A stretch of 64,000 bases of DNA from NCBI RefSeq assembly GCF_963921235.1, contig NC_086097.1:103976001-104040000 (forward strand), in the 5' to 3' direction. Position numbers and translations under genes: made by a program. This DNA is from Mobula hypostoma. Its lineage: Eukaryota. Of this stretch, positions 1-64,000 are shown in pieces (position 1 is the first letter of the stretch; each line of letters starts with the position of its first letter). The notes beneath the pieces were generated by a model. The model was not told the DNA's origin. It saw only the letters and a list, made by a program, of their open reading frames with translations, and searched no databases.

Positions 1-303
1 TAACTTTTTTTGTTGCAGGGGAGCTGGAAGAAGCACTGATCGATTGCTACGTTAATCATGTGTGCAAGCGTGACTTTTGCTGCGACCCGTAAAATGGAGG
101 GGGGTAGTGTTGTGTATCTTTTCATTCACAACATTAGTGGGGGGGTATTTTGTTTTTTCTTTTTTTTCTATCTTTTTTTTCTCTTTTTGCCTGGAAGGTT
201 GGGGGTGGGGGGGGAACACATAGCATCATGGTGAAGTTTAAAGAGATTCCCCAAGGAACTATGAGAGTTGAGAAGATAAGTAATGTTTTAGATTGGAGTA
301 ACT

Positions 304-1227
304 TTGTTAAGAATAATGACTAATTTATTGAATTTTTTGAGTTTTAATGTTAATGGGCTTAATGGACCAGTGAAAAGAAAAAGAATCTTAACATATATTA
401 AAAAAATGAAGATAGATTTAGCTTTTTTACAGGAAACACACCTAACAGAAACAGAACATCAGAAACTAAAGAGAGATTGGGTGGGTAATGTTGTTGCGGC
501 CTCATTTAATTCAAAAGCGAGGGGAGTAGCAATTTTGATCAATAAAACGTTACCAATTAGAATACAAAATGTAATAACTGATTCTGTGGGGAGATATGTG
601 ATTATACATTGTCAACTTTTTTCCGAACTATGGACTTTTATGAATATTTATGCACCAAATGAAAATGATGCAAAATCCATACAAGAAACTTTTTTGAATT
701 TGGCGGATGCACATGAAAAAATATTAATTGGAGGAGACTTTAATTTTTGCTTAGACCCAGTCTTAGATAGATCAACCAAGGCTGTTATAAAATCGAAGGT
801 AGTAAATCTAACTTTATCATTGATGAAAGATTTAAATTTGATTGATATATGGAGAAGAATCAATCCTAAAGAAAGAGACTATTCGTTCTATTCCCATAGA
901 CATAAAACTTACACAAGGATAGATTTTTTTCTATTATCAATGCATATTCAACATAGAGTGAAAAATATGGAATATAAAGCAAGAATATTATCAGATCATT
1001 CTCCTTTATTAATGACAATAATAATGGCTGATAAGGAAGAAATGGCTGATAAGGAAGAAGTGGCTTATAGATGGAGATTTAATTCAACATTATTAAAACA
1101 TCAAGATTTTTGTGATTTTATGAAAAAGCAGATTCAATTTTTTTTGGATACAAATTTTCATTCAGTGGAGGATAAATTTATATTATGGGATGCGATGAAA
1201 GCATATCTTAGGGGACAGATAATAAGT
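304..1227 (+). pseudogene. L1-clade LINE ORF2, N-terminal APE endonuclease domain, 3'-truncated
   Basis: Motifs SFNVNGLN, LQETH, NIYAPN, GGDFN, RIDFFL, SDHSPL and WDAMKAYLRGQIIS are typical of L1 ORF2. Similarity stops at ~1227. An 18-bp duplication gives MADKEE x2. Confidence 0.9.
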
Positions 1228-1261
1228 TGGCTTCTTCCATTGAGCCAATGTCTAATCTAAT

Positions 1262-3310
1262 TTAGAACGTAGAACATAGAATAGTACAGCACAGTACAGG
1301 CCCGTTGACCCACAATGTTGTGCCAACCCTTAAGACCTGCTTCCCATATAACCCCCCACATTAAATTCCTCCATATACCTGTCTAGTAGTCTCTTAAATT
1401 TCACTAGCATATCTGCCTCCACCACTGACTCAGGCAGTGCATTCCACGCACCAACCACTCTGAGTAAAAAACCTTCCTCTAATATCCCCCTTGAACTTCC
1501 CACCCCTTACCTTAAAGCCATGTCCTCTTGTATTGAGCAGTGGTGCCCTGGGGAAGAGGCACTGGCTGTCCACTTTATCTATTCCTCTTAATATCTTGTA
1601 TACCTCTATCATGTCTCCTCTCATCCTGCTTCTCTCCAAAGAGTAAAGCCCTAGCTCTCTTAATCTTTGATCATAATGCATACTCTCTAAACCAGGCAGC
1701 TTCCTGGTAAATCTCCTCTATCTCCTTTCCAATGTTTCCACATCCTTCCTGTAGTGAGGCGACCAGAACTGGACACAGTACTCCAAGTGTGACCTAACCA
1801 GAGTTTCATTACCTCGCAACTCTTAAACTCTATCCCTCGACTTATGAAAGCTAACACCCCATAGGCTTTCTTAACTACCCTAGCTACCTGCAAGACAACT
1901 TTCAGGGATCTGTGGACATGTACCCCCAGATCCCTCTGCTCCTCCACACTACCAAGTATCCTGCCATTTACTTTGTACTCTGCCTTGGAGTTTGTCCTTC
2001 CAAAGTGTACCACCTCACACTTCTCCGGGTTGAACTCCATCTGCCACTTCTCAGCCCACTTCTGCATCCTATCAATGTCTCTCTGCAATCTTCAACAATC
2101 CTCCACACTATCTACAACAGCACCAACCTTTGTGTCATCTGCAAACTTGCCAACCCACCCTTCTACCCCCACATCCAGGTCGTTAATAAAAATGATGAAA
2201 AGTAGAGATCCCAGAACCAATCCTTGTGGGACACCACTAGTCACAATCCTCCAATCTGAATGTACTCCCTCCACCACGACCCTCTGCCTTCTGCAAGCAA
2301 GCCAATTCTGAATCCAGCTGGCCAAATTTCCCTGGATCCCATGCCTTCTGACTTTCTGAATAAGCCTACCATGTGGAACTTTGTCAAATGCCTTACTAAA
2401 ATCCATGTAGATCACATCCACTGCACTACCCTCATCTATATGCCTGGTCACCTCCTCAAAGAACTCTATCAGGCTTGTTAGACGTGATCTGCCCTTCACA
2501 AAGCCATGCTGACTGTCCCTGATCAGACCATGATTCTCTAAATGCTCGCAGAATCTTTTTCAACAGCTTTCCCACCACAGACGTAAGGCTCACTAGTCTA
2601 TAATTACCCAGACTATCCCTACCATCTTTTTTGAACAAGGGGACAAATATTTGCCTCCCTCCAATCCTCCGGTACGATTCCCGTGGACAATGAGGACATA
2701 AAGATCCTAGCCAGAGGCTCAGCAATCTCTTCCCTCTCCTTGTGGAGCAGCCTGGGGAATATTCCACCAGGCCCTGGGGACCTATCCATCCTAATGTATT
2801 TTAACAATGCCAACACCTCTTCTCCCTTAATATCAACATGCTCCAGAACATCAACCTCACTCATATTGTCCTCACCATCAAGTTCCCTCTCATTGGTGAA
2901 TACCGAAGAGGAGTATTCATTGAGGACCTCGCTCACTTCCACAGCCTCCAGGCACATCTTCCCACCTTTATCTCTAATCGATCCTACCTTCACTCCTGTC
3001 ATCCTTTTTTTCTTCACATAATCGAAGAATGCCTTGGGGTTTTCCTTTACCCTACTCGCCAAGACCTTCTCATGCCCCCTTCTTAAGCTCCTTTCTTGCT
3101 ACCCTATATTCCTCAATAGACCCATCTGATCCTTGCTTCCTAAACCCTCATGTATGCTGCCTTCTTCCACCTGACTAGATTTTCCACCTCACCTGTCACC
3201 CATGGTTCCTTCACCCTACCATTCTTTATCTTCCTCACCGGGACAAATTTATCCCTAACATCCTGCAAGAGATCCCTAAACATTGAACACATGTCCATAG
3301 TACATTTCCT
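1262..3310 (-). mobile_element. CR1 LINE, 5'-truncated, frameshifted ORF2 (RT) with 3' TTCTA-type tail
   Basis: Minus-strand ORF pieces carry [23 protein letters not shown] and LERSRMRGD. Tail repeat at 1262-1281. Confidence 0.92.
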
Positions 3311-5002
3311 TGCAACAAAGTTTGGAGAGGAGGATAGGGAATTATGTGGAAGACATCGGTTTCTACATTGTTGACTCTCCGCTCATACTCCTGAATCTTG
3401 TTTATGCTTGGCTGACCCAGCATAATCCATCTGTGCACTGGAGGGAGGGGAGAATCATTGCTTCGTCCAGTCATTGTAAGAGTTTGTTTGTGCCATGGTG
3501 CTCTGAGACCCAGATTCTCCCGTGATCAACGATCAATAACAAGGCTGCCTTCAGTGAGACCCTCTGGAGACCTAGTTCTGTCTTCAAGAGCGGACGGGCT
3601 GGTTCCGGCTAAGTGGACTGTGCAAGTCCTGACACTGTCGAGTCAGGGTTCCACAGGAACTAGAGAGAGGGAATCTCTAGTTCAGGAGAGGCCTGAGCAG
3701 TCTGGGGAACTTGCCGCTAAGTTTAAGGCTTCCTGCGGCCAGGTTTCAAGGAAAGGAGAGACTCCTGCATGCTGATCCTTGAAGCCTGTTCACGGGGGCA
3801 GAACCCTCTGTAATGCCTCGTTGCCGTTGCCTGAGGATACAGAGGGGGATTCAATTCTGATTTGACCACTGTTTATTTGGAATTTTGTGAGGGTAGGGAG
3901 AGGACTCATAGTTCTGTCGAATCACCCCTGTCACCTGTGGAGCCTCAGGAGTCATTCTCAAAGGAAGGTCCAGAGGAGATTGCAACACCGAGACAGGTCG
4001 AAATCCCTTCCATTTACAAGGGCCTGGAAGAGGTCTTCAGCAAGGGAGAGGCCTTGACTGTTCCAGCGCACTGACCCTACGACTGTGCTATAGACCTGCT
4101 GCCCAGTACTGTACCCCGCGGGGTCAATTGTACACGCTCTCAGGCCCAGAGAGAAGCACAATGGAGAACTATTTAAGAAAGCTTTTGCCATGGACTTCAT
4201 ACGGCCCTCCACCTCACTCTTCGTACAAAAGAAAGGTGGGAGCTTGCAGCCGTACATTGATTATAGGGGATCAAACCACATAACAGCCATGAACCACTCT
4301 CCCTTCCGCTCACGAATACAGCTTTTGAGATGCTCCAAGGAGCGAGGGTATTCACAAAACTTGACCTACGGAGTACATACAGTCTGGTCTGTATTAGGGA
4401 AGGTGATGAGTAGAAGCCTGCATTCAAATCACTGACAAGGCACTATGAATACCTAGCTCGGCCTTGCGAATGCTCCGGCCATTTCCCAGGCCTTTATAAA
4501 CAAAGTGCTCTGGCATACTGTCCATAAGTATGCCTCTGTCTGCCTGCATGATATCATAATCTTCCTGAAGTCCATGGAGGAGCACATCGCTCATATCAGG
4601 GACATTTTAAAGAGGCTTCTGAACCATGGACTTTATGCCAAGTCAGAGTTTCATGAGACAACTGTTTCATTTTTGGGTTTCGTCATCTCCTAAGGCAATC
4701 TCAAGATAGACCCTACCAAGACCTAGGCAGTTATAGACTGTCCACCACCATCCAGAATCAAACAAGTCGAGCGATTGCTGGGATTTGCTAACTTCTTTGT
4801 CTGGATAATTGAAGCGGAGTCTGCTTTTGTAGAGCTTAAGCAGTGGTTCACAACACCTCACATCTTGGTTTCCCCTAAACCGGATCTTCCCTTCATCATG
4901 GAAGTGGACGCCGCAGACATTGGTGTGGGTGCTGTCTTGTCCAATGACCACCTTCGGACGGTAAGCTGCACCCGTGTGCATTCTCATCTCAGCAGCTATC
5001 CT

Positions 5003-8000
5003 AGCTACAGGGAGGTAGTCATTCCTAGGCTACCGGGGTCAGAAAACTGGGTCACTGTCAAGAGAGGGAAGGGAAATGCCCGGATAGTGGAGAGCACCCC
5101 TGTGGCTGTCTCCCTCAGCAACAAATATCTTGTTCTGGATGCTGTTGAGGGGGATGACCTGTCAGGGGACACCCACGGTGACCGGGTCTCTGGCACTGAG
5201 CCTGGTGCTGTTGTGCAGGAGGGAAGGAGGGAGAAGAGAAATGCTGTAGTCGTGGGGGATTCCATAGTCAGGGGAATGGACAGGAGATTCTGTGAGCCTG
5301 ACAGAGATACCCACATGGTGTGTTGCCTCCCAGGTGCCAGAGTACGGATGTCTTGGATCGGGTCCAGAATATTCTGAAGGGGGAGGGTGAGCAGCCTGTT
5401 GTCTTGGTACATGTTGGTACCAATGACATAGATAGGACAAAGGAGGAGGTCCTGAAGAGAGATTTCCAGGAGTTAGGAAGGAAGCTGAGAAGCAGGACCT
5501 CCAGGGTAGTAATCTCGGGATTGCTACCTGTGCCACGTGCTAGCGAGGACAAGAGTAGTAGGATCAGGCAGATGAATGCGTGGCTGAGAGACTGGTGCAG
5601 GGGGCAGGGCTTCAGATTCTTGTATAATTGGGATCTCTTCTGGGGGAAGTATGACCTGTTCAGAAAGGACAGGTTACACCGGAACCCGAAGGGGACCAAT
5701 ATCCTGGCGGGAGAGTTCAATAGAGCTGTTAGGGAGGGTTTAAACTAGTTTGGCAGGGGGATGGGAACCTGAATGACAGAGCAGAGGAAGGGGAAAACAG
5801 AAATACATCTAAGATAGTGAGCAGTAAAGATGTCAGGAAAGACAGGCAGGTGATGGGGCAAATTTGTAGCCATTGGGATGAGTTGCAGTGCAATAAAGTT
5901 GCAGTGAAATCAAAGCGAAAAGTATCAAATACTGGTCTTAAGGTGTTGTACTTAAATGCACGCAGCATAAGGAATAAGGTGGATGATCTTGTCATACAGC
6001 TACAGATTGGCAGGTATGATATTGTGGCCATCACTGAGACCTGGCTAAAGGATGCATGTCTTTGGGAGCTGAACGTCCAAGGATACACGGTGTATCGGAA
6101 GGATAGGAAGGTAGGCAGAGGGGGAGGCGTGGCTTTATTGGTAAGAATTGATATTAAATCATTAGAAAGAGGTGATATAGGATCGGAAGGTGCAGAATCT
6201 TTATGGGTTGAGCTAAGAAATTGCAGGGGTAAAAGGACCCTGATGGCAGTTATTTATAGGCCTCCAACATGCGAGTGGATTGGGAAAATTAGGTCAGCAC
6301 TGGATCTCAAGACAGAGAATTTGTAGAATGTCTGCGAGATGGCTTTTTAGAACAGCTTGTTGTTGAGCCCACTAGGGGATCGGCTGTACTGGATTGGGTA
6401 TTGTGTAATGAACCAGAGGTGATTAGAGAGATTGAGGTGAAGGAACCCTTAGGAGGCAGTGATCATAACATGATTGAGTTCACTGTGAAATTAAAAAAAA
6501 TAGAAGCCGAAATCTGATCTGTCGGTATTTCAGTGGAGTAAAGGAAATTACAATGGCATGAGAGAGGAACTGGCCAAAGTTGACTGGAAAGGGACACTGG
6601 CGGGAAAGGCAGCAGAGCAGCAGTGGCTGGATTTATGCGAGAAGTGAGGAATGTGCAAGACAGGTATATTCCAAAAAAGAAGAAATTTTCGAGTGGAAAA
6701 AGGATGCAACTGTGGATGACAAGAGAAATCAAAGCCAAAGTTAAAGCAAAGGAGAGGGCATACAAGGAAGCAAAAATTAGTGGGAAGACAGAGGATTGGG
6801 AAGTTTTTAAGAGTTTACAAAAGGAAACTAAGAAGGTCATTAAGAGGGAAAAGATTAACTATGAAAGGAAGCTAGCAAATAATATCAAAGTGGATACTAA
6901 AAGCTTTTTCAAGTATATGAAGAGTAAAAGACAGGTGAGAGTAGATAAAGGACCGATAGAAAATGATGCTGGAGAAATTGTAATGGGAGATAAGGAGATG
7001 GTGGAGGAACTGAACGAGTATTTTGCATCAGTCTTCACTGAGGAAGACATCAGCAGTATACCGAACACTCAAGGGTGGCAGGGAAGAGAAGTGTGCACAG
7101 TCACAATTACGACAGAGAAAGTACTCAGGAAGCTGAATAGTCTAAAGGTAGATAAATCTCCTGGACCAGATGGAATGCACCCTCGTGTTCTGAAGGAAGT
7201 AGCTGTGGAGATTGTGGAGGCATTAGCGATTATCTTTCAAAAGTTGATAGATTCTGGCATGGTTCCGGAAGACTGGAAGATTGCAAATGTCACTCCGCTA
7301 TTTAAGAAGGGGGCAAGGAAGCAAAAAGGACATTTTAGACCTGTTAGCTTGACATCGGTGGTTGGGAAGTTGTTGGAGTCAATTGTCAAGGATGAGGTTA
7401 CAGAGTACCTGGAGGCATATGACAAGATGGGCAGAACTCAGCATGGATTCCTTAAAGGAAAATCCTGCCTGACAAACCTATTACAATTTTTTGAGGAAAT
7501 TACCAGTAGGGAGATGCAGTAGATGTTGTATATTTGGATTTTCAAAAGGCCTTTGACAAGGTGCCACACATGAGGCTGCTTAACAAGGTAAGAGCCCATG
7601 GAATTATGGGAAAGTTACATATGTGGATAGAGCGTTGCCTGATTGGCAGGAAACAGAGAGTGGGAATGAAGGGATCCTATTCTGGTTGGCTGCCGGTTAC
7701 CAGTGGTGTTCCACAGGGGTCCGTGTTGGGGCAGCTTCTTTTTACATTATACATCAATGATTTGGATTATGGAATAGATGGCTTTGTGGCTAAGTTTGCT
7801 GACGATACGAAGATAGGTGGAGGGGCCGGTAGTGCTGAGGAAATGGAGAGTCTGCAGAGAGACTTGGATAGATTGGAAGAATGGGCAGAGAAGTGGCAAA
7901 TGAAGCACAATGTTGGAAAGTGTATGGTTATGCACTTTGGCAGAAAAAATAAACCGGCAGACTATTATTTAAATGGGGAAAGAATTCAAAGTTCTGAGAT

Positions 8001-8726
8001 GCAACGGGACTTGGGAGTCCTCGTACAGGATACCCTTAAAGTTAACCTCCAGGTTGAGTCAGTAGTGAAGAAGGCGAATGCAATGTTGGCATTCATTTCT
8101 AGAGGAATAGAGTATAGGAGCAGGGATGTGATGTTGAGGCTCTATAAGGCACTGGTGAGACCTCACTTGGAGTACTGTGGGCAGTTTTGGTCTCTTTATT
8201 TAGGAAAGGATGTGCTGACGTTGGAGAGGGTACAGAGAAGATTCACTAGAATGATTCCGGGAATGAGAGGGTTAACATATGAGGAATGTTTGTCCGCTCT
8301 TGGACTGTATTCCTTGGAGTTTAGAAGAATGAGGGGAGACCTCATAGAAACATTTCGAATGTTGAAAGGCATGGACAGAGTGGATATGGCAAAGTTGTTT
8401 CCCATGATGGGGGAGTCTAGTATGAGAGGGCATGAGTTAAGGATTGAAGGGCACCCATTCAGAACAGAAATGCGAAGAAATTTTTCGAGTCAGAGGGTGG
8501 TGAATCTATGGAATTTGTTGCCACGGGCAGCAGCGGAGGCCAAGTCATTGGGTGTATTTAAGGCAGAGATTGATAGGTATCTGAGTAGCCAGGGCATCAA
8601 AGTTTATGGTGAGAAGGCGGGGAAGTGGGACTAAATGGGAGAATGAATCAGCTCATGATAAAATGGTGGAGCAGACTCAATGGGCCAAATGGCCGACCTG
8701 CTCCTTTGTCTTATGGTCTCATGGTC
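5003..8726 (+). mobile_element. CR1 LINE (partial ORF1 SGNH esterase plus disrupted ORF2 APE-RT) inserted in the Gypsy RNase H
   Basis: GDSIVRG and VHVGTND (esterase); YLNARSIRNK and ETW (APE); FADDTK (RT). 3' tail tcttatggtctcatgg. Gypsy RNase H resumes at ~8727. Confidence 0.92.
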
Positions 8727-9155
8727 AGAGAGAAACTTCAACATTAGGCATCAATAGCTTCGTGTGATAAGTTAGCCTTGGAGGAATGGTGTTACTGGCT
8801 AGAAGAGACCAAGAGCCTTTTTATCATTTGGACAGACCATAAGAACCTGGTTTATATTCAAAAGGTGAGAGGCTGAATTCCAGGCAGGCCAGGTGGGCTT
8901 TGTTCTTTAACTGTTTTGAACTCATCCTGACCTACTGACGGGGTCAAAAAACCAAAAGTCAGGTGCTCTGTCCCTTCAGTTTGATGAGAGGAGCAGCCTT
9001 CCACCATTTTGCCCCAGTCCAGGGTGATAACACCAACCCATTGGGGTATTGACGCTCTTGTTCACAATGCCCAAACACAAGGGGAGATTCCTGGGAACAG
9101 CCCTCCGGTGAGGCTGTTTGACCCAAGTTCCGTCTGGTCTCAGGTACTCTAATGG

Positions 9156-12093
9156 TGTCACAAGGGGGGCGTTGGTGGCGGACCCAAATGCAAGACACAG
9201 ACAGTGAAGTACTAGGAGCAGGACTAGGTGTGTCAAGCAAACAAGGGAACTGGGGAAGAAACAACGCTGGACAAGACACAGGCCCTGGACGATGCTAGGA
9301 TACAGGGCCTGGACGAGGAACTAGGAACTTGGAACCCGGACAAGGACTCTGAGCTAGAGACCCAGAACCTGGGGCTTGACTTGGGCTCGGACCCCAGATC
9401 TAGACGAGGACAAGACATGGCTACAGGACGAGGAGTGGCAACAGGACTGGACGTGAGACTCCTGGACAGGACGGGGGAACCCCAGCACCGGGCTGGGTGA
9501 GGCACATGGATAGGACAAGAACACGATGTTTTGACTTGGTTGAGGGAGGACAGGAACGCAGAGCCTTGGTCGAGGGAGAACAGGGATGCAGAGCCTTGGT
9601 GGAGGGAGAACAGGAACATGGAACACAGATCCGGGACCCCACTTTGGGAACAGGACTTGGGGCTGGAGCTCTACACAGAGTCAGGCCCCTCCTAGGGTGC
9701 TGGGACTCATACACAGTATACAGAGACAGATCTCTACTTAAGGCAGCGGCAAACGTCTGGACCTACCCAGCAGAGGCAAGGGCACCAAGAGACGGTTCCC
9801 AACACAAGGTAGCAGCAAATGGACAGACCTACCTAGCGAAGGCGTGGACACAGAGACAGTTCCTAACTCAAGGTAGAGGCAAACGGCTGGACCTACCTAG
9901 CGAAGGCATGGACACAGAGACAGTTCCCAACTTAAGGTAGTGACAAATGGCCAGACCTACCTAGCGAAGGCGAGGACACAAAGAGACAGTTCCAAACAAC
10001 GATATACAGATCCTTATCTAGACACAGCAAGGCACCTGTCTTGCTCCGGTGGTAGAACTTGACAGCGATACAGATGAGGACACAGGCAAGGTTGTAGGCA
10101 AAGGCTTCAGGTGGAGGTTGCAGGCAAGGCTTCAGGCGGAAGTGTGCAGTTTTGGTCTCCAAATCTGAGGAAGGATATTCTTGCTATTGAGGGAGTACAG
10201 CGTAGGTTCACAAGGTTAATTCCCGGGATGGCAGGACTGTCATATGTTGAAAGATTGGAGCGACTGGGCTTGTATACTCTGGAATTTAGAAGGATGAGAG
10301 GGGATCTGATTGAAACATATAAGATTATTAAGGGATTGGACACGCTGGAGGCAGGAAGCATGTTCCCGCTGATGGGTGAGTCCAGAACCAGAGGCCACAG
10401 TTTAAGAATAAGGGGTAGGCCATTTAGAATGGAGTTGAGGAAAAACTTTCACCTAGAGAGTGGTGGATATGTGGAATGCTCTGCCCCAGAAGGCAGTGGA
10501 GGCCAAGTCTCTGGATGCTTTCAAGAAAGAGATGGATGGAGCTCTTAAAGATAGCGGAATCAAAGGTTATGGGGATAAGACAGGAACTGGATACTGATTG
10601 TGAATGATCAGCCATGATCACAGTGAATGGTGGTCCTGGCTCAAAGGGCTGAATGGCCTACTCCTGCACCTATTGTCTATTGAAGGGGACATAGGGGGAA
10701 CAGTCCAGCAACTGAAGCTGAACCTAGGAGCTATTTATGTAGCCGGCCCAAAATCAGAATCATGTGCCTCAATTAAGGCACACAACAGGACAAGGGAAAA
10801 CTGGAAAATCTGGAAATCAGATCGATGGACTGGACCATGAACTGGAATGCTGACTTCACGGACCGGACCAGACCATGATAGTATCTTCCCCATACGCCCC
10901 CCCCCCCCGTCCCGTGGGAGGCTCCTGGCAACCAAACAGGCTCTCCAGGACAAAGGACAACGCGGGTGGGTGGCGGGGCATTCAACAGGAGCCCAGGATG
11001 GCAAGAGTAAGACGACAGTGTCTGTGTTGCTGGGTCTATATTTGACTGGACTGTTCTGTCATAAGGGGGGAATTGGTGACAGACCCAAATGCAAGACACA
11101 GACAGTGAAGTACTAGGAATAGGACTAGGTGTGTCAAGCAAGTGGGGAAGAAATGACTCTGGACAAGACACAGGCCCTGGACGGGGCTAGGATACAGGGC
11201 CTGGGATAGGACTAGACTAGGAAAGTGGGACCTGAACGAGGAACTGGGAACTTGGAAACTGGACAAGGACTCTGAGCCAGAGACTGGACCGGGACCCGGA
11301 ACCTGGGTCTTGACTTGGGCTCGGACTCCAGATCTAGGCGAGGACAAGATGTGGCTACAAGACGAGGAGTGGCAACAGGACTGGATGTGAGATTCCTGGA
11401 CAGGATGAGACAACCTCAGCACCGGACCAGGTGAGGCACATGGACAGGACAAGAACACGAAGCCTTGACTTGGTCGAGGGAGAACAGGAGCATGGAATAC
11501 CAAGCCAGGACCCCTCCTTGGGAAAAGGTCTTGAGGCTGGGGCTCACCTCTGAGTCAGGATCCCTCCTAGGGAGCAGGATGTAGGGCCAGGACTCATACA
11601 CAGAATGCTGAGAGACAGATCTCCACTTAAGGTAGTGGCAAACAGCCGGACCTACCCAGCGAAGGCGAGGGCACCAAGAGATGGTTCACAACACAAAGTA
11701 GCGGCAAACGGCCAGACCTACCTAGCGAAGGTGAGGACACAAAGAGATAGTTGCAAACAACGATAGACAGTTCCTTATCTAGACACAGCAAGGCTCTGGT
11801 CTTGCTCCGGTGGTAGAACTTGACAGCGATACAGGTGAGGACGCGGACAAGGTTGCAGGCAAAGGCTTCAGGTGAGGGTTGCAGGCGAGGCTTCAGAAGG
11901 AAGGGGAAGTGGAGGGAACAGTCCAGCAACTGAAGCTGAACCCAGGAGCTATTTATGTAGCCAGCCCAAAATCAGAATCATGCGCCTCAATTAAGGCACA
12001 CAAGAGGACAAGGGAAAACTGGAAAACCTAGAATATGGATTGATGGACCAGACCATGAACCGGAATGCGGACCTCACGGACCGGACCATGACA
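9156..12093 (-). mobile_element. Non-autonomous two-LTR retroelement (LTRs 9156-10880 and 11057-12093; 176-bp internal region)
   Basis: TGTCA...TGACA termini. TSD AATGG at 9151-9155 and 12094-12098. Two similar ~1.0-1.2 kb direct repeats. G-rich PPT next to the 9156-10880 LTR on the minus strand. Confidence 0.88.
10143..10681 (+). mobile_element. CR1 3' fragment inserted in one LTR
   Basis: VQFWSP...LEFRRMRGDLIETYK. Flanked by GAAG at 10139-10142 and 10682-10685. Absent from the partner LTR. Confidence 0.88.
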
Positions 12094-13609
12094 AATGGGG
12101 ACATTCATCAAGAATGACTGTACCCAGGGATTGCAAATTTATCAAGAGGAGGTATTGGTGGCCCAGAATGATGGAAGAGGTTAGGCAGAACGTGCAGACA
12201 GGTGAGGTGTGCACCCAGAACAAGGAACCCTGTACCCACCTCAAGGGCTCCTCCGCTCCCTACTTGTTCCAAAAAGACCGTGGGTACACGTGTCCATGGA
12301 CTTTGTCACAGGTCTCTCACCATCCAAGGAGAAGTTGGTCATCATGGTAATTGTCGATCGAGTTTTGAAAGCCTACAAGTTCATTGCCTTGGAGAAGCAG
12401 CCAAGACAGCTGAGATCATCCTGGACCAGGTCTTTAGCATCTACGGATCCCTGGTGGACATTGTCTTGGATTGCGGTCCACAATTTACATCACATTTCTG
12501 GAGGGCATTCTGTAAACTGATTGGGGCAACACCCACAGTCCAATGGCCAGACAGAGCGGACCAAGCAGAATTTAGAATGTACCCTGAGATGCCTGGCCTT
12601 GGAAAGATCTGATGAGTGGTGTGGCCATTTGATGTGGGCAGAGGTCACCCACAATACCTTGCAGCATCCAGCGAATGGGATGTCACCGCTCAAGTGCCAG
12701 TTTGGTTATCCTCCGCCTCTCTTTCTGGAACAAGAGGCCAAGGTTGGCATCCCTGTGGCCGAAGATTTCATCTAATGCTGCAATAAAAGATGGATTAGGG
12801 CAAGAGAGCTTTTGCTGGACTCTACCTGGAAAGCAAAGACCAAGGCAAACCAAAAGAGAAGCCTGGGATCTACTTTACAGCTTGGGTGACAGGTCTGGCT
12901 GTACACTCATGATTTGCCCCTCCGAGTGAAATCCAAGTTGGCACCCAAGTTCATTGGACTCCTTAAAATCCTGAGGAAAGTAAACCTCGTGGCTTACAAC
13001 ATTAAGGTCCCCAAGACCCTAAAGATCAATCCTACCTTCCACATTGCTAAATTAAAACCTGTCTGCACCAGCCCCTTAGCCCCACCACCATCAGCACCGC
13101 CGCTATCCAGGTTTATTGAGGGGGAATGTCTTCATGGTGAAAAGACTTTTGGACTCGCATACTGTTCGAGGTGTTCAGCAATACCTGGTGGACTGGGGAG
13201 GATTCAGACTCGAGGAGAGGTGCTGGGTGCCCAAAAGAGACGTTTTGGATCCAGCTCTCATCCGCGATTACCATTACCCCCTCTCCTAGAGCCAGGGCAG
13301 TCAGGAGTTGGCTGTAAGGGAGGGGGTTCATTTACAAGACGCACCCAACCATACAAACTTCCCAGATTTAGACGCTGAAACTCCCCGGAGTTCGGATAAC
13401 TAACATGATCCCTTTAAAGGTTCAGTATGGTCCCACTAATTGGTAGTCGTGTTTTGAGCGCCAAGAATTGAGTATTTAAGGAACACCTGAACTCAATCAT
13501 AAGTCAACTCATGATATCATCTTGTGTTTGTTTTAGCTCAGATCCAGTGTAATACCATGTCTCGAACCTTGCTTTGGATATCTCAGTATTTGGGTCTAAT
13601 TCATCCTCG

Positions 13610-14750
13610 TCAATGGCTCTCATCACAACAAGCCTGGGGTATTACAGGAAAGATCCTAGCATGGATAAAGCAGTGGCTGATTGGCAGGAGGCAGAGGGGG
13701 AATAAAGGGAGCTTTTTCTGGTTGACTGCTGGTGACGAGTGATGTTCCACAAGGGTCTGTGTTGGGACCAATTCTTTTATGTTATATATCAATGATTTGG
13801 ATGATGGAATTGATGACTTTGTTGCAATGGTTGCAGATGATATGAAAATAGGTGAAGGGCCAGGTAGGTTTGAGGAAGTAGAGAGGCTACAGAAGGATTT
13901 AGACAAATAAGGAGAATAGGCAAAGAAGAGGCAGATGGAATAGTGTCAGGAAATGTATGGTCATGCATTTTGGCAGAAGAAATGAAAGGGTTGACTATTT
14001 TCGAAATGGAGAGAAAATACAAAAATCTGAGGTGCAAAGGGATTTGGGAGTCCTTGTGCAGGATTCCCTAAAGTTTAATTTGCAGGTTGAGTCTGTGGTG
14101 AGGAAGGCAAATGCGAGGTTAGCATTCATTTCAAGACACTAGAATATAAAAGCAAGGATGTGACATTGAGACTTTATAAAGCATTGGTGATGTCTCACTT
14201 GGAGGATTGTGAGCAATTTTGGCCCCTTATCTTCGAAAAGACATGCTGAAACTGGAGAGGGTTCAAAGGAGGTTCACAAAAATAATTCCAGGATTGAATG
14301 GCTTGTCATGTGAAGAGCATTTGATGGCTCTGGGTTTGTATTCACTGGATTTAGAAGAATGAGAGGTGACCTCATTGAAACCTATCGACTGGCAAAAGGC
14401 CTTGAAAGAGTGGAAGTGGAAAGGCTGTTTCCTATGATGGGAGAATCTAAGACCAGAAGATATAGCCTCAGAATAGAGGGACATCCTGTTAGAACGGAGA
14501 AGAGGAAGAATTTCTTTAGCCAGAGAGTGGTGAATCAATGGAATTCATTGCCACAGGCAGCTATGGACACCAAGTCTTTATGTGTATTTAAGGCAGAGGT
14601 TGATAGATCCTTGATTGATCATGAAGAGATATGGGGAGAAGACAGGAGATTAGAGCTGAGAGTAAAAGTGGATCATCATGATGAAAGGACGGAGCAGACT
14701 CGATGGGTCAAATGGGCGAATTCTGCTCCTATATCTTATGGTCTTTACAA
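13610..14750 (+). mobile_element. Decayed CR1 RT / 3' fragment
   Basis: Remnants [26 protein letters not shown]. tcttatggtc tail. Confidence 0.85.
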
Positions 14751-14820
14751 TTTTTCCAATAATCTTGCCTTCCCACTGACACTGGACTGGACTCAATGGC
14801 CCTGGAACTAGCAGGCATGA

Positions 14821-17389
14821 ACAGAGCCTGCTGGCCCTGAAACTAGCAGGCATGAACTTCAGATTGCGGCCCTCGCCATTGATCTCGCCGGCTCCAACAC
14901 CTCAGGGCATATTCAAAACCCGGACTCCAGCAACGACCATGGACACATTCAAAGCGATTGCGCAACCACCAACTGTGACTCCAGCCTTGTACTCCAGGCC
15001 GGGTCTTTATGTGCTGCTGTTGTGACTCCTGTCTCCCCTCCCCCTACCACCACTCCGCAGCCCCGTCTTCCTCAGATCCCATCGTCAGCTCCTGGGCCCT
15101 CAGAGGCTCCATCTTCCTCTCACCCCAACCCTCCCCTCTCCACTGACACCCCCAGCCTCCCCCCTCCCCCCTCTGATCCCAGCTCTCATCCGTGCCGGGT
15201 CTTTACCATCCCCTCCGACCTTCAACTGTCGGAGGCAGAACGCTCTGTTCTCAGTAAGGGCCTCACGTTTGTTCCCCTTCGCCCACACCTCAGCGAGTTC
15301 CGTGTTCGCCATGATGCGGAACTTTTCTTCCGCCGTCTCTGTCTCCGAGCCTACTTCTTCGGCAAGGATTCTTCCACCCCCACCGATGACCCCTTCTCCC
15401 GTCTTCAACCCTCCTCTTCTTCATGGACACCCCGCTCTAGTCTTCTGCCTGCTCTGGATTTCTTTATCGCTAATTGCCGACGGGACATCAACCGTCTCGA
15501 CTTCACCGCACCTTGTCCCCATTCCAACCTCACTCCTTCGGAACGCTCTGCTCTCCACTCCCTCCGCACTAATCCTAACCTTATTATTAAACCCGCCGAT
15601 AAGGGGGGGTGCTGTTGTAGTCTGGCGTACTGACCTCTACCTTGCCGAGGCACAGCCACAACTCGCTGATACCTCCTCTTATTTACCCCTCGATCGTGAC
15701 CCCACTAAGGAGCATCAGGCCATTGTCTCCCACACCATCACCGACTTTATCCGCTCAGGGGATCTCCCATCCACTGCTACTAACCTTATAGTTCCCACAC
15801 CCGGCACTTCCCGTTTCTACCTCCTACCCAAGATCCACAAACCTGCCTGTCCTGGCCGACCTATTGTCTCAGCTTGCTCCTGCCCCACCGAACTCGTTTC
15901 TGCATACCTCAACACGGTTTTATCACCCCTTGTTCAATCCCTTCTGACCTATGTTCGTGACACTTCTCACGCTCTTAAACTTTTCAATGATTTTAAGTTC
16001 CCTGGCCCCCACCGCTTTATTTTCACCATGGACGTCCAGTCCTTATATACTTCCATCCCCCATCAGGATGGTCTCAAAGCTCTACGCTCCTTTTTGGATT
16101 CCAGACCTAATCAGTTCCCCTCTACCACCACTCTGCTCCGTCTAGCGGAATTAGTCCTTACTCTTAATAATTTCTCCTTTGGCTCCTCCCACTTCCTCCA
16201 AACTAAAGGTGTAGCTATGGGCACCCATATGGGTTCTAGCTATGCCTGCCTTTTTGTTGGGTTTGTGGAACAATCTATGTTCCGTGCCTATTCTGGTATC
16301 TGTCCCCCACTTTTCCTTCGCTACATCGACAACTGCATTGGCACTGCTTCCTGCACGCATGCAGAACTCATTGACTTTATTAACTTTGCCTCCAACTTTC
16401 ACCCTGCCCTCAAGTTTACCTGGTCCGTTTCCGACACCTCCCTCCCCTTTCTAGATCTTTCTGTCTCTGTCTCTGGAGACAGCTTATCCACTGATGTCTA
16501 CTATAAGCCTACTGACTCTCACAGCTATCTGGACTATTCCTCTTCTCACCCTGTCTCTTGCAAAAACGCCATCCCCTTCTCGCAATTCCTCCGTCTCTGC
16601 CGCATCTGCTCTCAGGATGAGGCTTTTCATTCTAGGACGAGGGAGATGTCTTCCTTTTTTAAAGAAAGGGGCTTCCCTTCCTCCACTATCAACTCTGCTC
16701 TTAAACGCATCTCCCCCATTTCACGTACATCTGCTCTCACTCCATCCTCCCGCCACCCCACTAGGAATAGGGTTCCCCTGGTCCTCACCTACCACCCCAC
16801 CAGCCTCCGGGTCCAACATATTATTCTCCGTAACTTCCGCCACCTCCAACAGGATCCCACCACTAAGCACATCTTTCCCTCCCTCCCTCTCTCTGCATTC
16901 CGCAGCGATCGCTCCCTACACAACTCCCTTGTCCATTCGTTCCCCCCATCCCTCCCCACTCATCTCCCTCCTGGCACTTATCCGTGTAAGCGGAACAAGT
17001 GCTACACATGCCCTTACACTTCCTCCCTTACCACCATTCAAGGCCCCAAACTGTCCTTCCAGGTGAGGCAACACTTCACCTGTGAGTCGACTGGGGTGAT
17101 ATACTGCGTCCGGTGCTCCCGATGTGGCCTTTTATATATTGGCGAGACCCGACGCAGACTGGGAGACCGCTTTGCTGAACATCTACGCTCTGTCCGCCAG
17201 AGAAAGCAGGATCTCCCAGTGGCCACACATTTTAATTCCACATCCCATTCCCATTCTGACATGTCTATCCACGGCCTCCTCTACTGTAAAGATGAAGCCA
17301 CACTCAGGTTGGAGGAACAACACCTTATATTCCGTCTGGGTAGCCTCCAACCTGATGGCATGAACATCGACTTCTCTAACTTCTGCTAA
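14821..17389 (+). pseudogene. PLE RT/GIY-YIG ORF with one frameshift and a YIDD>YIDN change
   Basis: Frame of ORF 15022-15633 (open from ~14812) joins the frame of 15269-17389 at a 7-G run at ~15603-15609. The RT catalytic motif reads RYIDN. Confidence 0.85.
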
Positions 17390-17685
17390 GGCCCCACCTC
17401 CCCCTCGTACCCCATCTGTTACTTATTTTTATGCACACGTTCTTTCTCCCACTCTCCTTTTTCTCCCTCTGTCCCTCTGAATATACCTCTTGCCCATCCT
17501 CTGGGTCCCCCCCACCCCTTGTCTTTCTTCCCGGACCTCCTGTCCCATGATCCTCTCGTATCCCCTTTTGCCTATCACTTGTCCAGCTCTTGGCTCTATC
17601 CATCCCCCTTCTGTCTTCTCCTATCATTTTGGATCTCCCCCTCCCCCTCCAACTTTCAAATCCCTTACTCACTCTTCCTTCAGTT

Positions 17686-17721
17686 AGTCCTGACGAAGGG
17701 TCTCGGCCTGAAACGTCGACT
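17686..17721 (+). ncRNA. Minimal type I hammerhead ribozyme motif in PLE 3' region
   Basis: AGTC-CTGACGA-AGG(gtctcgg)CCT-GAAA-CGTC-GACT: stem I, conserved core, stem II, GUC triplet. Confidence 0.8.
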
Positions 17722-18169
17722 GCACCTCTTCCTACAGATGCTGCCTGGCCTGCTGCGTTCACCAGCAACTTTGATGTGTGTTGCTTGACTTTCCAGCATC
17801 TGCAGAATTCCTGTTGTTTGGCCTGTAATTATGTTGCTTACCCCTGTCTCCTCCTGCTGATCTCCTCCAGTCGTCTGGCACCTCATCTGTGACCAGTGAA
17901 GATTCAGAAATCTCTAACAGGGTCCCAGAAATCTCATCCCTTGCTTCTCATAGCAACTTGTGATGAATCACATCTGGTCCTGGGCATTTATCCATCTTTA
18001 ATCCACATAATGCCTCCCCTTTTTGTTCCAGAAATCCATCACTTTCCTCCCTAATTTCTCCAGCCATGATGTCCTTTGTCACATCATGTTGTCTTTTATT
18101 TCCTAATGGGTCTCATATTTTCCCTGGTTGCCGCCTTGCTCTTGGTATATAAAATCCTTTAATACTTTG

Positions 18170-19810
18170 ACTTAAAGTTAAAGTCAATTATATTGTCATT
18201 TGCACAAATACACGTATGCACAGGTGCAAAAACACACTTGCAGTAGCATCATAGACATACAGCAGGAGATTAGCAGCACTCCCAAAGAAAAAGACAAAGA
18301 AAACAGAAATTATACAAGAAGTGTGGAGGATCAGAGGGATCTTGGGATCCGAGTCCATAGGACACTCAAAGCTGCTGTGCAGGTTGACTCTGTGGTTAAG
18401 AAAGCATACGGTACATTGGCCTTCATTAATCTTGGGGTTGAGTTTAAGAGCTGAGAGGTAATGTTGCAGCTATATAGGACCTGGTCAGACCTCACTTGGT
18501 GTACAGTGCTCATTTCTGGTCGCCTCACTACAGGAAGGATGTGGAAACCATAGAAAGGGTGCAGAGGAGATTTACAAGGATGATGCCTGGATTGGGGAGC
18601 ATGCCTTATGAGAATAGGTTGAGTGAACTCGGCCTTTTCTCCTTGGAGTGACGGAGGATGAGAGGTGACCTGATAGAGGTGTTCAAGATAATGAGAGGCA
18701 TTGATTGTGTGGATAGTCAGAGGCTTTTTCCCAGGGCTGAAATGGATAGCACGAGAGGGCCCAGTTTTAAGGTGCTTGGAAGTAAGGTACAGAGGAGATG
18801 TCAGGGATAAGTTTTTTATGCAAAGAGTGGTGAGTGCGTGGAATGGGCTGCTGGTGACGGTGGTGGAGGCGGATACGATAGATTCTTTTAGGATACTCCT
18901 GGACAGGTACATGGAGCTTAGAAAAATAGAGGGCTATGAGTAAACCTAGGTAATTTCTAAGGTAAGGACATGTTTGTCACAGCTTTGTGGGCTGAAGGGC
19001 CTGTAAGGCGCTGTAGGTTTTCTATGTTTCTAATATAATTAGAACAAAAAAAAATCAAGTCCATTTTAGTGCAAAGAGATCAAAGTAGTCATAGAATTGC
19101 TGAACTGCAGTGAACAGTTGGTTCAGGGTCTGTTGATGGGGGTAGTGAGTGGAGAGAGCCCTGATGTACCGGCCTGAGTCCATCACTCCCTGCAGCTTCT
19201 CTCATTCCCGTGTATCTGAGGGGCTGTACCACCCCTTGGTGCAACTAGCTGAAAGCTACTGTCAACAGTTTGTCCGTAAAATTTTGTGAGAGTGTTCAGC
19301 GACAAGTTGAACCTCTTTAACAGCCTAAGAAAGTAAAGATGCTGGTGCACCTCTACTGTGATTGCTTCTGTGTTCTGAGTCAAGGGCAGTTTGTCCAATA
19401 TGTTAATAGCCAAGAATTTAAAGCCACTGATTCTCTTCACCACTGACTGGTGTGTGTTTGCCCTTCTTCCCCTTCCTGAAGTTAGCAACAACTCCTTTGT
19501 TATGCTGATGTTAAGTGAGAGGATATTGTTGTAGCACCACTCAACCAGATGTCCCATCTCACTCTTGTACATTGACTTATCATGACTTGTGATTCATCCA
19601 GCAGAACAGATTTTGTTGGTGAATTCATATATGGCACAGGAGCCGTGCTTAGCCGCACACTTGTGTGTGTAGAGTACAGCAGGAGGCTGAGCACGCAGCC
19701 CTGAGGTGCACCTGTGTTGGTGCTCAGCAAAGAGGACCTGTTAGCTGTCCTCTCTGACTGAGGTCTCCCGATGAGGAAATCAAGTGTCCAGTTGCAGAGG
19801 GAGATACCCA
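18170..19810 (-). mobile_element. Old Rex1/Babar(L2-like) LINE 3' part, interrupted by a CR1
   Basis: [26 protein letters not shown] and HLYFLRLLKRF in minus-strand ORFs. Confidence 0.75.
18321..19032 (+). mobile_element. CR1 3' fragment
   Basis: SVEDQRDLGIRVHRTLK... with ttctatgtttct tail. Confidence 0.88.
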
Positions 19811-21799
19811 GCCTGGTGTTTTGTTCATCCTCTTTGCCCTCCTTACTTCTATTTTCAGTAGCATCCTACGTTCTCTACTCCTGATGGGCTTCACTTGTTT
19901 TCAATGCCCTATGCTTCCTTTTCCCTTTGTCAAACCCTCGGTATGCGTGGATATCCGGTATGCAGTGAGCTTGTTGTTCTTACTTTATGCTCACAACTTC
20001 ATTTTTCTCCCATGTTCAAACCTTCACTCCCTCTAAGCTTTTCACATCAAGGCAATCCTTGGTCCCATGAAGGGACTTGGTATGAAATATCATTTCCCTG
20101 CATAGATGCTGCCTGACTTACTGAGCTTCTGCAGCGTTTTGGGGGTGTCGATCCTTATTCGTATTAGATATAGTAACCAACATTAACTTCCCTCTTCTAC
20201 TATAACTCTGACTGGATGTTGTCCACACATTTGCTCCTCTATCTCTTGATCTCTTGCTGACTTTGGGAGGCCTGTTGCCAATCTATATTGTCAGGAAAGT
20301 GATCACCCTTTTTTTCGGTTCCTGAATTCTACCAATCCCGTATAAAGAACCATCAACGCTATCTTCCCTGATTACCCCTAATACTGCCTGATTAATATTC
20401 CTCTTTTCCATTGCCATAGCTCTCCCAATCATGCCTGGAGATTCTGCTCACTGGAAGGTGGCATTGCCAGCCCGATCTACTTTTTAACCCAAGCTTCAGC
20501 AAGGGTTCACAGCCATAATTCTGCTGATACCTTGCACATCATTGTTTTAACCAAGTATTTTTCTCAAAATTTCCTGTCATTATCTTATGCAACAAGGCCG
20601 CTCAATATTAAAGATATATATTATTTAAAATATAATGAATAACCTGGATGGATTTCAAGGAGGTAACTCATCCCAAGCTTCCAGTGACAGCTGCACACTG
20701 CAGCAACCACATCCTTCAGTGTAAACTGAAACTCTTGATCAGATTACTAGTTTAAATAATTTCTGGAGCCTTCACAGCATCTTACTGTCTGCATGGTGAA
20801 TGAGATAATCTCTCCTCAGCACCCATAATTGAACCAAGTATTAGGCTCATGGCTTAGTATGGCAACTGCTCAGTCCAGGACTGCAAGAAACTGACACAGA
20901 CAAGTCCGTTACAAAATTAAACTTCCCCTCCATTGACCCTGTCTGCTGCCTTGGGAACATAATCAAAGACCCTTCCACTCCGGGCTTCTCACTTCTCCCC
21001 ATTCCCATTGGGCAGAAGATACAAAACCCTAAGAACGTGAACCCCCAGGTCAAGGACAGCCTCTATCCTGCTGCTTTTAGACTCACTCCTGAACAGAACT
21101 CTTGATCTCCCAATCTATCTTGTCAGGATCCGTGTACCTTATTATTGACTTGCAGTGCACGTTTCCTGTATCTGCCACACTGTGTTCTGCTTTCTGCTTT
21201 CCCTTTTACTCCCTCAATGTACATCTATGGCATGATCTTTCAGGATGATATGCAAAAAGGAACCCTTATTATAAGCCAATACAATATATCAAACAAAAAT
21301 TATTCCAAACCAAATTAGGCAATATTATGGCAGATGGTCAAAAGCATGGTCAGAGTTTCATTTTAAGGAGTGCCACTAGAGCAGGGGTTCCCAATTTTTG
21401 TTATGCCATGGACGCCTACTATTAACCATGTTGGGAACGCCTGCACCAGAGGGAAAGGTGAATGGAGTTGGAGAAGTTTAACAAGAGAATTCCAGTATTT
21501 AGGGCCAGTTGAAGTAAGGACATATTTTGAGAGATGGGGATGGTTAGGGGTCCATCAAGGGAGGAACACATGTCTGTGGGTTATACGGTATCAGGGAGTG
21601 GGGTGGAGTGTCATAGAAGAACTGACAAGGAGGCTGTGAGCTTCTGATTTGTAGGACTGTATGACTGTGATCAATGTGAATCAGACGACACAGTGATGGT
21701 GGGAGAACTGGATAGTATGAGTAAGGAGCAAAGTTCTAAATGACCTCAGATTACAGCAAGTGGAAGAGTTTTCCTGATATAATACAGATGGAGATTAAA

Positions 21800-24785
21800 T
21801 TCAGCATGGGAACTGGAACCATAATGATATCAGGTGATGTGTTAGAGGAAAAAGGCAACCATAATGCTCGGCAGAAGTTACACCCAAGTGCAGGACACAG
21901 GAGACTGGGTGACAGTCAGGAAGGGGAAAGGGGTTAGGGAGCCAGTACCGAGCTCCCCTGGGGCCACCCTCCTCAACAACAGGTATATCACTTTGGATAC
22001 TTTTGTTGGGGGAGGGGGTTGGGGGGGTGACTGAACAGAGGAAAGTCACAGTGATCAGGGCTCTGGCACTGAGTCTGATTTTACAACTCAGAAGGGACTG
22101 GAGGAGAATGGACAAGCTGTGGTGAAGGGGGATTCGTTCGTTAGGGGAACAGAAAGGAGGTTCTGTGAGTGACAACAAGATTCCTGAATGATATGTTGCC
22201 TCCCAGTTGCCAAGGTCTGGGACATCTTGGATCAAGTCTTCAGTGCTCTTAAGTGAGAAGGGGAACAGGCTGAAGTTGTAGTCCACGTAGGTACCAATGA
22301 AATAGGTAAGGAGAGTGTCAAGGTTCTGCAGACGAGTTCAGGAAGTTCAGTGCTAAGTTAAAGGGCAGGACCACTGGGGTTGTGATCTCAGGATTGCTAC
22401 CTGTGCCACATGCTTGTGAGGACAGAAATAGCAAGATTATAAAGTTTAACATGTGGCTAAGGGGTTGGTGTAGTGGAGGGGGCATGAGATTTTTGGATTA
22501 TTGGGCTCTCTTCCAGGCAAGGTGGGACCTGTACAGAAGGGACAATTTATACCTGAACTGGAAGGGGACTAATATCCTAGTGGGGTGGGGGGAGGGATTT
22601 AAACGACAGTTGCAGGGGGATGGGATCCAGAGTGCCAGAACAAATCGTGGAGAGGTTGTGGAGACAAATGTTGTTAAGATCTCAGACAAAGACGAGAATC
22701 AAAAGGTTGAGCATGGTGTGACTAGTTCCTGAGCTGTGTATATTTCAGTGTGAGAGGTATTGCAGGAAAGGCAGATGAGTTCAGTGGATGGATAACATAT
22801 GGAATTATGATATTGTAGCCATTAGTGAGACTTGCTTGCAGGAGGAGCAGGTCTGACAACTGAATATTCCCAGGGTTCTGTTGTTTTAGATGCGCCAGAG
22901 TGGGAGGGATTAAAGGAGGAGGGGAGGCATTACTAGTCAGGGAAAATGTCATGGCAGTGCTCGGCTAGGACAGACTGGAGAACTTGTATAGTAACGTGTT
23001 GTGGGTGGAAATGAGGAATAAGAAAAGTATCTGAATCACAAACAAGAGACTCAGTCTTGGCCCAAAACATCGATGGTTTATTCTTTTCCATAGATGCTGC
23101 CTGGCCTGCTACATCCCTCCAGCATTTTATGCGTGATAATGAGAAAGGTATGACCACATTAATGGGGCTATATTACAGAGCACGTAACAGTCTGTGGCAT
23201 ATAGAGGAACAAATCTGTAAAGAGATCACAGACTGTTGAAAGAAACATAAGGTTGTTATAGTCGGTGATTTCAACTTTCCACATAGTGACTGGGAATCTC
23301 ATACTGTAAAAGGGCTGGAGTTTGTCAGATGTGTTCCGGAAATTTTCCTTCATCAGTACAAAGCAGTCCTGACAAGAGAGTGCGTGATACTGAATCTGCT
23401 ATTAGGGAATGAGACAGGGTCGATGATTGAAGTTTGCAATAAGTGATCACAATGCCACTAATTTCAAAGTAAATATAGGTCTGGTCGTCAGATGAGATTC
23501 TAAATTGGATAAAGGCCAGTTTTGATGGTATCAGAAAGTTTAAGGGTTTTATTGATAGTGTGGAGTGCTGTCAGAGGTTACAGTGGGACATCGATGGGAT
23601 GCAAAACTGGGCTGAGAAGTGGCAGATGGAGTTCAACTCAGATAAGTGTGATGTGGTTCATTTTGGTAGGTCAAATATGATGGCAGAATATAGTGTTAAT
23701 GGTAAGACTCTTGGCAGTGTGGAGGATCAGAGGGATCTTGGGGTCCAAGTCCATAGGACCCTCAAGGCTGCTGTGCAGGTTGACTCTGTGGTTAAGAAAG
23801 CATATGGTGTATTGGCCCTCGTCAATCATGGGATTGCGTTTAAGAGCCGAGGGGTAATGTTATAGTTATATAGAACCCTGGTCAGACCCAGTTTGGAGTA
23901 CTGTGCTCAGTTCTGGTCACCTCACTACAGGAAGGATGTGGAAACACACTACTATTTATGGTTTTATTACTATTTAATTATTTATGGTGCAACTGTAACG
24001 AAAACCAATTTACCCTGGGATCGATGAAGTATGACTATGACTATGACTAAACTACAGAAAGGGTGCAAGGAGATTTACAAAGATGTTGCCTGAATTGGAG
24101 AGCATGTCCTATGAGAACACGTTGAGTGAACTCGGTCTTTTCTCCTTGGAGTAATGGATGAGAGGTGACCTGATAGAGGTGTATAAGATGATGAAAGGCA
24201 TTGATTTTGTGAATAGTCAGAGGCTTTTTCCCAGAGTTGAAATGGCTAACATGAGAGGGCACAGTTTTAAGGTGTTTGGAAGTAGGTACGGAGGAGATGT
24301 CAGGGGTAGGTTTTTTACGCAGAGGGTGGTGATTGCGTGGAACGGGCTGCCGGCAACAGTGGTGAAGGCAGATGCAATAGGGTCTTTTAAGAGACTCCTG
24401 GATAGATACATGGAGCTTAGAAAAATAGGGGGCTATGGGTAACCCTAGGTAATTTCTAAAATATGTTCGGCATGGCATTGTGGGCCAAAGGACCTGTATT
24501 GTGCTGTAGTTTTTCTATGTTTCTATGATCAGGCAAGTGCTGATTGGGAGAGGCTATTTTCTGGCAAAGGTGTACATGGTAAAGTGGGAGGCCTTCAAAA
24601 GTGAAAATTTGAGAGTACGAAGCTTGTACGGTTCTGTCAGAATGAAATGTAAAGATAGTAAGTTAAAGGAACCTCGGTTTTCTAGAGATGTTGAGGCCCT
24701 AGTATAAGCAGAAAGGAACAAATGAGGTGCTTATGGAATATCAGAGATGTAAGAGAACATTTCGGAAAGAAATCAGGAGGGTTAA
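21800..24785 (+). mobile_element. Old CR1 (ORF1 esterase + APE remnants) containing a younger CR1 3' fragment (~23545-24525), a PLE tail (23031-23137) and a Rex-type tail (~23947-24047)
   Basis: ISGLLPVP and GLYYR remnants. The APE-region sequence resumes after 24525. (ACTATG)n tail at ~24030-24047. Confidence 0.75.
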
Positions 24786-25510
24786 AAGTTCAAAGTTCAA
24801 AGGTTCATTTATAATTAAAGAATTCAACTTTACAATTCTTCTTTTCCAGGTGGCTACGAAACCAAGAAAGAAAAGAACAGCAACACGATTGTCAATCCCC
24901 AAGTCCCTCCTCTCCGCACAAAAAAAATGAACAAAAATGGGACAGGCACATTGACCCCCAAATAGCCCTCCCACACACACAAAAAAAATCAAGAAAGATC
25001 AGGTGAAAACACAGAATACAAAATAACCATAAATCAAAATCCAAACGCAGAAAATCTGGGCAACACTCACCCTCTCCGTAGCAGAATGATCTCAGTAGTG
25101 ATAAAAAGGCAGTCTCCTCTCTCCGTAGCAGAGTGATGCCCAGCGATAAAAAGGCAGACTCCCCTCTCATACCAGAACAATCTCACCAGCTATAAAAAGG
25201 CAGGCAGCCGGCGTTTCAATCTTCCTCATTGCTTTAATTTGTTAAATTGAGTCGAACAGTAGCTTGCATGCTTCTCACCACGAGGTTCCCGCACGCTGCC
25301 TCTGCCTCCCAGAATCCTCTCGGAGACTACAGAGCACTGAAACAGCCAAACAATCTCCAAACTGCAAATCACAGGCTCCAACAATTCCAGAATCACATTC
25401 AAGACAAAAAACAAACGTAAAAGACATAAAAGAAGTGAAATATATATTTTCAGGATCTATCCAGAAGATGTTGATCAAAGGACCGTTGTATGCAGGCGCC
25501 ATCTTGAGCT
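24785..25510 (-). mobile_element. ~720-bp non-coding retroposon-like element (5' CAAGATGGCGCC, 3' (AACTTTG)n tail)
   Basis: ggcgccatcttg at 25495-25506. Tail aaagttcaaagttcaaag at ~24785. Internal ~44-bp imperfect repeats at ~25070-25205. Confidence 0.5.
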
Positions 25511-25524
25511 AAAGTCCTAATCTA

Positions 25525-26670
25525 TTCAAAGTAAAATTTATTATCAGAGTATATACATGTCACCACGTACAACCCTGATGTGTTTTTACTGTGAGCATAC
25601 TTAGCAAATCGATAGAACAGTAACTGTAAACAGGGTCAATGGACAACAAATGGTGCAACTGCAAAAATAAACAAGCATGAAATAACAATACAACAGAGTC
25701 CTTATAAATGAGTGTAGCTGTCCCCTTTTGTTCAAGAGCCTGACGGCTGAAGGGTAGTAACTGATCTTGAACCTGATGATAGTCCTAAGGCACCTGTACC
25801 TTCTACCTGATGGGAGCAACGAGAAAAGAGCATGGCCTGGGTGATGAGGATCTTTGATAGATGCTGTTTCTCTACGGGATATTTTGTGTAGATGTACTCC
25901 ATGCTTGGAAAGGTTTTACCCGTGATGTATTGGGCCGAATCCACTACCTTTTGTAGGATCTGCTGCTCAAAGACTTTGGTGTTCCCGTACCAGACCGTAA
26001 TGCAGCCTGTCAGCACACTTTCCACCTCACGTACATAGAGGCTTTTGATGATATGCCAAACCTCCGCAGACTCCTGAGGAAGTAGAGGTGCTGTTGTGCT
26101 TTCTTTTCAATAATATTTAGATGATGGGTCCAGGACAGGTCCTCTGAGATAGTGACGCTCAGGAATTTAAAGTTACTGACCCTCTTCACCTCTGATCCTC
26201 CGATGATTACTGGCACATGGACCTCTGGTTTCCCTCTCCTGAAGTCTACAATCAGTTCCTTGGTCTTGCTGACATTGAGTGAGAGGCTGTTGTTATTACA
26301 CCACTCGGCCAAGTTTTCAATCTCCCTCCTGTACGCTGTTTCATCACCACCTTTGGTATAGCCCACGACAGTGATGTCATCAGCAAACTTGTATATCGTG
26401 CTGAGGCTGTACTTAGCCACACAGTCATAGGTATAAAGTGAGTAGAGCAGGGGGCTAAACACACATCCCTGTGGTGCTCCCATCCTGATGGAAATTGTTT
26501 AGGAGATGTTTTCGCTAATCTGAACTGACTGGGTCTACAAGCGAGGAAATCCAGGATCTAATTGCACAAGGGGATATTGAGGACCAGGTCTTGGGAGCTT
26601 ACTGAACATTTCTGAGGGGATGATGGTGCTAAATGCTGAGCTGAAATTGATAAAGTGCATCCTGATGTAG
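25525..26670 (-). mobile_element. Rex1/Babar-type LINE RT / 3' fragment
   Basis: GAPQGCVFSPLLYSLYT, KFADDITVVG, LNVSKTKELIVDFRR, LPSGRRYR. Confidence 0.85.
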
Positions 26671-26704
26671 TCATCTTTGGCTCTTCACACAACACAGGAA
26701 TTGT

Positions 26705-26920
26705 GGTAGGATCAACCAGGGTAGGTCTTACACAGTGAATGGTAGGACCAATCAGGGGAGGTCTTACACAGTGAATGGTAGGACCAATCAGGAGAGGTCT
26801 TACACAGTGAACGGTACAACCAACCAGGGTAGGTCTTACACAGTGAACGGTAGGACCAATCACGGGAGGTCTTACACAGTGAATGGGAGGACCAGTCAGG
26901 GGAGGTCTTACACAGTGAAC
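26705..26920 (+). repeat. 36-bp tandem repeat x6 (GRTNQGRSYTVN)
   Basis: Units ggtaggaccaatcaggggaggtcttacacagtgaay start at 26705, 26741, 26777, 26813, 26849 and 26885. Confidence 0.92.
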
Positions 26921-27252
26921 AGTAGGGCTTTGAGGAGTGCGGTGAAACAAAGGGATCTGGGCATACAGGTCCACAATTCATTGAAAGTAGTGTCACAAGT
27001 AGATAGGGTCATAATGAAAGCTTTTGGCACGTTGGCCTTTATAAATCAAAGTCCTGAGTACAGGAGATGGCATGTTATGTTGAAATTGTATAAAACATTG
27101 GTGAGGCCCAATTTGGAGTACTGTGCACAGTTTTGGTCACTCACCTACAGGAGATATGTAAGTAAGGTTGAAAGAGTACACAGAAAATTTACAAGGATGT
27201 TGCCAGGCCTGGAGGACCTGAGGTATAAAGAAAGATTGAATAGGTTAGGTCT

Positions 27253-27380
27253 GCTGAAGGGTTTCAGCCTGGAATGTCGACTGTACTTTCTTCCATAGAT
27301 GCTGCCTGGCCTGCTGAGTTCCTCTGCATTTTGTGTGTGCTGCTCGATTTCCAGCATCTGCAGAATTGCTCTTGTTTGTG
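27253..27380 (+). mobile_element. PLE 3'-terminal fragment (128 bp) with 13-bp TSD
   Basis: ATAGGTTAGGTCT at 27240-27252 and 27381-27393. The insert matches the PLE tail (catagatgctgcctggcctgctg...). Confidence 0.85.
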
Positions 27381-28369
27381 ATAGGTTAGGTCTTTATTCC
27401 TTAGAAGATTGAGAGAGGTGATCTGATTGAGGTATACAAAATTATGAGGGGTATAGATAGGGTAAATGCAAACAGGCTTTTTCCTCTGAAGTTAGGTGGG
27501 ACTACAACCAGAGGTCATGGGTTAAGGGTGAAAGGTGAAAATTTTAAGGGGAATATGAGGGAAAACATTTTCACTCAGAGGGTTGTGAGAGTGTGGAATG
27601 AGCTGCCAGCGCATGTGAGCTTGATTTCAACGTTTAACTGAAGTTTGGATAGGTACATGGATGGTTGGGGTATGGTGAGCTATGGTCCTAGTGTAGGTCA
27701 ATGACAGAAGACAGTTTAAATTATTTTAGCATGGATTAGATGGGCTGAAGGGCCTCTTTCTGTGCTGTACTTTTCTATGACTCTAATAGAACAATTGAAG
27801 GCCTGAAGGGCTATGACTGAACACAGGAAATTGGGTGAGCAAGGTGGACAACATGAAGCAGCTGAAGATGGTTGGACTGAAGACACTGTCCTGAGGAACT
27901 CCTGCAATGATATCCACATCATCACTGATGATTGGATGTGATTGACCTCCAACAGCCATAACCATTTTCGTGTGATTCCAACTACTGATAGATTTTCTCT
28001 TAAATTCCCATCGTTTGGGGGCCTGTCACTAGTGACAGTCCAAACTCAAAAATGGAAGAGGTTTCTGCAATGTCACTCAGGCTGAGTCACTGCTACAGCT
28101 CAGATTCCTGAATCAAGAGCAGTAGGTTTCTCACCCATGAGCTCTGAAATAAAGAAGACTGTCAAATCCTAAAGTCACAAATTTGGTTTTGTACAGGATC
28201 TAATCATAACTAGGTAGTAAAAATCTAGGCACTGTTGGAACCCTCAGAAGGACAATGGAACAGCTTCTAATGCAATGCACAGTGCATTTAGAGTCAAGGG
28301 GATCTAGCTAAAATCTCTGCAAGTTCACAGACCATGTGCAATTGAGGCTGATCAAATATACATGTAGCA

Positions 28370-29588
28370 CAGTAGCTGCCGCTGTTACTGTGTGGTCCAG
28401 AATCTCTGGAGGGGAAGGCCCCAAGTCCTCAGCTTTGCTTGTTGCTCGGCTGCCGGGGCAGGGTTGAAGCGCTCGGCAGAGGATGGTGCTCAGAGAGGTT
28501 GTGTCAGAGGGCTGGTCGGAGACTCGAAGTTTTTGGACGGACTCAGAGACCTCTGCAGTCGGGTGCTTCCAATGGTGCTGCATTGGCAAGTTTGCGGTGC
28601 TTGGAGGTTCATGGCAGGGAGAGTTCCTCCCTTCTACCGTCTGCATGAGATGATGAGGCTATCGGGACTTTGAGACTTTTTTTTACTGTGCCCATGGTCT
28701 GCTCTTCATCAAACTACAGTATTGCTTTTAACTGTTGTAACTATATGTCATAATGGAGAAGGGAGGAGAAGATGGCGGCGCGATGCAGTGCGCGCAGCCG
28801 CTCCGAAATGATATCGTATTTGTGAAGTAGGTACCGTGCACAATCCTGATTTGATGGAGACAGCCATGAGAAGCATGGAGGAACATCTGGAGAAACTTCT
28901 GAAAAGCCTGCTTCACTGCTGCTGCTACTATGCGATCGAGAATCTCCCGAGGGGAAGGCCCCAAATCCTCGGCTTTGCCTATTGCCTGTAGCTGGGGGGG
29001 CAGGGTCAAAGTGCACGGCAGAGATGGTGCTCGGTGCTCAGTGTCAGAGGGCTGGTCGGAGGCTCGAAGTTTTCGGATGGACTCAAGAGTCAGCTGTGGT
29101 CGGGTGCTTCCAGGGTGCTGCATCGGCAAGTTTGTGGCGCTGGAAGCTCATGGCAGGAAGAGAGTTTTTCTTCCTTCTACTGTCTGCGCGAGATGATGGG
29201 ACTTTCGACAGACTTTGAGACATTTTTTTACCGTGCCCATGGTCTGTTCTTAATCAAATTATGGTATTGCTTTGCACTGTTGTAACTATATGTTATAATT
29301 ATGTGGTTTTTGTCAGTTTTTCAGTTGGTTTGTCTTGTGCTTCTGTGATATCATTCTGGAGAAACATTGTATCATTTCTTAATGCATGCATTACTAAATG
29401 ACAATAAAAGAGGACTGCATGTCCTCATAATCTAATCTAATTATGTGGTTTTGTCAGTTTTAGTCTAGGATTGTCCTGTGTTTTTTTGTGATATCATTCT
29501 GGAGGAACATTGTATCATTTTCTAATGCATGCATTTCTAAATGACAATAACCAAGGACTGAGTGTCCTCATAATCTAATATAATCTAA
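28370..29588 (+). mobile_element. Non-coding SINE-like element: a full copy (28755-29437) nested in an older copy of the same family
   Basis: 28370-28754 plus 29442-29588 match the inner copy. (ATCTA)n tails. TAAT duplicated at the junctions. Confidence 0.8.
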
Positions 29589-29590
29589 TA

Positions 29591-31278
<1,688 letters not shown>

Positions 31279-31399
31279 AGCAAATGGCATGAAAGTGGCT
31301 ACAAAGCAAAGTGTAAATAAATTATTAACCTTAGATTATAGTCAGCCTTTTGAATGATCTGTGAAGCTATAATTTCAATTCCTGAAACTAGCACTAATA

Positions 31400-34300
31400 C
31401 CGGAGTTACCCTTGTGTAAGTCTCATACTTCAGAGCAAATCGCTGTGGCCTGATTCACAAGCCACAGCGATTCGCTCTGGAGAGTCATCGTACTCCAGGT
31501 CAGACGAGAGATAACCCAGGTCAGGTTTCAGACCACAGTACCCAGGTAGATCCTTTGCATGATGGCAGTGGTGAGGAGGTAGAGAAGAAGAGGAAGGTCA
31601 AGTGGCCAGCAATGGTAGATGAGAAGGCTTGGCGTGTATTTGATGAGGATATCAGGATGATGCTGGAGAACACTCTCAGGGGAACATCAAAGAGAAAGTT
31701 GGAAATGATGGGTGATATGATTTATGATGTTGGAAAGTACAGGTCTGGTTTGGTTGAGTTGAAGAAAGCAAAGTCTACACAGCAACCAAGTAGGCGCCAG
31801 AAGGAGATTAGTAGGTTGAGGAGAGAGCTTGGATTGTTGAGACAGAGGTGGAAGGTAGCAGGTGAGGGTGACAAGCCAGGGCTTGCTGATCTCCGAGTGC
31901 ATTTTAGAAAAAAGTTAGCATAACTCCCTCATGCAGAGTCACAACGTAAAAAGAGAAGGAAGAGAGAGAAGGCAAGAAAGTCATTCTTTGAGAACCCTCA
32001 CAAGTTCACAAAGAAACTGTTTGAACAAAGTAAGAGCGGGCAGCTTAACATTTCTCAACAAGAACTTGAGGATCACCTGGCAAGCACTTACTCTAACGAA
32101 CAGCGGGAGGCTCCTTTGCTTGACATTTCAGGGCTTGTGAAGCCAACCAAGCCAGGAGTGAAGTTCGATCTGTCAGAACCCAAACTGGCAGAAGTTGAAC
32201 GGTTCATCAGAAAGGCAAGGTCAGGCTCAGTGCCAGGACCTAATGGAGTGCCGTATAAGGTGTTCAAGAAGTGTGAAGAGCTGGGGAAATACTTGTGGAG
32301 ATTGTTAAAGGTGGTGTGGAGACAAGGTGTTGTTCCTTTGTCATGGAGTGAGGCTGAAGGAGTATACATCCCGAAGGAAGAGAATTCTTCTACTTTGAAT
32401 CAGTTCCGACCAATTTCACTCCTGAATGTAGAGGGGAAGATCATGTTTGGCATTCTGGCAGAAAGAATATCTTCACTTGTGATAGAGAATGGATTGGTAA
32501 ATGCATCTGTGCAGAAGGCAGGAATACCAGGCTTCCCAGGATGCCTTGAACATTCTAGTATGATATGGCATACCATCCAGGAGTCAAAAAGGTTGAGAAG
32601 AAATCTGGCTGAGTTTGGCTTGATCTTGCAAATGCGTATGGTTCTGTTCCCCATGTCCTGATTGAAGTTGCAATGGAATTCCTATGGATTCCTGCTCAGG
32701 TGAGGAACTTTGTTATGCGGTACTACGATTTCCGGATGAGGTTTTCCACTCAGTAGTTTACAACTAGGTGGCAGAGCTTGGATGTTGGAATCCCAATGGG
32801 ATATGCGATTTCACCCATCCTTTTTGTGTTAGCCATGAAGGTTATTGTGAGGGCTGCAGAATCAGTGGGACCAGGTGTCGCACTTGATGGTGAAGTGGAG
32901 TTACCACCAATACGAGCGTTCATGGACAATCTCACCCTTTTGGGTCCCAGCACGGAGGCAGTGGAAAATGTACTACCTAGACTCGAAGAGCGAATGGATT
33001 GGGGAAGAATGAAGTTCAAGACCAACAAGTCAAGGAGCCTTGTTCTTAGGAGAGGAAAGCTGGTTGACTTTCATTTCACCCTTTGTGGAGAGGAGATTCC
33101 ATCCATTCAGGACCAACCAGTTAAGAGCCTCGGGCGATGGTACACAGAGGAGCTGACAGACACCAAGAGGGTTCAACAGACAGGAGAACAGATCAGCAGA
33201 GGTCTGATGTCTGTTGACAAGTGTGGCTTGCCTGGCAAGTTGAAGTTGTGGTGCTTGCAGTACGGACTGATGCCATGGATAATGTGGCCATTAACTGTCT
33301 ATGAACTGGCAATGTCCCACGTTGAGGCAATGGAACAGAAGATCAACAAGTATGTGAAGAAATGGTTTGGAGTACTGAGCAGCCTCACCAATGTTGCAAC
33401 CCACAGTAGTCAGGCAAAGCTTACCATCCCAGTGGAATCCTTTGTGGAAGAGGTCAAGGTAGCCAAGGTAAGATCATTCTTGATGCTTCGAGACTCAAAA
33501 GACCCTGTCATCAAGAACACCCAGCCGGATGTGAGATCAGGCAGGAAGTGGTCAGCCCGTGTAGCAGTTGATGAGGCAGAGTCTAGATTGAAGCAGAAGG
33601 AGACAGTTGGAGCTACCCAGCTAGGCCGCCAGGGACTTGGATGGACAACCCACAAGTGGTGGTCATTTTCTACAGGTAAGGAGTGCCGTGAGCTTGTAAC
33701 ACAAGAAATACAAGAGGTAGAAGAGGAGAAGAGGTTAGCTAAAACAGCTGGCCTGGCCAGACAAGGGGCTTGGACCTGGTGGGAAAGTGTTGAACAACAA
33801 CATCTATCTTGGAATGTTCTGTGGCAGATGGAACCACTCCGCATTTCTTTTCTATGCAGAGCAGCGTACGATCTGCTCCCAATACCTGCCAACCTCAGCA
33901 CCTGGTATGAAGATAAGACAGACAGGTGTGCTGCTTGTGGCGAGGAGGGAACACTTCAACATATTTTGAGTGCATGCAGAGTCAATCTTTCCAGCAGCAT
34001 GTACACTTGGAGACATTACAATGTTCTCAAAGTTGTAACAGAAGCGGTTGAGCAGAGAATACTGCAGCACAACTTATCTCATGCCCCTTGCTGCACAGAA
34101 CATCGCATATTGATTGTGAAAGAAGGCTCCAAGTAAAGGGTGTACAGCGCAGGCTCACGATCAAGCTTACTTTCTTCAGCCAATGATTGGTGTGTCAAGG
34201 CCGACCTGGATGGGAAAGGCAGTTTCCCAGAGCAAATAGCTTTCACCACATTGTGTCCAGATATAATCGTATGGTCTGACACCAGTAGAGAAGTGGTTAT

Positions 34301-34900
34301 TGGTGAACTCACAATCCCCTGGGAAGACAACATTGATGAAGCCCATGAGCGCAAGTTAAACAAGTATGCAGAATTAAGATCAGAGTGCAGAGACAGAGGG
34401 TGGAAGGTCTCATGCTATCCATTCGAAGTAGGCTGCCGTGGGTTTATTGCGTTCACTTTCCAGAAGTGGCTGCGTGAGCTTGGCTTCACTAGAAGAGAGA
34501 TCAAGTCAACTAGCAGGTCTGTAGCTGAGGCAGCAGAGAAAGGATCAGCATGGGTGTGGACCAAGTACATCCAGAGGGGCAGATAGTCGGACAGTGTATA
34601 CATCTTTTGCAAACCCTTCTGTAGTTGCATAGACACCTGAAGAGCAGACTATCTGTTGGATGGAAGTGACCAACAACTCTGATAGAGACAGATGCCAAGT
34701 TTTTAAGCTCACCAGTGGGAGGTGGTGCTTTAGTACTGCTGGCCCACCACCTCGAGGGAGTCTTGATCATAAGCGGGCTGAAACTCCTGAAGACAGGTGG
34801 CAGATCAACTGATGATCCCACTGGTGATAGCACAGGACAGTTAACATCTTAGTCCACGTGTATTTTTAACTCAGAGCTGGTGTGGTTAACCACAGCCTCT
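31400..34900 (+). mobile_element. RLE-type non-LTR retrotransposon (HERO/NeSL-like), decayed
   Basis: PGPNGVPY, FRPISLLNVEGK, QKAGIPGFPGCLEH, AFMDNL (RT); CAAC...HILSAC (CCHC); PDIIVWS...IGELTIPWE...ERKLNKY (restriction-like endonuclease). Confidence 0.88.
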
Positions 34901-35787
34901 AGTTAGAGAACGTAACCCTACCAATTTCAGACTACACAGTAAATGAGGGAGAAGCAACACTCACAACACGCTGGAGGAACTCAGCAGGTCGGACAGCATC
35001 CATGGAAATGATCAGTCAACGTTTTGGGCTGGAACCCTTCGTCAGGACTGAAGAGGGAAAGGGCAGAGGCCCTATAAAGAAGGTGGTGGGAGGGTGGGAA
35101 GGAGAAGGCTGGTAGGAAAGGTGAAGAAGGAATAGGGGAAAACACAATGGGTAGTAGAAGGAGGCGGAACCATGAGGGAGGTAGTAGGCAACTAGGGGAG
35201 GGGCAGAGTGAAATAGGGATAGAGGAAGTGAGGGGGAGGGAATTATCGGAAATTGGAGAATTCTATGTTCATACCAAGGGGCTGGAGACTACCCAGACGG
35301 TATATGAGGTGTTGCTCCTCCAACCTGAGTTTAGCCTCATTATGGCAGTAGAGGAGGCCATGTATGGACATATCTGAATGGGAATGTGAAGCAGAGTTGA
35401 AGTGGGTGGCAACCAGGAGATCTTGTCTGTTGTGGTGGACGGAGCGGAGGTGCTCGACGAAGCGGTCCCCCAATCTGCGTCGGGTTTCACCGATGTACAG
35501 GAGGCCGCACCGGGAGCACCGGATGCAATAGATGGCCCCAACAGACTCACAAGTGAAGTGTTGCCTCACCTGGAAGGACTGTTTGGGGCCCTGAATGGTG
35601 GCAAGAGAGGAGGTGTAGGGACAGGTGTAGCACTTACGCTTACAGGGATAAGTGCCGGGTGGGAGATCCGTGGGGAGGGACATAGAAACATAGAAACATA
35701 GAAACATAGAAAATAGGTGCAGGAGTAGGCCATTCGGCCCTTCGAGCCTGCACCGCCATTTATTATGATCATGGCTGATCATCCAAC

Positions 35788-38787
35788 TCAGAACCCAGCC
35801 TTCCCTCCATACCCCCTGACCCCTGTAGCCACAAGGGCCATATCTAACTTCCTTTTAAACATAGCTAATGAACTGGCCTCAACAGTTTGCTGTGGCAGAG
35901 AATTCCACAGATTCACCACTCTCTGTGTGAAGAAGTTTTTCCTAACCTCGGTCCTAAAAGGCTTCCCCTCTATCCTCAAACTGTGACCCCTCGTTCTAGA
36001 CCTCCCCAACATCGGGAACAATCTTCCTGCATCTAGCCTGTCCAATCCCTTTAGGATCTTATACGTTTCAATCAGATCCCCCCTCAATCTTCTAAATTCC
36101 AACGAGTACAAGCCCAGTTCATCCAGTCTTTCTTCATATGAAAGACCTGCCATCCCAGGAATCAATCTGGTGAACCTTCTTTGTACTCCCTCTATGGCAA
36201 AGATGTCTTTCCTCAGATTAGGGGACCAAAACTGCACACAATACTCCAGGTGTGGTCTCACCAAGGCCTTGTACAACTGCAGTAGTACCTCCCTGCTCCT
36301 GTACTCGAATCCTCTCGCTATAAATGCCAGCATACCGTTCGCCTTTTTCACCGCCTGCTGTACCTGCATGCCCACTTTCAATGACTGGTGTATAATGACA
36401 CCCAGGTCTCGTTGCACCTCCCCTTTTCCTAATCGGCCACCATTCAGATAATAATCTGTTTTCCTATTTTTGCCACCAAAGTGGATACCTTCATATTTAT
36501 CCACATTAAATTGCATCTGCCATGAGTTTGCCCACTCACCCAACCTATCCAAGTCACCCTGCATCCTCTTAGCATCCTCCTCACTGCTAACACTGCCACC
36601 CAGCTTCGTGTCATCCGCAAACTTGGAGATGCTGCATTTAATTCCCTCATCCAAGTCATTAATATATATTGTAAACAACTGGGGTCCCAGCACTGAGCCT
36701 TGCGGTACCCCACTAGTCACCGCCTGCCATTCTGAAAAGGTCCCGTTTATTCCCACTCTTTGCTTCCTGTCTGCTAACCAATTCTCCACCCACACCAATA
36801 CCTTACCCCCAATACCGTGTGCTTTAAGTTTGCACACTAATCTCCTATGTGGGACCTTGTCAAAAGCCTTTTGAAAATCCAAATATACCACATCCACTGG
36901 TTCTCCCCTATCCACTCTACTAGTTACATCCTCAAAAAATTCTATGAGATTCGTCAGACATGATTTTCCTTTCACAAATCCATGCTGACTTTGTCCGATC
37001 ATTTCACCGCTTTCCAAATGTGCTGTTATCACATCCTTGATAACTGACTCCAGCAGTTTCCCCACCACCGACGTTAGGCTAACCGGCCTATAATTCCCCG
37101 GTTTCTCTCTCCCTCCTTTTTTAAAAAGTGGGGTTACATTAGCCACCCTCCAATCCTCAGGAACTAGTCCAGAATCTAACGAGTTTTGAAAAATTATCAC
37201 TAATGCATCCACTATTTCTTGGGCCACTTCCTTAAGCACTCTGGGATGCAGACCATCTGGCCCTGGGGATTTATCTGCCTTCAATCCCTTCAATTTACCT
37301 AACACCACTTCCCTACTAACATGTATTTCGCTCAGTTCCTCCATCTCACTGGACCCTCTGTCCCTTACTATTTCTGGAAGATTATTTATGTCCTCCTTAG
37401 TGAAGACAGAACCAAAGTAATTATTCAATTGGTCTGCCATGTCCTTGCTCCCCATAATCAATTCACCTGTTTCTGTTTGCAGGGGACCTACATTTGTCTT
37501 TATCAGTCTTTTCCTTTTTACATATCTATAAAAGCTTTTACAGTCCGTTTTTATGTTCTCTGCCAGTTTTCTCTCATAATCTTTTTTCCCCTTCCTAATT
37601 AAGCCCTTTGTCCTCCTCTGCTGAACTCTGAATTTCTCCCAGTCCTCAGGTGAGCCACTTTCTCTGGCTAATTTGTATGCTACTTCTTTGGAATTGATAC
37701 TATCCCTAATTTCTCTTGTCAGCCACGGGTGCACTACCTTCCTTGATTTATTCTTTTGCCAAACTGGGATGAACAATTGTTGTAGTTCATCCATGCAACC
37801 TTTAAATGCCTGCCATTGCATATCCACCGTCAATCCTTGAAGTGTCATTTGCCAGTCTATCTTAGCTAATTCATGTCTCATACCTTCAAAGTTACCCCTC
37901 TTTAAGTTCAGAACCTTTGTTTCTGAATTAACTACGTCACTCTCCATGTTAATGAAGAATTCCACCATATTATGGTCACTCTTACCCAAGGGGCCTCTCA
38001 CGACAAGATCGCTAATTAACCCTTCCTCATTGCTCAAAACCCAGTCCAGAATAGCCTGCTCTCTAGTCGGTTCCTCGACATGTTGGTTCAAAAAACCATC
38101 CCGCATACATTCCAAGAAATCCTCTTCCTCAGCACCTTTACCAATTTGGTTCACCCAGTCTACATGTAGATTGAAGTCACCCATTATAACTGCTGTTCCT
38201 TTATTGCACACATTTCTAATTTCCTGTTTAATACCATCTCCGACCTCACTACTACTGTTAGGTGGCCTGTACACAACTCCCACCAGCGTCTTCTGCCCCT
38301 TAGTGTTACGCAGCTCTACCCATATCGATTCCACATCTTCCCGGCTTATGTCCTTCCTTTCTATTGCGTTAATCTCTTTTTTAACCAGCAACGCCACCCC
38401 ACCTCCCCTTCCTTCGTGTCTATCCCTCCTGAATATTGAATATCCCTGAACGTTGAGCTCCCATCCCTGGTCACCCTGGAGCCATGTCTCTGTGATCCCA
38501 ACTATATCATAATCATTAATAACAATCTGCACTTTCAATTCATCCACCTTATTACGAATGCTCCTTGCATTGACACATAAAGCCTTCAGGCACTCTTTTA
38601 CAACTCTCTTAGCCCTTTTTAATGCTTGCCCTGGATTTGTCGGCCTGCCACTTTTACTTTTCCCCTTTGTACTTTTTGCTTCTACGCTCACTTTACACCC
38701 CTCTGTCTCTCTGCACTGGTTCCCATCCCTCTGTTGTGAACTAACCTCCTCACACCTAGCCGCTTTAATTTGATTCCCACCCCCCAA
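35788..38787 (-). CDS. CR1 ORF2 (APE endonuclease + reverse transcriptase), 999 aa
   Basis: [49 protein letters not shown]. No stops. The true start codon is uncertain. Confidence 0.95.
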   Translation of the reverse strand: MGGGNQIKAARCEEVSSQQRDGNQCRETEGCKVSVEAKSTKGKSKSGRPTNPGQALKRAKRVVKECLKALCVNARSIRNKVDELKVQIVINDYDIVGITETWLQGDQGWELNVQGYSIFRRDRHEGRGGGVALLVKKEINAIERKDISREDVESIWVELRNTKGQKTLVGVVYRPPNSSSEVGDGIKQEIRNVCNKGTAVIMGDFNLHVDWVNQIGKGAEEEDFLECMRDGFLNQHVEEPTREQAILDWVLSNEEGLISDLVVRGPLGKSDHNMVEFFINMESDVVNSETKVLNLKRGNFEGMRHELAKIDWQMTLQGLTVDMQWQAFKGCMDELQQLFIPVWQKNKSRKVVHPWLTREIRDSINSKEVAYKLARESGSPEDWEKFRVQQRRTKGLIRKGKKDYERKLAENIKTDCKSFYRYVKRKRLIKTNVGPLQTETGELIMGSKDMADQLNNYFGSVFTKEDINNLPEIVRDRGSSEMEELSEIHVSREVVLGKLKGLKADKSPGPDGLHPRVLKEVAQEIVDALVIIFQNSLDSGLVPEDWRVANVTPLFKKGGREKPGNYRPVSLTSVVGKLLESVIKDVITAHLESGEMIGQSQHGFVKGKSCLTNLIEFFEDVTSRVDRGEPVDVVYLDFQKAFDKVPHRRLVCKLKAHGIGGKVLVWVENWLADRKQRVGINGTFSEWQAVTSGVPQGSVLGPQLFTIYINDLDEGIKCSISKFADDTKLGGSVSSEEDAKRMQGDLDRLGEWANSWQMQFNVDKYEGIHFGGKNRKTDYYLNGGRLGKGEVQRDLGVIIHQSLKVGMQVQQAVKKANGMLAFIARGFEYRSREVLLQLYKALVRPHLEYCVQFWSPNLRKDIFAIEGVQRRFTRLIPGMAGLSYEERLDELGLYSLEFRRLRGDLIETYKILKGLDRLDAGRLFPMLGRSRTRGHSLRIEGKPFRTEVRKNFFTQRVVNLWNSLPQQTVEASSLAMFKRKLDMALVATGVRGYGGKAGF

Positions 38788-38792
38788 CCATT

Positions 38793-39785
38793 CTAGTTTA
38801 AAGTCACCTCAGTAGCCCCCGCTAATCTCCCTGCCAGGATATTGGTCCCCCGAGGATTTAAGTGTAACCCGTCCTTTTTGTACAGGTCACACCTGCGCCA
38901 AAAGAGGTCCCAATGATCCAAAAACTTGAATCCCTGCCCCCTGCTCCAATCCCTCAGCCACGCATTTATCCTCCACCTCATCGCATTCCTACTCTCACTG
39001 TCGCGTGGCACAGGCAGTAATCCCGAGATTACTACCTTTGCGGTCCTTTTTCTCAACTCCCTTCCTAGCTCCCTATATTCTTCTTTCAGGACCTCATCCC
39101 TTTTCCTACCTATGTCATTGGTACCTATATGTACCAGGACCTCTGGCTCTTCACCCTCCCACTTCAGGATATCTTGGACACGATCAGAAATATCCCGGAC
39201 CCTGGCACCAGGGAGGCAAACTACCATCCGAGTCTCTGGACTGCGTCCACAGAATCGCCTATCTGACCCCCTTACTATCGAGTCCCCTATCACAACTGCC
39301 CTCCTCTTCCTTGCCCTACCCTTCTGAGCTACAGGGCCAGACTCTGTGCCGGAGGCAGGGCCACTGTCGCTTCCCCCGGGTAAGCTGTCCCCCCCAACAG
39401 TACTCAAACAGGAGTACCTGTTGTTAAGGGGCACAGCCGCCGGGGTACTCCCCATCACCTTCCTTTTCCCCTTCCCCCTCCTAACCGTGACCCACTTGTC
39501 TGCCTCCCGTGGCCCCGGCGTGACCACCTGCCTTCCACTCCTCTCTATCACCTCCTCACTCTCCCTGACCAGACGAAGGTCATCGAGCTGCAGCTCCAGT
39601 TCCGTAACGCGGTCCCTTAGGAGCTGCATCTCGATGCACTTGGCGCAGATGTAGACGTCCGGGAGGCTTGGAGACTCCAGGGCCTCCCACATCCGACACC
39701 GAGAACAGCAAACTGCCCTCACAGTCATAATGCCCCTCTCCTCAAATAGCAACAGAAAATGAATGTCAAACCTTCCTCGCCTCAC
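38793..39785 (-). CDS. CR1 ORF1 (Cys zinc finger, leucine zipper, SGNH esterase)
   Basis: CSRC...CAKC; LRDRVTELELQLDDLR; GDSIVRG, HIGTND, DGLHLN. Confidence 0.92.
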   Translation of the reverse strand: MRRGRFDIHFLLLFEERGIMTVRAVCCSRCRMWEALESPSLPDVYICAKCIEMQLLRDRVTELELQLDDLRLVRESEEVIERSGRQVVTPGPREADKWVTVRRGKGKRKVMGSTPAAVPLNNRYSCLSTVGGDSLPGGSDSGPASGTESGPVAQKGRARKRRAVVIGDSIVRGSDRRFCGRSPETRMVVCLPGARVRDISDRVQDILKWEGEEPEVLVHIGTNDIGRKRDEVLKEEYRELGRELRKRTAKVVISGLLPVPRDSESRNAMRWRINAWLRDWSRGQGFKFLDHWDLFWRRCDLYKKDGLHLNPRGTNILAGRLAGATEVTLN

Positions 39786-39890
39786 CCGCTTCCGCCTAAG
39801 CCCGGTGAGCCGAAGCCCTTAAGTCTTCACTCTGCTCCCGGCTCACTCCGCCGCCCGCAAACTACGCTGCCCGCTCTATGAGGCTCTGTT

Positions 39891-40388
39891 CCTTTTAAAT
39901 CTGCCGCGCTGCACTGCCCTACGTCACACGCCTGCGCAGTCCCGCCTCTCAGAAAGCCGTTGGAGAAAAAAAAATAACGAAAATTTCAAAAATCTCTTTT
40001 TCGGCACTCCCACTCAGACTCTCAGACTCCTTCTTCGAATCAAATCCGAAGCAGGATGTCTGCCCTTTTAAATCTGCCGCGCTGCACTGCCCGACGTCAC
40101 ACGCCTGCGCAGTCCCGCCTCTCAGAAAGCCGTTGGAGAAAAAAAAATAACGAAAATTTCAAAAATCTCTTTTTCGGCACTCCCACTCAGACTCTCAGAC
40201 TCCTTCTTCGAATCAAATCCGAAGCAGGATGTCTGCCCTTTTAAATCTGCCGCGCTGCACTGCCCGACGTCACACGCCTGCGCAGTCCCGCCTCTCAGAA
40301 AGCCGTTGGAGAAAAAAAAAAATAACGAAAATTTCAAAAATCTCTTTTTCGGCACTCCCACTCAGACTCTCAGACTCCTTCTTCGAAT
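39891..40388 (-). repeat. ~173-bp tandem monomers x~2.9 at the CR1 5' end
   Basis: Near-identical units start at 39891, 40064 and 40237 (plus-strand coordinates). Confidence 0.95.
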
Positions 40389-41023
40389 GTGGACATGTGG
40401 ACCAGGGATTCACGGAGGGACCGATCCCTGCGGAAAGCGGAGAGGGGTGGAGAGGGAAAGATGTGCTTAGTGGTGGGGTCCTGTTGAAGGTGGCGGAAGT
40501 TGCGGAGGATAATGTGCTGGATCTGGAGGCTGGTGGGATGGTAGGTGAGGACAAGGGGAACTCTGTCCCTGTTGTGGTGACGGAGGATGGGGTGAGGGCT
40601 GAAGTGCGGGAAATGGAGGAGATGCGGGTGAGGGCATCATTGATGACAGCAGAAGGGAAACCACGATCCTTAAAGAAAGAGGACATTTGAGATGTCCTGG
40701 AACGGAAAGCCTCATCCGGGGAGCAGATGCGGCGGAGATGGAGGAACTGGGAATAGGGAATCGCATATTTGCATGTGACAGGGTGGGATGAGGTATAGTC
40801 GAGGTAGTTATGAGAGTCAGTGGGCTTGTAGAAGATGTCAGTGGACAGTCTGTCTCCAGAGATGGAGACCGAGAGATCGAGAAAGGGGAGAGAAGTGTCC
40901 GAGATAGACCAAGTGAATTTGAGGGCTGGGTGAAATTGACAAGCTCAGCATGGGTGCAGGAAGCAGCACCAACGTAGTCGTCAATGTAGCGAAGGAAAAA
41001 GTTGGGGAGCAGTACCAGTATAG

Positions 41024-42474
41024 TCATAGTCATAGTCATACTTTATTGATCCCGGGGGAAATTGGTTTTCATTACAGTTGCACCATAAATAATAAATAGT
41101 AATAACACCATAAATAGTTAAATAGTAATATGTAAATTATGCCAGGAAATAAGTCCAGGACCAGCCTGTTGGCTCAGGGTGTCTGACCCTCCAAGGGAGG
41201 AGTTGTAAAGTTTGATGGCCACAGGCAGGAATGACTTCCTGTGACGCTCTGTGTTGCATCTCGTTGGAGTGAGTCTCTGGCTGAATGTACTTCTGTGCCC
41301 AACTAGTACATTATGTAGTGGATGGGAGACATTGTCCAAGATGGCATGCAACTTGGACAGCATCCTCTTTCACCATCAGAGAGTCCAGTTCCATCCCCAC
41401 AACATCACTGGCCTTACGAATGAGTTTGTTGATTCTGTTGGTGTCTGCTACCCACAGCCTGCTGCCCCAGCACACAACAGCAAACATGATAGCTCTGGCC
41501 ACCACAGACTTGTAGAACATCCTCAGCGTCATCTGGCAGATGTTAAAGGACCTCAGTCTCCTCAGGAAATAGAGACGGCTCTGACCCTTCTTGTAGACAG
41601 CCTCAGTGTTCTTTGACCAGTCCCGTTTATTGTCAATTCGTATCCCCAGGTATTTGTAATCCTCCACCATGTCCACACTGACCCCCTGGATGGAAACAGG
41701 AGTCACCGGTGCCTTAGCCCTCCTCAGGTCTACCACTAGCTCCTTAGTCTTTTTCACATTAAGCTGCAGATAATTCTGCTCACACCATGTGACAAAGTTT
41801 CCTACCGTAGCCTTGTACTCAGCCTCATCTCCCTTGCTTTTGCATCCAACTATGGCAGAGCCATCAGAAAACTTCTGAAGATGACAAGACTCTGTGCAGT
41901 AGTTGAAGTCCGAGGTGTATATGGTGAAGAGAAAGGGAGACAAGACAGTCCCCTGTGGAGCCCCAGTGCTGGTGATCACTCTGTCGGACACACAGTGTTG
42001 CAAGCACACGTACTGTGGTCTGCCAGTCAGGTAATCAAGAATCCATGACACCAGGAAAGCATCCACCAGCATCGCTGTCAGCTTCTCCCCCAGCAGAGCA
42101 GGGCGGATGGTGTTGAATGCACTGGAGAAGTCAAAAAACATGACCCTCACAGAGCTCGCTGGCTTGTCCAGGTGGGCATAGACATGGTTCAGCAGGTAGA
42201 CGATGGCATCCTCAACTCCTAGACGGGGCTGGTAGGTGAACTGGAGGGGATCTAAGTGTGACCTGACCATGGGCCGGAGCAGCTCCAGAACAAGTCTCTC
42301 CAGGGTCTTCATGATGTGGGAGGTCAATGCCACTGGTCTGTAGTCATTGAGACCACTGGGGCGCGGCATCTTTGGCACAGGGACGAGGCAGGATGTCTTC
42401 CACAGCACAGCAACCCTCCGGAGCCTCAGGCTCAGGTTGAATACATGGCGAAGTACTCCACATAGCTGTGGGTC
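41024..42474 (-). mobile_element. Rex1/Babar LINE, 5'-truncated, inserted in the PLE
   Basis: NDYRPVALTSHIMKTLERL, DFSSAFNTI, TGAPQGTVLSPFLF. (ACTATG)n tail. ATAG duplicated at 41020-41023 and 42475-42478. Confidence 0.92.
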
Positions 42475-45199
42475 ATAGGTTTGGAGCATAGACTGTTCCA
42501 GATAACCAACAAAGAGGCAGGCATAGCTGGGGCCCATGCGAGTGCCCATAGCTACACCATTGGTCTGAAGAAAGTGGGAAGAGCCAAAAGAGAAGTTATT
42601 AAGTGTGAGTACCAGTTCTGCCAACTGGAGGAGGGTAGTGGTGGTGGGGAACTGGTGAGGTCTGTTGTCCAGAAGTAGCAGAGGGCTTTGAGGCCTTCTT
42701 AATGGGGAATGGAGGTGTATAAGGATTGGACATCCATAGTGAAAATGAAGCGGTCGGGACCGGGGAACTGGAAGTTATTGAAGAGGTGGAGGGCATGGGA
42801 TGTATCCCGGATGTAGGTGGGGAGGGACTGAACTATGGGTGACAAAGTGGAGTCCAGGTAGGCAGATACAAGTTCGGTGGGACAGGAGCAGGCAGAAGCT
42901 ATGGGTCTACCGGGACAGTCAGGCTTGTGGATCTTGGGGGAGGAGGTAAAACCAAGCGGTACGGGGTGTGGGAATTATAAGTTTAGCGGCTGAGGATGGA
43001 AGGTCTCTGGAGCTGATGAGGGCGGTGATGGTACGGGAGGGAATGGTTTGATGTTTCTTGGTGGGGTCCTGTTCCAGGGGTAACCTAAGAGGAGGTGTCA
43101 GAGAGCTGCCGTTTGCCCTCAGTGAGGTAGAGGTCCGTCCGCCAGACTACTACAGCGTTACCTTTGTCTGCGGGTTTGATGGTGAGGTTGGGATTAGTGC
43201 GGAGAGAGTGGAGGGCAGTGCATTCAGGGGGAGTTAGGTTGGAACAGGCGAGAGGAGTGGTGAAGTGGAGACGGTTGATGTGTCGGCGACATGAGGGAGA
43301 AAATGGCTGTGAAAAGAAGTGGAAGATTTTTAAATATTTAAATCAGTTAAAGCGTGTTTATTTGATTTGGTTTTTAGTTTCTTTTAAGTAATGTTTCTGT
43401 TTTCTGTAATTGAATATGTTTGGATGTCAAAGACAGTGTGAAACAATCAAACAGTAAGAGCTTTGACAGCTAGTGAGGCCACAAAACACTTTAATGAACA
43501 CCCATTAATCCAGAGACCCATGGTCAATTTTAATTTCAGTTTATTATTTGGAACATGTAAAAAGACATGATGACCACATAAAACATCTGTCTGGTTTGCT
43601 GATGTCCAAGGGCAAGGAACCCTACTCTTCTCCTCATTCTGACGCAAGTGTGACTCTGAAATGACTCTCTGAAATGATCCAGCAAGCTACTCAGTCCAAT
43701 GGCATGTAGGGATGGCCAATAAATGCCAGTTTAAATAACAGAGCAGGAATTCTAAGTTCCAGTAAGACACTGCAGTCAGGTCAAACTATGAGTGCGGTTT
43801 CCCTGTCAAGTTCAAGAGCTGGTGCTCAGCAGTTCCAACATGTTCAGACACTCCTGTGTCCCTTCTACACTATGTGTGCCCAAGGTTTGGAAGTCTGTCT
43901 GTGTCTAAAATCTGAGGCTGAAGTCCAGGGAATTATAAAGCGACTGGCTTCATGTCAGTGTGAGGAAAGTTTACTCAAAGATGTGATAGAAAAAAATTCC
44001 TGCAATTGGAAATATGATGAAGAGCAATTGTGCCATTTCTAAAGGCAGGTCATACTCTGTTGGGATATTTAAACCAGTAACAAAATTATCAAGGAAATGC
44101 AGTAATTGGAATTTATTTTAATGTTCAGTAGGCCTCTGACTGGAGAACACCACATGCACATCTGAAGGCTGAGTGTGTAAAGTTAGTGGGAGGAGCAGAT
44201 CAAAAGCTCCCTACAAAACAGAAAAAAAAAGTAATTGAAGGTTTTGGGTTGGTTTCTTAGGCAGGCAAATGAAGTAGAAGTGGTGTCCCACAGCGAGTGG
44301 AAGTGGTGACCCAATGAGGTCAATGAACACCTCAATATACAGTGTGAGGAAGGAATTTAGTTCCTGTCTGAGAGTTGAGAAAAAGTTGACATCAGCATTA
44401 CTGTACCAGACATTGTGCAAAGTTCAAAGTAAATTTATTATCAAAGTACGTATATGTTACCATCTGCTATCTCGAGATTCATTTTCCTGCAAGCATTTAA
44501 AAGAAATATGATTGAAACTATGAAAAACCATACAGAAACAAAGACTGACAAATAACAATGTGCAAAAGACAAACCATGCAAATAAAAAAAATAATACTGA
44601 GATCATAAGCTGCAAGAGGTCGTAAGATCGATTTGGAGTTTTGGTAGTTGAATTTATCCATGCTGGTTCAGGAGCATGATATTGTAAGGTAAGGCTGTAA
44701 GGAGCCTAAGGCTTCTGTAGCTCCTGTCTGATGGCAGCAGCAAGAACAGAGCATGGCCTGGATGTTGGGGGTGTTTCTTGTGCCAGCACTCCAGGTAAAT
44801 GTACTCAATTCGTGCACATTCAGCTGCAGCTGTCTGGTGAGGTGGAAAAAGTATGGTCAACTGGATGCTAATAAAAAGAGGAACCATTCCTCTTGTTCCA
44901 CTCCCCTGTATTTAGTCACACTTCAAGTCAGGACAACGCTTTTTCTGCAGCACTTTTTACCATTTCAGGAGATACAAAAGCATTTCACAGCCAAGGAAAT
45001 ACAAACCAAACGTTGCTCGTTTGGCGGGGGGGGGGGGGGAGGCATGGAGGCGTGGAGACGGAGAGGTCTGTGCAGAGTGAAAGCTATTTGAAAACAACAA
45101 AGTCTCACTGGGAGTCACACTTTGGAGTAGCAAGAGAGAGCAAGATCTGTGCAGAGTGAGAGTCATTAAGAACAAGTCCAGCTGGGAAGTGAGTCTCAG

Positions 45200-46510
45200 C
45201 TTGAGCCAATTGAAAGAAGCGAGGCATAAGCAAAACAGCTATTCAATGAGTGGGCAGTGTAGAGTGGAAAAATGAGGATTTGGCAAGAAGAGGTGGAGGC
45301 ATAGGTGAGTAGCAGGTAAGAACAGGTATGGGTTTTTCATTGTATAGGGTATTAGTTTTATAGAACTAAAAAGATATCAAATCACAACAAATTAAATAAA
45401 CTCTGGATGCAGGATCAAGTGATGTGTTGTAGCTGCATGATGTGGAGCTGCTGGAAGCCATTGAGGTACCTGGTGACCACATCTACAGCAAGTTTTAGCT
45501 GCTCAAGGAACTCAGGCTCAAAGTTAATGGTCTGAAATCTGAGTTTCAAACACTGCAAGACATCAGGGAAGGAGAAAGTTACCTGGACAGTCATATCTAT
45601 TAGATTAAATAGTTCAAATTTGGTCTGTGGCGGTGACAAAAGGTTGTGAATGCAAGTGAGGTGGGGAAGGAAATCCAAGAGGTTGTGTTGGAGGAGTCGG
45701 CCCTTGAGCTGGCCCTATAGGGACGAGATGGTTGCTCTCTGTGGCGATGAGTGTGAGGCTGTAGGAAGGATGAGCAATTGAACTATGGCACTATGGTTCA
45801 GGGAGCTACTTAAGAGGGGTGAGAGAAGAGAAATGTAGTTGTGACTAGGAATAGTATAGTCAGAGGAATAGACACAATTCTCTGTCACAAGGATCAAGAG
45901 GCCAACGACTGTGTTGTCTCCCTGGTGCTCGGGTTCATTTGCACAGGAATTTGGAGTGGACGGGAGAGATCCAGTTGCTGTGGTCCATGTGGGTTCCAAC
46001 GACACAGAAAGAACAGGGAAAGAAGTCCTGTTGAGGGAATTTGAGCAGATAGGAGCTACGCAAGTTAAAATGCAGAATCAAAAAGGTAATGATCACTGGA
46101 TTGTTACCTGAGCCATGTGCAAAGGGTTAATAGGATCAGAGAGCCAAAAGCGTGGCTCAAAGATGTATGTAAGACAAGTGAATTCGAATATGTGGGACAC
46201 TGGCAGCACTATTGGGGAAGGAGGGAGCACTTCCCATAGAACAAGCTCCACCTGAAACATGCTGGGACTAGGGTCCTGGCAAATCACCTAACTAGGGCTG
46301 TAGTAAGTGCTTTGAATTAAATAGCACCTGGAGTGAGTTCAATAGTTTGGAATGGTGAGGATAAAGTAAAAGGGAAGGAGTGTGCAGGAGAGATTATGAA
46401 AGTCTCCAGAATAAAGAAACAGACAAAAAGTTTAGAAAGAAATAGATTTTAACTTCTGGTAACATGGAGACAAAATTGAAAAGGGTGATGAACACATGAC
46501 TGAGGGTGTT
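45200..46510 (+). mobile_element. Old CR1 5' part (ORF1 remnants)
   Basis: NSIVRGID and VVHVGSND esterase remnants. Confidence 0.65.
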
Positions 46511-46679
46511 ATACCGCACAGGACCAAAAGAAGCTGCAGAGGGTTGTAAATCTAGTCACTGTCACGTGGCACAGGCAGTAATCCCGAGATTATTACCTTT
46601 GTGGTCCTGCTTCTCAGCTTCTTTCCTAACTCCCTGTAGTCTGTTTTCAGGACCTCCTCCCTTTTCCTACTCTGGTTAT

Positions 46680-48312
46680 TGTAGGGATGACTGACAGTGG
46701 ACTGAAAAGCTTGAGCATGCAGATATTAAGGAAGAGGATATGCTGGAGCTTTTGGAAATCATCAAGTTGGATAAGTCACCGGGAATGGATAAGATATACC
46801 CCAGGCTACTGTGGGAGGTGAGGGAGGAGATTGCTAAACCTCTATCAATGATCTTTGCATCATCAATGGGGATGGGAGAGGTTCCGGAGGATTGGAGGGT
46901 TGCAGATGTTGTTTCCTTATTCAAGGAAGGGAGTAGAGATAGCCCAGGAAATTGTAGACCAGTGAGTCTTACTTCAATGGTTGGTAAGTTGATGGAGAAC
47001 ATCATGAGAGGCAGGATTTATGAACATTTGGAGAGGCATAATATGATTAGGAATAGTCAGCATGGCTTTGTCAAAGGCAGGACACGCCTTACAAGCCTGA
47101 TTGACTTTTTTGAGGATGTGACTGAACACATTGATGAAGGAAGAGCTGGAGATGTAGTGTATATGGATCTCAGCAAGGCATTTGATAAGGTACCCCATGC
47201 AAGGCTTATTGAGAAAGTAAAGAGGCATGGGATCCAAGGGACCTTGCTTTGTGGATCCAGAACTGGCTTGCCCACAGAAGGCAAAGAGTGGTTGTAGACG
47301 GATCATATTCTGCACAGAGGTCAAGTAACCAGTGGAGTGCCTCAGGGATCTGTTCTGGGACCCTTACCCTTCATGATTTTTATAAATGACCTGGATGAGG
47401 ATGTGGATGGATGGGTTTGTAAATTTGCTGATGACGCAAAGGTTGGGGGTGTTGTGGATAGTGTGGAGGGCTGTCTGACGTTACAGCGGGACATCGATAG
47501 GATGCAAAACTGGGCTGAGAAGTGGCAGATTGAGTTCAACCCAGATAAGTATGGATGGTTCATTTTGGTAGGTCAAATATGATGGCAGAATATAGTATTA
47601 ATGGTTAGACTCTTGGCAGTGTGGAGGATCAGAGGGATCTTGGGGTCTGAGTCCATAGGACACTCAAAGCTGCTGCGCAGGTTGACTCTGTGGTTGAGAA
47701 GACATACTGTATTGGTCTTCATCGATCGTGGAATTGAATTTAGGAGCCGAAAGGTAATGTTGCAGCTTTATAGGACCCTGGTCAGACCCCACCTGGCGTA
47801 CTGTGCTCAGTTCTGGTCACCTCACTACAGGAAAGATGTGGAAACTATAGAAAGGGTGCAGAGGAGATTTACAAAGACATTGCCTGGATTGGGGAGCATG
47901 CCTTATGAGAATAGGTTGAGTGAACTTGGCCTTTTCTCCTTGGAGCGACAGAGGATGAGAGGTGACCTGATAGAGGTGTATAAGATGATGAGAGGCTTTG
48001 GTTGTGTGGAGAATCAGAGATTTTTTTCCCAGGCTGAAATGGCTAACACAAGAGGATACAGTTTTAAGGTGCATGGAAGTACGTACAGAGGGGATGTCAG
48101 GGGTAAGTTTTTTTTACGCAGAGAGTGGTGAGTGTGTGGAATGGGCTGCCAGTGACGGTGGTGGAGGCGGAAACAATAGGGTCTTTTAAGAGACTCTTGG
48201 ATAGGTACATTGAGCTTAGAAAAATAGAGGGTTACTTCTAAAAGTAAGTACACGTTCAGCACAGCTTTGTGGGCCGAAGGGCCTGCATTGTGCTGTAGGT
48301 TTTCTATGTTTC
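46680..48312 (+). mobile_element. CR1 RT / 3' fragment
   Basis: [24 protein letters not shown], ttctatgtttct tail. Confidence 0.9.
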
Positions 48313-48885
48313 TGAAATCCCCTTTGACTGTCACAACATTGCCCTTTTTACATACCTTTTCTATCTTCCATTGTAATCTGTGGCACACATCCTGGCTACT
48401 ATTAGCGGGCTTGTATATAACTCATCAGTCTTTTTAACCTTCCATTTTCTTAACTCTACCCACAAGGACTCTACATCTTTTAATCCTATGTCACCTCTTT
48501 CAAAGGATTAGACTAGATTTTTTTTTTACCAGCAGAGCCACCTCGCCCCTCTGCCTATCACCATAAGATGTGGGGGTCTTGGACAAGACAGCACAGCTTC
48601 AGGATAGAGGGGTGTTCATTTAAAACACAGATGTGGAGAAATTTCTTTAGCCAAAGGGTGGAGAATTTGTGGAATTTATCACCGCAGACAGCTGTGGAGG
48701 CCAGGTTGTTGGATGTACTGAAGGCAGAGCTTGATAGGTTTTTGGTTGGACAGAGCATCAAAGGTTATGGGGAGAAGCTAGCAAGTGGGACTGAGGAGGG
48801 GAAAGATGAATCAGCCATGATTGAATGGTGGAGTAGATTCGATAGGCCAAATGGCTTAATTCTGCTCTGTCTTATGGTCTTCTGG
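48313..48885. mobile_element. Two short CR1 remnants (APE piece on minus, 3' end on plus)
   Basis: KGDF remnant on minus. RNFFSQRVENLWN and tcttatggtc tail on plus. Confidence 0.65.
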
Positions 48886-49618
48886 TGATTTTTTTGTTCT
48901 AATTATATTCTTGTACATTTTTTGTATAACATCTGTTTTCTTTGTCTTTTCCTTGGGAGTGCTGCTTATCTCCTGCTGTATCCTGCTACTGCAACTGTGT
49001 TTTTGCACCTGTGCATATGACAATATAATTGACTTTGACTTTAAGTCCACAAGTACTAAAGCATTTTGTATACCAAGAGCAAGGTGGCAACCAGGGAAAA
49101 TGTGACACCCATTAGGCAATAAAAGACAACATGATGTGACAAAGGACATCATGGCTGGAGAAGTTAGGGAGGAAAGTGATGGATTTCTGGAACAAAAAGG
49201 GGAGGCATTCTGTGGATTAAAGCTGAGTAAATGCCCAGGACCAGATGTGATTTACCACAGGCTGCTATGAGAAGCAAGGGATGAGATTTCTGGGACCCTG
49301 TTAGAAATTTCTGAATCTTCACTGGTCACAGGTGAGGTGCCAGATGACTGGAGGAGATCAGCAGGAGGATTAGGATCAGATTCAGAATCAGAATCGGGTT
49401 TATCATCACTGACATGTGACGTGAAATTTGTTAGCTTAGCAGCAGCATTTCAATGGAATACATAATCTAGCAGAGAAAAAATATATAATAATAATAATAA
49501 ACAAAATTTTAAAAATATAAATAAACAAGTAAATCAATTACATATATTCAATAAAGCAACACACATGAAAGTTGCTGGTGAACGCAGCAGGCCAGGCAGC
49601 ATCTGTAGGAAGAGGTGC

Positions 49619-49654
49619 AGTCGACGTTTCAGGCCGAGACCCTTCATCAGGACT
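49619..49654 (-). ncRNA. Minimal hammerhead ribozyme motif, intact core
   Basis: Minus strand reads AGTC-CTGATGA-AGGGTCTCGGCCT-GAAA-CGTC-GACT. Confidence 0.8.
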
Positions 49655-51990
49655 AACTGAAGGAAGAGTGAGTAAGGGATTTGAAAGTTGGAGGGGGAGG
49701 GGGAGATCCAAAATGATAGGAGAAGACAGGAGGGGGAGGGATAGAGCCAAGAGCTGGACAGGTGATAGGCAAAAGGGGATACGAGAGGATCATGGGACAG
49801 GAGGTCCGGGAAGAAAGACAAGGAGGGGTGGGGACCCAGAGGATGGGCAAGAGGTATATGCAGAGGGACAGAGGGAGAAAAAGGAGAGTGAGAGAAAGAA
49901 TGTGTGCATAAAAATAAGTAACAGATGGGGTACGAGGGGGAGGTGGGGCCTTAGCGGAAGTTAGAGAAGTCGATGTTCATGCCACCAGGTTGGAGGCTAC
50001 CCAGACGGAATATAAGGTGTTGTTCCTCCAACCTGAGTGTGGCTTCATCTTTACAGTAGAGGAGGCCGTGGATAGACATGTCAGAATGGGAATGGGATGT
50101 GGAATTAAAATGTGTGGCCACTGGGAGATCCTGCTTTCTCTGGCGGACAGAGCGTAGATGTTCAGCAAAGCGGTCTCCCAGTCTGCGTCGGGTCTCGCCA
50201 ATATATAAAAGGCCACATCGGGTGCACCGGACGCAGTATATCACCCCAGTCGACTCACAGGTGAAGTGTTGCCTCACCTGGAAGGACTGTTTGGGGCCCT
50301 GAATGGTAGTAAGGGAGGAAGTGTAAGGGCATGTGTAGCACTTGTTCCGCTTACACGGATAAGTGCCAGGAGGGAGATCAGTGGGGAGGGATGGGGGGGA
50401 CGAATGGACAAGGGAGTTGCGTAGGGAGCAATCCCTGCGGAATGCAGGGGGGGGAGGGAAAGATGTGCTTAGTGGTGGGATCCTGTTGGAGGTGGCGGAA
50501 GTTACGGAGAATATGTTGGACCCGGAGGCTGGTGGGGTGGTAGGTGAGGACCAGGGGAACCCCATTCCTAGTGGGGTGGTGGGAGGATGGAGTGAGAGCA
50601 GATGTACGTGAAATGGGGGAGATGCGTTTAAGAGCAGAGTTGATAGTGGAGGAAGGGAAGCCCCTTTCTTTAAAAAAGGAAGACATCTCCCTCGTCCTAG
50701 AATGAAAAGCCTCATCCTGAGAGCAGATGCGGCGGAGACAGAGGAATTGTGAGAAGGGGATGGCGTTTTTGCAAGAGACAGGGTGAGAAGAGGAATAGTC
50801 CAGATAGCTGTGAGAGTCAGTAGGCTTATAGTAGACATCAGTGGATAAGCTGTCTCCAGAGACAGAGACAGAAAGATCTAGAAAGGGGAGGGAGGTGTCG
50901 GAAGTGGACCAGGTAAACTTGAGGGCAGGGTGAAAGTTGGAGGCAAAGTTAATAAAGTCAACGAGTTCTGCATGCGTGCAGGAAGCAGCGCCAATGCAGT
51001 CGTCGATGTAGCGAAGGAAAAGTGGGGGACAGATACCAGAATAGGCACGGAACATAGATTGTTCCACAAACCCAACAAAAAGGCAGGCATAGCTAGGACC
51101 CATACGGGTGCCCACAGCTACACCATTAGTTTGGAGGAAGTGGGAGGAGCCAAAGGAGAAATTATTAAGAGTAAGGACTAATTCCGCTAGACGGAGCAGA
51201 GTGGTGGTAGAGGGGAACTGATTAGGTCTGGAATCCAAAAAGAAGCGTAGAGCTTTGAGACCTTCCTGATGGGGGATGGAAGTATATAAGGACTGGACAT
51301 CCATGGTGAAAATAAAGTGGTGGGGGCCAGGGAACTTAAAATCATCGAAAAGTTTAAGAGTGTGAGAAGTGTCACGAACATAGGTCGGAAAGGATTGAAC
51401 AAGGGGTGTTAAAACTGTGTCAAGGTATGCAGAAATGAGTTCGGTGGGGCAGGAGCAAGCTGAGACAATAGGTCGGCTATAGACCGCTTTGCTGAACATC
51501 TACGCTCTGTCCGCCAGAGAAAGTAAGATCTCCCAGTGGCCACACATTTTAATTCCACATCCCATTCCCATTCTGACATGTCTATCCACGGCCTCCTCTA
51601 CTGTAAAGATGAAGCCACACTCAGGTTGGAGGAACAACACCTTATATTCCGTCTGGGTAGCCTCCAACCTGATGGCATGAACATCGACTTCTCTAACTTC
51701 CACTAAGGCCCCACCTCCCCCTCGTACCCCATCTGTTACTTATTTTTATGCACACATTCTTTCTCTCACTCTCTTTTTTCTCCCTCTGAATATACCTCTT
51801 GCCCATCCTCAGGGTCCCCCCCCCCGTCTTTCTTCCCGGACCTCCTGTCCCATGATCCTCTCGTATCCCCTTTTGCCTATCACCTGTCCAGCTCTTGGCT
51901 CTATCCCTCCCCCTCCTGTCTTCTCCTATCATTTTGGATCTCCCTCTCCCCCTCCAACTTTCAAATCCCTTACTCACTCTTCCTTCAGTT

Positions 51991-52026
51991 AGTCCTGACG
52001 GAGGGTCTTGGCCTGAAACGTCGACT
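51991..52026 (+). ncRNA. Hammerhead motif with core variant (CTGACGG)
   Basis: AGTC-CTGACGG-AGGGTCTTGGCCT-GAAA-CGTC-GACT. Confidence 0.6.
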
Positions 52027-52194
52027 GCACCTCTTCCTACAGATGCTGCCTGGCCTGCTGCGTTCACCAGCAACTTTGATGTGTGTTGCTTGAATTTCCA
52101 ACATCTGCAGAATTCCTGTTGTTTACATATATTGAATAGATTTTTTTAAATGTCCAAAAACAGAAATACTGTATATTTCAAAAAAAAGTGAGGT

Positions 52195-53480
52195 AGAAAA
52201 GGCTCCTTTATTCCCACTCTTTGGCTCTTGCCAGTCAGCCACTGTTTTATCCACGCTAGAATCTTTCCTGTAATACCATGGGCTCATAGCTTGTTAAGCA
52301 GCATCATGTGTGAGACCTTGTCAAAAGCCTTCTGAAAGTCCAAGTACAGAACATCAACTGATTCTCCTTTCTCTATCCTGCTTGTTATTTCTTCAAAGAA
52401 TTCCAACAGATTAGTCAGGCAAGATTTTCCCTTGAGGAAACCATGCTGACTATAGCCTATTTTATCATGTGCCTCCAAGTACCCCAGAAACTCGTCTTAA
52501 TAATCGACTCCAAAATCTTCCCAACCACTGAGGTCAGACTAACTGGCCTATAGTTTCCTTTCTTCTGCCTCTCTCCCTTCTTGAAGAGTGGAGTGACACC
52601 TGCAATTTTCCAGTCTTCCAGAGCCATTCCAGAATCTAGTGATTCTTGAAATATCATTACTAGTGCCTCCACAATCTCTTCAGCCACCTTTATCAGAACT
52701 CTGGGGTATACACCATCTGGTCAAGGTGACTTGTCTAACTTCAGACCTTTCAGTTTCCCAAGAACCTTTTCTCTAGTTATGTTAACTTTACACACTTCAT
52801 GCCCTCTGCCTCCTGCAACTTCCACTGTACTACTAGTCTTCCACAGTGAAGAATAATGCAAAATACTTGCAACACACATCAAAGTTGCTGGTGAACGCAG
52901 CAGGCCAGGCAGTCGACGTTTCAGGCCGAGACCCTTCGTCAGGACTAACTGAAGGAAGAGTGAGTAAGGGATTTGAAAGTTGGAGGGGGAGAGGGAGATC
53001 CAAAATGATAGGAGAAGACAGGAGGGGGAGGGATAGAGCCGAGAGCTGGACAGGTGATAGGCAGAAGGGGATACGAGAGGATCATGGGACAGGAGGTCCG
53101 GGAAGAAAGACGGGGGGGGGGTGACCCAGAGGATGGGCAAGAGGTATATTCAGAGGAACAGAGGGAGAAAAAGGAGAGTGAGAGAAAGAATGTGTGCATA
53201 AAAAAGAGTAACAGATGGGGTACGAGGGGGAGGTGGGGCCTAGCGGAAGTTAGAGAAGTCAATGTTCATGCCATCAGGTTGGAGGCTACCCATACGGAAT
53301 ATAAGGTGTTGTTCCTCCAACCTGAGTGTGGCTTCATCTTTACAGTAGAGGAGGCCGTGGATAGACATTTCCTTGTCCCCATTACTACCTCTCCAGCATC
53401 ATTTTCTAGCAGACCAATGTCACTTTTGCCTCTCTTTTACACCTTATGTAACTGAAGAAACTTTTGGTATCCTCTAATAT
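52195..53480 (-). mobile_element. CR1 RT fragment interrupted by a PLE 3' fragment (~52869-53367, minus)
   Basis: LDFQKAFDKV and [13 protein letters not shown]. The insert matches the PLE 3' end and has a ~20-bp deletion next to the hammerhead. Confidence 0.85.
52911..52946 (-). ncRNA. Minimal hammerhead ribozyme motif, intact core
   Basis: Minus strand reads AGTC-CTGACGA-AGGGTCTCGGCCT-GAAA-CGTC-GACT. Confidence 0.78.
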
Positions 53481-54904
53481 TATTGGTGCTTACTGTTGTA
53501 TTCCATCTTTCATTGATCCAAAATGTCGACTGTCCATTTCCCTCCATTGACCCTGCCTGACCTCCTGAGTTCCCCAGTATCTTCTGTTGTTTCAATTTCC
53601 AGCATCTACAGTCTCTTGTGTCTCTGTGCATCTATTTGTTCCATTGATGTCCAACAAAAGGATAAGGAAAGGCAGCTAATCAACTATCTGGACATGATGC
53701 AATCTCTAGGACTCAGTATTTGAAGTCAACAATAAAATAACCAGCCTTTCCTGTTTGTGTCACAACTGGCGAGTTCTGATGCAAGGTCACACATATGTAA
53801 CATAAACTCAGTACTTCTCCTCCACATCATTTGATCGTTTTCTGATTTCCAGCAACTATAAAGTTCTGATTTCATATTTCCAACATTCTCTCTACTGCCC
53901 TCATTCTTCTTCCTCTTTATATCCCCTACCCAGATCAGCTCTGAGTATCAAGCATTCACACCCTCTCTTACTTGGCAATGAAAGCACTTCAGCCAACTGT
54001 ACAGTCTTGATCCCATTCCGTTCTCTCACCCTCCCAATTCTCTGCAAATTAAACCAGACTGATATTCTCTTTTTCCTAGCTCTTATGAAATGTCATCGGC
54101 CTCAGTGTTAAGAGCCCCTTTCTCCAAAAGTTCAGACTGCTCTGCTAAATATTTATGTTTTAGCTCTCTCTCTTACAAGCAAAGATGATTGTGGGGCCCT
54201 GCCACACACACAATAAGAATGAGTCCTCTTTAATGACTCAAAATTTGCAAGAGATCCTCAATAAACACAAGTTCTTCCTTGAAGGGGAGATGGATATCAA
54301 AGCTGCTGATGCCCCAGTGGGTCTTCTGATCAGTAAACAACCTGGCAGAGAAATTCATGCCCTGGTTTCCATTTAAGTGACTGGGCATGGAGGAATTGGG
54401 CATAGAACAACAGATAGTAATAAACTTCATGGACAAAGGTCATACATAAATGCTTTTCAATTTATGCATGGGTATTATAACAGCAGGAACCAACAAATCA
54501 CATTTGTTTAATGTTATACACTATAACAGTGATTATCACTTAACCAATGTTTATGGGAGACAGTGGAAGAGCAGTTGCTGGTAGTAGAGGACACACTCTT
54601 GTGGAGACAATATAAACTGAAAAACAGGTGACATATTTTGTATACAAAGAAATGTCATGTAAACACAAGATTAGTTACAAAATCACTACTCAATGATTAA
54701 ATAGTAATTTTCTGATCCGTATCTCAATCAGTATGGACAACAACCTGAATTAATAACATTGACACTCGCTCACTCTGATCACATGCTGCAGAGTTCGACT
54801 CAGAATCAGAATTTTTATTATCACTGGCATGTGTCATGAAATTTGTTAACTCAGCAGCAGCAATTCAACGCAATACATGATATAGAAGAAAAAATAAATA
54901 AATT

Positions 54905-57642
54905 AATATTCCAGGGTTCCGATGTTTCAGATGTGATCGAGGCAGAGGAATGAAAGGTGGGGGAGTAGCATTGCTTGTTAGGGAAAATATTACAGCAGTG
55001 CTCAGGCAGGACAGATTACAGGGCTTGTCTACTGAGTCCTTGTGGGTGGAGCTGAGAAACAGGAAAGGTATGGCCACATTAGTGGGATTGTATTACAGAC
55101 CACCCAATAGTCAAAGAGAATTGGAAGTGCAAATCTGCAGAGAGACGGTAGGCAACTGCAGGAAACATGAAGTTGTGGTGGTAGGGGATTTTAATTTTCC
55201 ATATATTGATTGGGTCTCCCATACTGTTAGGGGTCTAGATGGTTTAGAGTTTGTAAAATGTGTTCAGGAAAGTTTTCTAAATCAATATATAGAGGGACCA
55301 ACTAGAGGGGATGCAATATTGGATCTCCTGTTAGGAAACGAGTTAGGACAAGTGACGGAAGTCTGTGTAGGGGAGCACTTTGGTTCCAGTGATCATAACA
55401 CCATTAGTTTCAACTTGATCATGGACAAGGATAGATCTGGTCCTAGGGTTGAGGTTCTTAACTGGAAGAAGGTCAAATTTGAAGAAATGAGAAAGGATCT
55501 AAAAAGCGTGGATTGGGACAGGTTGTTCTCTGGCATGGATGTGATCGGTAGGTGGGAAGCCTTCAAAGCAGAAATTTTGAGAGTGCAGAATTTGTATGTT
55601 CCTGTCAGGATTAAAGGCAAGGTGAATAGGAATAAGGAACCTTGGTTCTCAAGGGATATTGCAACTCTGATAAAGAAGAAGAGGGAGTTGTATGATGTGT
55701 ATAGGAAGCAGGGAGTAAATAAGGTGCTTGAAGAGTATAAGAAGTGCAAGAAAATACTTAAGGAAGAAATCAGGAGGGCTAAAAGAAGACATGAGGTTGC
55801 CTTGGCAGTCAAAGTGAAGGATAATCCAAAGAGCTTTTACAGGTATATTAAGAGCAAAAGGATTGTAAGGGATAAAATTGGTCCTCTTGAAGATCAGAGT
55901 GGTCGGCTATGTGCGGAACCAAAGGAAATGGGGGAGATCTTAAATAGGTTTTTTTGCGCCTGTGTTTACTAAGGAAACTGGCATGAAGTCTATGGAATTA
56001 AGGGAAACAAGTAGTGAGATCATGGAAACTGTACAGATCGAAAAGGAGGTGGTCCTTGCTGTGGATAAATCCCCGGGACCTGACAGGGTGTTCCCTCGGA
56101 CCTTGAAGGAGACTAGTATTGAAATTGCAGGGGCCCTGGCTGAAATATTTTAAATGTCGCTGTCTACAGGTGAGGTGCCGGAGGATTGGAGAGTGGCTCA
56201 TGTTGTTCCGTTGTTTAAAAAAGGATCGAAAAGTAATCCGGGAAATCATACGCCAGTAAGTTTAACGTCGGTAGTAGGTAAGTTATTGGAGGGAGTACTA
56301 AGAGACAGAATCTACAAGCATTTGTATAGACTGGGACTTATTAGGGAGAGTCAACATGGCTTTGTGCGTGGTAGGTCATGTTTGACCAATCTATTGGAGT
56401 TTTTCGAGGAGGTTACCAGGAAAGTGGATGGAGGGAAGGCAGTGGATATTGTCTACATGGACTTCAGTAAGGTCTTTGACAAGGTCCCGCATGGGAGGTT
56501 AGTTAGGAAAATTCAGTCGCTAGGTATACATGGAGAGGTGATAAATTGGATTAGACATTGGCTCGATGGAAGAAGCCAGAGAGTGGTGGTAGAGAATTGC
56601 TTCTCTGAGTGGAGACCTGTGACTAGTGGTGTGCCACAGGGATCAGTGCTGGGTCCATTGTTATTTGTCATCTATATCAATGATCTGGATGATAATGTGG
56701 TAAATTGGATCAGCAAGTTTGCTGATACAAAGATTGGAGGTGTAGTAGACAGTGAGGAAGGTTTTCAGAGCCTGCAGAGGGACTTGGACCAGCTGGAAAA
56801 ATGGGCTAAAAAATGACAGATGGAGTTTAATACTGACAAGTGTGAGGTATTGCACGTTGGAAGGACAAACCAACGTAGAACATACAGAGTTAATGGTAAG
56901 GCACTGAGGAGTGCAGTGGAACAGAGGGATCTGGGAATACAGATACAAAATTCCCTAAAAGTGGCGTCACAGGTAGATAGGGTCGTAAAGAGAGCTTTTA
57001 GTATATTGGCCTTTATTAATCAAAGTATTGAGTATAAGAGCTGGAATGTTATGATGAGGTTGTATAAGGCATTGGTGAGGCCGAATCTGGAGTATTGTGT
57101 TCAGTTTTGGTCACCAAATTACAGGAAGGATATAAATCAGGTTGAAAGAGTGCAGAGAAGGTTTACAAGGATGTTGCCGGGACTTGAGAAACTCAGTTAC
57201 AGAGAAAGGTTGAATAGGTTGGGACTTTATTCCCTGGAGCGTAGAAGAATGAGGGGAGATTTGATAGAGGTATATAAAATTATGATGGGTATAGATAGAG
57301 TGAATGCAAGCAGGCTTTTTCCACTGAGGCAAGGGGAGAAAAAAACCAGAGGACATGGGTTTAGGGTGAGGGGGGAAAAGTTTAAAGGGAATATTGGGGG
57401 GGGCTTCTTCACACAGAGAGTGGTGGGAGTATGGAATGAGCTGCCAGACGAGGTGGTAAATGTGGGTTCTTTTTTAACATTTAAGAATAAATTGGACAGA
57501 TACATGGATGGGAGGTGTATGGAGGGATATGGTCTGTGTGCAGGTCAGTGGGACTAGGCAGAAAATGGTTCGGCACAGCCAAGAAGGGCCAAAAGGCCTG
57601 TTTCTGTTTCTGTGCTGTAGTTTCTATGGTTCTATGGTTCTA
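54905..57642 (+). mobile_element. CR1 LINE, 5'-truncated within APE, few disablements, inserted in a Rex/L2-type tail (~54800-57930, minus)
   Basis: ORF pieces 54950-55972, 56154-56816 and 56820-57557. (TTCTATGG)n tail. The flanks rejoin as a LINE tail with LPSGRRYRSL. Confidence 0.92.
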
Positions 57643-58682
57643 AATCAATTCCAGTATATGTATGTTGGATAGATTAAAAATACTGCAAAAACAAACAGAA
57701 ATAATATATATTAAAAAGTGAGGTAGTATTCAAGGGTTCAATGTCCATTTAGGAATCTGATGGCAGAGGGGAAGAAGATGTTCCTGAATCGCTCAGTGTG
57801 TGCCTTCAGGCTTCTGTATCTCCTACCTGATGGTAACAGTGAGAAAAGGGCATGCACTGAGTACTGGGGGTCCTTAATAATGAACTCTGTCTTTCTGAGA
57901 CACCGCTTCCTGAAGATGTCCTGGGTACTTTGTAGGCTTGAGACCTCCTTCAGACCTGCAATCCTTGAGGACTCTGCAATTATCCACTTCCAACCTCTTT
58001 CTGTAGCCTTGACCCAAAGCTTCAAAATTCCCTCCTTCAACCCCTCTTGTACATGTGCATTAAAGAAAGGTTCTTCGTCATCCATCATGAAGGTAGTGTT
58101 CATGGGTTCATGAAATATTGCAGCTGGGGTGCTTCCTTTGTGATTAGACCAGAAGACATAGGAGCACAATTAGGCCATTCGGCCCATCGAGACTGCTTTG
58201 CCATTTCATCATGGCTGATTTATTATCTATTTCAACCCCATTCTCCTGCCCTCCCTCCGTGACCTTTAATGCTCCTCAAGAACCTATCAACCTCATCTTT
58301 AAATTGCCCACTGACTTGGGTTCCACAGCCATCTGTGGCACTGAATCACCACCCTCTGGCTCATGAAATTCCTCCTCATCTCTTCTAATCTGATGCAGGG
58401 CCCTCTGGTCCCAGACTCACCCACTATAGGAAACCTCTGAACAAGAGAAAATCTGCAAATGCTGGAAATCCCAGCAACACACACAAAATGCTGGAGGAAC
58501 TCAGCAGGCCAGGCAGCATCTATGGAAAAAAGTACAGTTGATGTTTCGGGTCAAAACCCTTCAGCAGGAATTGAATTGAATCGACTTTATTACTTACATC
58601 CTTCATATACATGAAGAGTAAAATTTTTTACATTACATCTCCGTCTAAATGTGCAATGTGCAATTTACGGTAATTTATAATA

Positions 58683-60426
58683 CAGTCGGCCCTACGTATC
58701 CGTGGGTTCTGCATCCGCAGATTCAACCAACCGCAGATCAAAAATTTTCGAATAAAAATTCCAGAAAGTTCCAGAAAGCAAAACTTGAATTTGCCGTGTG
58801 CTGAGCTCTACGCTGAAACCACGCGAATGAAGTGATGTGTAGTCATACCCTGCTGTAGCCTCCCGCCATTTCACAGATCCTCAGTCTCTCTCCAGCACTC
58901 GTTGTTTGAGCATTGTTCACCTCGCGTCTCGTTCATTCGCTACTTGTGTTGTGAGCGAGAGAGAAGGAGTTTAAGGCTAGTAAGGGATGGCTGGCTAGCT
59001 ATGTAAAGCGCTACAGCCTCAAGAACTTAAAGGTCACCGGAAAATCAGCATCGACTGATGCCGAGGCAGCATCAGCGTTCCCAGAAGAGTTACGATGGTT
59101 GTATAAATACTGAACATGTACAGACTTTTTTCTTGTCATTATTCCCTAAACAATACAGTATAACAACTATTTACAAAGCATTTACAAAGCATTTACATTG
59201 TATTGTCACGTACCCCGTGACGGGTTAAAGAACCAGCAGAGATGGAAAACACTTTGGAGTTCAGTATTGCTATTAACTAATGGTATTTATTAGAAACTAT
59301 GCAATACAGTAATATAAATGCAGATAAATCAAACAGGTTAGTAATGATTATATATAAGTAAGTGTGGAATATATATGAAAACCAAGCTTCTTCAAGTCTA
59401 GGGGTAAATAAATAGTCTTATGATGATGAGTGAAGTTCAGTTCAGTTCGTGGTATTGAATTGAGTAGTGATGGAGAGAGAGAGAGAGAGATTTGAGTCTT
59501 CAGGTGAGCTGATGCCGACGACCTTCCCGTTGTCCTCCAAAATCCTTTAGAAGTCACCGACTGTGACCACAACAAAAGGGGACTGTTCTTCTGTGGTGGA
59601 GTTATCAACCCAGGCGAGGGGCGAGGGTTGGACACACAAATAACTCCCCACTGGTCACGCCCTGTTCACACTGTGAGAGCCACTGATCGATCCGCCTAAT
59701 CGATCCTCCAAAACCCACTTTTCCTGTGGGCACAACAAAGCTCATTCAGTGTCCAAAATCATGTGTCTCAGGTCTATCATCTGACCTTCTATTTATCTCA
59801 CCACACTGAATACTAGCTGTCCATCAAACAGCTCCTCCCCGCTCTCTCTGTAAGAATACAGAAGCTGAAACCAGTGTCCTTGTAGAAAGTAAACACGCTG
59901 CAGAGAAACCATAACATCGATTGTCCATCAAATAACGCCGCTCTCGGCCTCCATGGCGACCCATGAGCTGCTCGGTGCCCTCTCTCTCTGAACTCAGCAG
60001 AAATCCAAAAGTTAGTCTCAGTTCTTTCTCGTGCCTTAAAGTGACAGTCCACAGAAAATATGAACTTTAGGGGTTCATAACACCATCTCAAAGCAGTCTT
60101 TGTCTCTCTCTCTCTCTTAAAAACAAGGTGTCAGTGTTAAATAACTCTCTTTTTATCAAGGTGTTTGTGTCGGGCACCTCCCTCTCTCTTTTTTCAAAAA
60201 CACAGTTCATAGGGGTAATCGAGCACAGTTCATAGGGGTAATTCAGGACCCCATCACAGTATTCGGTATTATAAGTAATCTAGAGATGATTTAAAGTATA
60301 CGGGAGGTGTGTGTAGATGATATGCAAATACTACGCATTTTATATAAGGGTCTTGAGCATCCACGGATTTTGGTATCCGCGGGGGGGTCCTGGAACCAAT
60401 CCCCCGTGGATACCGAGGGACGACTG
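58683..60426. mobile_element. Tigger/pogo-like non-autonomous DNA transposon
   Basis: TA|CAGTCGGCCCTACGTATCC ... GGATACCGAGGGACGACTG|TA: terminal inverted repeats and TA TSD. Confidence 0.85.
59204..60258 (-). mobile_element. Solo LTR (~1055 bp)
   Basis: TGT...ACA termini, GTAT TSD at 59200-59203 and 60259-60262, AATAAA on minus at ~59286. Confidence 0.8.
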
Positions 60427-61199
60427 TAAATATTATATACGACACAATAGTCAATATAACATAGAAATACAATTGTGTCAGCATGAGTTAAGCAGTCTGA
60501 TGTCCCGGAGACTGTTGATCCTGGCTTTTATGCTGCAGTACCGTTTCCCAGATGGTAGCAGCTGGAACAGTTTGTGAGTGGGGTGACTTGGGTCTCCAGT
60601 GATCCTTCGGGCCCTTTTTACACACCTGTCTCTGTAAGTGTCCTGAATAGTGGGAAGATCACATCTACAGATGCGCTGGGCTGTCCGCACCACTCTCTGC
60701 AGGGTCATGCAATTAAGAGAAGTACCAGGCAGTGATGCAGCCAGTCAGGATGCTCTCAATTGTGCCCCTATAGAAAGTTCTTAGGATTTGGGGGCCCATA
60801 CCAAACTTTTTCAATCATCTGAGGTGAAAGAGGCGTCGTTGTGGTTTTTTACCACACAGCCCGTGTGTACAGACCACGTGAGATCCTCAGTGATGTTTAT
60901 GCTGAGGAACTTAAAGCTGTTCACCCTCTCAATCACAGATCCATTGATGTCAATCGGGGTTAGCCTGTCTCCATTCCTCCTGTAGTCCACAACCGGCTCC
61001 TTTGTTTTTGCAACATTGAGGGAGAGGTTGTTTTCTTGACACCACTGTGTCAGGGTGATGGTTTGAAATTAGGCCAATCAGTGTAGTGTCAGCAAATTTA
61101 ATGAGCAGATTGCAGCTGTGGGTGGTGACATAGTCATGGGTGTACAGAGAGTAAAGGAGGGAGCTTAGTCACAGGCCTGAGGGGCACCTGTGAAGGCCA

Positions 61200-61695
61200 T
61201 GGAAGAAAGAAAAAGGGGGGAGGGAGGGAGGAGCACCAGAGGGTGGGAGGAGATAAGGTGAGAAAGGGAAAAGGGGATGGGAACTGGTGAAGGCGATGGG
61301 GTGTGGGGCATTACCAGAAGTTTAAGAAATCAATGTTGAGAAATCAAACTTCCAGTAATGCCCCCCACCCCCTTTTACCATTTCCTATCCCCTTTTCACT
61401 CTCTCACCTTATCTCCTTGCCTGCTCATTGCCTCCCTCTGGTGCTCTTCCCCATTTTCTTTGTTTCATGGCATTCTGTCTCTTTCACCAATCAACTTCAC
61501 AGCTCTTTACCTCACCCCTCCCGGTTTCACCTATCACCTGGTGTTTCTCTCTCCCCTCCCTCCACCTTTTAAATCTACTCCTCAGCTTTATTTTCTCCAG
61601 TCCTGCCAAAGGGTTTTGGCCAGAAACATCAACTATATTTTTTTCCATAGATGCTGCTTGTCCTGCTGAGTTCCTCCAGCATTTTGTGTGTGTTG
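61200..61695. mobile_element. Old PLE 3' ends in back-to-back inverted arrangement
   Basis: 61200-61325 is the approximate reverse complement of 61350-61450. Decayed hammerhead and tail at 61599-61695. Confidence 0.65.
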
Positions 61696-62405
61696 AGAGG
61701 AAACCTCCTGTCTACATTCACACGATCTAGGCCTTTCAATATTCTGACAGGTTTCAATCAGGTCCCCAGTAATTCTTCTAAATACCAGCGAGTACAGGCC
61801 CAGCGCCATCAAATACATCTCATACGTTTTCATTCTGGGGATCATTCTCTTGAACAGCCTCTGGATCTTCCTCAATGCCAGCACAACCCTTCCTAGATAA
61901 GGGCCTGAAGCTGCTCACAAAATTCCAAGTGTGTTCTGACCAATGGCTTGTAAAACACCATTGCATCTTTGCGTTTTATAATTATAGCCTTCTCGAAATG
62001 AATGATAACATTGCATTTGCCTTCCTTATAACTGACTCAAACTGCAATTAAACTTTTAAGGAATCCTGCACAAGGTCTCTCAAGTCCATTTGCACCTCTG
62101 ATTTCTGAATTTGCTTCCCATTTAGAAAATAATCTATGTCTTTATTCCTTCTACCAAACTGCATGACCAACAATCCCTGCACTATATTCCATCTGCCACT
62201 TCTTTACTCATTCTCCTAATCTGTCTAAATCCTTCTGCAGACTGCTTGCTTCCTCAACACTGCCTGCCCCTCCACCTATCTTTGTATCATCTGCAAACTT
62301 GGCCACAAAACCAGCTATTCCATCATCCAAATCATTGACATAAAACATGAAAAGAAGCAGTCCAAGCACCAACTCCTGTGGAATGCCACTCGTCATGGGC
62401 AGCAT
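61695..62405 (-). mobile_element. CR1 RT fragment
   Basis: TSGIPQELVLG, FADDTKIGG, ALGLYSLVFRR. Confidence 0.85.
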
Positions 62406-62994
62406 CCTAATCTGCAGAGAGGGTGGAGGAAGGGGCTGACCTGGAATAGGCTGATAATAAAGTCATTTGGTCAGTAAGTTGAATGGGAGGAATTAAAGAA
62501 GTTTCACTCATTAATATCAAACAGCGTGGTATCATAATGATCCTAATGGCTAAATATACAAATACTGTAGGAAGCAATACAAAAATATTTGCACTTCTAA
62601 ATTTAACAAGTCTAAAAATGAAAGACCAGGCTGAAGGTATCTCTGGCATGCCAATGCTCACAAGAGAAGCTGAGATGTGGGCCAGGCAAGCTAGAGTCAA
62701 CCCAGCTCTCTTTGGGTCTTCTTGTACAAATCAGAGCAGAAACAAAAACCATAGTCCAAACCCTGAAGGATAATTGTGAGTGGTACAAGCAGGTACAACT
62801 ACAATGTTTGAAAGACATTTTAGACAGAAACATGGAGAGGAAAGGTTTGGAGGGAAATGCAGGCAAGTGGGGCTAGCTCAGGTCAGCACAGATGAATTGG
62901 GCTGAAGGGCCTGCTTCTGGGCTGCATGGCCCTTGTAGGTCCTTGACATTGACCTTATGGCAACATTCTTGTGTTTGGAGGTAAGAGTTGATAA

Positions 62995-63658
62995 TTAGAT
63001 TAGATTAGATTAGATTATGAGGACACACAGTCCTCTTTTATTGTCATTTAGTAATGCATGCATTAAGAAATGATACAATATTTTTCCAGAATGATATCAC
63101 AGAAACACATGACAAACTGACTTAAAAACTGACAAAAAGCACATAATTATAATGTAGTTACAACAGTGCAAAGCAATACCATAATTTGATTAAGAACAGA
63201 CCATGGCACAGTAAAAGTCTCAAAGTCTCTCGAAAGTCCCATCATCTCACGCAGACGGTGAGCCTCCAGCGCCGCAAACTTGCCGATGCAGCATCCTGGA
63301 AGCATCCAACCACAGTCCAACTCCGAGTCCGTCCAAAAACTCCGAGCCTCCGACCAGCTCTCCAACACCGAGCACCGAGCACCAAGCACCATCTCTGCCG
63401 AGTGCTTCGACCCCGCCCCGGCTACAGGCAGTAGGCAAAGCCGAGGATTTGGGGCCTTCCCCTCCGGAGATTCTCGATCGCACAGTAGCAGCGGCAGCGA
63501 AGCAGGCATTTCAGAAGTTTCTCCAGGTGTTCCTCCGCTCTTCTCACAGCTGTCTCCATCAAATCAGGATTGTGCACGGCACCCCGAGTTAACACATATC
63601 GATATCAATTCGGAACGGCCGCGTGCGCTGTGTCGCACCACCATCTTCTCCTCCCTCC
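62995..63658 (-). mobile_element. Full copy of the SINE-like element seen at 28755-29437
   Basis: End-to-end reverse-complement similarity, same 5' GGAGGAGAAGATGG start, (ATCTA)n tail. Confidence 0.85.
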
Positions 63659-64000
63659 TATTTCTACTCTAATAGAATGGAGTAGGCGTCACCAGGAACA
63701 GGTGACGTACATAGCTTTATGGTTCCTCACGTGGATGATGGGTGATAACATTTAATAAAGGCCACTTCTTGAACTGGGATGTTGTCTTGACATCTAGTCT
63801 CTCAGGAAAAAAAACAGGATTTTCATAACAAGGCCATACTTTGAGCATGTTGTCACTGATAAAATCTCTTCCTTTGCCAACCATGCCTTGCCAGAAAGTT
63901 TAGTATCTTCTTGCCTTGGCATTGAAGGGGTCTAGGAAGATCACCTTGTCTCCCATTGGGACACACACTAGTGCCTTGCTCAAGAGAGGAACAGAAGACC

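Follow-up and report, generated by a model that had tools for sequence, protein, structure and literature searches.

Tandem 5' monomers are described for mouse L1 elements (L1Md A, Tf and Gf), in which CpG-rich units of about 200 bp precede a unique tether (10.1101/2022.08.06.500894; PMC6454616; PMC9022269). According to the portions of these sources used here, 5' ends of mouse L1 cluster at one place of the monomer and daughter copies carry 0.6-1.8 fewer monomers. Template switching, mispriming or unequal crossing-over are proposed for the regain of monomers, its mechanism being regarded as unsettled (10.1101/2022.08.06.500894; PMC6454616). Transcription starts are broad and lie near YY1 or AP-1 sites (PMC6454616; PMC5381506). 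The term TATA is absent from these two papers, and an inverted linker in mouse L1 is not described in the sections of the literature that were compared.

A different organization is reported for Drosophila HeT-A and for the pseudo-LTR of Penelope. In the part of the source used here, an upstream copy drives the downstream copy and regeneration needs tandems; the Penelope promoter that was tested is TATA-less and internal (PMC2377424). The CR1 array analysed in this work is similar in that its predicted promoter, as judged from motifs, lies upstream of the start in the preceding repeat. However, in HeT-A and Penelope a whole or truncated element supplies the upstream unit with its 3' end, whereas the CR1 unit is a 173-bp 5'UTR repeat within one dispersed insertion. 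Blastn against the window (the whole 64-kb stretch of DNA analysed) matched the monomer to the array only and not to the 3' end of the element, which sets it apart from HeT-A and Penelope.

The A-module of the Dictyostelium element TRE5-A occurs in tandem copies. This 5' module of 200 bp, belonging to a non-LTR element of other clade and host, shows promoter activity (PMC3159450) and is cited as an internal promoter (PMC2881922), as far as the sections of these papers covered here go. Among CR1 elements, 5'UTRs are often replaced, and turtle (PsCR1) and pufferfish CR1 have been described as carrying 32-bp direct repeats with E-boxes (PMC2734521, in part). The element analysed here shares esterase ORF1, APE-RT ORF2 and short repeat tail with vertebrate CR1 (chicken CR1-B/F, turtle, pufferfish). 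In the portions of the vertebrate CR1 literature covered, no monomer array of 150-200 bp, TATA phasing or hairpin linker was found, and the corresponding portions of PMC11702581 and PMC1513397 contain nothing on monomers. Papers on CR1 elements with a monomer array that is phased to a TATA box or joined by an inverted linker were likewise not found among those of the largely open-access library searched.

Similarly to mouse L1, the array consists of tandem CpG-rich monomers of 150-250 bp followed by a unique tether, and it is common to many copies of the family. Unlike mouse L1, the element is a CR1 and not a member of the L1 clade (esterase ORF1, 8-bp repeat tail, no poly(A)), its geometry is that of a predicted upstream TATA-type promoter, and its joint is a hairpin. 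It resembles the mouse L1 array in its presumed working and HeT-A in its geometry, and belongs to neither family. Loss and regain of monomers (mouse L1) and promoting in tandem (HeT-A, Penelope) are already known; new here is the linker between monomers, which repeats the monomer start in inverted orientation and forms a hairpin.

The CR1 element and its insertion site

The element is a full-length, intact CR1 LINE of 4.7 kb, located on the minus strand at 40388-35681. Both its reading frames are open. ORF1 (38793..39728, minus strand, 311 aa) consists of a Cys-rich N-terminus, a coiled-coil-like stretch and an SGNH/GDSL esterase domain; the esterase was identified by profile match (PF13472, E 3e-16) and the N-terminal Cys-rich finger by direct reading. 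The ORF2 frame (35788..38808, minus strand, 1006 codons) is stop-free and contains APE endonuclease (PF03372/PF14529 at 93-282) and reverse transcriptase (PF00078 at 566-780) with their motifs present. No further domain family was detected in ORF2, RNase H and C-terminal endonuclease included. The short 3'UTR (35681..35787, minus strand) ends in an 8-bp repeat tail, (TTTCTATG)n, of period 8 and 4.8 copies at 35680-35716; poly(A) is absent. Upstream of ORF1, a non-repeated, tether-like 5'UTR of 162 nt (39729..39890, minus strand) separates the reading frames from the array. The whole leader of 660 nt is free of ATG; when one monomer and the unique part were shuffled, 2.6% of 3000 shuffles had 0 ATG.

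A search for ORF1 relatives gave 74 hits among 3555 candidates, and the named top ones come from rays and sharks. The closest is a protein labelled Mobula hypostoma (99% identical), followed among named proteins by those of skate and stingray. From its domains and repeat tail we assign the element as a young, intact batoid CR1-type LINE. It may resemble HER1. HER1 is the named shark and ray LINE partner of the HE1 SINE (PMC3747384, in the part covered). One ORF1 relative with 60% identity (P0020, on a contig of 4159 bases) is labelled Pseudomonas aeruginosa; this label is probably due to host contamination or mislabelling.

Two minor features of the element deserve mention. At the overlap of ORF1 and ORF2 lies a T TTA AAC heptamer (38796..38802, minus strand), where a -1 slip yields ORF2 F-K-L-E-W; in the ORF2 frame, Met first occurs at residue 209, within the endonuclease. 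As its sequence suggests, the heptamer is a candidate programmed -1 frameshift site, and no strong structure is found in the 80 nt downstream of it. The unique 5'UTR contains a perfect 8-bp inverted repeat (39805-39846), in a region that folds no better than shuffles (z -0.43).

CR1 is inserted within a Penelope element. Comparison by tblastn with the Penelope ORF at 15026-17386 places one part of this host upstream of CR1 (40389..40944, minus strand) and the other, with the GIY-YIG end, downstream (35249..35680, minus strand); the protein alignment halts at residue 637 and restarts at 642 across CR1. Likeness to the monomer ends at 40388, with host Penelope beyond, and the 5' end of CR1 at 40388 is defined to about 2 nt, since AT microhomology with the target may exist there. 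No target-site duplication could be established: ATGTCC (6 bp) with 2 extra bases fits, and a join with target loss of 4 nt fits as well. Blastn of the element against the window detected other CR1 pieces (approximately 64-88% identical), none of which has a monomer. The same host Penelope is also interrupted upstream, at about 41040-42670 (minus strand), by a second LINE fragment with RT, an ALKBH8_N hit and a 6-bp repeat tail; it thus holds two nested insertions.

Monomers, motifs and the inverted linker

TRF detects a single array, at 39891-40388, with period 173, 2.9 copies and 99% matches. Read on the minus strand, it is composed of monomer 1 (40214..40388, 175 nt including the linker), which opens with the element's 5' end at 40388, monomer 2 (40041..40213, 173 nt including the linker) and monomer 3 (39891..40040, 150 nt). 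Monomers 1 and 2 differ solely in the length of a T-run (12 and 10, respectively). Monomer 3 has one near-private substitution, at 39920, and stops after a TATA-like box, so that the 23-nt linker is missing. CpG o/e is 0.9-1.16 in the array versus 0.16-0.63 in the body of the element, which we count in favour of promoting in tandem, the reading preferred below.

The sequence ATTCGAAG has its first base at 40388, 40213 and 40040; the TATA-like TTTAAAAG has its first T at 40245, 40072 and 39899 (all minus strand). At both internal joints, the distance from this T to the next ATTCGAAG is 32 nt (40245 to 40213 and 40072 to 40040). A fourth GATTTAAAAGG in the window, at 61575, was dropped, as the sequence surrounding it is unrelated. 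Relative to the next ATTCGAAG, a GC-box lies at -79, an NRF1-like motif at -71, a CRE half-site at -59 and the TATA-like box at -32. The predicted cluster of GC-box, NRF1-like motif and CRE half-site occupies 40094..40119 in monomer 2, and 40267-40292 and 39921-39946 in monomers 1 and 3; the TATA-like box is at 40065..40072 in monomer 2, with other copies at 40238-40245 and 39892-39899 (all minus strand). The four motifs are named as putative binding sites after general consensus patterns. The initial annotation had described an intact CR1 with tandem 173-bp 5' monomers, each bearing these four motifs, a 32-nt phase at the internal joints and an element that begins at ATTCGAAG. All of this holds on reanalysis, the last point to within about 2 nt.

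Monomer 2 was shuffled 2000 times with dinucleotides preserved; individually, the motifs occurred in 6.8%, 6.0%, 4.2% and 3.7%, and all four jointly in 0 of 2000, by a test that is post hoc. They crowd at -79 to -25 before the next monomer start and are found nowhere else on the sense strand of the monomer, whose first 90 nt contain none of the four tested patterns. Some features count against a TATA reading. With at most one mismatch the TATA-like 8-mer is commonplace (267 of 738 window tiles), the box TTTAAAAG itself has one mismatch, and the -1/+1 pair is G|A instead of the usual pyrimidine/purine initiator. For the last monomer, TATA+32 is 39867, in the unique 5'UTR; copies without monomers starting at about 39867, as this last box predicts, were absent among the loose ends listed (24 of 674) in the sequencing runs described below.

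The 23-nt linker, which follows the TATA-like box and precedes the next monomer, repeats the first 18 nt of this monomer imperfectly and in inverted orientation, an observation added here to those of the initial annotation. Linker and inverted monomer start are identical at 16 of 19 positions, which is matched by 1 of 20000 shuffles. An apparent resemblance between the linker and the beginning of the unique UTR was rejected as not significant, since 19081 of 20000 shuffles score equally well. Junction hairpin 2 (40023..40062, minus strand) has 17 bp and -20.8 kcal/mol as RNA. Its 5' arm is the linker (40062-40044), its loop has 3 nt (40043-40041) and its 3' arm (40040-40023) is formed by the first 18 nt of monomer 3. 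Junction hairpin 1 (40196..40235, minus strand) has identical letters, one period upstream. The fold is stronger than expected (z -4.45, 0 of 200 shuffles) on a 45-nt piece, with z of -2.4 to -2.6 on longer pieces, and as DNA both strands fold too. The last joint, which is free of the linker, shows no unusual fold (z 0.70).

The loop lies directly 5' of ATTCGAAG, and the element's 5' end is at the apex. Since TATA+32 and the hairpin apex coincide at this end, the phase also fits a hairpin or snap-back origin. For R2 insertions, snap-back synthesis is reported in the part of the source used: before formation of the 5' joint, the cDNA serves as template for its own 3' end, which acts as primer (PMC11204384). 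Snap-back on the element's 5' end would leave an inverted copy like the linker, and most likely the linker arose in this way at the 5' end of an RNA that already began with ATTCGAAG. If so, the ATTCGAAG end predates the present linker and its 32-nt spacing, which again counts against the TATA reading. Rfam search of 35600-40500 at E <= 1 gave no ribozyme match above noise, its 2 matches lying far below gathering scores; among Rfam families, no HDV-like or hammerhead 5' ribozyme fold was recognised there.

The array in other samples

The stretch or a part of it is contained in contigs of 20 of the 23 public runs, which belong to 6 studies. Four runs from four studies and with three organism labels were compared: X1 and X7 (organism A), X9 (B) and X18 (C). 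X1 is possibly the source sample; X7, X9 and X18 are different samples and studies. The segment used for comparison, 39450-40063, includes one monomer and its linker.

The tandem joint, at which 40063 is followed by 39891 (173 nt back), is present in all four runs (A, A, B, C). In X1, 6 junction contigs have changed or extra letters. Depth in X7 is 233 for the joint contig, 243 for a unique-UTR contig and 2.7-5.5 for divergent contigs. The tandem array is a trait of the family, and the possibility raised at the outset, that it is unique to this locus or an artefact of assembly, is contradicted by the joint in all four runs. Ratios of monomer to unique-UTR depth (1.21, 1.75, 1.25 and 0.96) were left unused, as they are not copy numbers.

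At positions 40000, 39994 and 39955, the window letter is lacking or in the minority in B and C; in A, both letters are found. The other letter has depths of 263091/263091, 278364/283612 and 145375/151874 in X9, and of 59.3/59.3, 59.3/63.3 and 117/133 in X18; these are among the 40 of 151 differences listed, and depths are not allele counts. All three monomers of the window have the same letter at each of these positions. Since B and C possess the joint and the window monomers share their letters, the array is older than the differences and has been homogenised since, one origin being assumed. The array turns over within the family.

A random placement of 5' ends within the monomer had been named by the initial annotation as evidence against its reading; the loose ends listed do not refute that reading. 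Two X7 contigs have loose ends exactly at 40040, with unrelated flanks (median 255 letters) whose agreement of 0.65 is about the value given by two unrelated flanks. Their consensus matches the flank of this copy at 10 of 30 positions and the linker at 7 of 30, i.e. neither, so at least one of the two contigs represents another locus. Three 5' ends at a monomer start are thus at hand, namely this copy and the two X7 contigs, one of which is possibly this locus. For two ends at the pre-named 40040 among 38-76 partly placed contigs, P is 0.002-0.03 by a crude uniform model. Against clustering counts one X7 loose end within the monomer, at 39974, among those listed. In X1, X9 and X18 there is none at 40040 among the 6 loose ends listed for each, those listed being 24 of 674 overall. 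No places with many loose ends are tabulated across the four runs.

One X18 contig crosses 40040 and reaches 40057. The fall of summed depth beyond 40037 was rejected as 5'-end evidence, as depth falls similarly at the far edge of the stretch. In X9, skips of 204 and 74 nt (39821 and 39951, respectively, to 40026) occur in one contig each and share their end, in the 3' arm of the hairpin; 5 nt at 40021 are missing from 9 contigs. These skips and losses may be microhomology deletions or template switches. Scans of metagenome, prokaryotic genome and viral contigs with exact patterns and ORF1 gave nothing usable, and 5 viral loci that match a 17-19-nt pattern alone were dropped as chance.

Proposed promoting in tandem and its alternatives

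Promoting in tandem from TATA-type promoters, with loss and regain of monomers, is the reading that we prefer and hold to be moderately probable; it is from the sequences that we infer promoter activity, start site, loss per round and route of regain. The 3' half of the monomer, with its GC-box, NRF1-like motif, CRE half-site and TATA-like box, would function as an upstream-type promoter for RNA polymerase II, and transcription would begin at or beside ATTCGAAG of the following monomer. A copy of n monomers would then give rise to RNA and daughters with at most n-1. Because the linker is present at internal joints only, RNA needs two monomers, i.e. one joint, to carry it, and a three-monomer donor is therefore the smallest one that renews itself; three is the number present here. 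Monomers might be regained by unequal exchange, or when reverse transcriptase switches template from one monomer start to another. The linker most likely arose when snap-back at the ATTCGAAG end of RNA was succeeded by a jump that landed directly after the TATA box, and its hairpin may still promote template switches.

This bears on two claims made in the initial annotation. Transcription from a further-upstream monomer agrees with the phase, the family-wide array and its turnover, but the hairpin apex explains the phase as well. That one monomer is spent per round and regained by duplication agrees with the turnover observed, but the idea of loss and regain is already published for mouse L1. 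Taken together, the best explanation is that this CR1 family carries a putative self-renewing 5' promoter array. In a bolder version, which we consider speculative and rather improbable, the family would follow an LTR-like promoter cycle without LTRs. An external TATA promoter in each monomer would place the start at the next one and so cost one monomer per round, the linker would be a strand-transfer signal that restores monomers in the same round, and it would also preserve, as a scar of snap-back, a trace of the event that founded the array; the inverted linker would cause reverse transcriptase to release and re-enter at monomer starts.

Alternatively, each monomer might start RNA at its own first bases by means of downstream elements, as in mouse L1 or Dictyostelium TRE5-A. 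No monomer need then be spent if the outermost one is used, the linker would be a snap-back fossil at an older 5' end, and the TATA-like motif would either be irrelevant to the start or serve a shorter RNA from about 39867. Internal promoters are the rule for most characterised LINE 5'UTRs (PMC2881922), chicken CR1 included (PMC2734521), according to the portions of these papers covered. The linker inverts the first 18 nt, the result expected of snap-back on a 5' end that already existed, and a TATA-like box has a chance of about 6% to fall in a 10-nt window of a 173-nt unit. On the contrary, all four motifs sit 95-150 nt downstream of the monomer start, at canonical upstream spacing to the next one, the first 90 nt are devoid of them, and turnover of the array is expected if monomers are spent. 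Such an internal promoter is in our view unlikely.

Slightly more doubtful still is the possibility that the 5' end is set by the hairpin and not by a promoter, transcripts reading through the array from upstream. After copying of the 3' arm, the re-formed RNA hairpin would eject the end of cDNA at its apex, or its loop would be cut; copies would thus begin at ATTCGAAG, and the freed end might switch monomers, with loss or gain. The loop directly 5' of ATTCGAAG and the strength of the fold (-20.8 kcal/mol, z -4.45, 0 of 200 shuffles) agree with this mechanism, as do the folding of both DNA strands and its lack at the last, linker-less joint (z 0.70), but under it both the TATA-like box at -32 and the motif cluster would be coincidental, and no Rfam ribozyme matches at E <= 1. 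A local duplication or assembly artefact, or else a neutral array whose 5' end came to a monomer start by random truncation, is very unlikely. One full copy was read and one X7 loose end falls inside the monomer, which would suit it; against it stand the joint in all four runs, with three organism labels, four studies and several variant forms, the two contigs that end on the same base, and the homogenised lineage-specific letters.

How monomeric promoters of LINEs are lost and regained is described as unsettled for mouse L1, whose starts are diffuse (PMC6454616, in the portion covered). In a family such as this CR1, a base-exact monomer start, near-identical monomers, lineage-specific marker letters and a readable joint would make loss, regain and homogenisation countable from genome copies and testable with simple reporters. 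If promoting in tandem is true, the monomer solution together with an upstream TATA-type promoter, otherwise a trait of LTR elements, would have arisen independently in the CR1 clade.

Several other repeats of the window were noted. A nearly intact Penelope ORF of 787 codons with a GIY-YIG end lies at 15026-17389 (plus strand), and a close, frameshifted relative of it at 49957-51487 (minus strand). Just upstream of a CR1 3' fragment, 9535-10149 is a cluster of tandem repeats with periods of 30, 64/130 and 25. At 26704-26926, a 36-bp tandem array of 6.2 copies, with a CCAAT-like motif in each unit, is in frame in a decayed CR1 ORF2 fragment.
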